Virus record (IMG/VR): IMGVR_UViG_3300032327_000093
Location: 5,215-69,214 of that record
Length of the DNA: 64,000 nt
Source: a virus
Lineage: Duplodnaviria; Heunggongvirae; Uroviricota; Caudoviricetes
Reading direction: 5' to 3' (one strand)
Both the position numbers and the translations under genes were made by a program. Below the pieces are notes generated by a model. It had not been told where the DNA came from and did not search any database. It worked only from the letters and a program-made list of their open reading frames with translations. Positions 1-64,000 of this stretch are shown piece after piece. Every line of letters starts with the position of its first letter. Position 1 is the stretch's first letter.

Positions 1-1404
1 CGTGAAGATACTAATGTGCGTGGACTAAAACCCGTACAGCAAGTAATCAAAGGTAAGGCTGTAAAGAAAGGTCCCTACGCTAATAGCATCACAGAAAGCA
101 AAGTAAACGAAGATGATTTGGCAGAACAAGACTTAATCGTTATCCCGGGACAAGGTAGATTAAGAAGAACTGGATTCGTTAAGCATGATATGGATCAGGG
201 TGAACATGAAGGGCACACATTAAAGAATAGTCTACACACTATTGCCCGTGCTGCTAGTGAATTAGATGAGAGATTGTCCGTTCAATCTGAATTCCCTGAG
301 TGGGTATCAGAGAAGATTGGCGCAGCAAAAGGCATGATGGTCAGTGTCATGGACTATCTAATCAGCAGCCAAGAGATGCAGCATGGTGCTATGGAAAGTA
401 CCAGTGGACTTGCATATGAAGATAGCGACGGTGGTGAACAGATGCTAGAGATGGCTATGGGAGAGTTGCGTAATATTGCAAAGAATTGCAAGCAGATACA
501 TGGTATGTTGAAGCAAGGTAAACAACTGGATACATGGGAATACAGTTATATCACAGTATCAAATGACCATATTGGTACAGTAGCAGATGTGTTAGCTACT
601 GATAGTGCCGACGGGGTGTCGGAGGCATTAAACTTAGATGATTTGAGAAAAGCAGCAGCAAGTTCCAGAAGTCCAGAAGATACTCAGGCTCTTAAACGCA
701 ATCCAGACTTTGCTAAAGTAATGCAAAAGAGTGTGAACAAACACAATAAAGCTGTAGTAAAAACTAAAAAAGATGTTGGCAGTAGAGTTGCTGATATTGG
801 TCCTGGTGGAAAAGAATATAACGTAAAGACTGATGCTGCATGGGATGCTGCTAAGAAAAGTGTAGACGAAGGTTGGAAAAGTAAAATTGGTGCTGCTGCA
901 CTGGCAGGCGCTGCCGCTTTAGGCGGAGGTGCAGCACATGCATCTGAGTTACCATCTATCATTGCTCAAATCACTTTTCAAGTAGATGGTAAAACAGTTA
1001 CTAAAGATATCAATCTTGGAACAGAATATCAAACTCCAGGACATGCGTCACAAGCGGTTAAAGATTTTATGAAATCTAAAGGTATAAAATACTATAATTT
1101 TAACTTACATCGTGCTGATGCTCAACCTTCTTTAGTTGACCCAGATGAAATGAATGCATCTAATCAAGAATATGAGAGACAATACAACTCGAATAATTTA
1201 AGTACTACACCATTTACAAGTAAAGGTGAGCAGTCTGCTAGGCTTCAACCAATGGCAAATGAAGGTGCTAAAGTAGATCGAATGGTCAAGCATGTAAAAC
1301 AATCTGAAAAGAAGTTAGGACATTCAAGTAAAGAGGCAGAGAACATTGCATGGGCAACTGCTAACAAGCGTGGCATGTTAGATAACAAAAACAAGAAAGC
1401 ATAA
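1..1404 (+). CDS. hypothetical protein, 5'-truncated at the window edge (reading frame is open from nt 1); has an Ala/Gly-rich central segment
   Basis: The ORF runs without a stop from the window start to 1404. The first in-frame codon listed in the track (GTG at 16) is not a true start. It sits immediately upstream of the CTS-like LysM gene, so it may be a virion-internal protein. Confidence 0.45.
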   Translation, partial: REDTNVRGLKPVQQVIKGKAVKKGPYANSITESKVNEDDLAEQDLIVIPGQGRLRRTGFVKHDMDQGEHEGHTLKNSLHTIARAASELDERLSVQSEFPEWVSEKIGAAKGMMVSVMDYLISSQEMQHGAMESTSGLAYEDSDGGEQMLEMAMGELRNIAKNCKQIHGMLKQGKQLDTWEYSYITVSNDHIGTVADVLATDSADGVSEALNLDDLRKAAASSRSPEDTQALKRNPDFAKVMQKSVNKHNKAVVKTKKDVGSRVADIGPGGKEYNVKTDAAWDAAKKSVDEGWKSKIGAAALAGAAALGGGAAHASELPSIIAQITFQVDGKTVTKDINLGTEYQTPGHASQAVKDFMKSKGIKYYNFNLHRADAQPSLVDPDEMNASNQEYERQYNSNNLSTTPFTSKGEQSARLQPMANEGAKVDRMVKHVKQSEKKLGHSSKEAENIAWATANKRGMLDNKNKKA

Positions 1405-1406
1405 TT

Positions 1407-3842
1407 ATGAGAACCAATGAATTTTTAGCAGAATTATCTAACGAAAAGCTAGCCAAATACAAAACTGCGGCTAGTGCTGACGCTACTAAAGCTGACAAAG
1501 AGGGAGACTTCAAAAAAGGCGATAAACGTTTCAAAGGTATCAATACTGCTACTAAGAAACAATTCGATAATGATGCCAAAAAAGTAACAGAAAATAAACA
1601 ATTTGTGTTAAATGAATCTTTATTGATGGAAGATCCTATCTATCGTCAATTCAAAAATGTTGGTAAGTATTTGTCTGAACGCAGACTTAGCAAAGAAGAA
1701 ATATATCAAATATTTGCTGATACTGAAGCTGACATGACAAATAAAGACACTGGTGCTAATCGTACAATGTTGGGTCGTGGCAAAGATGTAACAGGTAAAG
1801 CAGTAACAAGCGTTAAAGATTCTGTGTCAAACGTTTTGAATTCTATTCAAAATTCAGTTCCAGTATCAGCAGTTGATGTTGCATACGATCAAGCTACAGC
1901 TGCCTTAGGAAAAATGACAGGTGGTGAAAAAAGCAAGATAATGAAATCTATTATTGGATATCGTAATCTTGCTAAACAATATCCAAAAACAGCTGGCTTT
2001 GCTAAAGCAGCATTGGTTGCTGCTATTGGACTCGCTACCGGTGGAGCAGGACTTCCTGCTATAGCAGGACTAACTTACGCACTTGATAGTGCTATCAGAG
2101 GTGATAAGTTATCAAGTGTGATTGGTAAAGGAGCCGGCGCTGCTGCATTAGCATATGGTAGTCAAGCCTTAGCTTCTAAAGCTAACGCAGCAACTACACC
2201 AACAGGAGCTGATATACCCGGAGCAAATCCGCATCAATTAGACCCATCACAGATGCAACAACCTCCGGCAACTAATATACCCGGAGCAAATCCGCATCAA
2301 TTAGACCCATCACAATTTCAACCTACTCCTACTGATTTTCCCCCAGCTGCTAATGATATAGTAAAGACAGTTGCAAAAGGCGATACATTAAGTAATATTG
2401 CACAGCAAAATCAAACTAGTGTAGAAGTTTTAATGAGAGCAAATCCTCAAATAACTAATCCTAACGCATTAGCAATAGGAACTCAAGTTCATATTCCCCA
2501 AGTAAATGCACCTACATATCTACACGGTGTAGGAACTGCGAGTGATACCGCTGCTAAAACTGCGTCTGGTGCATATGATAGTGTACCAAAAGCATTAGGC
2601 AAACAAGTAGCAGCTACTAGAGGTGCTTGGACTGAAAGTATTTGGCAAGATAATATTCCTGCTAGAAATAAAAAAATTGTAGAATCAATTGCATTCAAAA
2701 AGTTATCGGCATATGATTTGATAGACAAAAAAACTACTGCGTTGAATTGGGCATTGAACGAAAGTATCGGTAATAAAACTAGAAATGTAAATTTAACTAC
2801 ATTAGGTGTATATACTATATTTGAAAATGTTGATCGTTATCGTCTTGCTGTAATGGAAGCAGAGGCTACCCCTCCTGAGCAATATCGTCCAGATCAACCA
2901 GGCGGCAAAGGCAAAGAAAGCAAACCCGGTATGATCGGAAGAGGGCTTAACTGGCTAGACAAAGCTGCCGGTAAAGTTGGTGGAGCATTAAGTAACTTTG
3001 GACATCAATTCACTACAAACGTCACAAAAGAAAAACTAAATATGAATTGGACTCAAGCAGGACAACCGAGTGATTCAGATCAATTAGCAGCTTTTATGAA
3101 AAAACAAGGTGTACCAGAAGAAGTAATCTCAACAGTATACACAAAAATGGGTCTACCGTTTACTATGACTCCAGCAGCAGCCACAGATACAGGTGGAGCA
3201 GGTGCTGGCGCATTTGGTAATATGGCAAATCAATTATCCGGAGCAAACAACAGCACAGCATCTACTGGAGGTTCAACATCAACTTCGGCGACAAATTCGG
3301 GTGGAACAGTAAATTCATTCACTGGTTCAGTGAATTCATATAAGAACGCAGGTCAAAGTAGTTTTCAACCGCGAGTAAGTGGTGGTGCAGCTTCTAGTAC
3401 AGGTAATACAGCACAACAGTCTCAACAAGCACAACAGCCGCAACAATCACAACAGCCGCAACAATCGCAGCAGCAACAAACAGAACCTAATACACCGCGT
3501 GAACAACAAGCGGTTACCCGTACAGTAAGACAACAGATTAATGATGTTATGCATACTATAATGACTCAACACAATGATGATCAACCTCCATTAGTAAAAT
3601 ATTTGCGTCAACAACTTGACAGTAGTTTTCCACCTGAAGTTGCAGCAACACCTAAAAGAGCAGCACGTAAAAGAGCAGCGCCTAAAGGAAAAAAACCTGA
3701 TAATACTATAGCAATGCCAAAGAAAGCTGAAAAATTTCGTGTGGGTAAAGATGTAATCACACCTGATAATCCTATGTATGATAAAATTAAAGCAGCTAGT
3801 GGAGTAAAAGAATCAGCAATATTAAAAGGCCTAAAAGGATAA
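1407..3842 (+). CDS. 811-aa LysM-domain protein with a CTS-like N-terminus (MRTNEFLAEL); putative encapsidated/ejected peptidoglycan-binding protein
   Basis: LysM signature VAKGDTLSNIAQQNQTSVEVLMRANPQI...GTQVHIP; Q/P-rich repeats (QQPQQSQQPQQSQQ; duplicated IPGANPHQLDPSQ); N-terminal decapeptide shared with ORFs 21174-22748(-), 23485-24909(-), 48319-48711 and 48708-49082. Confidence 0.55.
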   Translation: MRTNEFLAELSNEKLAKYKTAASADATKADKEGDFKKGDKRFKGINTATKKQFDNDAKKVTENKQFVLNESLLMEDPIYRQFKNVGKYLSERRLSKEEIYQIFADTEADMTNKDTGANRTMLGRGKDVTGKAVTSVKDSVSNVLNSIQNSVPVSAVDVAYDQATAALGKMTGGEKSKIMKSIIGYRNLAKQYPKTAGFAKAALVAAIGLATGGAGLPAIAGLTYALDSAIRGDKLSSVIGKGAGAAALAYGSQALASKANAATTPTGADIPGANPHQLDPSQMQQPPATNIPGANPHQLDPSQFQPTPTDFPPAANDIVKTVAKGDTLSNIAQQNQTSVEVLMRANPQITNPNALAIGTQVHIPQVNAPTYLHGVGTASDTAAKTASGAYDSVPKALGKQVAATRGAWTESIWQDNIPARNKKIVESIAFKKLSAYDLIDKKTTALNWALNESIGNKTRNVNLTTLGVYTIFENVDRYRLAVMEAEATPPEQYRPDQPGGKGKESKPGMIGRGLNWLDKAAGKVGGALSNFGHQFTTNVTKEKLNMNWTQAGQPSDSDQLAAFMKKQGVPEEVISTVYTKMGLPFTMTPAAATDTGGAGAGAFGNMANQLSGANNSTASTGGSTSTSATNSGGTVNSFTGSVNSYKNAGQSSFQPRVSGGAASSTGNTAQQSQQAQQPQQSQQPQQSQQQQTEPNTPREQQAVTRTVRQQINDVMHTIMTQHNDDQPPLVKYLRQQLDSSFPPEVAATPKRAARKRAAPKGKKPDNTIAMPKKAEKFRVGKDVITPDNPMYDKIKAASGVKESAILKGLKG

Positions 3843-3844
3843 TT

Positions 3845-4285
3845 ATGTTAACAGAAGATTTAAAAGTGTTATTGGCAAGTGTTAACTCACTATCTATCAA
3901 AGCACAAAACTTTCATTGGAATGTAGAGGGAGATAACTTTCCGCAATATCACGATTATCTTGCTAATTTCTATGAAGAAGTATACAGCGCAGTAGATAAA
4001 GTTGCTGAATATATTCGTACATTAGATAGTTATACTCCGGGTAGCTTAACACGCTATGCAGAGTTAACAATCATACAAGATCAACTTAAGATTCCTCGCG
4101 CTGAATTGATGTTTGCTGAATTATATGAAGATAATGCCAAAATGATTGAGCTACTCAATCATTGTTTTGTTTCAGCAACACAAGAAAACAAACAAGGTAT
4201 CGCTAACTTTATCGCTGAAAGGTTAGATGCACACGAGAAACATCAGTGGCAGCTTAGAAGCATTTTGAAAAAATCTAGGGCATAA
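3845..4285 (+). CDS. Dps/ferritin-like protein (DNA-protection-during-starvation family)
   Basis: FHWNVEGDNFPQYHDYLANFYEEVYSAVDKVAEYIRTL matches the Dps ferroxidase-site pattern (HW.V.G..F...H......Y.E.....D..AE); start overlaps the upstream stop (TAATTATG). Confidence 0.55.
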   Translation: MLTEDLKVLLASVNSLSIKAQNFHWNVEGDNFPQYHDYLANFYEEVYSAVDKVAEYIRTLDSYTPGSLTRYAELTIIQDQLKIPRAELMFAELYEDNAKMIELLNHCFVSATQENKQGIANFIAERLDAHEKHQWQLRSILKKSRA

Positions 4286-4286
4286 C

Positions 4287-4727
4287 ATGAAAAAAATAAT
4301 ATTATTATTGACATTGACAATACTATCTAGTGTTACATTAGCAGAAAAGCAAAAAGAAGGTGTAACATACGATGCTGTGATAACTAGAGTTATCGATGGT
4401 GATACTGTAGCCTTTCAAGCACCATTCTTACCTGACCCATTAAAGAAAGAATTGAGTATTCGTGTGTATGGTGTTGATACACCAGAAAAAGGGTTTAGAG
4501 CAAAATGTCCTAGCGAAGATCAAAGAGGTCAAGCAGCAACTGCTTTCACTAAGCATGCCATTGAAGTCGCAAACAAACGACAAGTCGTTCTCATGGATTG
4601 GGACAAGTATGGTGGTCGTGTGTTAGGTGATGTACTATTAAATGGACAAAGCCTTAGACAAATGCTAATTAGTCAAGGCTTTGCCCGAGAATACTACGGT
4701 GAAGCTAAAACCAGCTGGTGTAACTAA
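4287..4727 (+). CDS. secreted thermonuclease (staphylococcal-nuclease/SNase-like) with Sec signal peptide
   Basis: N-terminal MKKIILLLTLTILSSVTLA-EK signal; SNase motifs GDTVAF...VYGVDTPEKG and DKYGGRVLGDVLL. Confidence 0.7.
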   Translation: MKKIILLLTLTILSSVTLAEKQKEGVTYDAVITRVIDGDTVAFQAPFLPDPLKKELSIRVYGVDTPEKGFRAKCPSEDQRGQAATAFTKHAIEVANKRQVVLMDWDKYGGRVLGDVLLNGQSLRQMLISQGFAREYYGEAKTSWCN

Positions 4728-4773
4728 AATTTATTGTTGATAAAATACCACCTATTGTTTAACAAGTTTAAAA

Positions 4774-5976
4774 ATGACTGAAACATTTTGTATATTACCA
4801 TGGATGTCCATGGCAACTAATCCTAAGGGCGAACTAAGAGTATGTTGCAATAGCACTGATAGTACTCCTGGAGCTATTAGTAATCTCATTACTAGACACG
4901 ACAATACTCCTTATCATATATTAGACGATGATATTGATAATTTTTGGAATAGTAAAATCTTAAAAAATTTAAGAAAAGATTTCCTTAATAATGTGAAACC
5001 AAAAATATGTCGCCAATGTTTTAGCTTAGAATCTTTTGGAATAACATCCCCTAGACAATTTTGTAATCAAAAATGGATGTTTGATTACGAACCTAGTATC
5101 ACCCCTCCTGTTATTATTAAATACATAGATATACGATTGGGAAATTTATGCAATTTAAAATGCAGAATGTGTAATCCATATTCAAGTAACCAATGGATCG
5201 AAGAATGGGGATTGGTGAAAGAACCATTGGATGATAAAACCAAAACACAATTATTTAAAATGGATTGGCCTAATAATGACAAGGTGTCTGAAAATTTATT
5301 GAAGTTTGCTAATACAATAGAAGAAATATACTTAACTGGAGGTGAACCAACTCTAGCTACAAGTCAATATATATTGTTTGATAAATTAATTGAATTGAAT
5401 GTAGCTAAAAATATTACTCTGAAGTACAATACCAATTGCACAAATTTACCAAAAAAAATGATTGACTATTGGAAACACTTTAAAAAAATTTCGCTGAATG
5501 CTAGTGTAGATGCATATGGAGACCTCAATAGGTATATAAGATACCCAACTGGATGGAGTTTAGTTGAAACTAATTTAATGAAATTTAAAGAATTATCGCA
5601 TGAAAATATAAATTTAGCAATACATATTACGGTTCAAATGTATAATATATTACACCTAGACAAATTATTAGAGTTTTTAAATATGCACCAAATAAACAAT
5701 ATTTATTTAAGTATACTAGATCACCCATCATGCTTAAACATTAAATTATTACCAGTTGAATTGAAAGAATTAGCTAGAGATAGATTACAGCCGTTTATGC
5801 ACATTCACAGAGTTAAAAACATTATAGATTATATGTTATCTGAAGATTTAAGTTTACGACTTAGCGCATTTAAAATGTATACACTGGCACTTGATAAAAG
5901 TAGAAATGAATCGATTTTAGATTTGGTTCCAGAAATGAAAGATATATTTAATACTAAAGATAATAGTTCACACTAA
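4774..5976 (+). CDS. radical SAM enzyme (CxxxCxxC) with extra N-terminal Cys motif; substrate unknown
   Basis: GNLCNLKCRMCNP is a canonical CX3CX2C radical SAM cluster motif; N-terminal CILPW...RVCC cysteine motif; GGEPTL SAM-binding-like segment. Confidence 0.55.
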   Translation: MTETFCILPWMSMATNPKGELRVCCNSTDSTPGAISNLITRHDNTPYHILDDDIDNFWNSKILKNLRKDFLNNVKPKICRQCFSLESFGITSPRQFCNQKWMFDYEPSITPPVIIKYIDIRLGNLCNLKCRMCNPYSSNQWIEEWGLVKEPLDDKTKTQLFKMDWPNNDKVSENLLKFANTIEEIYLTGGEPTLATSQYILFDKLIELNVAKNITLKYNTNCTNLPKKMIDYWKHFKKISLNASVDAYGDLNRYIRYPTGWSLVETNLMKFKELSHENINLAIHITVQMYNILHLDKLLEFLNMHQINNIYLSILDHPSCLNIKLLPVELKELARDRLQPFMHIHRVKNIIDYMLSEDLSLRLSAFKMYTLALDKSRNESILDLVPEMKDIFNTKDNSSH

Positions 5977-5984
5977 ATATCAGT

Positions 5985-6437
5985 ATGAGCATGATAAAAT
6001 TAGGTAAATTAATAGGTGATTGGAGTAACATCAATGATGTATTACTGCAACAAGTGAATACTCTATTCAAACTTAGAGATTCTACGACTTTTTTGGATAT
6101 ACAAAAACCAAATCAAGTATGTCCCTTTATCAAAGATGATTTGACACATTATAATATAGACCAACCTTTTACTATTAAAAGAATTTTTATTCATTTAACA
6201 GATTGGGAACCTGGACATTTTTATAGTATTGACAGTAAAATTCATACTAACTGGAGTGCAGGTGATGTATATGAATTTGATTGGCACAATGGTTCTTATG
6301 CTAGCGCAAATGCAGGCTCTGCTGACAGAACCATACTACACTTAACTGGCATAATAACCGAAGAATCTAATGAATTTTTGGCTAGACTAAAAAGATTTGA
6401 CACATACGCACTTGAACTTAAAGAAAGTTCTTGGTAA
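5985..6437 (+). CDS. hypothetical protein (possible cupin/Fe-oxygenase-like H-x-D...H pattern)
   Basis: ORF with IHLTDWEPGH...H pattern; immediately downstream of the radical SAM gene; weak. Confidence 0.3.
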   Translation: MSMIKLGKLIGDWSNINDVLLQQVNTLFKLRDSTTFLDIQKPNQVCPFIKDDLTHYNIDQPFTIKRIFIHLTDWEPGHFYSIDSKIHTNWSAGDVYEFDWHNGSYASANAGSADRTILHLTGIITEESNEFLARLKRFDTYALELKESSW

Positions 6438-6439
6438 GA

Positions 6440-6480
6440 ACACACCTTAGGGCCGTGTGGCCGGCTGCTGGCCAACGAAT
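6440..6480. other. GC-rich hairpin-forming intergenic element (possible terminator or structured RNA)
   Basis: ccttagggccgtgtggccggctgctggcc: a locally GC-rich self-complementary segment (GGCC...GGCC) in an otherwise AT-rich genome, located in a 98-nt intergenic gap. Confidence 0.3.
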
Positions 6481-6534
6481 AGGAATCGCTACCCATTTAG
6501 TTCGTTAAAGTGAGCACCTTTTGATAAATACATA

Positions 6535-7197
6535 ATGCTTACTGAACACATTATTATTGAATCCGCTGCCAATGAATTAGCAAAAAGATTGCCGTCATTA
6601 CAAAAACATGACTACACTACTATTGACAAGTTGATGCAGCAAATTGCTAGCAAACATCGTATCACTGGTAAAGCATTACATGACTTGTTTGTTCATAAAT
6701 TCAAACGTTCACCTGATGAATGGGTCAAAGGTAAACTTGACGAACAACAGATGAGTGTAGATCAGGTAGCAGGATTAAGAAAGGTTCGACCAAGACATGT
6801 TCCTAATCAGCATGAATTATCAGAAGATGATGAACCAGACTTCCTAGAAGATAATCCAATAATGCAGAAATTTATCAAATGGGCTAGCAATGAATTAAAC
6901 TTAAAGTCTACACCCAAATTTGAATTCAGTTACAATACCGAAGAAGCACAAGCTGGGCATCATACTGGTAGACATAAAGATAGTGACAATAGCGTTTGGG
7001 TATATGTAGCCAATCGCAATATGGTTGATATCATGCGTACTGTTTACCATGAACTTACCCATGTACGTCAGGGTGAATTGAATATGATTAAACCTGGTGA
7101 CAGTTATCCGGGTAGCCCAATTGAGATGTTAGCTGACATGACAGCGGGCAAAGCAATGAAGATATTCGGCAAAAATCACCCAGAAATCTTTCAATAA
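6535..7197 (+). CDS. hypothetical protein with HExxH motif (VYHELTHVRQGE)
   Basis: ORF; the Zn-metallopeptidase-like HELTH motif resembles the motif in ORF 39580-39999 (AHELVHVKQF). Confidence 0.4.
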   Translation: MLTEHIIIESAANELAKRLPSLQKHDYTTIDKLMQQIASKHRITGKALHDLFVHKFKRSPDEWVKGKLDEQQMSVDQVAGLRKVRPRHVPNQHELSEDDEPDFLEDNPIMQKFIKWASNELNLKSTPKFEFSYNTEEAQAGHHTGRHKDSDNSVWVYVANRNMVDIMRTVYHELTHVRQGELNMIKPGDSYPGSPIEMLADMTAGKAMKIFGKNHPEIFQ

Positions 7198-7200
7198 AAT

Positions 7201-7223
7201 AGTTTCTATGCTATACTGCATAG
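7201..7223 (+). promoter_or_regulatory. extended -10 promoter (TGcTATACT) embedded in an inverted repeat CTATGC-tatact-GCATAG; essentially leaderless start of the 7224 gene
   Basis: ctatgcTATACTgcatag lies immediately before ATG 7224. The same tatgcTATAAT architecture is found at 17217-17237 and 41263-41280. Confidence 0.35.
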
Positions 7224-7832
7224 ATGCTAAAACTGCTCTTTCCATTACCAAAAGAAATCGTTATCGCATTTAGTGGCGGTGTTGATAGTGTTGCTATCAC
7301 AGATTTCCTTTCACAAAAACATAAGGTAACTTGTGCTTTCTTCCATCATGGAACAGAGAATAGTGAACGAGCATTAGAATTTGTTGCTAAATTCTGCACC
7401 GAACGTAATCTTCCACTTATGATTGGATTGATTAAGAATCAGAAGCCAAAAGAACTTAGCACAGAAGAATATTGGCGAAATGAACGCTATGACTTCTTAG
7501 ATAGTTTTGGTGATTCATTGGGTCCAGTAATCACTGGGCATCATTTGGATGACTGTGTAGAAACATATCTTTGGTCATCACTTCACGGACAACCAAAAGT
7601 TATTCCATCAAAAAGAAACAATGTTGTACGCCCATTTCTAACTACACACAAAAGTGAATTTACAAATTGGTGCGAACGAAAAGATATCAATTGGTGTCAC
7701 GACAATAGCAATGATGACACAAAATATATGCGTAACTATGTAAGAACACATCTCATGCCACACGCATTACATATTAACCCAGGATTGCATACTGTGGTTA
7801 AAAAGATTGTAGAAAGTCAGCAAAATGTTTGA
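7224..7832 (+). CDS. PP-loop ATPase, TilS (tRNA(Ile)-lysidine synthetase) N-domain-like; alternatively a QueC-like amidotransferase-type ATP pyrophosphatase
   Basis: SGGVDS PP-loop (IAFSGGVDSVAI) plus GHHLDDCVETYLWSSLHG, which matches the TilS HHxDDQxET signature; only 202 aa (N-domain only). Confidence 0.5.
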   Translation: MLKLLFPLPKEIVIAFSGGVDSVAITDFLSQKHKVTCAFFHHGTENSERALEFVAKFCTERNLPLMIGLIKNQKPKELSTEEYWRNERYDFLDSFGDSLGPVITGHHLDDCVETYLWSSLHGQPKVIPSKRNNVVRPFLTTHKSEFTNWCERKDINWCHDNSNDDTKYMRNYVRTHLMPHALHINPGLHTVVKKIVESQQNV

Positions 7833-7880
7833 CTTTACTACGCACGGCATGTATACTAAATTACTTAACAAGGAGAAATT

Positions 7881-8141
7881 ATGACAGCAAAAATATTTAC
7901 AGGTGAACAAAAAATTAAACTGGTTCAATTGGTGAATGAGGGCATGGTAGTATTACATGAAATCGATACCCTACGTGAGGGTCTAAGTGATACTGTAAAG
8001 GCTATCGCAGAAGAACTAGAAGTAAAGCCTAGCATTCTTAAGAAGGCAATATCTGTCGCACACAAAGCAAGTCTTGGTCAAACAAACGCTGACCACGAAG
8101 AACTAAACACAATCTTGGAAACTGTAGGTAAGACACTTTGA
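7881..8141 (+). CDS. hypothetical small protein (86 aa)
   Basis: ORF with a strong RBS (aaggagaaattATG); its stop overlaps the polymerase start. Confidence 0.4.
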   Translation: MTAKIFTGEQKIKLVQLVNEGMVVLHEIDTLREGLSDTVKAIAEELEVKPSILKKAISVAHKASLGQTNADHEELNTILETVGKTL

Positions 8142-10843
8142 GTTACGTTGACGCTATTCATAGCAGGGATGAGGATCGTATCTACGTTGTAGAACGAGAC
8201 AAGGATGGCAAACGTCAATACAAAGAATATCCCACAAACTATGTACTCTACTATCCCGATCATAAGGGCAAGTATCGTAGCATATATGGCGACCCCGTAA
8301 ATCGTTTCAGCACACGCAAACGACAAGAGTTTGAAAAAGAACGCAGGATACATTCTGGTAAAAAACTCTTTGAAAGTGATGTGCCAGTGATTTTTCGCTG
8401 CCTTAGTGAAAACTATCTCAAGGCAGATGTTCCTAAACTTCACACATGCTTCTTTGACATTGAGGTAGACTTTGATCCTGAGAAGGGTTTCAGTCCCACT
8501 AGTGATCCATTCAATCCAGTAACTGCTATCTCATTATATCTGGACTGGCAAGATACATTGGTTACACTATGTATTGCTCCCAAACACATGAGTCCAGAGA
8601 CAGCACAGGAAATCTGTAATGAGTTTGAGAACTGTATGTTGTTAACAAATGAAAAGGACATGTTTGATGTTTTCTTTCAACTGATTGAAGATGCTGATGT
8701 GATGACTGGTTGGAACAGTGAAGGATATGATATACCTTATATGGTTAATCGTGTCACAAGAGTAATGAGCAAGGATGATACTCGCAAGTTTTGCTTAATG
8801 GGTCAACTACCTAAAGCAAGAGAATACGAACGTTTTGGTAAAAGTGAAACTACATATGACTTAGTAGGTCGTATTCACATGGACTACTTACAACTCTACA
8901 AGAAGTATAACTATGAATCACGACATTCATATAAGTTAGATGCTATTGGTGAGATGGAAGTAGGCGAGAACAAGACTCAATATGAAGGTACTCTTGACCA
9001 ATTGTATAACAAAGACTTTAAGAAGTTTTTAGAATACAATCGTCAGGATACTATGTTGTTGGTGAAGATTCACAACAAACTCAAATTCTTAGAACTAGCT
9101 AATCAGCTAGCACATGAGAATACAGTATTACTGCCAACAGTAATGGGTTCTGTAGCTATGATTGAAATGGCAATTTTCAATGAAGCGCATGAACGCGGAG
9201 TAGTAGTTCCCGATAAAAAACGAAAGAATGAAAATGCAGAAGAAACAACGCCAGCAGCAGGTGCCTTCGTTGCTACGCCCAAAAAAGGCATGCACGAATA
9301 CGTCGGAGCAGTTGACATTAACTCGCTCTATCCCTCGGTTATTCGTGCCCTCAACATGGCAGGAGAAACAATCATCGGTCAAGTCCGTCAGACATTAACT
9401 GACAAATATATGGACGACAAGGGCAAGCAACTTGCTAGCCTTAAGAAACGATATAAAGAAGGTGACGATGATGTTACTGGTGCTATTCTATGGGAAAACT
9501 TGTTTGGCGTATTAGAATATTGTGCTATTATGAATCAAGACCGTGGCACAATGCTTACACTAGATTATGAAGATGGTCGTAGTGAAGAATATAGTGCGGC
9601 TGAAATATGGAAGATGATTTTTGATAGCAATAGACCTTGGATGCTAAGTGCAAATGGTACAATCTTTACATATGAGAAAGAAGGTATTGTCCCTGGATTA
9701 CTATCACGCTGGTATAGTGATCGTAAGGTCATGCAAAAGAAACTTAAAGAATCTACTACTAACGAAGATAGAGAATACTGGGACAAGCGTCAACTTGTTC
9801 GCAAGATTTTGTTGAATAGTGCATATGGTGCACTACTAAATGAACATTGTAGATTCTATGATAAGCGTATTGGTCAGAGTGTTACATTAAGTGGTCGTCA
9901 GATTGTCAAACACATGATGAGTACTATTAATGAAACAATCGCAGGTACATATGCACACGATGGCGATGCTATTGTATATGGTGATACTGACAGTTGTTAC
10001 TTTACTGCATACCCTATTCTGAATACGCAAATACAGAATGGTGAACTAGAGTGGAACAAAGAAACTTGCATCGGGTTGTATGATAGTATTGCTGACCAAG
10101 CTAACGAAAGTTTCCCCGCATTCATGGAACGTGCATTTCATGCACCACGCAAGAATGGTGAAATCATCAAAGCTGGTCGTGAATTGATTGGCGATCGTGC
10201 TATCTTTATCACAAAGAAACGCTATGCTATCAATATCTTTGATAAAGAGGGCAAGCGCAAAGATACAAACGGTAAGAACGGTGATATCAAGGCAATGGGT
10301 CTTGACTTGAAACGTGCTGATACTCCTAAGTACATACAAGAATTCTTAATGGATGTGCTTACTAAGGTCCTTGCTGGTGCTCAACGTGATGTTGTTATTG
10401 AAATGGTTAAAGAATTCAAAAACAAACTATCAGAACAAGATAGTTGGACAAAGGGTTCACCTAAATCAGTTAACAACTTGACTAAGCATACAATTGAGTT
10501 TGAAAAGACTGGTAAGTGTGGTGTTGGTCATGCCCGTGCAGCAATTAACTGGAACTATCTACGCAGAGTATATGGTGACAACTACAGTCAAAAGATTGTA
10601 GATGGTATGAAGATTGTTGTATGTAAACTCAAAGACAATGCATTGGGCTTCACTAGTATCGCATATCCAGTTGATGAACTACGACTACCTACATGGTTCA
10701 AGGAATTGCCTTTCGATGATTTACTAATGGAAAAGACATTGGTAGATGAAAAGATTGATAACTTGATTGGCGTATTAGATTGGGATATCAGAAGCAATAC
10801 TGATGTTAACTCAACATTTGATGACTTATTCACATTTGGTTAA
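8138..10843 (+). CDS. family-B DNA polymerase with 3'-5' exonuclease domain
   Basis: Exo I FFDIEVD; pol motifs KILLNSAYGAL (motif A region) and YGDTDSCYF (motif C); 901 aa. Confidence 0.95.
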   Translation: MSYVDAIHSRDEDRIYVVERDKDGKRQYKEYPTNYVLYYPDHKGKYRSIYGDPVNRFSTRKRQEFEKERRIHSGKKLFESDVPVIFRCLSENYLKADVPKLHTCFFDIEVDFDPEKGFSPTSDPFNPVTAISLYLDWQDTLVTLCIAPKHMSPETAQEICNEFENCMLLTNEKDMFDVFFQLIEDADVMTGWNSEGYDIPYMVNRVTRVMSKDDTRKFCLMGQLPKAREYERFGKSETTYDLVGRIHMDYLQLYKKYNYESRHSYKLDAIGEMEVGENKTQYEGTLDQLYNKDFKKFLEYNRQDTMLLVKIHNKLKFLELANQLAHENTVLLPTVMGSVAMIEMAIFNEAHERGVVVPDKKRKNENAEETTPAAGAFVATPKKGMHEYVGAVDINSLYPSVIRALNMAGETIIGQVRQTLTDKYMDDKGKQLASLKKRYKEGDDDVTGAILWENLFGVLEYCAIMNQDRGTMLTLDYEDGRSEEYSAAEIWKMIFDSNRPWMLSANGTIFTYEKEGIVPGLLSRWYSDRKVMQKKLKESTTNEDREYWDKRQLVRKILLNSAYGALLNEHCRFYDKRIGQSVTLSGRQIVKHMMSTINETIAGTYAHDGDAIVYGDTDSCYFTAYPILNTQIQNGELEWNKETCIGLYDSIADQANESFPAFMERAFHAPRKNGEIIKAGRELIGDRAIFITKKRYAINIFDKEGKRKDTNGKNGDIKAMGLDLKRADTPKYIQEFLMDVLTKVLAGAQRDVVIEMVKEFKNKLSEQDSWTKGSPKSVNNLTKHTIEFEKTGKCGVGHARAAINWNYLRRVYGDNYSQKIVDGMKIVVCKLKDNALGFTSIAYPVDELRLPTWFKELPFDDLLMEKTLVDEKIDNLIGVLDWDIRSNTDVNSTFDDLFTFG

Positions 10844-10850
10844 ACTGGTG

Positions 10851-10879
10851 TTGACTATCGTAATATATTCCACTATAAT
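10851..10879 (+). promoter_or_regulatory. sigma70-type promoter TTGACT-17 nt-TATAAT upstream of gene 10922
   Basis: ttgactatcgtaatatattccactataat; RBS aaaggaaacaaaATG follows. Confidence 0.5.
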
Positions 10880-10921
10880 ACGTGATAGGAACTCCTAAAT
10901 ATTTCAAACAAAGGAAACAAA

Positions 10922-11653
10922 ATGAAAGATTACTTAAAAGACTTAATTGACCATACACATGGTCTTGGTACTATCGAACTAGTTAAAGTTACTGGTACCG
11001 ACACAGAGACTACTATCAATGCAGTAGCTGAAAACAAGAATGTTATCGTAAGTGGTACATTCAAAGACCCACTCGCTGACTTCATTGGTGTGTTCGGTAT
11101 GCCTAACTTGAGCAAACTTAAGACAATCATCGGGTTCGATGAATATGACAAGGATGCTAAAATCAATGTTGTTCGTACTCAGCGTGATGGTATAGATGTT
11201 CCATCTACTATTCACTTTGAGACTAAGAGTGGTGACTTTGTTAATGACTATCGTCTTATGCTTAAAAGCGTAGTTGATGAAAAGGTCAAGACTGTATCAT
11301 TCAAAGGTGCTAAGTGGAATGTTGAATTTGAGCCTACAGTAGCAGGTATTCAACGTCTTAAGAAGCAGGCAAACGCTAATAGCGAAGAAGAACATTTCGT
11401 ATTCAAAACTGATGGCAGTGATTTGAAGATTTACTTTGGTGACGCATCGACACACAGTGGTAACTTTGTATTCAACACTCCAGTATCTGGAACATTAGCT
11501 GGCACACACAAGTGGCCCGTCAAAGAATTCTTGAGTATCATGGATCAAGTCGGTGACAAGAAAGTCAAGATTAGCGAACAAGGTGCGACTGAGATCACAG
11601 TTGACAGTGGTATCGCAACATATGTTTACTTACTTCCAGCGAATAAGAAATGA
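10922..11653 (+). CDS. hypothetical protein (position after the polymerase suggests a replication accessory protein, e.g. clamp-like; unproven)
   Basis: 243-aa ORF with a good RBS; no recognisable motif. Confidence 0.4.
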   Translation: MKDYLKDLIDHTHGLGTIELVKVTGTDTETTINAVAENKNVIVSGTFKDPLADFIGVFGMPNLSKLKTIIGFDEYDKDAKINVVRTQRDGIDVPSTIHFETKSGDFVNDYRLMLKSVVDEKVKTVSFKGAKWNVEFEPTVAGIQRLKKQANANSEEEHFVFKTDGSDLKIYFGDASTHSGNFVFNTPVSGTLAGTHKWPVKEFLSIMDQVGDKKVKISEQGATEITVDSGIATYVYLLPANKK

Positions 11654-12045
11654 TCAAGGGTATAGCTCCAATGGGTAAGTACACAGTTGTTTCTGCGGGG
11701 AATACTAGTGTTCCCTATGTCAATCCAAATATCAACAATCCTATACAAGGAATGATACGTATCAGTGGTACTGATATGCAAGTGTATGACGGAACTACTT
11801 GGATGACGATGAATACTAGCTATGCAAGTGTTGGATTGTCATCTGATGCAGAAGCATTGCTTGACTGGGCTAGAAAAAAACGTAATGAAGAATTTGAATT
11901 AGAAGCATTAGCACAAACTAATCCTACTATCAGAGATTTATTAGACACTATCAAGCAAAAAGAAGAACAAATAACTATTGTCAGGACTTTAATTAAACAA
12001 GAAGTCGGTGAATCAGGTGTATCAATTCCATATGGCCCAGCATAA
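11650..12045 (+). CDS. hypothetical protein
   Basis: ORF, translationally coupled (ATGA overlap). Confidence 0.35.
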   Translation: MIKGIAPMGKYTVVSAGNTSVPYVNPNINNPIQGMIRISGTDMQVYDGTTWMTMNTSYASVGLSSDAEALLDWARKKRNEEFELEALAQTNPTIRDLLDTIKQKEEQITIVRTLIKQEVGESGVSIPYGPA

Positions 12046-13615
12046 TCTAACATCAACACATAACCCAGAGTGGGCATTGTTCTTACCCGCAGTCAGCAGT
12101 TTCTATATTGCTGGCTTAGGTAAGCAACGCAAGGGTGAGCCATACTTTGATCAGACTCGCATTCCGGCAGGATTCAAAGGTGATGTTGAGAAACTAAATT
12201 TTCTTAACAGCAAAGAAGGTCTTTACTATTACAAGTGGGGACTGTATAGTGCTGGTCATGCTAACTTAGATACTACAGACGATGATGCAAGCGAATCAAT
12301 CATACGTGAACGTGAAGCTGGCACATTCATGTTAGGTGATAGCGGCGGCTTTCAGATTCTTAAAGGTCAATGGCCCGCAGACTGGAAGGATCCTAACTGT
12401 CCTCGTGCTATGAAGAAACGTAAAGCAGTATTGAATTGGATGGATACATACATGGATTACGGTATGTGTTTAGATATCCCAAGTCAATCATTGACCACTT
12501 ATCACATCAAAGATCCTAAGACAGTGGAAAAAGATAGTGATGGTAATATTATTCCAGGCACTGGAAAAAGTGTGCATGGTATTAAATTGATTGCAGATGC
12601 AGTAAAAGCTACACATATTAATAACGAATACTTTATAAATAACCGCTCAGGGAAATGTAAGTTTTTGAATGTATTGCAAGGTCGCAATCATGACCAGTCG
12701 GATGATTGGTATAACGAAATGAAAAGATATTGTGACCCAAATATTTATCCAGACAATCATTTTAATGGTTGGGCATTCGGTGGACAAAACAAGATTGATA
12801 TTCATCTAACATTGCGTAGAATGACTGAAATTATCCATGATGGATTGTTATGTGAAGGTAAGCATGATTTGATTCACTGTTTAGGTACAAGTATCTTAGA
12901 ATATGCTGTATTGTTCACTGATATGCAGAAAGCTATTCGCAAGTATCACAATCCAAAACTACAGATTACTTTTGATTGTGCTAGTCCTTTCTTTAGTGCT
13001 GCTAAAGGTCTTGCTTATTTCAATACAACTATTGAGCATAATAAGAAATGGTCTTATCAAATGGAAAAGACTGCTGAAAAGAAAAGTTATGCAAGTGATA
13101 CACGCAAGTTCCGTGATGCTGTATTAGCTGATAAAATTCATAAATCATTTACAGACAGTCCTGTGACTGATGCATTGGTTATGAAAGACTTGTGTTATCG
13201 TGGTGTAGGATTCTTAGGACAACACGGTAAAGAAACTAAAACAAGCTGGGACACATTAAGCTATACACTACTACAAAGTCATAATGTTTGGATGCACATG
13301 AATGCGGTTCAAGAGGCTAATCGTCAATATGAACAAGGCGTCATCCCCAAAATGATTGTGCATAAACTTGAAGGTGATAGATTCTTTACTCAATTGGTTG
13401 ATGAAATATTTAGTAAGAAAACTAAACAGGAAGCATGGGAATTGATTGACCAACATAGTAGTTATTGGAAACAATTTCAATCTGGTAGCCAAGGTATCAG
13501 TGGTAAGAAAACTGAAAATGCCATGAGTTTTTTTGATAAATTGTTTACTGTAGAAGAAGAAACAATTGAAGAAATAGAAGATAGTGATGAAGCTATTGCA
13601 TTAGTTTTGGAGTAA
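12008..13615 (+). CDS. dpdA: tRNA-guanine-transglycosylase-like DNA transglycosylase (DpdA-like) for 7-deazaguanine insertion into DNA
   Basis: MLGDSGGFQILKG matches the TGT catalytic-Asp motif (DSGGFQ); 535 aa; sits next to folE/queD/queE. Confidence 0.6.
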   Translation: MNQVYQFHMAQHNLTSTHNPEWALFLPAVSSFYIAGLGKQRKGEPYFDQTRIPAGFKGDVEKLNFLNSKEGLYYYKWGLYSAGHANLDTTDDDASESIIREREAGTFMLGDSGGFQILKGQWPADWKDPNCPRAMKKRKAVLNWMDTYMDYGMCLDIPSQSLTTYHIKDPKTVEKDSDGNIIPGTGKSVHGIKLIADAVKATHINNEYFINNRSGKCKFLNVLQGRNHDQSDDWYNEMKRYCDPNIYPDNHFNGWAFGGQNKIDIHLTLRRMTEIIHDGLLCEGKHDLIHCLGTSILEYAVLFTDMQKAIRKYHNPKLQITFDCASPFFSAAKGLAYFNTTIEHNKKWSYQMEKTAEKKSYASDTRKFRDAVLADKIHKSFTDSPVTDALVMKDLCYRGVGFLGQHGKETKTSWDTLSYTLLQSHNVWMHMNAVQEANRQYEQGVIPKMIVHKLEGDRFFTQLVDEIFSKKTKQEAWELIDQHSSYWKQFQSGSQGISGKKTENAMSFFDKLFTVEEETIEEIEDSDEAIALVLE

Positions 13616-13619
13616 TAAT

Positions 13620-13829
13620 ATGTATAGACAACGAATTGCAAGATTAGAACAACAAATCAAGGACCTTGATGCTAAAATACTAACAGCAGAACAGGACAAA
13701 GACTTTGATGTAGATACCCTTAAAGATATGAAAATAGATAGAAATGATGTATACTTTGAGTTAAGGAAGTATACAAAACTTCAATGGGAAGAAGATCACG
13801 AACGTGTTCGTTTTGAGGATGATAGATGA
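13620..13829 (+). CDS. hypothetical small coiled-coil protein
   Basis: ORF (69 aa). Confidence 0.3.
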   Translation: MYRQRIARLEQQIKDLDAKILTAEQDKDFDVDTLKDMKIDRNDVYFELRKYTKLQWEEDHERVRFEDDR

Positions 13830-14281
13830 TTGAACAAAGAATTATGGCATTGGCAGAAAAGCGTCAACGCATCAAAGATAAAGCAATGCGTACAATTTTT
13901 GTGCGCTTTCAAAAAGAAGGTATTCATAAGTACCCGGCAGCAGCAACAGACCCTAACTTGGCAACAGGTGATGAGTATGATGTTAGCTTTCTAGCAACTC
14001 CACATCGTCACATCTTTCACTTTGAAGTGACGATTGAAGTGTTTCACAACGATAGGGATATTGAGTTTATTCAATTCAAAAGATGGCTAGAGAATCAATA
14101 TTCTCAAAACATTCTTGCATTGGATTACAAAAGTTGTGAAATGATTAGTGATGACCTTTATGAGGTTATCGCAACTCGGTATCCAGATCGTAATATCAAA
14201 ATCACAGTCTCTGAGGACAATGAGAATGGTGCTACGATTCATTATAATATAACTAAACCTTTAACTAACCTCGCTATCTAA
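13826..14281 (+). CDS. hypothetical protein inside the deazaguanine cluster (possible divergent T-fold protein; PHRHIFHFEV)
   Basis: 151-aa ORF, coupled to neighbours. Confidence 0.35.
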   Translation: MIEQRIMALAEKRQRIKDKAMRTIFVRFQKEGIHKYPAAATDPNLATGDEYDVSFLATPHRHIFHFEVTIEVFHNDRDIEFIQFKRWLENQYSQNILALDYKSCEMISDDLYEVIATRYPDRNIKITVSEDNENGATIHYNITKPLTNLAI

Positions 14282-14290
14282 GGAAACAAA

Positions 14291-14497
14291 ATGGCAAAAC
14301 AAACTTTTCAATCTAACCCACGTGTTCAACAAATCTTTGAGGACCTAGAGAAATATCTAGACTTCTGTGTGGGTTACGGTTATAAGTACAACGAAGCAGA
14401 ACTGTATGACCAACGCAGTTATGTATACCGTCAGTATACAAAATTCGCAACTGGTAAAGTTGCTCGTGATCAATGGCAGGAAAACGCTCGTCCATAA
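14291..14497 (+). CDS. hypothetical small protein
   Basis: ORF with RBS aaggaaacaaaATG. Confidence 0.35.
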   Translation: MAKQTFQSNPRVQQIFEDLEKYLDFCVGYGYKYNEAELYDQRSYVYRQYTKFATGKVARDQWQENARP

Positions 14498-14585
14498 TGC
14501 GTAAACACAGTAAGATGAACCAAGCAAAAAGCATGAACAGCGACTTTACTAAGGAAGAATTAATGAAACTCTATGAGGATAGACA

Positions 14586-15758
14586 ATGAGAAAATTATGG
14601 TATTGTGGATTGGAGCCTTATAAAGCCCGATACACCTTGCAATTACAAGAGTGGAATACTACTGTGTTTGAACGTAGAGGCATCAACTATGTTGTAGTGC
14701 CTGGTGAAACACTTAGCAATGACCAAGCGATTGTTACAGGTCAAGTATTAGATGCACATGGTCGCACATACTACGGTATGAGTCAACTTATGAATCTAAT
14801 TCGTATGATGAAACAAGGAGAACTAAACAATGAAGATGTTATCTACTTTGAGGACATGTTTCAACCCGGTATCGAGAGCCTGCCTTATATTATGGATCAA
14901 ATTGATCCTACTCATCGTCCCCGTATTTTTGTGCGGTGTCTTGCTCAGTCCATTGATCCTGATGATTTCGTTCATGTGTGGGGAATGGCAAAGTGGATGG
15001 CGCAATATGAAAAACTCGTGGACTCATTTGTTAGCGGTGTTTTGGCCACGAATGAGGAAATGGTAGCACACATGAAGATTGCAGGGTGGACTGCTCCAAT
15101 CTATAATATCAGTGGGTTAGCATTTGGCAAATCAGAAGTGCAGAGCCGTGTAGCAAGTATCAAGCCATTCAATGAACGCAAAATGCGTGTAGTGTTTTCT
15201 GCACGATGGGATCAGGAGAAACAACCTGACTTCTACATGGACCTAATTGAGGCATGGCATAAGCAAAATGGACCAGAACTTGAGTTCTGTGTATGTAGTG
15301 GTGGCAAACTAAAATCAAATAGTGATAGCTATATGCAACGCACTTATAATTTGGTTGATAGAGGACTACTAACAATCTATGAGGATTTAGAAAAGAATGA
15401 ATACTATGACATTGTTAATGATAGTCGGGTTGTATTTAACTGTGCGCTACAAGATTGGGTTTCAAACACAGTCAGTGAGGCTGATGCTCTCGGATGCAAT
15501 GTGCTATACCCTGCTTATCGTAGCTTCCCTGAAACTTTTGCCAACGACCATACTCGTCTTTATGTACCTTGGTCTATTGATGATGCTATGGACAAACTGG
15601 AAGCGTTATTGGACACACCACATCCAGCCATGGGCGCAATCAGCGACTACAACAACGGAACAATCGACCGAATCATCGACATCTTAGAAGGTGGTGGAAA
15701 AGATATGCTACGAATGAATGTAGACTATCGTAAACACACTAGAGAAAGTAAATATTAA
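14586..15758 (+). CDS. glycosyltransferase-like protein (paralogous to 18986-20356; possibly a T4 alpha-glucosyltransferase-like GT-B DNA glycosyltransferase)
   Basis: VFSARWDQEKQP here and FIGRWEERKNP in ORF 18986 share an RW(D/E)(Q/E)(E/R)K motif; N-terminus MRKLWYCGLEPY...LQLQEW recalls the T4 AGT N-terminus from memory; 390 aa. Confidence 0.4.
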   Translation: MRKLWYCGLEPYKARYTLQLQEWNTTVFERRGINYVVVPGETLSNDQAIVTGQVLDAHGRTYYGMSQLMNLIRMMKQGELNNEDVIYFEDMFQPGIESLPYIMDQIDPTHRPRIFVRCLAQSIDPDDFVHVWGMAKWMAQYEKLVDSFVSGVLATNEEMVAHMKIAGWTAPIYNISGLAFGKSEVQSRVASIKPFNERKMRVVFSARWDQEKQPDFYMDLIEAWHKQNGPELEFCVCSGGKLKSNSDSYMQRTYNLVDRGLLTIYEDLEKNEYYDIVNDSRVVFNCALQDWVSNTVSEADALGCNVLYPAYRSFPETFANDHTRLYVPWSIDDAMDKLEALLDTPHPAMGAISDYNNGTIDRIIDILEGGGKDMLRMNVDYRKHTRESKY

Positions 15759-15770
15759 AAAGGAAACAAA

Positions 15771-15959
15771 ATGAACGCACATAATGATATTAAAACACAA
15801 TTGGCAGCATATGAAGCCGAACATGAAAAGTTTGAAAAAGGTAATGCAGCCGCTGGAACACGTGCCCGTAAAGCATTGGGCGAACTAGCTAAAGCAGTTA
15901 AGGCACGCCGTAATGAAATCACCGCTGAAAAAGCAGCAAGAAAAGAAGCTAAGGCTTAA
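15771..15959 (+). CDS. small Ala/Lys-rich basic protein (histone-H1-like / nucleoid-associated-like)
   Basis: AAGTRARKALGELAKAVKARRNEITAEKAARKEAKA; RBS aaaggaaacaaaATG. Confidence 0.35.
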   Translation: MNAHNDIKTQLAAYEAEHEKFEKGNAAAGTRARKALGELAKAVKARRNEITAEKAARKEAKA

Positions 15960-15977
15960 TCTGTGATAAATAAATAT

Positions 15978-16001
15978 GTAAGCTACACAACGGTAGCTTA
16001 C
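15978..16001 (+). terminator. stem-loop (gtaagctac-acaacg-gtagcttac), terminator-like
   Basis: 9-bp perfect stem followed by an A/T-rich tract; between the 15771 gene and folE. Confidence 0.4.
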
Positions 16002-16038
16002 ATTTCAAAACAAAAACCATCACAAAGGAAGGTTATCT

Positions 16039-16716
16039 ATGAGTTATAATAAAACAAAAACAGATCCAGAACTGGGTCAAAAAGTACACGAACATTTGGT
16101 TAAGATGGGAGTTGAGACTCCTACAAAGCCAACTATCTTTGATCGTAAAGATAAAATTGAAGTCATTGAAGCGCATTTTTCACAAATCATGCGTACTCTT
16201 GGGCTTGATTTAGAAGATGATAGTTTGTGTGATACGCCAAAGCGTGTAGCAAAGATGTATGTCAACGAAATCTTTTGGGGTCTTGATTATGAGGCATTCC
16301 CTAAATGTACAGCAGTCGATAACAAGATGAAGTACAATGAAATGGTGTGCGAACGCAATATCAATGTACAAAGCAATTGCGAACATCACTTTGTAGTCAT
16401 CGATGGTCTCGCTACTGTCGCATATGTTCCCAATCAAAAGGTTCTAGGATTGAGTAAAATCAATCGTATCGTAGAATACTTTAGCAAGCGTCCACAGATA
16501 CAAGAACGATTGACTGAACAAATCTTTCACACACTACAGTATATTCTAGACACCGAAGATGTAGCGGTCATGATTGACGCACAACATTATTGTGTCAAGA
16601 GTCGTGGGGTAGAAGATACTGGCAGTAGTACTGTCACAAGCAAGCTAGGCGGTGGCTTCAAAAGTGACCCAGCAGCAAGAGCAGAATTCTATCAATTGGC
16701 TCGGGGCGGGAAATGA
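16039..16716 (+). CDS. folE: GTP cyclohydrolase I
   Basis: CEHHFVVIDG active-site signature; 225 aa. Confidence 0.85.
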   Translation: MSYNKTKTDPELGQKVHEHLVKMGVETPTKPTIFDRKDKIEVIEAHFSQIMRTLGLDLEDDSLCDTPKRVAKMYVNEIFWGLDYEAFPKCTAVDNKMKYNEMVCERNINVQSNCEHHFVVIDGLATVAYVPNQKVLGLSKINRIVEYFSKRPQIQERLTEQIFHTLQYILDTEDVAVMIDAQHYCVKSRGVEDTGSSTVTSKLGGGFKSDPAARAEFYQLARGGK

Positions 16717-17174
16717 TATTTAATAGAATCAAAGAACTAAAACAACAAGGCCTAAAGATAGGTATCGTATTCTCGCAATTTGATATATTACATGCAGGAC
16801 ATATCGCAATGCTTAGTGAAGCTAAGAATCATTGCGATTACCTAATTGCTGGATTACAAAACAATGCACAATGGGACAGACCCGAAAAGAATTCACCCAT
16901 TCAAAGTATCGTTGAACGCCAGATAAGTTTAAGTGCTGTACGTTTCGTAGACGAAATCGTAGTATATAACACAGAAAAAGATTTGGAAGACATACTGTTG
17001 ACATTGCCAGTAGATGTGCGTATACTAGGGGTTGAGTACATGGAGAAAGACTTTACTGGTCGTGCAATCTGTGAGAAGCGTAGGATTGAATTGGTATTCA
17101 ATAGTCGTGACCATAGTTTTAGTAGTAGTAGTTTGCGTAAACGTGTAGTACAAGCTGAATCAAAGGATAAATAG
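16713..17174 (+). CDS. sugar-phosphate nucleotidyltransferase, HldE domain II / cytidylyltransferase-like (HxGH)
   Basis: GIVFSQFDILHAGHIAMLSEAKNHCDYLIAGL matches the FDILHAGH...GD.LIV pattern of ADP-heptose synthase (HldE C-domain) and TagD-type cytidylyltransferases. Confidence 0.6.
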   Translation: MIFNRIKELKQQGLKIGIVFSQFDILHAGHIAMLSEAKNHCDYLIAGLQNNAQWDRPEKNSPIQSIVERQISLSAVRFVDEIVVYNTEKDLEDILLTLPVDVRILGVEYMEKDFTGRAICEKRRIELVFNSRDHSFSSSSLRKRVVQAESKDK

Positions 17175-17200
17175 AGATAGCGGTCTCGGCGTCATCCCGC

Positions 17201-17229
17201 TTTACAAATTCTGCTGCCTATGCTATAAT
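17201..17229 (+). promoter_or_regulatory. promoter TTTACA-17 nt-tgcTATAAT (extended -10) with inverted repeat CCTATG...CATAGG around the -10
   Basis: tttacaaattctgctgcctatgctataat, followed by aggagaaaatcATG (queD). Confidence 0.45.
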
Positions 17230-17245
17230 AACATAGGAGAAAATC

Positions 17246-17728
17246 ATGGCAAAGAAATATTTCAGTACAAAAACGTACAAACAGATAGGTCCAGTAGCTT
17301 ATCGTCAATGGCGTGCAGATAGTCATTGTAATCTAATTCACGGTTACGCAATGTCGTTTCATTTTGAATTTGAAGCAGATACATTGGATGCACGTAATTG
17401 GGTTACAGACTTTGGTGGATTAAAACCACTCAAAGGCTTACTAGAAGATTGGTTCGATCATACATTACTAGTCGCACAAGATGACCCAATGCGTGAACAT
17501 TTACTTGAATTGGGTAGATTGAAACTAGCTAAGATTACAGAAGTAGAAAAGACAGGATGCGAAGGTATTGCTGACTTTTTATATGAATATGTGAACACTA
17601 TCTTTCTGCCAAACTGTGGTAGCGAAGAAGCTAAACGTGTCTGGTGCTGTAAAGTAGAGGTTAGAGAGACAGATAGTAACATGGCAGGTCGTCAAGGTCA
17701 TAGAGAAGATAACGAATTTCAGGATTAA
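17246..17728 (+). CDS. queD: 6-carboxy-5,6,7,8-tetrahydropterin synthase (QueD/PTPS family)
   Basis: CNLIHGY...DFGGLK aligns with the QueD C..LHGH...DF.ELK pattern. Confidence 0.7.
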   Translation: MAKKYFSTKTYKQIGPVAYRQWRADSHCNLIHGYAMSFHFEFEADTLDARNWVTDFGGLKPLKGLLEDWFDHTLLVAQDDPMREHLLELGRLKLAKITEVEKTGCEGIADFLYEYVNTIFLPNCGSEEAKRVWCCKVEVRETDSNMAGRQGHREDNEFQD

Positions 17729-17729
17729 C

Positions 17730-18572
17730 ATGGCAAAATTAAAAATAGCAGAACTATTTTACAGCATTCAAGGTGAGGGTAGATACACGGGTGTCCCTTC
17801 CGTGTTCCTAAGAACATTCGGCTGCAACTTCAAATGTGCAGGATTTGGTATGCCTAAGGGTGAATTAAGTCAAGAAGCAAATAATATTGATGCGACAAAG
17901 TATACTGATTACAAGATGTTACCTCTTGTGTCTACTGGATGTGATAGTTATGCAAGCTGGGATCCAAGATTCAAAGACTTGAGTCCAATGCTTGAGACTG
18001 ATACTATCGTTGATAGCATCATGGATATGTTACCACATAAGCGTTGGTTAGATGAACATCTTGTTATCACAGGAGGTGAACCACTACTAGGCTGGCAGCG
18101 TAGTTATGTTGATTTACTTTCACATGATAACATGAAAGGCTTACAAGAATTGACTTTTGAGACTAATGGCACACAGGCATTACATCAGGATCTAAGATTC
18201 TTTTTGAATAAATGGTGTGTCAGTCGCAGTATGGGTTCTATCACATTCAGCGTCAGTCCTAAACTCAGCATCAGTGGTGAGAAGTGGGATGATGCAATCT
18301 GTCCAGACATAATCTATGAGTACAGCCAAGTTGGGCATACATATCTAAAATTTGTAGTAGCTACTAACGAGGATATGGAAGAAGCTGAGGAGGCAGTAAA
18401 TGCGTATCGTAAGAGGGGTTTTCGTGGTCATGTTTATCTCATGCCTTGTGGTGGCGTTGAGCGGGTGTACAATCTTAATAATAGGGCAGTGGCAGAAATG
18501 GCAATGCGAAAAGGATGGCGGTATAGTGATAGACTACAAGTGCCGTTATTCAAAAACGAGTGGGGCACTTGA
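17730..18572 (+). CDS. queE: 7-carboxy-7-deazaguanine synthase (radical SAM)
   Basis: ELFYSIQGEGRYTGVPSVFLRTFGCNFKC is a strong QueE N-terminal signature. Confidence 0.8.
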   Translation: MAKLKIAELFYSIQGEGRYTGVPSVFLRTFGCNFKCAGFGMPKGELSQEANNIDATKYTDYKMLPLVSTGCDSYASWDPRFKDLSPMLETDTIVDSIMDMLPHKRWLDEHLVITGGEPLLGWQRSYVDLLSHDNMKGLQELTFETNGTQALHQDLRFFLNKWCVSRSMGSITFSVSPKLSISGEKWDDAICPDIIYEYSQVGHTYLKFVVATNEDMEEAEEAVNAYRKRGFRGHVYLMPCGGVERVYNLNNRAVAEMAMRKGWRYSDRLQVPLFKNEWGT

Positions 18573-18817
18573 TGCCATCAAGTGATTGGACTACGATATC
18601 GGCTAGTGACTATCATTTCAAAAGATGTATTATGGGTAGAAAATTAAAGTTTACCCTTATCCCTAGACGTTGCTATGTCACAAAGCGTATAATATGGTTA
18701 AAGAGTGCATATCGTATTACCGCAGGATATCCAGTAGGGTTTGCAGATTGGTTGTACGAACATCGGTGGTATGATAAAGATGAATATTTAATAGCAAGAT
18801 TAAGGGATTTAATATGA
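18560..18817 (+). CDS. hypothetical small protein
   Basis: ORF. Confidence 0.3.
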   Translation: MGHLMPSSDWTTISASDYHFKRCIMGRKLKFTLIPRRCYVTKRIIWLKSAYRITAGYPVGFADWLYEHRWYDKDEYLIARLRDLI

Positions 18818-19011
18818 GATTTGAAATGCGTTGGCTTGTTACACCAAATTGGGATGAAGGTCCCGAGAAGATATTACAATATCGCTATGAAAGAGAAATA
18901 ACAGATTACAGTTTACAGAACCCAACTACAGGTTCATTTATAACTAGAAAAGAATTGACTGAATGGATCGATGTTCCAACAGTAGATGAGGCGTGGAATG
19001 CGGACATATAA
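18814..19011 (+). CDS. hypothetical small protein
   Basis: ORF. Confidence 0.3.
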   Translation: MRFEMRWLVTPNWDEGPEKILQYRYEREITDYSLQNPTTGSFITRKELTEWIDVPTVDEAWNADI

Positions 19012-20356
19012 CAAACGCATTGGCTTCCTAATTGCGGATCAACATTTTATTCCACATGGTGGAATAGGACAATTTGCTAAAGGCTTTACAGAGTTATGTC
19101 AGCGTATCAACTGGAAAGTTGATATCATATTAGACAAGCAACCTACAAATGATTTTAGCGAATATGTAAAATCATTGGGTGCTAATATTGTATATCCTGA
19201 TGATCCATTAAGATATTCTTCACATACTGCTACATTCGCATTTAGTGATAGCATTAACTTTGAGAAGATGGTTAACTTTAGAGAAAGTTTACTAAAGGCT
19301 TTTCATACTAATATCTATGACATGCTAGTGTGTAACACACAGGAAGCAATGAGTGCTGCATATGCTATGGGCATTGGTAAGTATATTCCAGTAGTATTCT
19401 ATACACATTCATATAGCATGGTATTTCGTGATGAACAAGATTTTAGTGATGTTTGCATAGATGAATATCATAGTTACTTCAATAAACATATGGAACTGGC
19501 ACATGTTTTTGTAGGCACACAGAGTCAAAAAAATGTAAATGAACTTACTAAGTACGGGGCAAAGAATGTTGCATTATTGCGTATGCCATTGAGTGAACGT
19601 GGATTACTTGAGCCTAACAATGGACCTCGTAGTGGTGTATTGTTTATTGGTCGTTGGGAAGAACGCAAGAATCCGTCAGCTTATATTAAAGTAATGAAAG
19701 AGACAGGATTGCCTTGTAAGGTAATGACTAATGGTACTGGTGCAAAGAAGTTTGAGAAAGCATTTAGTGAAGCTGGTATCACAGACTATGAAATCAAAAT
19801 TGCCATTGTAGGACAAGAGAAGGTAGACTTCATTAAGAGTTGTAAAGTATTCTTCATGCCAGCATTAGGCGAGAACTATCCGTTTGCGTTTAGTGAATGC
19901 TTAGGACATATGCCATGTGTTGTATTGGACAATCAGGAATGGTCCGATAACTTTGATGAAAAGTATTTCTATAAAGAGAAACTAGAAAACGCAGGCAATT
20001 TAATCAGCATGTTATATATTGTTGATAATTATTATACTACTGGTGCATTAGATTATATATATGACCTAGATGATGTTACGGCTAAAGGTTGGATAACATT
20101 CTTGGACAATTTCGTTGCAAAGCGTAGCAATACAAATGCAGCAAAGATTAACACATATGAAACTGTATGCTACCGTGACTATATAAAAGAATTGAATCGT
20201 AGTCACTTAGCCCGTGAAGATTTTGAAAGTGTATTGGCTAATCGTCAGAAGTTTATCATTAACACATATACAGATGACAATAGCTATTTGAGTAAAGACC
20301 CGTTATTCAAGCCAGTAGAAGAAGAAACAGGGTTAGACTTATTCGAAGGATTATAA
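18986..20356 (+). CDS. glycosyltransferase (GT-B, group-1/GT4-like), paralog of 14586-15758
   Basis: LFIGRWEERKNPSAYIKVM resembles the GT4 E-x7-E region; 456 aa. Confidence 0.5.
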   Translation: MRRGMRTYNKRIGFLIADQHFIPHGGIGQFAKGFTELCQRINWKVDIILDKQPTNDFSEYVKSLGANIVYPDDPLRYSSHTATFAFSDSINFEKMVNFRESLLKAFHTNIYDMLVCNTQEAMSAAYAMGIGKYIPVVFYTHSYSMVFRDEQDFSDVCIDEYHSYFNKHMELAHVFVGTQSQKNVNELTKYGAKNVALLRMPLSERGLLEPNNGPRSGVLFIGRWEERKNPSAYIKVMKETGLPCKVMTNGTGAKKFEKAFSEAGITDYEIKIAIVGQEKVDFIKSCKVFFMPALGENYPFAFSECLGHMPCVVLDNQEWSDNFDEKYFYKEKLENAGNLISMLYIVDNYYTTGALDYIYDLDDVTAKGWITFLDNFVAKRSNTNAAKINTYETVCYRDYIKELNRSHLAREDFESVLANRQKFIINTYTDDNSYLSKDPLFKPVEEETGLDLFEGL

Positions 20357-21177
20357 TGAAAAAAGTATTAATAACAGGGAACAGTGGTTACATAGGTAGT
20401 CATCTTAGTAAGATGCTATACAAAGATTATGAATTGTATGGACTAGATATTAATCCATCACAGTTCCCTGTAACAGACCATTTTCAAGTTGATATCAATA
20501 AAGTATTCAATATGGATATGGAATTTGATTGTGTGATTCATTTAGCAGCATTGGTCAACGTAGGCGAAAGTGAAAAGAAACCTATTCAATATTACATTAC
20601 TAACCTGAATGGTACAATGAATGTTATCAACAAGATAAAGACAAAGAATTTTATCTTTGCTAGTACAGGTGCAGCAGTAGGTTGTGCTAGTGCGTATGGT
20701 ATCAGTAAACGTGCTGCGGAAGATGTTGTGCGTGAGTATTGCACACAGCATAGACCTACACCATATACTATCTTTAGATTCTACAATGTGATTGGTAGTG
20801 ATGGGTTTGAACCAACTAATCCAGATGGACTAATGTATAACTTAATGCAAGCAAAAGAGAAGGGTGAGTTTACTATCTTTGGTACTGATTATAATACATT
20901 TGATGGAACTTGCATTCGTGACTATGTGCATGTGAATGAGATATGCGATGCATTGCGTACTGCTATCGAAAAGCCAAGCAATCAAGTAGAATCATTAGGC
21001 CACGGTACAGGTCATACAGTTAGACAGATTGTTAACCTATACAAGAAGGTCAACAACATTGACTTTCTAATAAAAGAAGGGCCAAGAAGAAAGGGTGACT
21101 TAACAATATCTGTGTTAGATAATGTGTCACCCTATATGAAAGAGTTATACTCTTTAGAACAACTACTTAAGGTTTAA
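20356..21177 (+). CDS. NAD-dependent epimerase/dehydratase (short-chain dehydrogenase/reductase (SDR) family, short form)
   Basis: N-terminal Rossmann TGNSGYIGSHL; catalytic YGISK (YxxxK). Confidence 0.6.
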   Translation: MKKVLITGNSGYIGSHLSKMLYKDYELYGLDINPSQFPVTDHFQVDINKVFNMDMEFDCVIHLAALVNVGESEKKPIQYYITNLNGTMNVINKIKTKNFIFASTGAAVGCASAYGISKRAAEDVVREYCTQHRPTPYTIFRFYNVIGSDGFEPTNPDGLMYNLMQAKEKGEFTIFGTDYNTFDGTCIRDYVHVNEICDALRTAIEKPSNQVESLGHGTGHTVRQIVNLYKKVNNIDFLIKEGPRRKGDLTISVLDNVSPYMKELYSLEQLLKV

Positions 21178-22748
21178 TGTCTTAATAGTAATGTTGATAT
21201 AACGTTAGGATCGTTTGCACTGATATCACCTTCACCCGGTGCAACGATAACATTATATTTCATACCAGCTGGTATTGATTTGCGTTTAGCCATGTACTCA
21301 GCATAACTCAATATAGAGTTAGAACTTAATCCATACTGCTTAGCCAATCTTTGTTTTAGTTCAGGTAGTTTGTCAGGTTGTACTTGCCATTGTCCTTCTT
21401 CCCCTTTAACTAAGTTTTTCTTTTCATCCTTGACTAATAAGTCTTGGAACAATTCATCAGGAACAATGCGACTATTCTTAGTTGTATCTAAGTTAGCGTC
21501 TTTAGCTTTAACTTGTTTCTCTTGGCTTGTGTGAGCACCTTCACTCCAATTGATGATGAAGTTGTCTGGCTTATCTGCTAATGCTGCACCAGCCATCTTA
21601 GTGTAAGCATAGAATCTTACATCAGGGTGTTTAGCAGCCATCTTTAGTGCCATGTCTAAGTATTCTGGACTAAAGAAGTCACCAGCATCATGCCAACGAA
21701 TTGTTGTTTGCCAACCATTAGGGAATTTCTTATCACCCTTTGCTCCTGCACTTGCTTCTTTAGAAATCTCAGCACTTAACTGATTAAAGAAACCATCTGG
21801 ATCATTCAATAGATATGTAAGTATTCTTCCGTCACTTTGCCATGGACCTTGGAATTGAATCTTGCCGCCTTTCATAGCGAAACAATCTACTTTACAACTA
21901 CCAGCACCTGGGCATGTGTTAACAACGATTAGATTATTTGTTTGTTCGTCTAGTGCTAATCCAACCAATGCTGCAAAACCAACATTAAAGAATTGCTCAA
22001 ACTCACCATTACTATGCTTCATCTTTTCATTTTGCTTTAGTAATGTTTTAGGACGAATCGCTAATGTTTTCTTAACCGCATCTTCATCAAATGTTTGACC
22101 ATCTGGACTCATGTAAGTAACTACACTACTACGATGTATGTAAGGCATTTTATATCTGTCTGATTTTGTTTTACCAGACACATACTTTTCATTACCCTTT
22201 TTATCTACTTTAACATTGCCTTGTTTATCTACATCGGGTGTACCAATGATACGCTTCATGTAGTCTTGGAACTCTTGACCACCCAAATCACGGGTACTTG
22301 CTGGTAGTTTAGTTGCTTCATCTAGTCCAGATAGGCTACGAATTCTACTCAATTGTGATTCGGATAATCCATCTTCAAGTTCTTCTGCTGGCCAACTCAT
22401 ATGGCTGCGACCATGCTCATCACCGGCACGAACAACAAACACGCCACCATTGTCATACCCATCATCTTGACCGATTTCCCAACCTGCTGACATTAGTAAT
22501 TTTTCTACACGAGGATCTTCATCACCGTTCCACCATTGAGCAGCAAGACGTTTTAGTGTTTCGTCACTAAATCCATCATCACCATCATCATTAGGAGCGA
22601 ACTCTTTTAATTCTTCATCAGATTCTTCTTTGTCAGATTTTGCATCACCGGCACTAGCAACGAATTGCTGAGGTGTCATAATCTTTATGCCACTAGGGGC
22701 ACCTGGCATACTTGGCTCTGCGCCCTCAAATAGTTCTTTGAAATTCAT
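21174..22748 (-). CDS. hypothetical 524-aa protein with CTS-like N-terminus (MNFKELFEGA); putative encapsidated/ejected protein
   Basis: First gene (3' end) of a three-gene minus-strand block; acidic N-region; CTS-like decapeptide. Confidence 0.5.
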   Translation of the reverse strand: MNFKELFEGAEPSMPGAPSGIKIMTPQQFVASAGDAKSDKEESDEELKEFAPNDDGDDGFSDETLKRLAAQWWNGDEDPRVEKLLMSAGWEIGQDDGYDNGGVFVVRAGDEHGRSHMSWPAEELEDGLSESQLSRIRSLSGLDEATKLPASTRDLGGQEFQDYMKRIIGTPDVDKQGNVKVDKKGNEKYVSGKTKSDRYKMPYIHRSSVVTYMSPDGQTFDEDAVKKTLAIRPKTLLKQNEKMKHSNGEFEQFFNVGFAALVGLALDEQTNNLIVVNTCPGAGSCKVDCFAMKGGKIQFQGPWQSDGRILTYLLNDPDGFFNQLSAEISKEASAGAKGDKKFPNGWQTTIRWHDAGDFFSPEYLDMALKMAAKHPDVRFYAYTKMAGAALADKPDNFIINWSEGAHTSQEKQVKAKDANLDTTKNSRIVPDELFQDLLVKDEKKNLVKGEEGQWQVQPDKLPELKQRLAKQYGLSSNSILSYAEYMAKRKSIPAGMKYNVIVAPGEGDISANDPNVISTLLLRH

Positions 22749-23488
22749 TTCTTATTGTTCCTAATAAATTGTTCAGCAAGCATTACTAATTCGTGTAGTT
22801 CCTCAATAGATTCGCAATGCCATCTACGTAGACTTTTATTTATATTGCTGTTTGGGTCTCGTGCTGTTTTAGCACCGGTACGATGTTTCTTCATGCCACG
22901 CATTCTTGCACAGAAGCTAGCACGGCGTTTTGCTGCCTTACTACCTTTTTTAAGTTTACTTGGTTTAGTTGTCACTGCTGTTTGAATCTTGCTGCCAGGA
23001 TGACTGCGGCGATAACTCTTAACAGACTTTTTACTCATTCCGCCTACACGTTTGTTGTTGTGCTTTGACCAATTCTCGCCTTCATCCATATCTTGCTTCA
23101 CTCTAGAAACTGGAACGATAAGTGATTCGTATTCGCTGATATCAACAATATATGCCGGGGACTCTATACCTTTGCCTGAATCATATCTAACGATTTTACC
23201 TGAAACCATTTTTCCCTTGTGAGGTACTGTAACTTGTGTTCCAGGAGAAAGAATAGTACTCTCTCCCTCCGCCAAACCTTCTGATTTGTTACCATAGTTA
23301 GCTGCACCTTTTTTGCGACATTGTACTAGCCTACCTGACGCATACGCACTTGGCCATACCTTAGCAGAAGATTTTATCTTGTAATAGCAAGCATCTTTTT
23401 TCTCCATGAGTTCAGATTCTGAAACTATTGGTCCACCGCAATGTGGGCATTTGTTATGCGATTCAGTTATGATTTCTAATATTTTCAT
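22745..23488 (-). CDS. zinc-ribbon (CPHCGG) protein with Lys/Arg-rich tail; N-terminus MKILEIITES is CTS-like
   Basis: C-x2-C...C-x?-C zinc ribbon near the N-terminus; basic C-terminal half (KKGSKAAKRRASFCARMRGMKKHR). Confidence 0.5.
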   Translation of the reverse strand: MKILEIITESHNKCPHCGGPIVSESELMEKKDACYYKIKSSAKVWPSAYASGRLVQCRKKGAANYGNKSEGLAEGESTILSPGTQVTVPHKGKMVSGKIVRYDSGKGIESPAYIVDISEYESLIVPVSRVKQDMDEGENWSKHNNKRVGGMSKKSVKSYRRSHPGSKIQTAVTTKPSKLKKGSKAAKRRASFCARMRGMKKHRTGAKTARDPNSNINKSLRRWHCESIEELHELVMLAEQFIRNNKK

Positions 23489-24909
23489 TTTCCTTTTCCT
23501 TTAGTACTGACATTTATTGCTTTACCTGAACGATTAGCATTAGGATCCTCACGGCGTTTTCTAGCAGCAGCCGATGCTCTTCCTTTTTTACCTAAACTAT
23601 GTGCTTTGCTTTGTGGTAGACATTTGGGTTTTCCTTCTGATTCACTTCCTCTAGCACAGTCTCCGCGGATCTTTCCATCTGGGCCAAATCTCACCCATTT
23701 CTCTTTGAACCATTTGTGTAGATTTTCAAGTACTTGTTCTGTCTCTGTAGCTTCTGTACTTTCTTTCGGGACACAATTAGGAACTTGTTTGCCGCCCTTA
23801 TTTTTCATGCCCACTTGCTTATGTGTACTCCAACATGCTTCATCTAATTGTTTTACTATCCAATCATCAGGAATCATATGGTTTTTCTCAACAAATTCAT
23901 TATGTAATTCATCACCAGTCAAATTATGTTTTTTACAAACTGATTGCATCATTTTGTCAATATTCGTATAATTTAACTTTATATCTCTTTCTTTTGCCTT
24001 TAGCAATAGTTTTTCTAATGTGTGTACTGCCCCCGGTATTTCTTCACCAGAAACTTTGAACGGCTTCATGTTTCCTGACTTCATAAATTCAGGTTTCTTT
24101 TCCTCAGCCACACCTTGTGATTTGCGGATATACTCATTGGCAGCATTTTGTGCATCTTTGCTGTCATCACCAAAATGAAGATTTACAATATTTGAATAAA
24201 TTTTACTTGCTTGTTTCTTATGTTTATCAGCAGTTGTGTAGTCTCCGCGATTTTCCGCTTGCCGTGCTTGACTTTTATGTTTGGAATAAATTTTAATTTT
24301 ATCATCTAAAGAAAGCATCTTGGAGCCTTCCGCCACACCTTGCTCTCCGATGTTTACACTTTGTGAAGAATGAAACGGGCTGTGGATGTTGGTATCATCG
24401 TCAGTTGACGGATCGCGGCGTTTCATTTTAGCAGCATGTGCATCATCACTGTGCATTTTATTAACCAAGGCTCTCATTGGATCAGTTTTCTCTAATTTCT
24501 TCTGCGCTCTTAATTTGTCCATGTGACGATCAAATGCTGCTGAATCAAATGCTTCCGCTACACTCTGCTCACGCTCTGCTTGACGCTGTGCCCAACGCTC
24601 TTTGTTGCGTTGGACTTGTTGAGGACTTGCTTTCTTTTCTTTGCTTAGGTCACGATATAATGCTCGACCCAATGCGCTGGTATGAGGATTCTTTTCAGCC
24701 TCTGCGGCTTTGTTGGCCGCACGGCGCCTTTTCATGTAATCTGCGTTGTCTCGATCAGTGGATCCTGAACCTTGATCCGCAAACACCTCATCAATCTGGT
24801 CACCTTCCGCCACACTTTTTGGCTTCTTGCCAGCTTTCTTCATAGCGATGGCTATCGCTGCTTGCTGTGCAGGACTACCAGCTTCGGATATAAATTCGGT
24901 AAATCTCAT
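23485..24909 (-). CDS. hypothetical 474-aa highly charged protein with CTS-like N-terminus (MRFTEFISEA)
   Basis: ORF; low-complexity K/E/R/D-rich sequence. Confidence 0.5.
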   Translation of the reverse strand: MRFTEFISEAGSPAQQAAIAIAMKKAGKKPKSVAEGDQIDEVFADQGSGSTDRDNADYMKRRRAANKAAEAEKNPHTSALGRALYRDLSKEKKASPQQVQRNKERWAQRQAEREQSVAEAFDSAAFDRHMDKLRAQKKLEKTDPMRALVNKMHSDDAHAAKMKRRDPSTDDDTNIHSPFHSSQSVNIGEQGVAEGSKMLSLDDKIKIYSKHKSQARQAENRGDYTTADKHKKQASKIYSNIVNLHFGDDSKDAQNAANEYIRKSQGVAEEKKPEFMKSGNMKPFKVSGEEIPGAVHTLEKLLLKAKERDIKLNYTNIDKMMQSVCKKHNLTGDELHNEFVEKNHMIPDDWIVKQLDEACWSTHKQVGMKNKGGKQVPNCVPKESTEATETEQVLENLHKWFKEKWVRFGPDGKIRGDCARGSESEGKPKCLPQSKAHSLGKKGRASAAARKRREDPNANRSGKAINVSTKGKGK

Positions 24910-24946
24910 GTTTTTGTCCGTAAATAGTTGACTTTATTGCGTAAAT

Positions 24947-26014
24947 ATGTTACACTATATGTATTATTTATCACTTTGGGCTTTTACCTTGACAAATCAA
25001 TCTATCAAACGCATCGGTTTTGCTTGCAAATTTAGTGAACTAAACAGCAAGGGTGAAGTCTGTTCGGTCAAAGAACTTAACACAGGTGGTACAACTCGTG
25101 CATGGGTCAATAGACAATCTCGTAGTGCCGCAGAAGAAAAGATACTTGATGTATCAAAGCAAAATATACTGCATACACACAATTTAGTTAAGAAGGTAGC
25201 AACACTACGACCTGAACTACGAATGGTTCGTCTTACTAGTGATATGTTGCCTTTCTACACAATGGACGGCTGGCAAGACTTTTGGCATGACAAGTCAATG
25301 CAAGATAGTCTAGCCCGATGGTTTGCACCCATTGGTGAAACTGCGCGGGCTAACGATGTTCGTCTTAGCTTTCACCCTGACCAATTTGTAGTTTTAGCTA
25401 GCGACCGTGAAGAAGTAGTAAATAAGAGTATTGAAGAATTTGAATATCATGTTGACATGGCCCGCATGATGGGTTATGGTAAACAGTTTCAAGATATCAA
25501 AATCAACGTACATATCAGTGGTCGTAAAGGTCCACAGGGCATTCGTGATGTGTATGGAAGACTGTCACCCGAAGCCCGTAACACACTTACACTAGAGAAT
25601 GAGGAATATACACATGGACTACTTGACTGCTTATCATTATCTGACCTCGTACCTACGGTCATGGACATACATCATAATTGGATACGTGAAGGAACATACA
25701 TTCAGCCTAATGATGTACTTGTACAACGTGTTATTGATAGTTGGCGTGGCATCCGCCCTACTATGCATTACAGTGTTAGCCGCGAAGATGTACTTGGAGC
25801 ACATCCCGGACATGTCTTACCCGATCATGGTGCGTTGATCAATGAAGGATACAGTAAGCAGAAACTCAGGGCACATAGTGATTACTACTGGAATGACGCT
25901 GTGAACGATTGGGCATTGACATTCTGTGATAACTTTGATATCATGTGTGAGTCAAAGGCAAAGAATCTTGCCAGCTTTAGATTATTTGAGAGATATAAAA
26001 ATGGGACTATTTGA
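24947..26014 (+). CDS. UV-damage endonuclease (UvdE/Uve1-like)
   Basis: RIGFACKFS N-terminal pattern and a TLTLENEEYTH (xLENxE) motif typical of the UvdE TIM-barrel family; 355 aa. Confidence 0.5.
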   Translation: MLHYMYYLSLWAFTLTNQSIKRIGFACKFSELNSKGEVCSVKELNTGGTTRAWVNRQSRSAAEEKILDVSKQNILHTHNLVKKVATLRPELRMVRLTSDMLPFYTMDGWQDFWHDKSMQDSLARWFAPIGETARANDVRLSFHPDQFVVLASDREEVVNKSIEEFEYHVDMARMMGYGKQFQDIKINVHISGRKGPQGIRDVYGRLSPEARNTLTLENEEYTHGLLDCLSLSDLVPTVMDIHHNWIREGTYIQPNDVLVQRVIDSWRGIRPTMHYSVSREDVLGAHPGHVLPDHGALINEGYSKQKLRAHSDYYWNDAVNDWALTFCDNFDIMCESKAKNLASFRLFERYKNGTI

Positions 26015-26477
26015 TAAACTATTCGGCGTAAACGCAAAAGAAAAAGCATTGGAAGCATTAGTTGCTACACCAGAAACCCCTAAGGTAAAGAAACCTCGCA
26101 AACCTAGGAAACCTAAGGCACCTAAGGTAGAGAAGGACCAGCCAACTACATCAGACAAAGCTAAAGCTACTGAATTAGGTTTACCCTACGTTAATATATT
26201 AAAGATGGAATTAGACCCATATGATATTAATACAGGAGCATTTGAACTTGATTGGAATGATAAATTTGTATTAAACTTGATTCGTGCAGGATATAAGATA
26301 CGTGATGATGATACTGATACAATGATAGTTGATCGGTGGTTTCAGACCGTGGCGCGCAATATAGCACTTGAACTCTATGAACAGCAGCAAGCTGATCCGG
26401 AGAATAGAGCAATGGCTTCGGAAATGAGAGTGGTCCGTGCTAAGGATTTAGGTGATGGCCGTACAGAAGTTAGCTAA
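26001..26477 (+). CDS. hypothetical basic protein (PRKPRKPKAPK repeats); start taken at the internal ATG 26001 with RBS
   Basis: The ORF track starts at 25926 but overlaps uvdE. The ATG at 26001 (gagagatataaaaATG) is the more plausible start. Confidence 0.4.
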   Translation: MGLFDKLFGVNAKEKALEALVATPETPKVKKPRKPRKPKAPKVEKDQPTTSDKAKATELGLPYVNILKMELDPYDINTGAFELDWNDKFVLNLIRAGYKIRDDDTDTMIVDRWFQTVARNIALELYEQQQADPENRAMASEMRVVRAKDLGDGRTEVS

Positions 26478-26483
26478 AAAAAG

Positions 26484-26512
26484 TTGACAATTAATGGTTT
26501 TGGGTATATAAT
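26484..26512 (+). promoter_or_regulatory. consensus sigma70 promoter TTGACA-17 nt-TATAAT (cassette copy A: TTGACAattaatggttttgggtaTATAAT)
   Basis: Exact -35/-10 consensus with 17-nt spacing; the spacer AATGGTTTTGGGT is shared with copies at 38606-38634 and 38935-38963. Confidence 0.6.
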
Positions 26513-26533
26513 ACTCTATAACTTAGTAAATAT

Positions 26534-27322
26534 ATGTCTGCAATATCATTTAACTTGTTCAAATCTTCATGTGGGGAACGCGGCTATACCGATCGTGTAT
26601 ATGAAGACCAAGGCAGTTTAGTATTATACACTAATAACGGCATACGTTGCCTTATCAGAAAAAATAACTATGCTATGGGATTTGGAGCCAATCTTAAAGA
26701 TGTTAACGACATTCGTGAGCGCCTGCTGAGCCAAGGGTTTACTGAATTACCCGGTAAACGTAGTCAACGTAAAGATGGTAAGGACTTTGTTAATATCAAG
26801 TTTGATGGAGATATCCTTGAAAACTTTTGGATTATCATTAATACTATTGAAAGCATTGAAACAATTGTAAAGAAGGTTCGCGGTCAGGCTATTAAACCTA
26901 TTCCGCGTGAAGTGTCCGAACGTAATATTTTTGAGAAGATTGCCAAACGATTCCGTTACTTTATTGACAACGAAGATGGATTTGGTTTAGAGAACGCCCG
27001 TTCATTGCTTGAAGGTGACAGTATCGACCATTTGATCACTATTGGTGAATCAGTAAAACGTACAAAAGAAAACACATACCGAGAACATATCGTTCCTTGT
27101 ATCATGGTTTTCAATCAAGCGGTTACAATGACTATGGAAAAACGTAGTGTTACCGAAATAGCACAGATGATTAAAAATAATCTAGCTATTGTATTGATTA
27201 CTAATGAGGAAGCCGAGTTATTGGACAACGAATTGGATATGCAGACTACTATGCCTGAAGGTTGGAATTTCGGTGATAGTGTGTTTGCGCGGCTGGATGT
27301 TGCAAAAATACTACTTAAATAG
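26534..27322 (+). CDS. hypothetical protein (262 aa), expressed from a consensus promoter with a very short leader
   Basis: ORF. Confidence 0.45.
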   Translation: MSAISFNLFKSSCGERGYTDRVYEDQGSLVLYTNNGIRCLIRKNNYAMGFGANLKDVNDIRERLLSQGFTELPGKRSQRKDGKDFVNIKFDGDILENFWIIINTIESIETIVKKVRGQAIKPIPREVSERNIFEKIAKRFRYFIDNEDGFGLENARSLLEGDSIDHLITIGESVKRTKENTYREHIVPCIMVFNQAVTMTMEKRSVTEIAQMIKNNLAIVLITNEEAELLDNELDMQTTMPEGWNFGDSVFARLDVAKILLK

Positions 27323-27325
27323 TAG

Positions 27326-27354
27326 TTGACAATAAATTAATTTTGAACTATAAT
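27326..27354 (+). promoter_or_regulatory. consensus sigma70 promoter TTGACA-17 nt-TATAAT
   Basis: gttgacaataaattaattttgaactataat. Confidence 0.55.
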
Positions 27355-27381
27355 AACATTTTACACTTTCAATCATTAATC

Positions 27382-27921
27382 ATGGATATCAACTTTTACC
27401 GTAAAAAATTAGAGAATGATCCCACTCTGTTTGATTTGTTAGCTATCCGAGGATATGACAAACATAATAAAAAACTTATGCTACAACATATCAATTCTGG
27501 TGAAATTGCAATGGGTGCTATATGGGAAAACGCATTATCTATGTTCATGCCATTTACTAAACAATGCTCATTGAATAATATGTCAATGGATTGGGATGAA
27601 GGAACTGATGGTAAATTTGTCATGACCAGTATTAACAATAATATTAAAGAACTTAAAGTAAGTATAGGAGGTGTTAAAAATAAAACAGGTACACTTAGGG
27701 TTTGTATTTGTTCTAGGCAAGACAACTACAAATTGTATTTTATGTTAATTCCTTACTCTGTATATAGTAATTGGCCTACTAATACCTGTTCTCCATTGAA
27801 ATTGGCGTTTGATAGAGACGGTATCCCAAAGGGATCTAAGTGGAAAGAGTATGCGGGATTTGTTGTTCCCTTTTCACTTGTATCTGCACCCATGTCTACT
27901 ATAAAATTCGTAAACAAATGA
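27382..27921 (+). CDS. hypothetical protein (start moved to ATG 27382, downstream of the promoter)
   Basis: The ORF-track start 27343 lies inside the promoter; the next in-frame ATG, 27382, follows the -10. Confidence 0.4.
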   Translation: MDINFYRKKLENDPTLFDLLAIRGYDKHNKKLMLQHINSGEIAMGAIWENALSMFMPFTKQCSLNNMSMDWDEGTDGKFVMTSINNNIKELKVSIGGVKNKTGTLRVCICSRQDNYKLYFMLIPYSVYSNWPTNTCSPLKLAFDRDGIPKGSKWKEYAGFVVPFSLVSAPMSTIKFVNK

Positions 27922-28913
27922 AATACGCACTTATCGATACCGCAAATACTTTCTTTCGTGCCCGTCACATTGCATCACGCAATAGTACAGTGGACGAGAA
28001 GATTGGAATGGCAATACATCTTACTATGGCTAGCACTAATCAGATAGTCCGTAAGTTTGGCATCGATCATGTGGTGTTCTGCTTAGAAGGTAAATCGTGG
28101 AGGAAGTCGTATTACACTCCGTACAAGAAAAATCGTGTAGTGGATACAATGTCTCAGACAGAGGCTGAAGTAGAAGAAAATACCATGTTTTGGCAAACGT
28201 ATGATAGTTTCACAACCTATCTCAAAGAGAAAACAAACACTAGTGTCCTGCGTGATCCTAAGGCTGAGGCTGATGACTTGATTGCACGTTTCATTCACTT
28301 GCATCCTGAGGATGAAATTTTTATCATCAGTTCGGACACAGATTTCGTACAATTAATTTCACCAAAAGTAAAGCAGTATAACGGTGTCAGTGGGGAACTA
28401 ATCACACTTGAAGGTTATTTCAATGACAAGGGTAAGCAGGTCCTAGACAAGGAAAAGAATCCTAAACTACTTGAGGATCCACAGTATTTGCTTTTTAAGA
28501 AATGTATGCGTGGTGACGCAACCGACAACGTATTCAGTGCTTTTCCCGGTGTGCGTGAAAAGGGCACACAAAAGAAAGCAGGATTGATTGAGGCTTATGC
28601 TGACCGTAACAAACAAGGCTTTGATTGGAACAATATGATGTTGCAACGGTGGACCGATCACGAAGGTGTTGAGGTCCGTGTGCGTGACGCATATGAACGT
28701 AATCGGGTATTGATTGACTTGACAGCACAGCCCGATGATGTTAAACTATCAGTAGATACAAACATTCGTGAGGGTGTGCGTACAACTACTATTCCTCAAG
28801 TTGGTATTCACTTGATGAAGTTTTGTGGTAAGTATGAATTGAACAAAATTGCAGAGAATGCAGAAACTTATGCAAAATGGCTTAACAGCCCTTATGTAGG
28901 TGTACTAGCATGA
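27918..28913 (+). CDS. 5'-3' exonuclease / flap endonuclease (T4 RNase H / FEN family)
   Basis: MKYALIDTANTFFRARH start and FCLEGKSWRKSYYTPYKKNR are typical of the phage FEN N-terminal domain; start chosen at ATG 27918 with RBS (ORF track 27840). Confidence 0.65.
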   Translation: MKYALIDTANTFFRARHIASRNSTVDEKIGMAIHLTMASTNQIVRKFGIDHVVFCLEGKSWRKSYYTPYKKNRVVDTMSQTEAEVEENTMFWQTYDSFTTYLKEKTNTSVLRDPKAEADDLIARFIHLHPEDEIFIISSDTDFVQLISPKVKQYNGVSGELITLEGYFNDKGKQVLDKEKNPKLLEDPQYLLFKKCMRGDATDNVFSAFPGVREKGTQKKAGLIEAYADRNKQGFDWNNMMLQRWTDHEGVEVRVRDAYERNRVLIDLTAQPDDVKLSVDTNIREGVRTTTIPQVGIHLMKFCGKYELNKIAENAETYAKWLNSPYVGVLA

Positions 28914-29065
28914 AATATATTTTGGTTATATGTTGTTTACTATTGCATGGTTGTGCAGTGGTAGCAGTTGCTGACGCAGGTGTTACTGTGGTAGCAACAG
29001 GAGTGAAAGTTACAGCAAAGGCAGTGGGTGCAGTTGCAGATGCGATTATACCCGGGAAGAAATGA
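28910..29065 (+). CDS. small lipoprotein (51 aa; lipobox LLHG-C) with Gly/Ala/Val-rich mature part, entericidin-like
   Basis: MKYILVICCLLLHGCAVVAVADAG...; ATGA overlap with both neighbours; not in the ORF track (<60 aa). Confidence 0.45.
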   Translation: MKYILVICCLLLHGCAVVAVADAGVTVVATGVKVTAKAVGAVADAIIPGKK

Positions 29066-29304
29066 TTGAGAAAAGAATTCAGGAACATAAAAAAGCCGCT
29101 GAACAATATGTAAAGGATAATTTTCCTAAATTAAAACCTACCTATAAAAGTTACCAAACTAAGGTTGATAATAAGTTTGCACAGTTGATAGTTAATGATT
29201 GTTGTACTATAATTACACAGGCTTCTACATTTAGTGCGTTACCAACACAGTATATAAAATCTATTAGAGAAATGTTTGACTTTGAAGATGAAAGTAACTT
29301 ATAA
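29062..29304 (+). CDS. small protein of the KFAQLIVxEC paralog family
   Basis: DNKFAQLIVNDCCTI motif shared with 29526, 32564 and 33512. Confidence 0.45.
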   Translation: MIEKRIQEHKKAAEQYVKDNFPKLKPTYKSYQTKVDNKFAQLIVNDCCTIITQASTFSALPTQYIKSIREMFDFEDESNL

Positions 29305-29533
29305 ACACACCGTGCCAAGGTTTCGTATTAAATCAATACGATTTGGTGAGCCAGGCTTCATTATGAATGATGAAAATGGTTTCAGTATTATACCCAGAGG
29401 TAGTTTAGAAATCAGTAAAGAATGTCCTGAAAATTATAGAAAGATTTTACTTGAATGTATTAACAAATGCTGGTTAATACCAGTCGTGCATATGAAAGAG
29501 TCTGAATGGATTTGGGATAAGCTAGGTGAATAA
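29276..29533 (+). CDS. hypothetical small protein (start uncertain)
   Basis: ORF overlapping its upstream neighbour. Confidence 0.3.
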   Translation: MTLKMKVTYKHTVPRFRIKSIRFGEPGFIMNDENGFSIIPRGSLEISKECPENYRKILLECINKCWLIPVVHMKESEWIWDKLGE

Positions 29534-29720
29534 CATGAATAATAGAGTAAGAGAACTAATCAAACTACATGGAAGTGATTCTAGTGGTAAGTGGGTAGCA
29601 GTAGATAAAGTAGAATTGATTGCCGAGTTGATTGTTCAGGAATGTGCTGATATTGCTGATAAAGCAGAACCATACAAGTCCAACGATTTGATTAGAAAAC
29701 ATTTCGGAGTTGAAGAATGA
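29526..29720 (+). CDS. small protein, KFAQLIV-family variant (AELIVQECADI) ending in HFGVEE
   Basis: C-terminal ...RKHFGVEE*; the junction cassette links it to the next gene. Confidence 0.45.
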   Translation: MNNMNNRVRELIKLHGSDSSGKWVAVDKVELIAELIVQECADIADKAEPYKSNDLIRKHFGVEE

Positions 29721-29962
29721 TATTTGATTTTTTTAATAAAGATAAATCTAACGGCAATGTGCTTCCATTTCCTGGTACTTATGTTGAACCAGCTAAGCCA
29801 GTGAAAGAGCCTGAACCTAAAACATTATATTCTTTTGGTGTTACTGATGATAACCGCTTGACATTTACAATGGGATATACTACACTTACAATGAATGAAG
29901 TTGGTGTACAGCAGTTAATCGACCAACTAGAATTTTTCAAGAATCAATTGAGTAAAGAATGA
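29717..29962 (+). CDS. hypothetical small protein
   Basis: ORF starts in the conserved gaagaATGA junction. Confidence 0.4.
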   Translation: MIFDFFNKDKSNGNVLPFPGTYVEPAKPVKEPEPKTLYSFGVTDDNRLTFTMGYTTLTMNEVGVQQLIDQLEFFKNQLSKE

Positions 29963-30243
29963 AATTAAAAATTTGTGGTATAACATACGAAGTATTGTAT
30001 AAGACACCTGAGGAAATGCAAGGTAATATTGGTCTTGCACTATTCAATAGTCAAGAGATTTGGATCAATGATACCTTTACTGAGCAGACTAAAAAGATTG
30101 CATTGTGGCATGAAGTGTTACATATTCTAGACCATGCATACAATCTAAAGATGACAGAAGAACAAGTTAAGTTTCAAACACATGCATTGATTGCATTAGT
30201 AGAAGATAACCCGGAGGTATTTAGTAATGGCACAGCACGGTAG
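29959..30243 (+). CDS. small HExxH protein (WHEVLHILDH; ImmA/IrrE-like metallopeptidase motif?)
   Basis: ORF with HEVLH. Confidence 0.3.
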   Translation: MKLKICGITYEVLYKTPEEMQGNIGLALFNSQEIWINDTFTEQTKKIALWHEVLHILDHAYNLKMTEEQVKFQTHALIALVEDNPEVFSNGTAR

Positions 30244-31066
30244 ATATTGGAGTTGCACCCCTTTTGCTGATTGGGTTCGCGGCACACCTAAGGGTGGCGC
30301 AAAGACCAGTGAAGATTGGGATGATTGGCGGGACAAAGCCAAAGGCTATAACCCTGTTCGTTATTGGATTGCCGAAGAAGGTCTTAGCCACTTACAAGAT
30401 TTTGTAACTTATCCTATTAGAAAGATATACGATGTCAAGTATTACATTAATAATCGTTATGTTACTCGCACTCATGCTCTTACCGCCCATCCTCGTGATA
30501 TTAAGCCTGGCTCTTGGAGTGATGTTGGCAGTCGCTTCCTTCCATGCTTATTTAATGAGTTGGTTGATTTTGTCGAAATCGAACAAGCCTGGAGCCACAT
30601 TGCGTGGGGAAACAAGGAAGATCGTGCTAAATATGATCCTCCTTTCTGGGCTAGTGGTTGGTGGCGTTGGCGCACTTGGCGTTGCAGTCAAGCAGGTCTC
30701 GATCATCTTGACTGGGCAATGACTCTTACTGATGTTGAATGGTTGGATGAAGATAAAAAGCATTTAGCAAAACCAACTAATCAAGCATTAGTTGCCAAAG
30801 AGATTAAAGAACTTTACACATGGTGGACAGTTACATATCGCAATCGTCCAGACCCATATGACGCAAGTGGTTGGAGTGACTACTGTGATAGTTTGCGTAG
30901 TAAGTTTGGCGATAACTGGATTGGCAAAAGTTCAAAAGAACCTAATGATGTTATATTGCGTGAAAAGGCTCATAAGTTGTTAGACGAGATTGAAAAAGCC
31001 TACGAAAAAGAAGATGAAGAAATGATGATTCGTTTGATTAAAATTCGTGATAGTTTGTGGACATGA
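30227..31066 (+). CDS. hypothetical Trp-rich protein (279 aa)
   Basis: ORF; many W residues (WWRWRTWRC). Confidence 0.4.
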   Translation: MAQHGRYWSCTPFADWVRGTPKGGAKTSEDWDDWRDKAKGYNPVRYWIAEEGLSHLQDFVTYPIRKIYDVKYYINNRYVTRTHALTAHPRDIKPGSWSDVGSRFLPCLFNELVDFVEIEQAWSHIAWGNKEDRAKYDPPFWASGWWRWRTWRCSQAGLDHLDWAMTLTDVEWLDEDKKHLAKPTNQALVAKEIKELYTWWTVTYRNRPDPYDASGWSDYCDSLRSKFGDNWIGKSSKEPNDVILREKAHKLLDEIEKAYEKEDEEMMIRLIKIRDSLWT

Positions 31067-31514
31067 TATGAAAAAGATTTATTATGAAAAGGTAGGCAAG
31101 AGGTATGTACCCGTTGCTGAATATGATAGTGACTACTTAGATAGTTTTCCCAAAGGCAGCACTTTAGTGATGTGCTATCCAGGTGGGCAAAGTCGTAGGT
31201 TTAATATCGATCCTGATTATGCAGCATTGATTGCTGCTGCCCGTGTAGCCGAAGATGCTATGATTCAAGCTATGACCAAAGCTAGTGAATTGAAACCTAA
31301 ACACACTCCTATCACTGAAGGTCAGCGTAGGGCTTGGGCGAACCTGGCTAAAGAGTTTGGAGAGGAGATTGCTACACTGAATGGAGCCAGTTCATACGAT
31401 ATCACTCAAGCAGGACTGAAGGCATTGAAAGATGAAGCCGCTAAACTATTGACTAACCCTGCTGTCAAAAAAGCCTATGAGCATTTTTTACTTGTCGCTG
31501 AACTGACTAAGTAA
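31047..31514 (+). CDS. hypothetical protein
   Basis: ORF. Confidence 0.35.
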   Translation: MIVCGHDMKKIYYEKVGKRYVPVAEYDSDYLDSFPKGSTLVMCYPGGQSRRFNIDPDYAALIAAARVAEDAMIQAMTKASELKPKHTPITEGQRRAWANLAKEFGEEIATLNGASSYDITQAGLKALKDEAAKLLTNPAVKKAYEHFLLVAELTK

Positions 31515-31579
31515 TATCCAAAACAATAGACAACTATTGTATTTTCTGTTATACTGTATTTTTTTAACAAAGGACTTTT

Positions 31580-32437
31580 ATGTTTACAATTCTCGTGGGT
31601 GTTATCGTAGGTTTGCTAGTAGCAGGTGCTATTAGTTTTATGTCAGAATTCAAAAAGATTGCGTTGGGTTTACTTATAGGTCTAGCAATTATTCTCATAT
31701 CAATTGGAATTTCAGCATTTACTGTGATTAGTGGAGGCCATATCGGTGTCCAAGTAACACTTGGTGAGGTTAACTTAACCCCATTGACTGAAGGTAGCCA
31801 TTGGGTTAACCCAATTAGTCAAATTAAAGATGTCGAGGTGCGACTACAGAAGGCAGAACTCAAAGGTGCCAATGCAGGTACCAAAGACTTGCAGGTTGTA
31901 CATACTGATATCGTAGTGAACTATCGTCTTGACCCACTCAAAGTACCACACATCTATAAAGAGTTTGGTCTTAATGTAGATGAAAAGGTTCTTGGCCCTG
32001 GCATCAACGAAGCGTTCAAGAGTGTGACAGGTCACTACACCAGTGAAGAACTTATCACCAAACGTGACTTGGTCAGTGCAGAAATTCTACAGCACTTGGT
32101 AGAAAAGATGGCTCCGTTCAATATCACAGTAAGCAATATCAGCTTGGTGAACTTTGGATTCAGTCCTGAATATCAAAAGGCTATTGAGGCTAAAGTTATC
32201 TCTGTACAACAAACTGCTAAGGCTCAACAAGACCTAGAGCGTATCAAGGTTGAGGCTGCAAGTCGTATCGCACAGGCAGATGGTGAAGCTAAAGCTATTG
32301 CGATTCAAGCGGCTGCTATTCAAAGTAATGGTGGTGAGAACTATGTCAAGTTGCAGTGGATTGAAAAGTGGAATGGTGCATTGCCTAGCACAATGCTTGG
32401 TGGTGACACAAAGACATTGATGAACATCGGTAAGTAA
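31580..32437 (+). CDS. SPFH/band-7 (prohibitin/HflK-C-like) membrane protein
   Basis: N-terminal TM helices, then a band-7 core (VNYRLDPLKV...ISLVNFGFSPEYQKAIEAK...) and a coiled-coil A/Q-rich tail. Confidence 0.7.
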   Translation: MFTILVGVIVGLLVAGAISFMSEFKKIALGLLIGLAIILISIGISAFTVISGGHIGVQVTLGEVNLTPLTEGSHWVNPISQIKDVEVRLQKAELKGANAGTKDLQVVHTDIVVNYRLDPLKVPHIYKEFGLNVDEKVLGPGINEAFKSVTGHYTSEELITKRDLVSAEILQHLVEKMAPFNITVSNISLVNFGFSPEYQKAIEAKVISVQQTAKAQQDLERIKVEAASRIAQADGEAKAIAIQAAAIQSNGGENYVKLQWIEKWNGALPSTMLGGDTKTLMNIGK

Positions 32438-32563
32438 AGGATTGACTGTGCGTAAGTATATCACTAACAAATTCAATAGTGTATTTCTTCCTTACGAAGA
32501 AGGTATGATTGAATGGCTTAATGAAAATTACCCGCACAGTCAATATCGCATAGTGGAGGTAGC

Positions 32564-32833
32564 ATGAACGAACGAATTAAAGAACTTGCCGAACAGGCTT
32601 TTTTTGATGAATCAACATCACGACCTAGCACCAAGATGTATACTTTTTCTGAACATAAAATGGAAAAGTTCGCCCAGTTGATTGTCAAGGAATGCTTGAA
32701 TCAAGTAAGAGAACAATATCTGCCCGTGCTAGAAGATGAACTTATGATGAAGGACACGCATTGGGATGGTTATGTACAGTGCGGGGTTGATAGTTATGTA
32801 GCGATTAAAGAACATTTCGGAGTTGAAGAATGA
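32564..32833 (+). CDS. small protein, KFAQLIV family, ending in EHFGVEE
   Basis: MNERIKELAEQA...KFAQLIVKEC...IKEHFGVEE*. Confidence 0.45.
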   Translation: MNERIKELAEQAFFDESTSRPSTKMYTFSEHKMEKFAQLIVKECLNQVREQYLPVLEDELMMKDTHWDGYVQCGVDSYVAIKEHFGVEE

Positions 32834-33003
32834 AACTGTCGGTTGTGGTTGAGCAAGATGGAAAAAGTAAAACAATCTGCACTTGGGAACACGAACATTG
32901 TGTTCTAACAGGCAAGGTCAAAGATGTCACCGAAGAGGTATTAACGGAGATTAACCGTAGGATTAAAGAACATTTCGGAGGGAAGAATGAACAAAAACAT
33001 TGA
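32830..33003 (+). CDS. small protein (57 aa) ending in KEHFGGKNEQKH (frameshifted copy of the EHFGVEE junction)
   Basis: Not in the ORF track (<60 aa); starts in the junction ATGA at 32830. Confidence 0.35.
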   Translation: MKLSVVVEQDGKSKTICTWEHEHCVLTGKVKDVTEEVLTEINRRIKEHFGGKNEQKH

Positions 33004-33172
33004 AGCATTTGTTCAAGGATACTTGTTCTTTGATGTTAATGGCAAAAGATTCCTATTATATCATAGTGCAGTTTCTTATAGGAAAACAATAGATGGAAAT
33101 TTGTTATTCAAAGGATGGCACATATATAAAGGATGGCAAGGTTTTTTTGAAAGATTTGGAGTTGAAGAATGA
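32987..33172 (+). CDS. small protein ending in ERFGVEE
   Basis: ORF; the junction cassette at its 3' end. Confidence 0.4.
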   Translation: MNKNIEAFVQGYLFFDVNGKRFLLYHSAVSYRKTIDGNLLFKGWHIYKGWQGFFERFGVEE

Positions 33173-33405
33173 GTTATAGTGACCTAAAGTCAGACGGAGG
33201 AATGGATCCGCGTGAGCGAGAACTTATTGGGTATATTGAGCGTGAAACAGGGTTTGACCCCTTGTATGCGCCACCAAAAGGTAGTATAGTCACACATGCG
33301 TTTATACAATGTAAGTATTGCAACTGTCCCATCTATCATTGTATGGGCCCACGGTCGGATGCGGTATGTTTGATGTGCCATGAAATTGAGACTGAAGGAA
33401 AATGA
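33169..33405 (+). CDS. small Cys-rich zinc-finger-like protein
   Basis: CKYCNCPIYHC...CLMCHE. Confidence 0.4.
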   Translation: MSYSDLKSDGGMDPRERELIGYIERETGFDPLYAPPKGSIVTHAFIQCKYCNCPIYHCMGPRSDAVCLMCHEIETEGK

Positions 33406-33511
33406 ACGATATTATTCCATTCGGTCATCCTTACTGGTATCATCTATATCGTAGAGAGATGGAAATCCACATAACAATAGCCATTCGTAACAAACTTAAA
33501 TTTAGCCTAAT

Positions 33512-33766
33512 ATGAACGAACGAATCCGACTACTTGCCGAACAGGCTGAAATTTTGATTACTGAAGTAGGAGCATTTCATAATACTCCGCAAGGTGCTTA
33601 TCAATTAAAAGAACAGCATATGAAAAAGTTCGCCCAGTTGATTGTTCGGGAATGTATTGAGATAGTTGAATACAAAGGTCGCAAGGTTGGGACAAAACAT
33701 CCAGTTGGGTTCAATCTCATGGATGCTGCATGGGATATAAAAGAACATTTCGGAGTTGAAGAATGA
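33512..33766 (+). CDS. small protein, KFAQLIV family, ending in EHFGVEE
   Basis: MNERIRLLAEQA...KFAQLIVREC...IKEHFGVEE*. Confidence 0.45.
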   Translation: MNERIRLLAEQAEILITEVGAFHNTPQGAYQLKEQHMKKFAQLIVRECIEIVEYKGRKVGTKHPVGFNLMDAAWDIKEHFGVEE

Positions 33767-33975
33767 GAATCATACTACTGAGTTTGTTGTTGGTAGGGTG
33801 TGCTGGTGCTATGTCACCTGAAGAACAAAAGCATGTAAAATACTGTGCTAGCCAAAGGTTATATGCAGCTAGAGTAGATGATAAACTAGTCTGTCGTAAA
33901 ATACTTACTATAGAAAATGACCAAATGGTAATTGTTCACGCATCTATAAAAGAATATTTTAAGGTGAAAGAATGA
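33763..33975 (+). CDS. small lipoprotein (lipobox LLVG-C) ending in KEYFKVKE (degenerate junction)
   Basis: MRIILLSLLLVGCAGA... Confidence 0.45.
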   Translation: MRIILLSLLLVGCAGAMSPEEQKHVKYCASQRLYAARVDDKLVCRKILTIENDQMVIVHASIKEYFKVKE

Positions 33976-34196
33976 TAGAAATCTTCATACCTGTACTATT
34001 TATATGCATGAATGGTCATTGCGATTTCATGCAGGCTCAGGCTTTTTATAAATCTGAGGCACAATGCAGAGTATCTATCGATAATCAAAAAGCACACATG
34101 CTTGAAGTTGCTGAACAGGCTGGTCAAGGCAAGTATACTATATTAGAAGGCACTTGCATCAATGCTAAAGTCGAAGATCCTAGGAACAAAGCATGA
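33972..34196 (+). CDS. hypothetical small Cys-containing protein
   Basis: ORF. Confidence 0.35.
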   Translation: MIEIFIPVLFICMNGHCDFMQAQAFYKSEAQCRVSIDNQKAHMLEVAEQAGQGKYTILEGTCINAKVEDPRNKA

Positions 34197-34373
34197 TTAG
34201 TCTAATACTATTAAAGGTTGAGAAATGAAAATGCAAATCACTTTCCACAAGCGAACCGGGATCTCGCCAGGGTTCGGAGTGTCTCGTGAGTATTATGGAA
34301 AGGCAGGCACAGTTTATATTTTACGATTGTGGTGGAGTGCTTTGTGTTTAACATTTTATCGGGAGTATAAAAA

Positions 34374-34652
34374 ATGATCAATCTAAACTTTAATATAGCT
34401 AACCCATGGCGAACTGATAAAGTTTGGAATACATTGTGGAGCAAGAGTGGTTCTATCACCAAGAACAAAGCATGGGAGTTTAATGGTTATCGTACTGATC
34501 GTATCATCAATACAGAATTCCATTGGTCATTAAAAGGTGATCATGCAGGCGCTAGATTGGTGTTTGGAGTATTTGGTTATGAAATCGAACTAGAATTCTA
34601 CGACACCCGTCATTGGGATTTTGAAAAAAATACTTGGAAATGTTATAAATGA
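34374..34652 (+). CDS. hypothetical small protein
   Basis: ORF with RBS ggagtataaaaaATG. Confidence 0.35.
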   Translation: MINLNFNIANPWRTDKVWNTLWSKSGSITKNKAWEFNGYRTDRIINTEFHWSLKGDHAGARLVFGVFGYEIELEFYDTRHWDFEKNTWKCYK

Positions 34653-34939
34653 ATCAAGCAGAATATTTTATGAAGAACCGTCATGTGGCTAAATATGAAT
34701 TTGGTCAGCGTATCTTTGGATACTGGAATAATATCCCATTCGTTGGCACAGTTGGTAATGATACTGTAGTCAATGAAAGTTTTGGGCCACAATATAGTAT
34801 ACATTTGGATTTACCGATTCGTTATGCAAATAGTACATATAATGTTATAGTAGACAAACAAAGTAATTTCAAGAAGATTACAAAACTAATAGAAATGGAA
34901 GAAGATGTCAAAACCACTAATCGCAAAACCCGTAGTTAA
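34649..34939 (+). CDS. hypothetical small protein
   Basis: ORF. Confidence 0.35.
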   Translation: MNQAEYFMKNRHVAKYEFGQRIFGYWNNIPFVGTVGNDTVVNESFGPQYSIHLDLPIRYANSTYNVIVDKQSNFKKITKLIEMEEDVKTTNRKTRS

Positions 34940-35363
34940 AAATCAATTCTGGATTGTTACTGATGGTACAGCTAAAGTAGGAAATGTTATTGCCGATGGT
35001 TCTGGCTTTGAGGTAAAACTCAACGGCAACAAAACACATTTCAAAAACACTAGTGCAATTAAAAAACAAACTAGCATAGAGTTTCAACAAACAAAGGTAG
35101 AAAAGACTAAAAAAGAGATACCTTTCAATGAATATCCAACAACAAAGAAGGTCTACAATTCTATGTTGGATATCAAGCGTAAGATACACTTGTTCACTAA
35201 AACAAGTAAAAGCAAGTGCTATCATGCTGCTGGCTGGTATGTCATGTATCAAAGTGAAGAACCTGTTGTAGTTTTTTGCCCTAAATACATTTTTATTCAA
35301 CGATATGAGTATGAAGGCCCATACAAAACTGAGGACGAAGCAAAAAACTTGATAAATATCTGA
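34905..35363 (+). CDS. hypothetical protein
   Basis: ORF. Confidence 0.35.
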   Translation: MSKPLIAKPVVKNQFWIVTDGTAKVGNVIADGSGFEVKLNGNKTHFKNTSAIKKQTSIEFQQTKVEKTKKEIPFNEYPTTKKVYNSMLDIKRKIHLFTKTSKSKCYHAAGWYVMYQSEEPVVVFCPKYIFIQRYEYEGPYKTEDEAKNLINI

Positions 35364-35563
35364 TGTTTCATATAAAAAGATTTATTGATAGAGTAGCCGT
35401 TATCGAAGGTAGACAAGGCAAAGATGTGGTAATTCCATTAACTGACGCTAGAAGTTTGCGTGATGAACTGGCTAAATTATTGATAGATCACTATGAAGTT
35501 ACTGAAGGAAAGAAGAACACTTCCGAAGTTATTGAAGTAGAAGTCATCGGAGGTAAATTTTAA
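35363..35563 (+). CDS. hypothetical small protein
   Basis: ORF. Confidence 0.3.
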   Translation: MFHIKRFIDRVAVIEGRQGKDVVIPLTDARSLRDELAKLLIDHYEVTEGKKNTSEVIEVEVIGGKF

Positions 35564-35856
35564 TGAGTAGAACACAACCGAAAGTATTATTAGAACTTGT
35601 AGATAAAACTACCTATAAGTGCGACCAAATTGTAGAAGCCAGCGGCATATGGGCAGTATTCTACGATAGGCAACCTATCAATCTAAAATCACAACATTAC
35701 TTAGATAACGAAGCGACACCTAAGTATAAGAAAACAAGTTTCAGTAATCCAGGACATGCAAGAAATCTTTGTCGCAAACTAAACAATCAATTTAAGACAG
35801 ATAAGTTTACTGTCGTTTTTATGAACAATGGTACTACTGTGTACCCGGATGAGTGA
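35563..35856 (+). CDS. hypothetical small protein
   Basis: ORF. Confidence 0.3.
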   Translation: MSRTQPKVLLELVDKTTYKCDQIVEASGIWAVFYDRQPINLKSQHYLDNEATPKYKKTSFSNPGHARNLCRKLNNQFKTDKFTVVFMNNGTTVYPDE

Positions 35857-36238
35857 TAGAAAAAAACTAAAATACACTATCACTAGAGCAGTTATGGATC
35901 AACTGCCTAGCAACAACACTCCATTTGAGTCAATCATAAGTGATTGGTGGTTCACCAAATCAGGTGATAGCCTACGCCTTACTCCACAAGGTGATTTTAA
36001 TTTCAGACAAGCACAGATTGAATACTTTGATTTACCAGTCAAAGTAAAGAAAACTAATTGGTATAAATTCTTAATTGAATGCAACAAGAAAATTAAATGT
36101 CCATATTATTTCAGTGTAAATAAGGATGCAGAGTCAAAAGAACCTTTCGTCAGACTGTACGATAGTAAGATAGCAATGATGCTAGCACTATACGGTGATA
36201 TAGAAAGTTATTTAGAATCAGTAAGGATAAGACAATGA
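35828..36238 (+). CDS. hypothetical protein
   Basis: ORF. Confidence 0.35.
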   Translation: MVLLCTRMSDRKKLKYTITRAVMDQLPSNNTPFESIISDWWFTKSGDSLRLTPQGDFNFRQAQIEYFDLPVKVKKTNWYKFLIECNKKIKCPYYFSVNKDAESKEPFVRLYDSKIAMMLALYGDIESYLESVRIRQ

Positions 36239-36405
36239 CCGAAGAAAAGAAAAAGAATCCAATAGCGTTGGCACTAGAAGCCAAAAAGAAAAACGCACTA
36301 TTAAACCCTGGCTTAGGCAAAGCACCTAAGAGTCAAGGTCCTAAAGCAAATAGTAAAGGCTTTGGTGGGGCAAGTGTTACACGCAGAGCGGGTCGCGGTG
36401 GTTAA
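36235..36405 (+). CDS. small basic protein (56 aa; K-rich N-terminus, GRGG C-terminus)
   Basis: Not in the ORF track; ATGA-coupled. Confidence 0.3.
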   Translation: MTEEKKKNPIALALEAKKKNALLNPGLGKAPKSQGPKANSKGFGGASVTRRAGRGG

Positions 36406-36896
36406 TACCACTCACCTTCGTTACGCATACGTTTAATAAAAGACAAGTAATTACTACATACACCGAAACAACGTAGATGTACTGTACTATACATACCTCT
36501 ATCTTGTATCTCAGGTAGAAAGATAACACTATTATTGTTTACGGGAACTGTACCCGGGGTAATGATTTTACCATTACTTGCGGTTACTGGTGTACTTTCA
36601 GTGTCAGTTGGGAACCAGAAGTAATTTGGATAATATTTACTTGGCTGTGTCACTATCCAATTTTGCATTTCAGTATTCATAGCATTCAACCAGAAACGAG
36701 GACCTTGTAAATACTTTTCGGTCACTTCAGTTATAGGTTGAGTAACACCCAAATATAGCTTTCCGTTATCGCGCCATACATTGACCATAGTGCTGAATCC
36801 AGCATTCATTGATTTAGTTATTTGTTTTGGGGTACAAGCGTCCTCAAAATTGGTTCCGTCGTAGATACCCTGATAAGATATATATTGTAAATTCAT
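36402..36896 (-). CDS. orphan reverse-strand hypothetical protein (164 aa, W/Y/N-rich)
   Basis: Only minus-strand ORF in a ~25-kb plus-strand region; no plus-strand ORF competes for the interval. Confidence 0.45.
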   Translation of the reverse strand: MNLQYISYQGIYDGTNFEDACTPKQITKSMNAGFSTMVNVWRDNGKLYLGVTQPITEVTEKYLQGPRFWLNAMNTEMQNWIVTQPSKYYPNYFWFPTDTESTPVTASNGKIITPGTVPVNNNSVIFLPEIQDRGMYSTVHLRCFGVCSNYLSFIKRMRNEGEWY

Positions 36897-36970
36897 GTAG
36901 TATTTAGCGTAAATGGGTAAAGAGTTTTGTATCTTGTCAACGGTTTTATCCTGAGGGGCGTTATATATAT

Positions 36971-37144
36971 ATGCGTGATAAAAATCAAACTGATTGCTAC
37001 GATGTTACGAAACGGGATAAAACCGAATCGTTTCAGGAACAATATCTGCCCAGAGGTTATGATTGGCGTAAATCCAATTGTGACGAAAAGCGTATTGGTC
37101 CATGTAAATTGAAGGATGAATATATCAAGCATAAACTTTCATAA
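36971..37144 (+). CDS. small Cys-containing protein (57 aa)
   Basis: Not in the ORF track; more plausible than the antisense ORF 36893-37132. Confidence 0.3.
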   Translation: MRDKNQTDCYDVTKRDKTESFQEQYLPRGYDWRKSNCDEKRIGPCKLKDEYIKHKLS

Positions 37145-37161
37145 ACTTAAAGGAAACTTAA

Positions 37162-37422
37162 ATGAAAACTATCGCTACTCTTATCGCTACACTAGCTACA
37201 ACTATCGCCTTCGCCGCAGAGACTGCTAAACCAGTCGGCCCTGCTGCACCCGCAGCTACCCCAGTAGCAACTGCACCCGCAGCTACTGCTCCTGCTAAAA
37301 AGGAAGAAATGAAGCTAGCTAAGAAGGAGGGTGCCAAACAGGACTCTACCAAAAGCCATAAGTCTACCAAGGACAAAAAAGCTACAGCTAAAGCTGAGCC
37401 AGCAAAAGCCGCTACTAAGTAA
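37162..37422 (+). CDS. secreted low-complexity Ala/Pro/Lys-rich protein with Sec signal peptide
   Basis: MKTIATLIATLATTIAFA-AE signal; RBS aaaggaaacttaaATG. Confidence 0.5.
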   Translation: MKTIATLIATLATTIAFAAETAKPVGPAAPAATPVATAPAATAPAKKEEMKLAKKEGAKQDSTKSHKSTKDKKATAKAEPAKAATK

Positions 37423-37630
37423 TACGATATTTGACGATAATGATGACGATGATGATTCAGAAGAACTAGATTATCATCGTGCATACGGTCGTCCTAAAGT
37501 ACACAAGGTAAAAGAAACAGTTACAGACTTTGATGATGATGAACCATTATCAGATTATGTAACTGTTAGGTTAGCTGTTGCACGAGCAAAAGCTATGTTA
37601 AAATATAGAGAAAACTCTGTGCAGGCATAA
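37331..37630 (+). CDS. possible small acidic protein with a poly-Asp tract (DDNDDDDDSEE); start uncertain, overlaps the 37162 gene
   Basis: ORF in a different frame; no clear start after 37422. Confidence 0.25.
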   Translation: MPNRTLPKAISLPRTKKLQLKLSQQKPLLSNTIFDDNDDDDDSEELDYHRAYGRPKVHKVKETVTDFDDDEPLSDYVTVRLAVARAKAMLKYRENSVQA

Positions 37631-37639
37631 ATACAGTTA

Positions 37640-37873
37640 ATGAGTTCTGTAACAAAAACTCAGTTTACACATACACAGGAGAATATAATGTTAAAGCAAT
37701 TAGGTGGCTATCTTTATAGCCTATTAGAAAAATTCAGTGAACCGCAGTCATACGGAGCATCACTAGAACGATACATCGTATCACATAATCCCACAAGTAC
37801 CGCACAAGTAGAAGCACTAGAGCGTAAGTTTGAACTACTATATTCGGCACGTAACAAAAGCTGGATGATATAA
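37640..37873 (+). CDS. hypothetical small protein (likely start ATG 37688 with RBS aggagaatataATG)
   Basis: ORF. Confidence 0.35.
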   Translation: MSSVTKTQFTHTQENIMLKQLGGYLYSLLEKFSEPQSYGASLERYIVSHNPTSTAQVEALERKFELLYSARNKSWMI

Positions 37874-38005
37874 TATGAAAATCTTAAAATCAATTTATGA
37901 TTTTCTACAAGAAGTAGGGCGTATACGTGCAGCATCATATCTTGCACGTAGAGGGCAGTATGAAGCTGCACAAAAACTTATGACAAGTGACTTGAAAGGA
38001 TAATT

Positions 38006-38287
38006 ATGTTTACACCAGATTTTTATATAGAGATGTTCCAGTCCTCAAAAAGGATGGCTACTAACCAAGTTTTCAAAGACGAGAGATTGAATAAAATTGC
38101 TAATGATTTTATAGACGCCCAAACAGTCTTTGCAAAGATGTTAGCAAAGAATACAATAGAGATGTTGTCTTATACTGTTGATAGTATGAACAAAACAATT
38201 TATCCTCAAGGTGAGGATGAGTCAGTCAAAGCAAAGACTGCTAAAAAATCAGCTAATACACACACCGACATAACACAAGGAGATTAA
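38006..38287 (+). CDS. hypothetical small protein
   Basis: ORF. Confidence 0.35.
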   Translation: MFTPDFYIEMFQSSKRMATNQVFKDERLNKIANDFIDAQTVFAKMLAKNTIEMLSYTVDSMNKTIYPQGEDESVKAKTAKKSANTHTDITQGD

Positions 38288-38288
38288 A

Positions 38289-38564
38289 ATGTCACAATTT
38301 GAAACACCAAAATTACCCGAAGTAAAATTCAACAAGAACGGCTACGAGATTCGTACCGAGATTCTTAAACAAGCACAAGACCTAATTGGTCAAGAATTCT
38401 CATACAAATGGAATGGTTGGGAAATGTCTCAAATAAGAGACAAAGATGGCAATATCGTTACCAAAGTTGGTATGCCTGAATTCCCAGGAGTTGAAAAGGT
38501 ACTTGAAACCGCTGAAAAGATGTATGCTTTTGTAAATCAAAACACACCTTCTTCTAAGAAGTAA
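38289..38564 (+). CDS. hypothetical small protein
   Basis: ORF with RBS caaggagattaaaATG. Confidence 0.4.
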   Translation: MSQFETPKLPEVKFNKNGYEIRTEILKQAQDLIGQEFSYKWNGWEMSQIRDKDGNIVTKVGMPEFPGVEKVLETAEKMYAFVNQNTPSSKK

Positions 38565-38575
38565 TTCTACCACAA

Positions 38576-38598
38576 AATGCCCCGGAGAACGGGGCATT
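38576..38598 (+). terminator. hairpin aatgccccg-gagaa-cggggcatt (terminator-like)
   Basis: 9-bp GC-rich perfect stem right after the stop of gene 38289-38564. Confidence 0.5.
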
Positions 38599-38605
38599 TC
38601 CACGG

Positions 38606-38634
38606 TTGACAATAAATGGTTTTGGGTCTATAAT
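38606..38634 (+). promoter_or_regulatory. consensus sigma70 promoter, cassette copy B (TTGACAataaatggttttgggtcTATAAT)
   Basis: Perfect -35/-10 with 17-nt spacing; downstream leader cttagacagtcaa shared with copy C. Confidence 0.6.
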
Positions 38635-38667
38635 AGAGGCTTAGACAGTCAACAAACGGAGTTAATT

Positions 38668-38925
38668 ATGTCAGCATTGCAAAAATACATTGATCAAAAG
38701 AACAAATGGAACAAATTGTTCAAAGGCCCTCAGTATGAGATACAGACTGCTAAAGGTCGTCAGGTAGTTGCTGCTTGTTTGGACAGCGACCTCAGCCCTG
38801 AGAACTTGACCTGTGACGGTGAATTGCCCCGTAGTCAGGTTCAGGCCAAGCATCGTGCATTGTCACAGGCTGCAAAAGAACTGCAAAAACTGGATCCTAC
38901 TGTTAAATTCTATGAATTTGCGTAA
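38668..38925 (+). CDS. hypothetical small protein
   Basis: ORF with RBS aacggagttaattATG. Confidence 0.4.
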   Translation: MSALQKYIDQKNKWNKLFKGPQYEIQTAKGRQVVAACLDSDLSPENLTCDGELPRSQVQAKHRALSQAAKELQKLDPTVKFYEFA

Positions 38926-38934
38926 GGCCTAGGC

Positions 38935-38963
38935 TTGACATTAAATGGTTTTGGGTATATAAT
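38935..38963 (+). promoter_or_regulatory. consensus sigma70 promoter, cassette copy C (TTGACAttaaatggttttgggtaTATAAT)
   Basis: Near-identical to copies A and B. Confidence 0.6.
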
Positions 38964-38996
38964 ACATACTTAGACAGTTAATTAAAGGACTTCAAA

Positions 38997-39275
38997 ATGG
39001 CTTATTATGTTATTGCACGTGGTACTGGTCTTATCGTTACTGATGGTTCTAATCGTACCCGTAGTTACAAAACTTTTGGTGCTGCCCGTGCTACACGGAC
39101 CCGTCTTTGCAACAAAGCAGGTTGGAGTGCTGATGAACTCAGTATCGTAAACACCCAGCATTACAAACCTAACATGGTTACTCGCAAGAATCTTATGAGT
39201 GGTATTGAATATCAGGAAGATGTTAACACTCCCCTATGCTGTTCCCCCGCTAGCGAAACTTTTTGGAGCATGTAA
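38997..39275 (+). CDS. hypothetical small protein
   Basis: ORF. Confidence 0.4.
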   Translation: MAYYVIARGTGLIVTDGSNRTRSYKTFGAARATRTRLCNKAGWSADELSIVNTQHYKPNMVTRKNLMSGIEYQEDVNTPLCCSPASETFWSM

Positions 39276-39577
39276 TTATGACACCCTTGTCTGAACGTCA
39301 AAAGACCTTGATTGTGAATAACGTAGTCAAGGCAGTAAAAAACATTGACAACCTGAATCGTACTGGTTACAACTTTCTGTATCTATGCTCAGGTTTTATT
39401 GCTCACTATGACCTGCATGGCTTCATTGCAAGCTATACTGGTCAATCACTTAAGCGTGATATCCTTAATTTTGCTGGTCAGAATCAATGGAATAACTTTC
39501 ATCCTGGCGAGAGTGATTACGATTACTACATGGCTAAAAAAGAAGTTTACAACCGTATCTTGCGCGAGATCGTATAA
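39263..39577 (+). CDS. hypothetical small protein
   Basis: ORF. Confidence 0.35.
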   Translation: MEHVIMTPLSERQKTLIVNNVVKAVKNIDNLNRTGYNFLYLCSGFIAHYDLHGFIASYTGQSLKRDILNFAGQNQWNNFHPGESDYDYYMAKKEVYNRILREIV

Positions 39578-39579
39578 AT

Positions 39580-39999
39580 ATGATTATGATGGAAATCAAA
39601 GTTGAGGGTAGTCGCCGAAACAAAAAATTTGTTGAGGCACTCCTTCCCTCAATGATTACCCAACTTGGTCTTGAGCGTTGCCGCAAAGCATTACTGATCC
39701 GTGTGTATGACGAATGCGAGGGTGACAATCAAGGCTTGACACTTGACTTATCACATTTTACTGGTGCATATCTTGTGATTATCAAACCTAACCGTAGTCT
39801 CTACCAGATTGGTCTTACCCTAGCGCATGAGTTGGTCCATGTGAAACAGTTTGCAAAAGGTACACTAAAACAAGGTAAGAGTGGTCATACATGGGCAGGC
39901 AAAAAGTACAGTAAGAAAACACCTTACTTGGACCAACCTTGGGAGATCGAAGCCTTCAGTCGTCAAGAACTTATTCTACGCCGTGCATTCGAACAATAA
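39580..39999 (+). CDS. hypothetical HExxH protein (LAHELVHVKQF), paralog-like of 6535-7197
   Basis: ORF; HELVH motif. Confidence 0.4.
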   Translation: MIMMEIKVEGSRRNKKFVEALLPSMITQLGLERCRKALLIRVYDECEGDNQGLTLDLSHFTGAYLVIIKPNRSLYQIGLTLAHELVHVKQFAKGTLKQGKSGHTWAGKKYSKKTPYLDQPWEIEAFSRQELILRRAFEQ

Positions 40000-40026
40000 T
40001 CAGTTACCCAAAACAATCAAACATAA

Positions 40027-40055
40027 TTGACAGTAAATCAGTTTTCGTATACAAT
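40027..40055 (+). promoter_or_regulatory. sigma70 promoter TTGACA-17 nt-TACAAT
   Basis: ttgacagtaaatcagttttcgtatacaat; RBS taggagttaattATG follows. Confidence 0.5.
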
Positions 40056-40098
40056 AGAGTTTCTTTATCAGCAAGCCAATAACATATAGGAGTTAATT

Positions 40099-41202
40099 AT
40101 GGCATCAGCAGTCTCTGACAATCTTACAGTAACATCAGTACAAGCCCGCAAGGCTATTCTGAAAGCATTCAAAGCAAAACGTCCCTTGTTTCTCTGGGGC
40201 CCTCCCGGTATCGGTAAATCTGAAGTTGTAGCAGACATTACTGCTGAACTTGGTGGATTTATGATTGACTTGCGTATGGCGCAAATGGAACCCACTGACA
40301 TTCGCGGTATCCCATACTTCAACAAGGACCTCAACAAGATGGATTGGGCTGCCCCGATCGACTTGCCTGACGAGGACCTCGCATCACAATATCCTATCGT
40401 TGTTCTTTTCTTGGATGAAATGAATAGTGCGATGCCTGCTGTACAGGCTGCTGGCTATCAGTTGATTTTGAATCGCCGTGTTGGTAAGTACAAGTTGCCC
40501 GATAATGTTGTTATCGTTGCTGCTGGTAATCGTGATAGTGACAAAGGTGTTACTTATCGCATGCCGATGCCCCTTGCTAATCGTTTCTTGCACTTGGAAA
40601 TGCGTTCGGACTTTACGTCATGGCAAACATGGGCAGTCAACAAAGGCATTCACAAGGATGTGGTTGGTTATCTGAGTTTTGCAAAACAGGACTTGTATGA
40701 TTTCAATAGCAAATCGTCAAGCCGTGCATTCGCTACCCCACGTAGCTGGTGTTTTGTGAGTGACTTGTTGGATGACGAGGCAGACACTGATTCTGATACA
40801 TTGTTCAATCTGATCTCAGGTTGCGTTGGTGAAGGTCTCGCTGTTAAGTTTTCTGCACACCGCAAGATTTCTGGTAAGTTGCCTGAACCTAGCGATATCT
40901 TGTCAGGCAAAGTTACTGACTTGAATGTCAAGGAAATTAGTGCAATGTATTCATTGACAATTTCATTGTGCTATGAATTGCGTGATGCACTTGAACACCA
41001 GAAGGTTTCTAGCAAGAAGTTCCACGAAATGTCTGACAATTTCTTGGTCTACATGATGAAGAACTTTGAGACTGAGTTGGTAGTGATGGGTGCTAAGATT
41101 GCACTTAAGACTTATAAGTTGCCGATTGAACCAAGTCAATTGAAACACTTTGACGAGTTCCACAAGAAGTACGGCAAGTACATTGTAGACGCAGGTAACT
41201 AA
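40099..41202 (+). CDS. MoxR/CbbQ/CobS-like AAA+ ATPase
   Basis: Walker A LWGPPGIGKSE, Walker B VVLFLDEMN, VVIVAAGNRD, and a PMPLANRF arginine-finger region typical of MoxR-class AAA+. Confidence 0.7.
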   Translation: MASAVSDNLTVTSVQARKAILKAFKAKRPLFLWGPPGIGKSEVVADITAELGGFMIDLRMAQMEPTDIRGIPYFNKDLNKMDWAAPIDLPDEDLASQYPIVVLFLDEMNSAMPAVQAAGYQLILNRRVGKYKLPDNVVIVAAGNRDSDKGVTYRMPMPLANRFLHLEMRSDFTSWQTWAVNKGIHKDVVGYLSFAKQDLYDFNSKSSSRAFATPRSWCFVSDLLDDEADTDSDTLFNLISGCVGEGLAVKFSAHRKISGKLPEPSDILSGKVTDLNVKEISAMYSLTISLCYELRDALEHQKVSSKKFHEMSDNFLVYMMKNFETELVVMGAKIALKTYKLPIEPSQLKHFDEFHKKYGKYIVDAGN

Positions 41203-41211
41203 AGTTTTTGG

Positions 41212-41243
41212 GTGAGAATGGTGTGAACATTCTCACTCTTTTT
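41212..41243 (+). terminator. rho-independent terminator (gtgagaat-loop-attctcac followed by TCTTTTT)
   Basis: 8-bp stem plus T-tract immediately after the AAA+ gene stop. Confidence 0.6.
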
Positions 41244-41245
41244 GC

Positions 41246-41274
41246 TTGTTATAAAATAAATTGTATGCTATAAT
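41246..41274 (+). promoter_or_regulatory. promoter TTGTTA-17 nt-tgcTATAAT (extended -10) with inverted repeat TATGCT...AGCATA
   Basis: ttgttataaaataaattgtatgctataat. Confidence 0.45.
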
Positions 41275-41300
41275 ACAGCATATTTGATAAAGGACTAGAT

Positions 41301-42593
41301 ATGAGTAGCGTAATTACCCCAACAAAAAAGAAAAAACGTAATGACAAGTTTGATAAACTTGTTGGACCTACTGATGCTAAGATTGATGCACAAGCCCGTG
41401 AACGATTGATTTCGGCACGTGTGGGTTTGTTGTTGCGTCATTCATTCTTTGGCAATCTTGCTACACGCCTCAAGTTGACTAATGCTGACGAGTGGTGCAG
41501 TACAGCAGCTACTGATGGTCAAAAATTCTATTACAATAGCCGTTTCATTATGCTATTGAAACCCAAAGAAGTTGAGTTCCTAGTTGGACATGAAGTGTTG
41601 CATGTGGTCTACGATCACATGGGTCGTATTGGTAATCGTGACCCGCAGATGTTCAACATCGCCAATGACTATGCAGTTAATGCAGACTTGAAACGTCACG
41701 GTGTAGGACAGTTTATCACGAGTGTCCCGTGCTTGTATGAAAAGAAATATGACGGCAAAGCTAGCGAGGAAATCTATGATGACTTGATGAAGAATGTCAA
41801 GCAGATTGATATTGGCTCTTTGATTGACCAGATGATTGACGATCACCTTGAAGATGAAGGTGAAGGCAACGGTGAGGGTGAAGGTGAAGAAGGCGACAAA
41901 GAAAGCAAAGGCAAAGGTCGTCCTAAAATGTCTCCCGAAGACCGTGAGCGTTTGCGTCAAGAAATGAAACAAGCGATCATCAGTGCCGCAAGTACATGCG
42001 AAGCTGGTCAATTGCCCTTAGGTGTCGAGCGACTAATCAAGCAACATACTGACCCAGTCATGCCTTGGCGTGAACTGATTCAGACTAATTTGATTAGTGC
42101 TATCCGTGCAGATTATTCTTGGATGCGTCCCTCACGTAGAGGTTGGCACATGGATGCTATCATGCCCGGTATGAATCCCGGTGAAGAGATTGATGTGGTA
42201 GTATCACTTGATATGAGTGGTAGTATCAGCAACAGTCAAGCACAAGCATTCTTGGGCGAGATTGGTGGCATGATGGATGCGTTTGATGGCTACAAGGTCC
42301 ATGTATTCTGTTTTGATACTGATACATACAACCCCCAAGACTTCAATAGCGATAGCATGGATACTATTGACGAATATGAACCACAAGGTGGTGGAGGTAC
42401 TGACTTTGATTGTATCTTTAAGTACTTGAAAGATAATGCAATCGATCCTAAGCGATTGATTGTGTTCACGGATGGATACCCGTGCGGCAGTTGGGGTGAC
42501 CCTGAATATTGTGATACTACTTGGATCATTCATGGTGACAAAAATCCGAATCCCCCGTTCGGTACTTTTGCACTATATGACGATAAATCGTAG
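41301..42593 (+). CDS. vWA-domain protein with N-terminal metallopeptidase-like HExxH domain (MoxR partner; CobT/DUF2201-like)
   Basis: VGHEVLHVVYDH; acidic linker EDEGEGNGEGEGEEGD; VWA metal-ion-dependent adhesion site (MIDAS) motif VVVSLDMSGSI. Confidence 0.65.
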   Translation: MSSVITPTKKKKRNDKFDKLVGPTDAKIDAQARERLISARVGLLLRHSFFGNLATRLKLTNADEWCSTAATDGQKFYYNSRFIMLLKPKEVEFLVGHEVLHVVYDHMGRIGNRDPQMFNIANDYAVNADLKRHGVGQFITSVPCLYEKKYDGKASEEIYDDLMKNVKQIDIGSLIDQMIDDHLEDEGEGNGEGEGEEGDKESKGKGRPKMSPEDRERLRQEMKQAIISAASTCEAGQLPLGVERLIKQHTDPVMPWRELIQTNLISAIRADYSWMRPSRRGWHMDAIMPGMNPGEEIDVVVSLDMSGSISNSQAQAFLGEIGGMMDAFDGYKVHVFCFDTDTYNPQDFNSDSMDTIDEYEPQGGGGTDFDCIFKYLKDNAIDPKRLIVFTDGYPCGSWGDPEYCDTTWIIHGDKNPNPPFGTFALYDDKS

Positions 42594-42828
42594 TGATGAT
42601 TACAAGGCTACAGTATTAGAAAGCCCTGATCATGGTAAGACGATCTACTCCCGACAGAGTGGATCGTCTGATCGTACTTTGATACAAGAGGATCCTTTAA
42701 CAAAAGTTACTCAAAGATGGTTTACTTGGAAAGACATACTCAAGTTATCTGAAACAGAACCTAGCTTGCGTGATTTGGTAGAAAAAGCTGAAACAGTTTA
42801 TGCGTTACTCAAAGAAGAAAACAACTAG
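42576..42828 (+). CDS. hypothetical small protein (start at ATG 42576)
   Basis: The 5' part of ORF-track entry 42460-42828 overlaps the vWA gene, so the start was moved to the internal ATG. Confidence 0.3.
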
Positions 42829-43171
42829 ATTCGTTGCCATGTGGGACATGACTGGGCTTGAAGCCTTGATCAATGTCACAAAAATAGAAAAAGAACATGA
42901 GCAATGGGAAAAAGAAAAGATGTGGAGTATTCTTAAGGAAGAAAATATCAAACCTAAACCACCAATGGTTCCATTAATGATGATGATAATGAGAGCCAAA
43001 GCAAATACTCAACGTCATTATGAAATCTATACCTTTGATTCAGAGTTGTCCGAAGAAGATATTAGAGAAGCATTTGAAGTATATCCACAAGTGATTGTTG
43101 ATAGTATTCGTAGTATTGGACATAAATTTTATAGCGATAGAGCAGATAAGAAACAGCAAGTGATCGTATGA
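42800..43171 (+). CDS. hypothetical protein
   Basis: ORF. Confidence 0.35.
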   Translation: MRYSKKKTTRFVAMWDMTGLEALINVTKIEKEHEQWEKEKMWSILKEENIKPKPPMVPLMMMIMRAKANTQRHYEIYTFDSELSEEDIREAFEVYPQVIVDSIRSIGHKFYSDRADKKQQVIV

Positions 43172-43599
43172 TGTATATAGGCACAAGTTTAGGTAAATGT
43201 TTACGTAGTCTGTTGTTGGACGAAGTGTCCGTAGATGATGTATTATTGATTATCACTCGCACCAGGGCTAAAGATTTTGAGGCTTTTATTGGTGTGGTAA
43301 AAGCATACTACGAGGATAGTATTTCTGATTTACGTTATTCTTCAAACCGACAAGAGGAATATGATCTTGCAGTCAAGCCATGGCATGAAGTAGAACAACT
43401 TGCAACATATTTGTATGAACTTGGCAAGATTCATCAGCCACGAAATTTTGCAGAATTAGGTAGTCAGTTCAGCCACCCTGGATTGAGTCAAGATGTTTGG
43501 GTAGAAGTATCACCTAAGAGCCGTAACACTACCCCTGCGGTTGTGCAAGCATACGAACATTATAAACTGCTTGATTCACTGACCAAAGATCACTCATAA
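43168..43599 (+). CDS. hypothetical protein
   Basis: ORF. Confidence 0.35.
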   Translation: MMYIGTSLGKCLRSLLLDEVSVDDVLLIITRTRAKDFEAFIGVVKAYYEDSISDLRYSSNRQEEYDLAVKPWHEVEQLATYLYELGKIHQPRNFAELGSQFSHPGLSQDVWVEVSPKSRNTTPAVVQAYEHYKLLDSLTKDHS

Positions 43600-43611
43600 A
43601 AATATTTCGTT

Positions 43612-43643
43612 GAGTATAACAGATATTAAATATCTATGTACTC
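43612..43643 (+). promoter_or_regulatory. palindromic operator-like site (core AGATATTaAATATCT within GAGTATAAC...ATGTACTC)
   Basis: Perfect 15-bp palindrome 43621-43635 with partly symmetric flanks, 20 nt upstream of ATG 43658. Confidence 0.45.
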
Positions 43644-43657
43644 AAGGAGAATAATTT

Positions 43658-44386
43658 ATGAGTTTTTTAAAACATGTCGGTAAACACGGTGATCGTAAGG
43701 TTGCTATCATCTTTCGTGAGGTTCCAGGTGAATCTCACATGTGTCTTGTAACATATACTGAGACACTAAATCAGCACATTCACGATCCATTGATTCGTTG
43801 TATTGAAAGTGATATTGGGCAACATAGTGAATCATTAAGTGATGCATTGAACCGCACCTTGGGACTAGACGGTCGTCCTATATTGCAAGTATTGCACCGT
43901 GAAGGATTACTAAAAAAAGTAAACACTGAACAAATTGTTGTCACCCCAAATCCTCAAACCAAAATCAAATTGAATGAACTCAATAAGATTTTGACTGAGA
44001 TGAAGCAGGGAGAAGATGCTGTTAAACGTATGGCTGATATTGACCAAAGCAGAGGAATGCAAACACCTGCAGAGGTAGCACGTAGACAGCGTGAGAGCAA
44101 GACCCGTGATGCTAAGGTTCAGCAACCACCATTGGTTGCTAGCAGCAATGATGCATTGGGTGATAGTGCAATAGCAAATAACTTGCGTCAACAAGCAGCT
44201 AGAATGGCAGCAGAGGCTAAAGGCTTGATGGCTGAAAGTGCTGATCTATTGAAGCAAGCAGCAGAAATAGATCCTCCTGTAATAGAGAAGAAGCCAAGAA
44301 CAACAAAGAAGGCAGTTGTAGTTGAAGCACCAGTCGTAGAAGCTGCACCTAAAGTAAAGAAAACAAGAGCAAAAGTTAGTGCATAA
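43658..44386 (+). CDS. hypothetical protein (242 aa; A/K/E-rich C-terminal half)
   Basis: ORF with RBS caaggagaataatttATG. Confidence 0.4.
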   Translation: MSFLKHVGKHGDRKVAIIFREVPGESHMCLVTYTETLNQHIHDPLIRCIESDIGQHSESLSDALNRTLGLDGRPILQVLHREGLLKKVNTEQIVVTPNPQTKIKLNELNKILTEMKQGEDAVKRMADIDQSRGMQTPAEVARRQRESKTRDAKVQQPPLVASSNDALGDSAIANNLRQQAARMAAEAKGLMAESADLLKQAAEIDPPVIEKKPRTTKKAVVVEAPVVEAAPKVKKTRAKVSA

Positions 44387-44682
44387 TGAGCCCAGAATTC
44401 ATTGAAAAGTGGGAACATATCCTTGAAGATGTTGAGAAAAATAAGATACCTGTTCAATTCATTAAGAAATTAATAATTAAACTAGAAGGCAAAAAGCAAC
44501 AGACATTAAACATTGAGAAATTTTTAAGTCAAGGATTGGACGCAGACCAAATTGAAGAAGTGGTAAGTAGAAAACTACAAGAGTTAGATGACTCTGTGGT
44601 TGGTGTAGAGTTTCTACTCAATGTACAAAACATTGCTGATGCAGTACAACCAGAAACGGATAAAATACTAGGTAACCTATGA
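44386..44682 (+). CDS. hypothetical small protein
   Basis: ORF. Confidence 0.35.
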   Translation: MSPEFIEKWEHILEDVEKNKIPVQFIKKLIIKLEGKKQQTLNIEKFLSQGLDADQIEEVVSRKLQELDDSVVGVEFLLNVQNIADAVQPETDKILGNL

Positions 44683-45551
44683 AACAATACTTAGATTTAT
44701 TGCGAGACATTTTAGATAACGGAGAAACAAAAGATGATAGAACTGGTACTGGGACTATTAGTGTGTTTGGACGTCACCTTCGCTTTGATTTGTGTAGGGG
44801 CTTTCCGTCCGTCACTACTAAAAAACTTGCTTGGAAAGCGTGTGTAGGTGAATTACTATGGTTCATCGAAGGTTCAGGAGATGAACGTAGACTAGCAGAA
44901 ATCACACATGGTGGAACAGGTGCAGTCACTATCTGGACACCTAATGCACATGCTCCTTATTGGAAACCTAAAGCAAAATTTGATGGTGACTTAGGTCGTG
45001 TCTACGGAGTACAGTGGCGTCAGTGGAATACAAATACTGTTAAGTGGATCAACTCTAGTGAATCACAATCAGTATATGTAGACCAGCTAGCTAATCTGAT
45101 CGAAGGACTAAAGAAAGATCCTAACGGTCGTAGACATATACTTACTGCATGGAACCCAGGTGAGTTAGATCAAATGGCATTGCCACCATGTCATGTGTTA
45201 TGTCAGTTCTATGTCAATAAGAATAAAGAACTATCTTGTCATATGTACCAGCGTAGTGTGGATGTGTTTCTTGGTTTACCTTTTAACATTGCTAGCTATG
45301 CGTTACTCACTCATTTGATAGCACAAGTATGCGATTTAGGTGTAGGTGAGTTAGTCATCAGTACAGGTGACACACATATCTATACCAATCATGTTGAACA
45401 AGTTGTAGAGCAGTTAAGCCGTGAACCATTATCATTACCTGTATTGAAACTTAATACAAGTATAAAATCTATTGAAGAATTCACAATGGATGATATTGAG
45501 TTAGTTGATTATAGTTGCCATACTGCTATCAAAGCTGATATGGCAGTATGA
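44679..45551 (+). CDS. thyA: thymidylate synthase (ThyA)
   Basis: [31 protein letters not shown]; catalytic LPPCH; [23 protein letters not shown]. Confidence 0.9.
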   Translation: [290 protein letters not shown]

Positions 45552-45793
45552 AGATAGTAGAGCGCATAGTACATACGATAACAATGGGGGATGTGGAAGA
45601 CCCTGACTTGTATATTGCTCATCCAATATATGAATGGCAAAAAACTGAAGCAGGACAATGGGTCATGGATAACGCAGTAGATACTCCAATATGGCATAGA
45701 ACTTCTGATGTTTTTAATTACGGTCATGTATATACCATAACAGCAAAACTAAAAGATATTGATTACACTTTTTTCAAATTGAAATTCCAATGA
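45548..45793 (+). CDS. hypothetical small protein
   Basis: ORF. Confidence 0.35.
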   Translation: MKIVERIVHTITMGDVEDPDLYIAHPIYEWQKTEAGQWVMDNAVDTPIWHRTSDVFNYGHVYTITAKLKDIDYTFFKLKFQ

Positions 45794-46779
45794 ATATATT
45801 AGTAACAGGCGGTCTGGGCTTTATCGGACACAATGTAGTAAAACGTTTATCAGAACAAGGACATACTACATCAATAATTGATAATAAAACCAATTACGGT
45901 ATCATTCCTCAAAGTGAGATTGACCATCTGATGGCTGAGCGAGAAAAGAAATTTATGTCACGTAACTTTACTGACACATTAAGTTTTATGTACGATAAAG
46001 ACATTTCAGATGCTAATGAAATGGATAACATTTTTAATATAGAACAGCCAGAGATTGTGATTCACATGGCTAGCTTCCCTAGACAGAAAGTTGTCAACGC
46101 AAACCCAGCATTAGGTAGTCGTACAATGAGTGAAGGACTACTCAATCTATTAGAAGCCAGTAATAATTACGATATTCGTAAGTTCATCTATATTAGTTCG
46201 TCTATGGTATATGGTGATTTTAATGATGATGTAAAGGAAGATTATGAATGCAAACCACAAGGACAATATGGAATACTCAAACTCGCGGGCGAATGGCTTG
46301 TTAAAGACTATACTCGCCGTACTAATCTTGTTCATACTATTATTCGCCCCAGTGCTGTTTATGGCCCACTTGACGCTGAAGACCGGGTCATCTCAAAATT
46401 CATGCTCACTGCAATGCGCGGCGGAGTGCTCCAAGTTAACGGACCGCACGAAACCCTAGACTTTACTTATGTAGATGATGCTGTGGATGGTATAGTTGCA
46501 GCAGCATTAAGCGACAACACAGAGAACAAGACTTACAATATCACAAAGAGCCATAGTGTCACATTATTAAAAGCTGCACAAATGGCATTAGAATTAGCCG
46601 GTGGTGGCCTCTTAGAGGTAAATCCTAAAGATAGTAATTATCCTAGTAGAGGGTCATTAAATATCGATGCGGCTAGACAAGACTTTAACTTTAATCCTAA
46701 AGTTGATGTGGGAGAAGGATTCCAAAACTATTACAACTGGTTGAAAAAATCAGAATACTATGCCAAAAATAACAACTGA
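45790..46779 (+). CDS. NAD-dependent sugar epimerase/dehydratase (SDR family)
   Basis: TGGLGFIGHNVV Rossmann motif; catalytic YGILK (YxxxK); 329 aa. Confidence 0.7.
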   Translation: MNILVTGGLGFIGHNVVKRLSEQGHTTSIIDNKTNYGIIPQSEIDHLMAEREKKFMSRNFTDTLSFMYDKDISDANEMDNIFNIEQPEIVIHMASFPRQKVVNANPALGSRTMSEGLLNLLEASNNYDIRKFIYISSSMVYGDFNDDVKEDYECKPQGQYGILKLAGEWLVKDYTRRTNLVHTIIRPSAVYGPLDAEDRVISKFMLTAMRGGVLQVNGPHETLDFTYVDDAVDGIVAAALSDNTENKTYNITKSHSVTLLKAAQMALELAGGGLLEVNPKDSNYPSRGSLNIDAARQDFNFNPKVDVGEGFQNYYNWLKKSEYYAKNNN

Positions 46780-46984
46780 ATTCGTAGTCAAGTGGGCAGC
46801 GACTGTATTTGCTTTAATAACTGTATATTTGACTAGTCACGATTTTATCCCTTACAATAAGTACATGGGAATAATGACCGCATTTCTATGGATGTGGTTG
46901 GGTTTCATGTGGAAGCAACCTAGCATGTGGGTATTAAACATAATTATGTTAGGATTATACATAAGTGGGTTGGTTTGGGGATAA
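46760..46984 (+). CDS. small multi-TM membrane protein (holin candidate)
   Basis: 74 aa with 2-3 hydrophobic helices; directly upstream of the spanin-like pair. Confidence 0.4.
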   Translation: MPKITTEFVVKWAATVFALITVYLTSHDFIPYNKYMGIMTAFLWMWLGFMWKQPSMWVLNIIMLGLYISGLVWG

Positions 46985-47454
46985 ATAGATGCATGTTCAT
47001 ACTACACTTTCTTCCTGATTTTGTAACTCATCTCATTCTCATTGCAGGAATATTAGGTACTATCGCTGGATTTGTTCTAGGTTTCATCCCCTTTATCAGA
47101 ACATATCAACTTCCTATACAGGTAATCAGTCTGTTATTGTTGAGTTTTGGACTTTATGTAGAGGGCGGACTAGCTAATGAACAATCTTGGCAACTAAAAG
47201 TCAAAGAAGTAGAAGCTAAACTAGCGACAAAAGAAGCGGTAAGTCAAGAAAAAAATGTAGAGATTATAGAAAAAGTAGTCACCAAGACTGAATATATAAA
47301 GACCAAAGGTCAAGATATCATAAAATATGTTGATAAGGAAGTAGTAAAAGACAACGAAGTGATAAAGTATGTCGAGATTTGTCCTGCTATTCCTCAAGTG
47401 ATATTAAAATCAATCAATGATGCAGCAACTATACCGCATGAGGCGACAAAATGA
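46927..47454 (+). CDS. i-spanin-like protein (N-terminal TM segments + periplasmic coiled-coil); alternative start ATG 46993
   Basis: TM helices then KVKEVEAKLATKEAVSQEKNVEIIEKVV coiled-coil; ATGA overlap with the downstream lipoprotein. Confidence 0.45.
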   Translation: MGIKHNYVRIIHKWVGLGINRCMFILHFLPDFVTHLILIAGILGTIAGFVLGFIPFIRTYQLPIQVISLLLLSFGLYVEGGLANEQSWQLKVKEVEAKLATKEAVSQEKNVEIIEKVVTKTEYIKTKGQDIIKYVDKEVVKDNEVIKYVEICPAIPQVILKSINDAATIPHEATK

Positions 47455-47741
47455 GATTAATTAAATTATTTGTGTTGGTAATATTGATAATATTAGCATT
47501 CTTGATAACAGGATGTTCTACCCCTGTACCATTGACACCTAGATTCCCCGAAGCACCTGCTACTTTATTAAAAGGTTGTCCTAAGCAACTAGAAACTATT
47601 GAGGGTGATAATGTCACAATCGTAGATTTCACTAAGACTGTAGTCAAAAACTATGGCACTTACCACGAATGTGCTAGTAAATATGACAGCTGGATCGAAT
47701 GGTACCATACTCAGAAGAAATTATGGGATGAATCTAACTAA
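47451..47741 (+). CDS. o-spanin-like outer-membrane lipoprotein (lipobox LITG-C, Pro-rich)
   Basis: MRLIKLFVLVILIILAFLITGCSTPVPLTPRFPEAP. Confidence 0.5.
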   Translation: MRLIKLFVLVILIILAFLITGCSTPVPLTPRFPEAPATLLKGCPKQLETIEGDNVTIVDFTKTVVKNYGTYHECASKYDSWIEWYHTQKKLWDESN

Positions 47742-47782
47742 TCCAAAATAGTGATAAATACACTATAGTTTAGGATTTAGAT

Positions 47783-48322
47783 ATGACACAAGAAATAATC
47801 AATGTAGGTGCTCAACCTAACGACGGCGAAGGTGATCCGTTACGCACGGCCTTTCAGAAAATCAATAACAATTTCACTCAATTATACAGTACTGGATTCT
47901 TTACTTCAAAAGCATATTCTACCGGACTTACAGCAGGTCAAATCATTTTTGTATCGCCGGTAGAAACATTTACTCAAGGCATTATTCAAATTAATTCTAA
48001 TGATACGAACTCAACTGATACTGAGAATATCACATTAAATGTGTCGGTAATCAACGACGGTAGTGGATTAAAATGGAACGGACATAACACATTATTCAAT
48101 GGCAACGTACTAACTGATTATGATATGGATATAATCGATTCTAATGTTTGTATTTTAGTTAATCCATTGATAGATACAACGATGCTTCATTTTATATCAG
48201 CACAGATTACATGGACAGGAATTCCTGTGGCCGGATATTATCTCGAAACTAATGCTTCAAATAAACTCATTGAGACAGAAAATGAAATTCTTTTAGAGAC
48301 TGAGAATGACATACTAGTATGA
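47783..48322 (+). CDS. short tail-fibre-like protein (conserved phage fibre N-terminal motif)
   Basis: INVGAQPNDGEGDPLRTAFQKINNNFTQLY matches the widespread GDxLRxAFxKxNxNF tail-fibre N-terminal box. Confidence 0.45.
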   Translation: MTQEIINVGAQPNDGEGDPLRTAFQKINNNFTQLYSTGFFTSKAYSTGLTAGQIIFVSPVETFTQGIIQINSNDTNSTDTENITLNVSVINDGSGLKWNGHNTLFNGNVLTDYDMDIIDSNVCILVNPLIDTTMLHFISAQITWTGIPVAGYYLETNASNKLIETENEILLETENDILV

Positions 48323-48711
48323 GAGCAAAAGAATTTGTAACTGAGGGTAGGACAGGAACAATCACCCGTGATGTTGGATTAGCATTACCAGGTGCGTTTA
48401 AGATTCCTGCACTTAAGAATCAAGACCCTTACTTACAATATCGTTTTGGTGTAGCGATTGCAGGTGCTAAAGGTGCAAGTCAACGTGCCCAAGATGGGGT
48501 ACCAAGTTTTGACGGTAAAGAATCAGTATTTGGTGAGAATGAAATTGTAGTAAGTTATGATCCTAAAGCTGAAATATGGATCAAAGATGCATTGCGTTCT
48601 ATGGGTATGCCACCAAGTGATGCAGTACGTATTGGTACTCAAGCTAGCGAAGAAGCACCTGATGTAGATAAAATTAGCCCAGTGAGAGGCTTCAAAGGAT
48701 ATCCAAAATGA
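48319..48711 (+). CDS. small protein with CTS-like N-terminus (MRAKEFVTEG), paralog of 48708-49082
   Basis: Shared N-terminal decapeptide and C-terminal ...FKGYPK / ...FKGYKRK. Confidence 0.45.
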   Translation: MRAKEFVTEGRTGTITRDVGLALPGAFKIPALKNQDPYLQYRFGVAIAGAKGASQRAQDGVPSFDGKESVFGENEIVVSYDPKAEIWIKDALRSMGMPPSDAVRIGTQASEEAPDVDKISPVRGFKGYPK

Positions 48712-49082
48712 GAGCCAGTGAGTTTTTAACTGAAGGTGAGGGTAAGATGCATCACAATCATAGTCAAGCCACACAGGGTGTTTATAAAAGCCGTGATATT
48801 GGTGGTTATGACCGCATCTACCACTTGAATCGTCTAATGATGGCTATGGGTATGGCAGACGGCAAGAGTAAAGATGCAGTTGAAATGGATAATTCAAGTT
48901 TTGCTGAAAAGTATAACACAGTTCATCCATATACCGAAGAAGAACATAACATGTTTATATCGGCTACAAAGACTATTCCAACTGATAAAAAGAATGTTGT
49001 TCCATACTCAAAGAGTAAAGAACCTGAAGATACAAATACACAAAGTTTAGTTAAACCATTCAAAGGTTACAAAAGAAAATAA
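48708..49082 (+). CDS. small protein with CTS-like N-terminus (MRASEFLTEG), paralog of 48319-48711
   Basis: As above. Confidence 0.45.
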   Translation: MRASEFLTEGEGKMHHNHSQATQGVYKSRDIGGYDRIYHLNRLMMAMGMADGKSKDAVEMDNSSFAEKYNTVHPYTEEEHNMFISATKTIPTDKKNVVPYSKSKEPEDTNTQSLVKPFKGYKRK

Positions 49083-49134
49083 TCAATCATCACATTCCTA
49101 GAATAAGTAATTATATCAAATTATAGGAATCTTA

Positions 49135-49836
49135 ATGATAATCGATATTAACCAAACACTTGACCTAGTCAAATTAAAATTCTACAACGAATGGTTGTAT
49201 ACTGCTCACATCTACGATGAGGGCAATAGTCAAATGCATTCGTCATTGACTAAATCAGTGGTTGAACAATACATTGACCCACTAAATCTAAAGAAAGATA
49301 GCAAGATACTAGATTTAGGATGTGGCCCTGGTTACTTCCTAGATGAAATGAAGTCTAGAGGTTATACTGATTTGACTGGTGTAACATTAAGTCCCGGTGA
49401 TATCAAAATCTGTGAAGATAAAGGTCATACAATCAAGAAATATGATTTAAGTTTCATCCCACAAAAAGATGGATACCATGATGAAAGCGTAGATTTTATC
49501 TTCTTGCGTCATGCACTAGAACATAGTCCATATCCTATCTTTAGTTTGATGGAATATAATCGTATACTTAAGCAGTTCGGTAAGATATACATCGAAGTTC
49601 CTGCACCCGATACTGAAAGACAGCATGAATTTAACCTAAATCACTATAGTATTTTAGGTAAGAATCAACTAGCAGCATTGATTACACGTACTGGATTCAA
49701 CATTGATTTGTTTCAAAACTTTGAATTTGACATTGAATTTCCTAATGATGCAGATCCAGAGGGTGAAAAGAAAAAAGCAAGAGAGCATTTTTACTGTATC
49801 GTTGCTACTAAGCAAAGACCATTAGATATCAAATAA
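49135..49836 (+). CDS. class-I SAM-dependent methyltransferase (substrate unknown)
   Basis: Motif I ILDLGCGPGYF; post-I acidic residue; VDFIFLRHALEH; no DPPY/PCQ DNA-methyltransferase motifs. Confidence 0.55.
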   Translation: MIIDINQTLDLVKLKFYNEWLYTAHIYDEGNSQMHSSLTKSVVEQYIDPLNLKKDSKILDLGCGPGYFLDEMKSRGYTDLTGVTLSPGDIKICEDKGHTIKKYDLSFIPQKDGYHDESVDFIFLRHALEHSPYPIFSLMEYNRILKQFGKIYIEVPAPDTERQHEFNLNHYSILGKNQLAALITRTGFNIDLFQNFEFDIEFPNDADPEGEKKKAREHFYCIVATKQRPLDIK

Positions 49837-49907
49837 GTATCTTAAGATAAATACTCTCTATATGAGAGTATTTTTATGGGTATCCATAAAGTACAGTAAA
49901 GGAACAA

Positions 49908-50197
49908 TTATGAAACCCAGCGAGATATTACGCAGTTTAGCAGATATGCTAGATGCAAAATCACAAGAACAGTCTACGGAACTAGCACAACAACCGGACG
50001 ATTTGTTTGTTCCGCCATTGCAACTTAAACTAGAATTGCTTAAAAAAGCTACAGATGTAGAGAATATCTATAGTGATGAGGAAAAAGAACAACAAGCAGC
50101 TAATTCTTATGATGAATTAGCAATGATTAAACGTAATGCTGGACTCAATCCAGTAGTATTAGATGCGCTCGGTGATGACGAACCATTAGATGTTTAA
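49908..50197 (+). CDS. hypothetical acidic small protein (start ATG 49908 with RBS aaaggaacaattATG)
   Basis: The ORF-track start 49862 precedes the RBS, so the internal start was preferred. Confidence 0.35.
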
Positions 50198-50206
50198 GGA
50201 CTTGTT

Positions 50207-53200
50207 ATGAGCGGTGCAACAGGTCCATTCATTCAGAAATTATTTACCAGTCGTGATAACTTTGTAGGTGCCAGCGGTGCATCTGGAGTAGCAACATACG
50301 TTGGTCAAGAAGGTCGTATCTGGTGGGATCCAGTACGTAACAATTTCTACTACAGCGACGGTGAAACAGAGGGCGGCATATTAATCGGTAGTGGCGGTGG
50401 CGGGGGTTCAACTGGTGCTACAGGCGTACAGGGAACTACAGGATCTACTGGTGCTACAGGCTATGTAGGAACAACCGGTGCTACAGGAGCGACTGGTGTA
50501 GTTGGTACTACTGGTGCTACGGGAGCGACTGGATATATAGGAACAACGGGTGCTACTGGCGCAGCAGGTGTTAATGGTGCTACTGGAGCAACAGGCGCAG
50601 CAGGTGTTAATGGTGCCACTGGCGCTACTGGAGCAACTGGATATATAGGAACAACGGGTGCAACTGGCGCAGCAGGTGTTGATGGTGCTACCGGAGCAAC
50701 AGGCGCAGCAGGTGTAAATGGAGCAACTGGTGCTACTGGACCAGTAGCAGGAAGTAATACACAAGTTATATTCAACAATAACAACACGGCAGGAGCTAGT
50801 GCTAACTTAACATTTAATACTGACACCAACTTATTGAATGTTACTGGTAATGTGTCAGCAAATAATATTACAGCTAACACATTGATAGCTGCCACTAATG
50901 GTAATCTTTATGTTACTGGCAATATATTACCAACATCAGGTTCATATAATTTAGGACTGTTATCTACTCCGTGGGCTAATGCTTTCTTTGGACCACAGTC
51001 TATCACAATTACTGACAATACAAGTAATCTAGCTAATACAGTTACAATTGAAAATATCGCTGCTAATATCACAATGGGTACAGCAGGATTTAATATTGTT
51101 AAACTTGGCACAGCAAATTCAATATTCCGTATTGAAGCATTAACTGGACAGATTTTTTCTTTCGCAAAAACTATTATTGAAAATGATACAGAAAGTAGTA
51201 ACACTACTAGCGGTTCACTACAAGCAGCAGGTGGCGCAGGTATTGCTAAGAATCTTTATGTTGGTGGAAATATATATGGTGAGGGTAGTACACTTAGCAA
51301 TGTTGTAACTTATGTAACTACTGGTGTAGGGTTAACAGGTGGTGGTACAGGCAACATTGGTATAGATGCTACTGGTGTAACAAGTGTTGCCGGTACTGCT
51401 AATCAAGTGTATGTTAATGGTAATGTCTCTGGTGGAAATGCCAATGGCGCAGTTACACTAACACTACCACAAAATATAGATAGTGGTGCAACATTATCGT
51501 TTGCTAACTTAACAGTCACTGGTACATTGGTGGCAAATAACTTCACAACATCTGGCAACAGTATCGTACATGATAAGATATTAAATCTAGCATACGATTC
51601 AACTAGTAACAGTCAAATCAATGGCGGTGGTATTATTCTTGGTAATATCAGTGATCCATACACTGTAAGTATATTATATGACTTGCCAAACAACGCCTGG
51701 AACACAGACGGTGCTGGATTAACAACAAATGACTTAAAAGCAGCAAATGCTAATATTGATTTCTTGTATGTTCAAAACGGTGGACATTTTGGTTTAGTAA
51801 ATGAACAATTAGATTATCCAAACGCATATGTTCAAGTAGATAGTAATGTTAATAGTTACAGCCAAATTGTAAGTCAAAATCATAGTCCCGGTACACAAGC
51901 ATCAACTGACTTAGTTTTAGTAAATGATATAGGTGACGATGGCAATCACTATATTGATATGGGTATCAACAGTAGCAACTATGCTAATGCTGCTTTTAGC
52001 AGTACGGGACCAAATGACGGATACTTGTTTGTAAATCAAGGCAATTTAGTTATTGGTACAGATACTCCTGGACAAGTAGTTAACTTTGTTGCAGGCGGAA
52101 CAACAAGCGACAATGTTCACCTAACTATTAGTGATACTGATACTACTATTAAAGGAAATGTAATCGTTACTGATGGCAGTGACAATACTATTTTCCAAAT
52201 GAAAACAGATGGTAATCTGATTTGGGGCGGTGGTAGTACTGGTATTAGCTTGAACGGCGGTTTCTTTGTTAGTACTGTTAACACTAGTGATGGTACCGGT
52301 AACATTGTTACATACAATGGTAGCCAAATGCAGTATGGTCCTCAACTAAAAGACTATAATGGTAACCTGCAAGCAAATAATTTCACTAGTAATTCTATCA
52401 CTAGTAATGCGACTGTTAATTTTGCTAATACTAATAATGTAACACTAGGTAACATAGGCAATTTACACATCGCAGGTGGTTCAGCAAACTATGTATTGAG
52501 AACAGACGGAGCAGGTAATCTAAGTTGGGTTATTCCAAATTCAGGAGCAACGGGTCCTACGGGAGCAACTGGTGCTGCCGGTACGAATGGTACAACAGGT
52601 GCAACAGGTTATCGTGGATCAACAGGTGCTACAGGTGCTACAGGCTATACAGGTAGTACTGGAGCAACAGGCGCAACAGGCGTTGCAGGTACAAATGGAG
52701 CAACTGGTGCAACAGGCGCAGCAGGCTCTAATGGATCAAATGGTGCTACTGGTGCGACAGGATATATAGGTACAACTGGCGCCACTGGTGCGACTGGTGT
52801 AATAGGTACCACAGGCGCAACAGGCGCTACAGGATACATTGGTACTACAGGAGCAACCGGTGCTACAGGAACGATAGGTAGTACTGGTGCAACAGGTGCT
52901 ACAGGGTATCTTGGTGCTACAGGGGCAACGGGCGCTACTGGTCCAATAGCAGGTAGTAATACACAAATCATATTCAATGACTCAAATAGTCCAAATGGTA
53001 GTGCTAACTTAACATTTAATAAATCAACTAATGTATTAACTGTCAACGGAAATATTTCAACAACAAACTTTACAGCCGCAGGTACATCTAATTTGGGTAA
53101 TGTTGGCAATGTCTTTATAACCGGCGGTAGTGCTAATAATATTCTACTAACTAATGGTTCTGGAAATCTATCTTGGTCTAGTATCAGTACGGTTAACGGT

Positions 53201-53722
53201 GTAGGTGGCAATCAACTAGTCTATGTGTTAAATGCTTCATACAGTTTAACCAGTCTCAAGAACACTCTACAGAGTTTGTTTGGATTGACTAATGGTGTCA
53301 CACTAGCATCAAACACACGCTATCAATATGATTTGGTGTTTAACATGCAATTTAGCAAAACAGGTATATTGACTTATGCATTAGCTTTGGGTAGTGGTGT
53401 AGCTGTAGCACAACACAACTATCAAGCAGAAGCTAGCCAAAACAATACTTTGACTGGATATGCTGCTGGTATTACCATGATGAGTCAAAATGCTACAGGC
53501 GCCACAATTACCACTGGTACAGCTATAGGTGACACACTCAACGGATATGGTCACTATGTGGTGCGTGGAACGATTGATGTAACGACTGGTGGCAATGTCA
53601 ACTTTATGGTAAGTCAAGATCAAAATACTCCTATTACTTGGAGTACTTTAACTGGATCTTATATTAAATTGTTACCTTTAGGTGCTATTGGTGCTAACAC
53701 AGCAGCCGGAACTTGGTCATAA
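50207..53722 (+). CDS. collagen-like (Gly-X-Y) tail-fibre protein, 1171 aa
   Basis: Two long GATGATGxxGxTG collagen tracts, each followed by PxAGSNTQxIFN...ANLTFN and [24 protein letters not shown] modules; RBS. Confidence 0.75.
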
Positions 53723-53723
53723 A

Positions 53724-53999
53724 ATGTTCGACCCATTCAAGCAAGCTAAAATTCAAAACGGTTATTCTAAACTCAAGGACGTAAAACTCCCTGAGAAGGA
53801 TATGACATTAGATGAATTAAAACGATTGAGTGGGTCTGGTCAAATCACAGGCGAATATTCATACACTCCACTACATGAATTAGCACAAAAGAAACAACAA
53901 TATATGCGTGAGAATAACATCAAGCCAGGTGATCAGGCCTGGTTCAAACTGATGTTCGCTAAAACACATCTGACAGGTGAAGATCCGTTTTCTAAGTAA
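53724..53999 (+). CDS. hypothetical small protein between the fibre genes (possible fibre assembly/chaperone)
   Basis: ATG one nt after the fibre stop. Confidence 0.35.
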   Translation: MFDPFKQAKIQNGYSKLKDVKLPEKDMTLDELKRLSGSGQITGEYSYTPLHELAQKKQQYMRENNIKPGDQAWFKLMFAKTHLTGEDPFSK

Positions 54000-54013
54000 T
54001 TCTCATTAAATAT

Positions 54014-54036
54014 AGACCTAAACATACGGTCTTTTC
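54014..54036 (+). terminator. hairpin agacc-taaacatac-ggtct + TTTC (terminator-like)
   Basis: After the stop of 53724-53999. Confidence 0.35.
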
Positions 54037-54076
54037 ATGCCCATTATTGATAAATACAAGAATAAAAGGATAAGTA

Positions 54077-56125
54077 ATGGCAATACCTAAAATTACAGAG
54101 TTACCTAGTAGTGCAGTAAAGATAACAGAGTTACCTGATATAGGTAACAATATAGCGACTGATACTTTATTACCAGTGGTCAATATGGCTGGTACTCCAA
54201 CAACACAAAAAGCCAATGTACAAATCACAGGTAATTTGATTTTGTCTGGTGCAGGTGGCGCAAACTTTGTACCTGCAGCCGTATCTCAACTAGCATACAC
54301 AGTATCAAATGCAGCACAACCAAACATAACTAGCGTAGGTAATCTCACAGGACTAACAATATCAAATATTGGCAATTTTCATGTACCGGGTGGATATGTT
54401 GGGTATGTTTTACAAACAGACGGCAATGGTAATCTAAGTTGGGCTAACTTGGGTGCTACTGGTATGACTGGAGATCAAGGTAGTACAGGTGCTACAGGAT
54501 TGACAGGTAGTACAGGATTGACAGGCAGTACAGGTGCATCAGGTGTTCAAGGAGCTACAGGTGGTATAGGATTCCAAGGTGCTACTGGATTAGGTAGTAC
54601 AGGTGCAACAGGTAATATAGGGTCAACCGGCGCAACTGGAACTATAGGTAGTACTGGTAACACAGGTGCTACTGGATTAGTAGGTAGTACTGGTGCATCA
54701 GGTACATTAGGTAGTACAGGTGCAACAGGTCATATAGGATCAACCGGTGCTACTGGAGCAGTAGGTAGTACTGGTGACACTGGTGCTACAGGTACATTAG
54801 GTAGTACAGGTGCAACAGGTCATATAGGATCAACCGGTGCCACAGGTGCTCAAGGTGCAACCGGTGGTATAGGATTTCAAGGAGCGACCGGTGCAGGTGC
54901 CACTGGTGCAACTGGGGCAACAGGAGCAATAGGCAGCACTGGTGCAATGGGTAGCACAGGATTAACAGGAGCTACTGGTATAGGGTCAACAGGCCCAAGT
55001 GGTTCAACTGGTTCTACAGGTGCAACAGGTGATCAAGGCATAGTCGCTCAATCTACTGCTCCAGTGGATCACAATATATTGTGGCTTGATACTAGTATTG
55101 CGGGAGTACAAGGAGTAGGCAGTACAGGGGCCACAGGGGCTATAGGAGCTACTGGTAGTAACGGAACACATGGTGCTACAGGTGCAACGGGTGCAGGAGC
55201 AACAGGTGCGACAGGTATAGCAGGCACTAATGGCAGCACAGGCGCAACAGGTAGTAACGGAACAAATGGTTCTACCGGAGCGACTGGTAGTTTTAGTGGT
55301 AATCTAACAGCTAATGTCAATGGTAATGGTTTCAGTATTAGTAATGTAGCTAACATTACTGCGAATAACTTCAGTGGTAACATCACTATCACAGGCAATG
55401 TTACTGGTACAAGTCCTAATGTTACACTAGTTGCTGGTAGTTATAGTTATGTCTTTGACAACACTGGTAACTTTACATTGCCAGCTAATAGTGATATTCT
55501 TATGGCTGGTGTTAATAGTGTATTGTCAGCCAACGGAACTACACTATTAGGTGGATACTCACAAGTTGGAGGATCTTACTCAACATTGGGTGTCAAATAT
55601 CCAGGTGCTGGCACTCAATTTGGTATAACCCTGCAACCTACTAATGATAACACCACAGCCATACAGTTCCTTAATGCCGCAGGCAGCAATATAGGTAAAA
55701 TTGATCAGACATCATCAACTGTTAAATTTATAGGTGATGGCAGTCAACTTTCAAATGTTGCTACTACTACAACAGGTAGTTGGACACTGACTGCCGGTAC
55801 TAACACAGTAAGTCTCTCAGTACCAATAAACGGTACTTACTCAATATGGGTTAGAGGAAATATTCCAAATGGTATTGTTACATATACTGCTACAGTAGTT
55901 GTTACAAATACCAATGTTCCGGTATTAGGTAGTAGTTATGGTTGGTATTATGCAGCAGGTAATGCATTAGTGCTTACAGCAATACCTGCACAGATTGTTG
56001 GAACTTTGAACAATATTAGTAATGCTGTAGTTAGTACTACAACTGCAAATGTATTTACATTTGGAATTACAAACAATAGTGGAACTAGTCAAACTGTAAA
56101 TTACGGTTATACTAAATTAGGATAA
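54077..56125 (+). CDS. collagen-like tail-fibre protein, 682 aa
   Basis: GSTGATG collagen tract (~250 aa); [24 protein letters not shown] module; RBS ataaaaggataagtaATG. Confidence 0.7.
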
Positions 56126-56127
56126 TT

Positions 56128-56826
56128 ATGATTGTACAGGGTGTAACATTAAATGGTACAAGAGTAGTTGATGCTAGTATCATCATACCAAATCTTGCTA
56201 TCTGGATAGATGCTAACAACAGTAGTAGTTACGGTGGTAGTGGCACAAGTATCACAGACTTAAGTGGTAATGGTCGAACACAGAATCTTACTAATGCTGG
56301 GCAATTTACTACCTTGAGCAGCATTAAATGCTTTGATTGTTCAAGTTCGGGATTAGGTATTGGAGCCGCCTCTATTGGACCTACATTACCTACATCAGGT
56401 TTTACATATATTTCTTGGGCTAGAATTATTGCCAGTACAGCTACTTTTAGGACATTGTTTAGAACCAGTCCTGATGATCATCCTATACTGATCAATGCCG
56501 GAACCAACGATCTAGGCATGTGGGACAACAGTAGTACTTTTCATTCAGCAGGATATAATGTAAGCAGTCTAGCTAATACTTGGGCTCAATGGGTAGTAAC
56601 AGGTGACAGTTCAGGTCAAACATTTTACATCAATGGTCAGCAGGTGGGAACCACCACATATTCGTCAGCAGGTAACAGTCATAATATTACAGGCAATGTT
56701 GGTCAAGCACCTGGTTCTACACAACCATTTGGATATATTGCTAACATGTTGTTATATACAACTAAACTAACACAAGAACAGATACAGCAAAATTACTACT
56801 ACTATAAGAGTTTGTTTGGTGTGTAA
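56128..56826 (+). CDS. concanavalin/LamG-like lectin-domain protein (fibre-associated)
   Basis: [22 protein letters not shown]...[23 protein letters not shown] resembles a LamG jelly-roll. Confidence 0.4.
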
Positions 56827-56852
56827 TAAATATATATAAAAGGGATAACATA

Positions 56853-59800
56853 ATGTCAGTATTAAAATATTGGGACACGGGAACATCATCATGGCAAGTT
56901 GCTATAGTTGGTGCACAGGGTGCAACTGGACTTGCAGGTGCCACTGGACAAACAGGTTCAGGTAGTACAGGTGCATCAGGTGCTACTGGTGCAATAGGTT
57001 CAACTGGCTCAACAGGTTACACAGGTAGTACTGGCGCACAGGGTGCAACAGGTGGTATAGGATTCCAAGGTGCTACCGGATATAGTGGAGCAACCGGTGC
57101 AATAGGTAGTACAGGAGCAACCGGTGCAGGTGCCACTGGTGCTACTGGGGTAGGTACGCCGGGCAATGATGGTGCGACAGGTGCAAGTGGTAGCAACGGA
57201 GCAGATGGTGCGACAGGTGCAAGTGGTAGCAACGGAGCAGATGGCGCTACTGGTGCAAGTGGTAGCAACGGAGCAGATGGCGCTACTGGTGCAAGTGGTA
57301 GCAACGGAGCAGATGGCGCTACTGGTGCAACGGGCCCAACCGGTAATACTGGCGCAACTGGTTCAGGCACGGGTACTGCTAACAAGATTTACAACGGCAC
57401 AAGCTATGCTAATATCGCTACATCAAATGGCAATCTACAAATTGGTGTCAATAACAATACATGGAACTTTGGTAGTGATGGTAATATAACATTACCATAC
57501 AATGCTAAAGTAGCAGTATCTGAATCTACAACAACCTCAGGTGCGTTGTCATTAAATGGTACTACTAATTATCTAACACTACCATCAAGTAGTCAATGGA
57601 TTTTAGGTACAACATGGACTATAGAATTTTGGATTAATGCTAATGCATCTTCTACAGGAGTACTTCAACGAATAATAACACAGGAAGCTGATACCAGCCC
57701 CGGAGTACTTTCTTATATAGATATAAATGTATCTAATGGATTACTTGGCATTTTATGTACTCAAAGTAATGCAATATTTTATACAGAACCTACACCGGGT
57801 CAATGGACTCATGTAGCAATTGTTAATAACAATTCTGCTGATCAAGCATTATATGTATACTACAACGGGGTAAGACAAACATATAATACTGGTTACGGTG
57901 GACCTGCTAATTATGGAAGTACTAATGCTATTACTATAGGTAGATTCCCAAATAACAATTATCAATACTTCCCCGGCAAGTTATCTGATATAAGAATCAC
58001 TAGTGGGATAGCAGTATACACTGGAAACTTCACAGTTCCTACTAGTGTGTTAACAGTTACACAACCAGCTGGTACTAATATCGCTGCTATCCCAACTACT
58101 GCAAGTGTAGTATTACTAATGGGTATGCTAAGTAGTGGCACAGCATTTAATGATAGCAGTTCATACAACACAACGATTACTAATGTTGGTTCAACATTTA
58201 CTACTAGTGGACCAGGATTGATTGGTGGCATAGGCGGTGGCATTGTATTGGAATCAATAAGTGCTAATGGTACTACTTATGATTGGCAATTTAGTACAGA
58301 CGGCGGAACAATTTTCCCAACACTAACAGTTCAGCGTGGAGACGATTCAAGCGGGACAATTACAGGTCAAACATTATTGTTTGGCGATGGCTTACAAGAA
58401 GCAATTATTTCAACCCCAGATGCTAATGCTGACTTTACCGATAATAGTCAACGACTAGTAATCAATCCTGGCAAAGGCGCTGATGGCACCGCTGGCGAAG
58501 GTGGCGACATTTATCTATGGGCTGGTCGCGGTGGCGATGCTAGTGGTTCAGGTGGTGATATCAAGATTCGCGGTGGTCAAGGTGGTGCAAACACATCAGG
58601 TGGTACAGGCGGTGCAGGTGGTTATATCCGTATAGAAGCAGGCAATGGCGTTGGAACTGGTGATCCAGGTTATATAAATATCGTCGGTGGAGATAGTTCT
58701 ACTGCACAAGGCGGAAATGTTCAAGTGACTGGTGGCTACGGTCAAACAGTAGGTGGTACCGCAAAGATTTATGGTGGATATGGCACAGCAACAGGAGGTA
58801 ATGTTGACATCTGGGGCGGTAGTTCAGGCAATGGTCAAATAAACGAAGGCAATGTTAATATTGAAACCGGAGGCAAGACTTGGACATTTGATCCTTCAGG
58901 TAACTTATCATTGACTCGCGGTGGCATCATATATGAGACAGGTATCCCATTCGGTGGACTTGATGGCAATACAATTACATTGAAGCCATCAGGTGGAACT
59001 AATACTGACCAACAGTTATTAGTTTATCCAACAGGAAGCGGTGACTTTAATCACTTACACTTGACTACTGGTAACTTGTGGAATACTGAATTGTTCTTAG
59101 GCAATGATAACTTCTACGTGAAGTTAGCAAACACTGGTAACATTCTTATCAACACTAATGATAGTATCGGTAATATATTTCAATGGAGTTTTAATACAGA
59201 CGGTTCAATACTTGCAACTGATTCAGTAACATTAAAAGTTCCAAATGGTGTGCCAGGTACTGTTACTGCTATTACAGGCAGTAGTGGCGGTTGGGAAAGT
59301 AATCCTAGTTCTAACCTTGCTACTACTGGTGGCACAGGTACTGGATTAACAGTAGATGTTGGTAATGAAGGTGGGTATGCTAGTTCTATTGCGATACATA
59401 CTCCTGGCACAGGATATACAAACGGTGATACTATAAATGTTATAAGTGGAAGTTCAAGTGCTACATTTACTATAGGCATAGTTAACAATCAGTGGGCATT
59501 TAATGCAGACGGTAACTTAAATGCATCTGGCAGTGGTTACTTTGCTGGACAAAACTTATTTGTTGGTGAAGGTGCTAACACACTTACTCAATATAGTGCT
59601 TCTACACTAGTAGTAAGTGCAGACGATGAAGCATATATTCAAGCAGTCATTACCAATGTATCAGATGTTGGTAGTGCTGACTGGGTAGCATACGGTCATC
59701 ACGGTACTGATGCCGGTGGTTGGGTAGACATTGGCTTTACTAGTTCAGGATTCAACGATGCAAACTATACTATAACTAAGCCGGGTAGTGGTTATGTATT

Positions 59801-62012
59801 TGCACATGGATTTGATATCAATACTCAACCAGTAGTAGCAGGTGATGGCAGCTTAGTATTAGCAACTGGCGAACAAGGTAATGTAAAAGATATTATATTT
59901 GCTACTGGCGGATTCTTAGAAGCAAATGAGTTTATGAGAATTAGTAATAGCAATAATGCATTACAGTTAACAAAACAAGGTGTTACACTTGGTGATTATC
60001 CTAATGCAGGACCAGCTGCAAATACTGCTGCATTATCTGGCGCACAAGTTTATCTAAGTAGTACTGATGGAAATGCTTGGGTTGGTGTTGAAAATGGTAC
60101 GCCAACGATTGGAAGTACTCTAACTACAGTTTGGCAATTTGGTACAGACGGTAATTTAACATTACCAGCTAATACATTTAGTGTTAATTATGCTAACGGT
60201 ACACAAGTACCATTAGGAGCGACAGGCGCTACTGGCCCAACTGGTCCGCAAGGTGTAAGTGTTACATTGATTGGATCAGTAGCAAACAGTGCTGCTCTAC
60301 CAGTAAGTGGAAATGCAGGTGACGGATATATTACTATAGACAGCGGTGATCTATGGATATGGAATACTGTAACAAGTTCTTGGAATGATGTAGGACAGAT
60401 AGTAGGCCCACAGGGTGCTACTGGTATAGGCGCTACAGGTGCAACTGGTAGTAACGGAACAAATGGCGCAACAGGTGCCACTGGTAGTAACGGAACAAAT
60501 GGCAGTACTGGTGCAACAGGTACAGCAGGAACAAATGGTAGTACTGGTGCAACCGGCACTGCTGGTGTCAATGGCGCTACAGGTGCGACTGGCTTAACTG
60601 GAACAACTGGTGCAACAGGCTCACAAGGTAGCACAGGTGCAACCGGCTTAACTGGTAGTACAGGTGCTACTGGATTAACTGGTAGCACTGGCCCAGTAGC
60701 AGGTAGTAACACACAAGTTATATTCAATGATGCAAATGCTGCTGGTGCAAATGCTAACTTTACCTTCAACAAATCAACTAGTGTGTTGACAGTAACTGGT
60801 AACATAATAGCAAATAATATCAATGCTGGTAACTTATTAACTGCAAACTATTCAAGTGCTGTATTAACAACAGGCGCACAGCCAAACATTACAAGTACAG
60901 GTACACTAAGTAATTTAACTGTTACTGGTAATGTATCGGCTGGTAATGTTATCGTCAACGGTCAAACAGTAGTATTAACTGGTGCTGTTAATCCAGATTA
61001 CATACAAGTTGAAAAATCAGCAGACCAAACTTTTGTTGCTAAAAATGCTGATATTAATTTCAATGTAACAACTGCAACAAATGGTGGTATTGCATACGCC
61101 AGCAATATCTTCACACTAATTGCAGGTAAGACATATCTGTTAGAAGCAACTTTGTGTATTAATACTTTTACTTCAGCTAGTGCATTTATTTGGTGGAGTT
61201 GGGTAGATGCCACAACCAATGCTCAACTTGATACATCAAACGGTGGTGCGGTGTCAACTGGTAGTTCTGGTGTGGCAATTCCCGCAACTTGGACTGCAAA
61301 TGACAATTATTCAAGCACTGCTAAACTTATCTATACTCCTAATACTACTCAAACAGTAAAATTAAGAGCCACAGACGGTAGTGGGACTTGTACAGTTTTA
61401 GCAGTAGGAACCAGAGCCAGTATTGTTCAAATAAATCCTACTGCAAGTTTAAGTGCGGTATCAACTATAAATGCTTCAGGTAATGTCAGTGTAGGTGGTA
61501 ATTTAACTGTTACTGGTGCCGCTACGATAGGTGCAACAAAAATTTACAGTTGGCCAACAAATGGTGCCTCATCTGGTTATGTTAATTTAGGAACTTGGAC
61601 TACAACATCAAATGCAGGTCAAATGTTGGATATCAAGATAACTTTACACAATGGATATAATGCAAACCCAGGACAAATACAAGTAGTAGAATCAATATTC
61701 ATGTTGTCTAACGGCTCTACCGCAGCCACAACCGGTAGTAATACTGTTGTCACTGGTACAGTATTGGGAACTGGTGTTGCAACTACATTTAGCAAGTTGG
61801 GTGGGGCAACTGCTATGTCAACGTTGGTGTTGGTTCAGAACTCAGCAACTTCATATACAATATGGGCACAGGGTGTAGTTGCTTATACTGATAACAGCAT
61901 GTATCAAGTTGTTTATGGAGGAGGCTCGACTTGGACTAACTCTGGAACATTCCAAACAGGTGCCCCAAGTTATGGTAGCAATTATGTTGTTATAACTCCA
62001 CAAACTACCTAA
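56853..62012 (+). CDS. giant collagen-like tail-fibre protein, 1719 aa, with LamG-like domain and tandem repeats
   Basis: Collagen tracts at both ends; 4x tandem [12 protein letters not shown]; [17 protein letters not shown]...YVYYNGVRQ LamG-like segment; [29 protein letters not shown] module. Confidence 0.75.
57171..57314 (+). repeat. perfect/near-perfect 36-nt tandem repeat x4 (ggtgc(g/t)ac(a/t)ggtgcaagtggtagcaacggagcagat) inside the giant fibre gene
   Basis: Direct reading; encodes ([12 protein letters not shown])x4. Confidence 0.85.
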
Positions 62013-62048
62013 TTATATAATTGGGTAGTTATCCACATAAATAAAGTT

Positions 62049-63602
62049 ATGAATAAAACAGGCTCAGCATCTCTAGTAAAAGATCCTTATACCAAAACAA
62101 AATTTAAGAACGATAAGGAATTACAGGATTTTATAAAGTGCTGCGACCCTGACACAGGCTATCTATATTTCATGGATAACTTTTTTATGATACAACACCC
62201 TACAAAAGGTAGTATGGTGTATCATCCATATGATTATCAGAAACGATTAATTCATACATATCATAACTATCGCTATAGTATCAGTTTGATGCCTCGACAA
62301 TCAGGTAAATCAACTAGTGCTGCTGGTTACTTACTTTGGTATGCTATGTTTGTACCTGATTCAACTATTCTTATTGCAGCACATAAGTATACAGGCGCAC
62401 AAGAGATTATGCAGCGTGTTCGCTACGCATACGAAAACTGCCCTAATCATATTAAAGCAGGTGTAACAACATACAACAAAGGCTCATTAGACTTTGAGAA
62501 CGGTAGTCGTATAGTTTCAGCAACTACGACTGAAAACACAGGTCGTGGTATGTCTATTACATTACTATACCTAGACGAGTTTGCATTCGTTCGACCAAGT
62601 ATCGCTAGAGAGTTCTGGACTGCTATCACTCCAACATTAAGTACTGGTGGTAAAGCAATCATCACAAGTACCCCAAACAGTGACGAGGATCAATTTGCTT
62701 TCATCTGGAAAGGTGCCAACAAAACTGAAGATGAGTTTGGTAACACTACTGAATTAGGCGTTAACGGGTTCAAAGCATATAGAGCAGACTGGCAAGAACA
62801 ACCTGGCAGAGATCAGAAATGGGCTGACGAGATGAAAGCACAATTAGGTGAAGATCGTTTCCGTCGTGAGATTGGTTGTGAATTCATTATCGCTGACGAA
62901 ACACTTATCAATCCAAATACATTATTGATGCTAGAAGGTATAGAGCCAGTAAGTCGTATGGGACAAGTCCGTTGGTATCAGAAACCAGTCAAAGGTAATA
63001 TCTATACAGTAGCACTAGACCCAAGCATTGGTACGGGTAATGACCCTGCTGCAATACAAATATATGAAGCAAACACCGTCACACAAGTTGGTGAATGGAA
63101 ACACAACAAAACTGATATTCCAACACAGATTAAATTGATGGCTCAGATAAACAAGTATATTGTAGAATGTACAGGTGAACCAAACAATGTATATTATAGT
63201 GTAGAAAATAACAGCATTGGTGAAGCAGCATTAGTATCACTAAACGAGTATGGAGAGAATAATATTCAAGGTATCTTTATTAGTGAACCAGGCAAGAAGC
63301 GTAAGGGATTTAATACTACAAATAAGAGTAAATTAACTGCTTGCGCTAAGTTTAAGACATTACTTGAGAGTAAGAAACTAACCGTAAATAGTCGTAGTCT
63401 TATAAGTGAATTAAAAGCGTTTGTAGCACATGCGGGTAGTTATGCTGCTAAAGTCGGGGACACGGACGACTTGATAATGGCCAGTTTATTGAGTGTAAGA
63501 ATGATACAGGAATTAGGTTCATATCACTTTGAATTAGACAGTTATGTCAAAGACCACGAAGAATTCATTGCCCCATTACCATTCTTTGCCGTACTAAGTT
63601 GA
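62049..63602 (+). CDS. terminase large subunit (T4 gp17-like)
   Basis: Walker A MPRQSGKST; Walker B LLYLDEFAFV; C-terminal nuclease-domain-like acidic motifs (VALDPSIGTGNDPAA, GDTDD). Confidence 0.8.
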   Translation: MNKTGSASLVKDPYTKTKFKNDKELQDFIKCCDPDTGYLYFMDNFFMIQHPTKGSMVYHPYDYQKRLIHTYHNYRYSISLMPRQSGKSTSAAGYLLWYAMFVPDSTILIAAHKYTGAQEIMQRVRYAYENCPNHIKAGVTTYNKGSLDFENGSRIVSATTTENTGRGMSITLLYLDEFAFVRPSIAREFWTAITPTLSTGGKAIITSTPNSDEDQFAFIWKGANKTEDEFGNTTELGVNGFKAYRADWQEQPGRDQKWADEMKAQLGEDRFRREIGCEFIIADETLINPNTLLMLEGIEPVSRMGQVRWYQKPVKGNIYTVALDPSIGTGNDPAAIQIYEANTVTQVGEWKHNKTDIPTQIKLMAQINKYIVECTGEPNNVYYSVENNSIGEAALVSLNEYGENNIQGIFISEPGKKRKGFNTTNKSKLTACAKFKTLLESKKLTVNSRSLISELKAFVAHAGSYAAKVGDTDDLIMASLLSVRMIQELGSYHFELDSYVKDHEEFIAPLPFFAVLS

Positions 63603-63621
63603 TATTAAGATAAATACTTTC

Positions 63622-64000
63622 ATGCCAACAAATTCAGAAACCCTCAATCGTCAACTATATCAATTGTTGTCCAAATACAAACCAAAGCCATTGGACGCAG
63701 AGGGTAAAGCTACCCCAGTTCCAGATGAGGCAGACATTTTCAAGTTTGAATTCACCAAAGACGGTGAAGATTATGGAACAGTATATGTCACATTAGATGA
63801 AGATAGAGTATTAACTGTTTACTTTGGCGATGATGTTACAGATAGTCCAGAGGACAGAACTCCAGGCATAGACTATGATGACACATGGAGTGGATTATTA
63901 CATCAATTAAGTTCTTTTAGAATGACTAGAGGACTTAAAGGGTTTGACACAAAGAACAAAGACCAAGTTAACGATGACATGGCAAGAAGGAAACATATGA
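63622..64000 (+). CDS. hypothetical protein, 3'-truncated at the window end (gene after terminase; possibly structural)
   Basis: Open frame from ATG 63622 to the window end. Confidence 0.35.
   Translation, partial: MPTNSETLNRQLYQLLSKYKPKPLDAEGKATPVPDEADIFKFEFTKDGEDYGTVYVTLDEDRVLTVYFGDDVTDSPEDRTPGIDYDDTWSGLLHQLSSFRMTRGLKGFDTKNKDQVNDDMARRKHM

Follow-up and report, generated by a model that had tools for sequence, protein, structure and literature searches.

The window analysed in the current study (the whole stretch of viral DNA, 64,000 nucleotides in length) contains an array of small genes, several of which meet at a recurring short motif, referred to below as the linker. The relevant genes and their constituent parts are as follows, family membership referring to the protein family described in the next section.

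29062-29304, + strand: divergent family paralog (family HMM E=1.9e-7; alignment), ending in ...IKSIREMFDFEDESNL and stop
29535-29720, + strand: family paralog P1, MNNRVRELIK...LIAELIVQEC...LIRKHFGVEE and stop (HMM E=1.9e-7)
29691-29720, + strand: linker copy J1, a 3' block, ATTAGAAAACATTTCGGAGTTGAAGAATGA, in which GGAG and the spacer TTGAAGA precede an ATG that overlaps TGA
29717-29962, + strand: 81-aa gene starting at the ATG of J1 (comparison with L101)
32564-32833, + strand: family paralog P2 (HMM E=1.9e-21), comprising 5' block 32564-32599, N-module 32600-32662, mid block 32663-32695, C-module 32696-32803 and 3' block 32804-32833
32830-33003, + strand: ORF57, non-family 57-aa gene without a family HMM match, with the tail ...INRRIKEHFGGKNEQKH and stop
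32987-33172, + strand: ORF61, non-family 61-aa gene without a family HMM match, ending in ...FFERFGVEE and stop, core at 33155-33172
33169-33405, + strand: 78-aa Cys-rich gene starting at the linker ATG, with homologs in 8 loci
33512-33766, + strand: family paralog P3 (HMM E=1e-42), comprising 5' block 33512-33547, N-module 33548-33622, mid block 33623-33655, C-module 33656-33736 and 3' block 33737-33766
33763-33975, + strand: ORF70, 70-aa lipoprotein-like gene starting at the ATG of the P3 linker, its tail agreeing with the consensus at 22/30 nt

The repeated junction motif on which the original prediction for this locus was based proved to be real. The 27-mer AAAGAACATTTCGGAGTTGAAGAATGA occurs in perfect form at 32807-32833 and 33740-33766 and with two mismatches at 29694-29720, while 100 shuffled controls yielded no match, and the 18-nt core TTYGGAGTTGAAGAATGA is present four times in the window against an expectation of zero, 33155-33172 being the extra copy. 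Two further copies are degenerate. That at 32962-32990, in ORF57, carries a 1-nt deletion and a substitution and reads GGAGGGAAGAATGA, as a consequence of which the stop is lost and the ORF, previously thought to end at 32990, continues to 33003; that at 33946-33975 (IKEYFKVKE and stop) represents a weak and possibly decayed linker at the tail of ORF70. The motif is detectable at all six junctions for which it had been reported, although 32990 is frameshifted and 33975 retains just the 22/30 nt given above. The description of these boundaries as consecutive was incorrect, since 29720 and 32833 are separated by 3.1 kb and six genes, and the motif is absent where genes meet at 33405 (the 3' end of the Cys-rich gene) and 33515.

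All four good copies share the arrangement GGAG-TTGAAGA-ATGA (29706-29720, 32819-32833, 33158-33172 and 33752-33766), in which GGAG is followed after 7 nt by an ATG overlapping the TGA stop. Four sites in the window thus display the anatomy of a coupled junction, with a Shine-Dalgarno (SD) sequence inside the upstream ORF and a start codon overlapping its stop, and the block is indeed dual-coding as had been suggested, specifying a C-terminal peptide in addition to the SD, the spacer and the ATGA start/stop overlap. Alignment of the junctions revealed identity within the ~30-nt block only, the flanks being unalignable beyond it, and the copies are therefore not whole-gene duplications.

No -35/-10 pair was found within the motif, and promoter-like sites across 27800-36500 showed no excess (28 versus 28.2 expected). 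Terminator-like sites were similarly unremarkable (6 versus 5.0 expected) with no stem-loop terminator in the motif, the 70 nt around the four copies were predicted to be unstructured (z = -0.30 to +0.75), Rfam covariance models gave 0 matches at E<=1 over 28900-34400, and the blocks contain no inverted repeat. Readings of the motif as an RNA structure, an Rfam element or a promoter/terminator are ruled out by these folding, Rfam and site-count results.

A protein family of three blocks and two modules

An aspect overlooked earlier is that three of the six ORFs, together with 29062-29304, are paralogs with two more conserved blocks. The family HMM identifies four paralogs in the window (29062-29304, 29535-29720, 32564-32833 and 33512-33766), which share a 5' block (ATGAACGAACGAAT...GCCGAACAGGCT) and a mid block (AAGTTCGCCCAGTTGATTGT); in 29062-29304 the mid block (KFAQLIVNDC) is present and the 3' block has decayed. 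A family gene is laid out as a 5' block (MNERIxxLAEQA), an N-module, a mid block (KFAELIVREC), a C-module and a 3' block (IKEHFGVEE and stop), the modules being variable, and the motif (27-30 nt, consensus ATTAAAGAACATTTCGGAGTTGAAGAATGA) is the 3' block of this very large, uncharacterised phage family. Judging from an AF2 model, the protein would consist of three helices, with the 3' block encoding the terminal part of the final one.

The family comprises 7,962 representatives at 50% identity and E<=1e-3 (about 8,000 clusters, from metagenomes), mostly of about 65-120 aa, and most of its occurrences are in freshwater-type viromes; a locus, of up to 15 kb, contains 1-12 copies, and the carrier contigs measure 4-374 kb with a GC content of 32-52%. 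The motif is found in relatives and well outside them, the exact 21-mer occurring in more than 119 IMG/VR contigs. Among the exact copies in the IMG/VR loci, 151/172 (88%) terminate family ORFs, from which it follows that paralogy is the main reason for its reuse; the motif is not a free-standing cassette. An ORF of at least 20 aa starts at the embedded ATG in 163/172 of these copies (95%), a family ORF is directly followed by another in 42/172 cases, and 125/173 independently sampled family ORFs end in ATGA.

Searches of Pfam and PHROGs with all small window ORFs returned sub-threshold noise only, the PDB gave no match to the family by sequence profile or by Foldseek, and the BFVD matches were all to uncharacterised proteins from uncultured Caudovirales, with no E value under 0.001; in these four resources the family displays no homology to gp38 or any other described family, and a literature search with its conserved block peptides found nothing relevant. 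Against cultured phages, neither megablast of 29000-35000 nor tblastn of ORF 32564-32833 produced a match. Matches of a 40-nt junction query to cultured phages (Rheinheimera Barba phages, Salmonella S16-like phages and Edwardsiella PEi20) are loose SD-ATGA look-alikes and not the family.

Synonymous sites are strongly conserved, though not frozen, in all three blocks. Among family ORFs selected by the mid block alone, 72 end in HFGVEE, with CAT in 71/72, TTC in 55/72, GGA in 71/72, GTT in 71/72, GAA in 72/72 twice and TGA in 71/72, while in ORFs selected by the 3' 21-mer alone the mid block uses AAG in 51/52, TTC in 46/52, GCC in 47/52, GAG in 50/52 and TTG in 49/52 (background 0.35, 0.24, 0.20, 0.23 and 0.29) and the 5' block AAC in 41/43 and CGA in 39/43 (background 0.38 and 0.24), counts which overstate significance because the sequences lack phylogenetic independence. 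In the information profile, a sharply bounded block extends from -30 to the stop, and its third positions reach 1.5-1.75 bits as against ~0.1-0.3 upstream. Near-invariance applies to the large canonical clade and not to the whole family, across which synonymous differences in the blocks amount to 0.21-0.30 per identical-amino-acid codon, a value that tempers any notion of frozen blocks. Block identity is equal within and between loci (70 versus 71%, 82.5 versus 82.2% and 79 versus 78%), and the data hence give no indication of local gene conversion, which predicts higher identity within a locus.

Module reassortment and linker-bounded exchange

The stretch is hypervariable, as had been proposed, when compared with L101 and with L200/L201; all comparison sequences are metagenome assemblies. 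The two modules between the blocks reassort almost freely, with 50/58 multi-member N-module clusters paired with more than one C-module cluster and 54/67 C-module clusters paired with more than one N-module cluster. Pairs sharing one module are 82-83% identical there, the other module and the flanks being at baseline (about 50-60%), and divergence in the shared modules is third-position-biased (421/307/1206 by codon position), which indicates that they are real coding sequence.

Array-internal endpoints of segments of at least 78% identity all fall at blocks (32599, 32663/4, 32819, 32833, 32990, 33510/12, 33621 and 33655). In P2, homology to L200/L201 (98%), L094 (87%) and L101 (83%) stops at 32599, while L030 (97%) and L134 (78%) match solely 32663/4-32833; in P3, L199 (98%) and L202/L203 (96%) match solely 33510/12-33655 and L200/L201 (89%) match from 33621 on. 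Each module of the window paralogs is closer to modules of other phages than to those of its fellow paralogs, and exchange is intragenic, involving half-genes, as often as it is whole-gene.

Indels and replacements bounded by motif copies were also observed between related phages, as evidenced by the L200/L201, L199, L202 and L030 endpoints and by the ORF57 cassette. The ORF57 region (32819-32990) is 97% identical in L202 from linker to linker only, in a different gene context; the ORF57 ortholog, present in L202/L203, retains an intact ...IKEHFGVEE ending in L202 (1942-2103), where only the core GGAGTTGAAGAATG lies upstream. The 81-aa gene at 29717-29962 has AAGAATGA at both boundaries and constitutes an insertion relative to L101, in which the P1 ortholog (89% nucleotide identity) is directly followed by the MKFKICG gene. 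Rearrangements without the linker also occur in this stretch, ORF 34225-34377, for example, being placed elsewhere in L201.

The three tail-only ORFs (ORF57, ORF61 and ORF70) had no homologs in the family's retrieved IMG/VR loci at first search; those of ORF61 and ORF70 were obtained from a large protein database. Close homologs of ORF61 retain the RFGVEE ending and distant ones end in FYERVVL, FYLRFTS or FFLSVGGRNE, so that the linker tail of ORF61 looks grafted on, while homologs of ORF70 retain the tail, one variant ending in IKKYFGVEK. Across the wider sample, 37/279 ORFs ending with the 15-nt core (at most one mismatch) are non-family, and the spacer TTGAAGA is found in 15/53 non-family GGAG-N7-ATGA junctions, the next commonest spacer occurring twice. 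In view of the block-bounded segments and the ORF57 cassette, the idea of shuffling at the coupling linker is largely right, as linker-bounded exchange is evident against relatives; yet the linker is but one joint of a three-joint mosaic.

Interpretation and relation to known systems

Based on these findings, we consider it likely that the motif, as the 3' block of a three-block, two-module family, acts both as a coupling junction and as a recombination joint. The SD, the 7-nt spacer and the ATGA overlap carried by the 3' block suggest that the next gene is probably translated through coupling or re-initiation. All three blocks would serve as patches of nucleotide homology at which half-genes, whole genes and unrelated neighbours may be swapped, with paralogs and different phages as partners; exchange at the blocks is shown by the comparisons, and homologous recombination is the presumed mechanism. 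Now and then a crossover would attach the linker, or just its 15-nt core GGAGTTGAAGAATGA, to an unrelated gene, which would explain the tail-only ORFs 32830-33003, 32987-33172 and perhaps 33763-33975.

The adjacency of family genes in 42/172 cases, with up to 12 copies per locus, might suggest that the repeats are young copies from recent tandem duplication of one gene; however, the window paralogs share the three blocks only, modules and flanks being at random-level identity (about 50%), and their modules are nearer to those of other phages than to each other. This block-only identity rules the explanation out, and we accord it practically no likelihood. It is likewise very unlikely that the mosaics are metagenome assembly chimeras formed at repeated 20-36-nt blocks: while the relatives are all short-read assemblies and the blocks are repeated many times per genome, the same arrangement was recovered from independent samples (L200, JGI 3300010334, and L201, 3300027708), the P3/ORF70/ORF74 arrangement of the window is present in two assemblies (ENA and Logan), P0006 occurs on 10 contigs, and shared modules differ mostly synonymously, as real diverged genes would.

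A more substantial objection is that ordinary paralogy, under peptide, SD/ATGA and codon-preference constraints, explains the nucleotide identity, with recombination playing no special part. Family ORFs do account for 88% of exact copies, and GGA, the T of GTT and GAA-TGA are each needed for the GGAG, the extended SD/internal TGA and the ATGA overlap; moreover, unrelated cultured phages possess look-alike junctions (Barba ...EHLGGEE with GGAGGTGAAGAATGA; the S16 dCMP deaminase ...CGIEE). This explanation is nevertheless already disfavoured, and we regard it as improbable: synonymous conservation is just as evident, and contrary to the local codon bias, in the mid and 5' blocks, which play no part in the junction, the SD includes neither His CAT (71/72) nor Phe TTC (55/72), modules reassort with homology breakpoints at the blocks, and the exact spacer TTGAAGA recurs on unrelated genes. 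We assign a similarly low probability to a dedicated machinery that recognises the blocks, in which case they would not be generic homology patches; candidates are a site-specific recombinase or homing-type nuclease, template switching by a polymerase, and regulators at the RNA level such as a RegB-like nuclease that cuts GGAG or a RegA-like repressor. In favour of such a role, synonymous conservation extends across the family and is as strong within a genome as between genomes, in keeping with direct selection on the sequence; stop codons occur in two frames of the linker, which small membrane ORFs in L043 and L070 use in another frame; and GGAG in the SDs of early genes is the known target of RegB in T4. 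On the other hand, no associated enzyme was identified and no inverted repeat, RNA structure or Rfam match was found, and the carrier contigs are so diverse (4-374 kb, GC 32-52%) that a common dedicated enzyme is not obvious.

The interpretation of the blocks as joints invites comparison with the promoter early stem-loops (PeSLs) of T4-type phages, which lie between genes, operate at the level of transcription and consist of a strong sigma-70-type promoter and a terminator stem-loop (Arbiol et al. 2010, PMC2839356; Comeau et al. 2014, PMC4122927). The analogy, drawn in the original prediction, holds insofar as a short conserved motif is repeated at gene boundaries of a hyperplastic region, in a phage with a T4-type DNA polymerase, and its copies bound indels and replacements, a gene between two copies being a movable cassette. 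It fails insofar as the window motif lies inside coding sequence, is one of three joints of a protein family, lacks promoter, terminator and stem-loop, and would act, if at all, on translation. In T-even gp38 adhesins, glycine-rich motifs (GRMs) delimit hypervariable segments (Trojet et al. 2011, PMC3157838), and crossovers in or near GRMs are described there, with reference to Tetart et al. 1996 and 1998, as generating chimeras. The window family similarly has conserved motifs that form the structural core and delimit independently reassorting variable segments; gp38, however, is a single-copy virion adhesin of known function, whereas the family consists of small proteins that are encoded in multiple copies and show no sequence similarity to gp38, and its terminal joints coincide with the gene start and the stop/RBS. 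The motif thus works like PeSLs or gp38 motifs and is a member of neither.

At classical operon and phage junctions, an ATGA start/stop overlap with the SD inside the upstream ORF leads to translational coupling, and the window motif resembles these in its GGAG 7 nt before an ATG overlapping TGA and in the downstream ORF at 95% of copies. It differs in being kept as a 27-30-nt string, whereas to our knowledge ordinary coupled junctions are not so conserved across thousands of genes and many phage lineages. Swappable modules are also demarcated by the 'boundary' or linker sequences of lambdoid phages. Polymorphic toxin/cassette systems employ a conserved motif for the same purpose (Zhang et al. 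2012, PMC3482391) and resemble the family in that diversity arises when variable modules recombine at a short conserved coding motif and in that alternative cassettes form arrays; the family, in contrast, lacks toxin/immunity pairing and homology to such systems, has two variable modules per ~80-aa protein, appears to consist of full genes rather than silent cassettes, and is set in lytic-type phage genomes.

More tentatively, and with considerable doubt, the family may represent a phage-borne combinatorial library, in which a three-helix scaffold carries two swappable modules and the joints, including the start and the stop/RBS, are kept for pan-virome interchangeability. Such a library would permit population-level diversification of small binders, directed, for instance, at targets in host defence or takeover, while the 3' joint would plug in neighbours with ready-made coupling. 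Linker-mediated modular shuffling in phages is already known from intergenic PeSLs and a few structural genes (gp38); the present case differs in that the joints are coding, that one probably doubles as a coupling junction and that the unit of exchange extends down to half of an 80-aa gene. If block conservation has been selected for exchangeability, the family would illustrate clearly how, in nature, sequence can be maintained for the sake of evolvability, and would supply a blueprint for assembling genes from modules with coupling already built in. Even if this is not the case, the family, entirely unannotated and with ~8,000 clusters and as many as twelve copies per locus, is among the larger unexplored small-protein families of environmental phages, and it accounts for many orphan ...FGVEE tails, thereby aiding the annotation of hyperplastic regions in virome contigs.

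The linker copies and the gene family that carries them

The junction sequence repeated in the window (the linker, approximately 27-30 nt, with the encoded tail IKEHFGVEE*) is the 3' block of a multi-copy mosaic gene family, in which all three blocks are conserved at synonymous sites and the modules between them reassort. Exact copies of the 27-mer AAAGAACATTTCGGAGTTGAAGAATGA lie at 32807-32833 and 33740-33766 and a copy with two mismatches at 29694-29720, while 100 dinucleotide-preserving shuffles gave 0 matches. The 18-nt core TTYGGAGTTGAAGAATGA occurs four times in the window, including an additional occurrence at 33155-33172, where none is expected. In each copy GGAG stands 7 nt upstream of an ATG that overlaps the TGA stop. 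The family genes and the degenerate linkers are as follows:

29062-29304, a fourth, more divergent paralog, overlooked in the original prediction
29535-29720, paralog P1
32564-32833, paralog P2
32962-32990, degenerate linker with a 1-nt deletion and a substitution, GGAGGGAAGAATGA
33512-33766, paralog P3
33946-33975, degenerate linker encoding IKEYFKVKE*, 22/30 nt matching

The deletion in the copy at 32962-32990 takes the stop out of frame, so that ORF57 extends to 33003. The original prediction of six consecutive linker boundaries was accurate as to the motif, given its exact or near-exact copies and their absence from shuffles; the boundaries, however, are not consecutive, since the second follows the first at a distance of 3.1 kb and six genes and the motif is missing from the junctions at 33405 and 33515, and two copies are degenerate.

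P1, P2 and P3, three of the six tail-bearing ORFs, are paralogs with a common tail, N-terminal MN(E/N)R(I/V)xxL...(AEQA) block and central (KF/LI)A(Q/E)LIVxEC block. A family profile derived from database homologs matches exactly four window ORFs, namely the four paralogs (E 1e-42 to 2e-7), and gives no match to the tail-bearing ORFs 32830-33003 (ORF57), 32987-33172 (ORF61) and 33763-33975 (ORF70). Near-identity in nucleotides between the two best paralogs extends to the 5' block (ATGAACGAACGAAT...CTTGCCGAACAGGCT) and to the mid block (AAGTTCGCCCAGTTGATTGT), with unrelated sequence between blocks. An alignment of the junctions, with 130 nt around each, confirmed that identity is limited to approximately 30 nt, as had been proposed, and such block-only identity excludes simple tandem duplication.

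A 10-mer, ATTAAAGAAC, is common to the 3' block (32804-32813), where it is read as ATT AAA GAA CAT (I-K-E-H), and the 5' block (32576-32585), read as ATT AAA GAA CTT (I-K-E-L); it is also present in the family consensus. Where family genes stand in tandem, the junction and the start of the next gene form a conserved composite of approximately 60 nt with an internal direct repeat.

Reassortment of modules and movement of genes

Homologs of P3 form two sets, one combining the N-module EILITEVGAFHNTPQGAYQLKEQHMK with unrelated C-modules and the other the C-module IEIVEYKGRKVGTKHPVGFNLMDAAWD with unrelated N-modules. When the modules of 366 family proteins were clustered, 50 of 58 multi-member N clusters had at least two C cluster partners, and the converse was true of 54 of 67 C clusters. 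ORF pairs drawn from the comparison loci and the window shared N without C in 101 cases, C without N in 84 and both in only 16. Where one module is common to a pair, identity is 82-83% within it and at baseline (~50-60%) across the other module and the 120-nt flanks; even with no module in common, pairs retain 75% identity in the 5' block, 83% in the mid block and 81% in the 3' block. Divergence within shared modules is biased towards the third codon position (421/307/1206 differences by position; 952 synonymous versus 585 non-synonymous codon changes), indicating that the modules are translated and under purifying selection. Assembly chimeras might also generate apparent mosaics, but this is unlikely as the same arrangements were recovered in independent samples and assemblers, the pattern is present across many datasets and the shared modules diverge mostly by synonymous changes.

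Among the relatives compared, homology endpoints within the array coincide with the blocks. In L200/L201, closely related and 98% identical across the Band_7 gene, homology ends at 32599, the final base of the P2 5' block, as it does in L094 and L101, and restarts at 33621, the start of the P3 mid block, continuing to 34196 at 89%. Two loci (L030, 97%; L134, 78%) match only 32663/4-32833, from the mid block to the stop of P2, and others (L199, 98%; L202/L203, 96%) only 33510/12-33655, from the P3 start codon through the mid-block end, the genes adjoining this segment being unrelated.

The linker is also found on unrelated genes, at least one of them in a different genomic context. The non-family ORF57 is matched in L202/L203 at 97% identity over exactly 32819-32990, linker core to linker; its counterpart there has an intact tail (...INRRIKEHFGVEE*) and is preceded by GGAGTTGAAGAATG, which an unrelated 55-aa ORF reads in another frame. 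ORF57 is a gene cassette present in two contexts, with the linker at its end and at least the core in front. Since close homologs of ORF61 end in ...FFERFGVEE and distant ones in FYERVVL, FYLRFTS or FFLSVGGRNE, its tail was probably acquired. Homologs of the lipoprotein-like ORF70 retain IKEYFKVKE (single variant, IKKYFGVEK), and its tail is compatible with, rather than proof of, a decayed linker. In L101 the P1 ortholog lies directly 3' of the exonuclease gene and is directly followed by the MKFKICG gene; the window therefore has extra genes on both sides of P1. ORF 29717-29962 has AAGAATGA at both its boundaries. Rearrangement free of the linker also occurs, ORF 34225-34377 being located elsewhere in L201 without one. 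This 50-aa ORF (MKMQITFHKRTG...) is 97% identical at L201 1351-1504, where it stands 5' of the P3-like gene with a family gene on either side, and a 135-aa HhH-GPD-like gene occupies its place in L201.

Cassette shuffling at the linker, as originally predicted, was thus largely right in spirit, given the endpoints at blocks and the ORF57 cassette, although the 'cassette' is the tail of a paralog family and one of three joints. The SD-spacer-ATGA arrangement would couple translation of any downstream gene, and general recombination, whether in co-infection or among paralogs, may use the blocks as minimal patches of homology.

Nucleotide conservation of the blocks and attachments of the linker

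Family genes were first sampled by a degenerate amino-acid-level mid-block pattern, against ascertainment bias, yielding 173 ORFs; HFGVEE is the C-terminus of 72, and the exact 21-mer CATTTCGGAGTTGAAGAATGA is present in 54. Among the 72 ends, CAT, GGA, GTT and TGA are each used in 71 and GAA in all 72 at both positions, Phe being the sole varying codon (TTC 55, TTT 17); binomial statistics on such counts overstate significance, the sequences being related by descent. GGAG, an extended SD match (GGAGnTGA against GGAGGTGA) and the ATGA overlap can account for GGA, for the T of GTT and for GAA-TGA, but not for the choice of CAT and TTC. In the reciprocal sampling, genes were picked solely by the 3' 21-mer and their other blocks then read: the mid block KFAELIVREC uses AAG 51/52, TTC 46/52, GCC 47/52, GAG 50/52, TTG 49/52 and ATT 52/52, and the 5' block AAC 41/43 and CGA 39/43. 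The variable parts of these genes have them as minority codons (AAG 0.35, TTC 0.24, GCC 0.20, GAG 0.23, TTG 0.29, AAC 0.38, CGA 0.24). As the 5' and mid blocks are conserved yet lie away from gene junctions, translational coupling is not the whole explanation.

In the information profile the region between -30 and the stop stands out as a sharp block, with third positions at 1.5-1.75 bits versus ~0.1-0.3 upstream. Family-wide synonymous differences in the blocks amount to 0.21-0.30 per identical-amino-acid codon, similar to the 0.32 within recognisably shared modules and, by our own estimate, about half of the saturation value predicted from local codon usage. Block conservation is strong but falls short of a frozen state, near-invariance being a property of a large canonical clade. 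This conservation may reflect selection for exchangeability, a well-mixed gene pool in which recombination is constant, or some further role at the nucleotide level (a RegB/RegA-type site, dedicated enzymes); local gene conversion among co-resident paralogs is ruled out as its cause by block identity that is equal within and between loci.

The motif is present in relatives and well beyond them, mostly as family tails and also at the ends of some unrelated genes: the 21-mer lies in more than 119 IMG/VR contigs (4-374 kb; GC of their stretches 32-52%), frequently in multiple copies each. Among 185,579 prokaryotic genomes it occurs in 11 stretches only, all on MAG contigs (ten <17 kb, one 185 kb) of mostly freshwater-type taxa or lake bins, which are likely binned phage fragments. 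Within the comparison loci, 172 exact 21-mers were examined: 151 end family ORFs, approximately 4-7 end clearly or possibly unrelated ORFs, 5 follow frameshifted family genes and 6 have no upstream ORF. At two others, homologous membrane mini-ORFs use the same nucleotides in another frame, ending at an internal TGA (GT-TGA-AG; ...TFRS*), and the linker therefore supplies stops in two frames. These mini-ORFs (37-40 aa, M..E...WW.V..LL...) lie in L043 (+, motif at 5566) and L070 (-, motif at 1348), their stop being 3 nt 5' of the linker ATG. An ORF of at least 20 aa begins at the embedded ATG in 163/172 copies, and the gene starting there is a family member in 46 and another gene in 113. Allowing up to one mismatch, the 15-nt core terminates 242 family and 37 non-family ORFs, and 208 non-family ORFs begin at it. 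The spacer TTGAAGA accounts for 15 of 53 non-family GGAG-N7-ATGA junctions, every other spacer occurring at most twice, which argues for common descent of the core, not convergence.

A GGAG-type SD placed 7 nt upstream of an ATGA overlap by itself tends to dictate a G-x-E-E C-terminus. Look-alike ends are found in unrelated genes of the cultured phages Rheinheimera phage Barba1A (L120 2460-2524; ...EHLGGEE*, GGAGGTGAAGAATGA) and Salmonella phage S16 (L121 1501-1531; ...CGIEE*, GGAATTGAAGAATGA).

Relation to known systems and genomic setting

The proposed analogy to PeSLs holds in that the linker is likewise a point of exchange within a hyperplastic region; it differs in being without their two defining anatomical features (PMC2839356, PMC4122927), as neither promoter-like (28 versus 28.2 expected) nor terminator-like sites (6 versus 5.0 expected) are in excess and the junctions show no RNA structure (z = -0.3 to +0.75). 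Rfam gave no match. The closest architectural analogue of the family is the gp38 adhesin, in which conserved glycine-rich motifs bound hypervariable segments and crossovers fall in or near the motifs (PMC3157838); the family has no homology to gp38. Linker-mediated modular shuffling is already known, and the present case is a variant of it. It is noteworthy because the family is large and anonymous, exchange reaches down to half-genes and the 3' joint would combine coding with roles in translation and recombination.

A word-indexed protein search returned 168 homologs, annotated 'hypothetical' throughout and with no Pfam domains, and an exhaustive profile search 7,962 representatives (50%-identity clusters) at E<=1e-3 and 1,446 at E<=1e-10. 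Searches of Pfam, PHROGs, PDB (sequence and fold) and literature strings gave no match to the family, nor did BFVD below E=0.001, the best being uncharacterised proteins of uncultured Caudovirales. From an alignment of 47 sequences AlphaFold2 predicts a protein with three helices (residues 3-11, 26-57 and 69-80; mean pLDDT 79). The 5' block would lie on helix 1, the mid block on the first half of helix 2 and the 3' block on helix 3, with the variable parts in the stretches that connect the helices and at the end of helix 2.

The window is phage DNA from an 88,653-bp metagenomic scaffold and encodes a family-B DNA polymerase, an exonuclease, collagen-like tail fibres and an SPFH/Band_7 protein. 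The polymerase (8138-10843) is closest, at ~43-46% identity, to those of jumbo phages (Agrobacterium Atu_ph07, Vibrio 2.275.O and Rak2-like Escherichia/Yersinia phages); given the 88.6-kb scaffold, either the latter is incomplete or the phage is a smaller relative of that group. Cultured phages gave no DNA match to the region and no protein match to the family.

The SPFH/Band_7 membrane protein gene (31580-32437) is 98% conserved in L200/L201, and just 5' of it, in the sole sizeable intergenic gap, lies one of the region's better sigma-70-like sites (31527-31555; TAGACA-17-TATACT with an upstream TG). ORF 29959-30243 (94 aa), which is conserved beside the family gene in L101, has a WHEVLH (HExxH) motif and a sub-threshold Pfam match to Peptidase_M78 / IrrE N-terminal-like (E=0.0028), and may encode a small metallopeptidase-like protein. 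The Cys-rich, zinc-ribbon-like ORF 33169-33405 (78 aa, CKYCNCP...CLMC), with homologs in at least eight comparison loci, is part of an accessory gene pool common to it and the mosaic family; ORFs 29300-29533 and 33972-34196 likewise have homologs in several of these loci.
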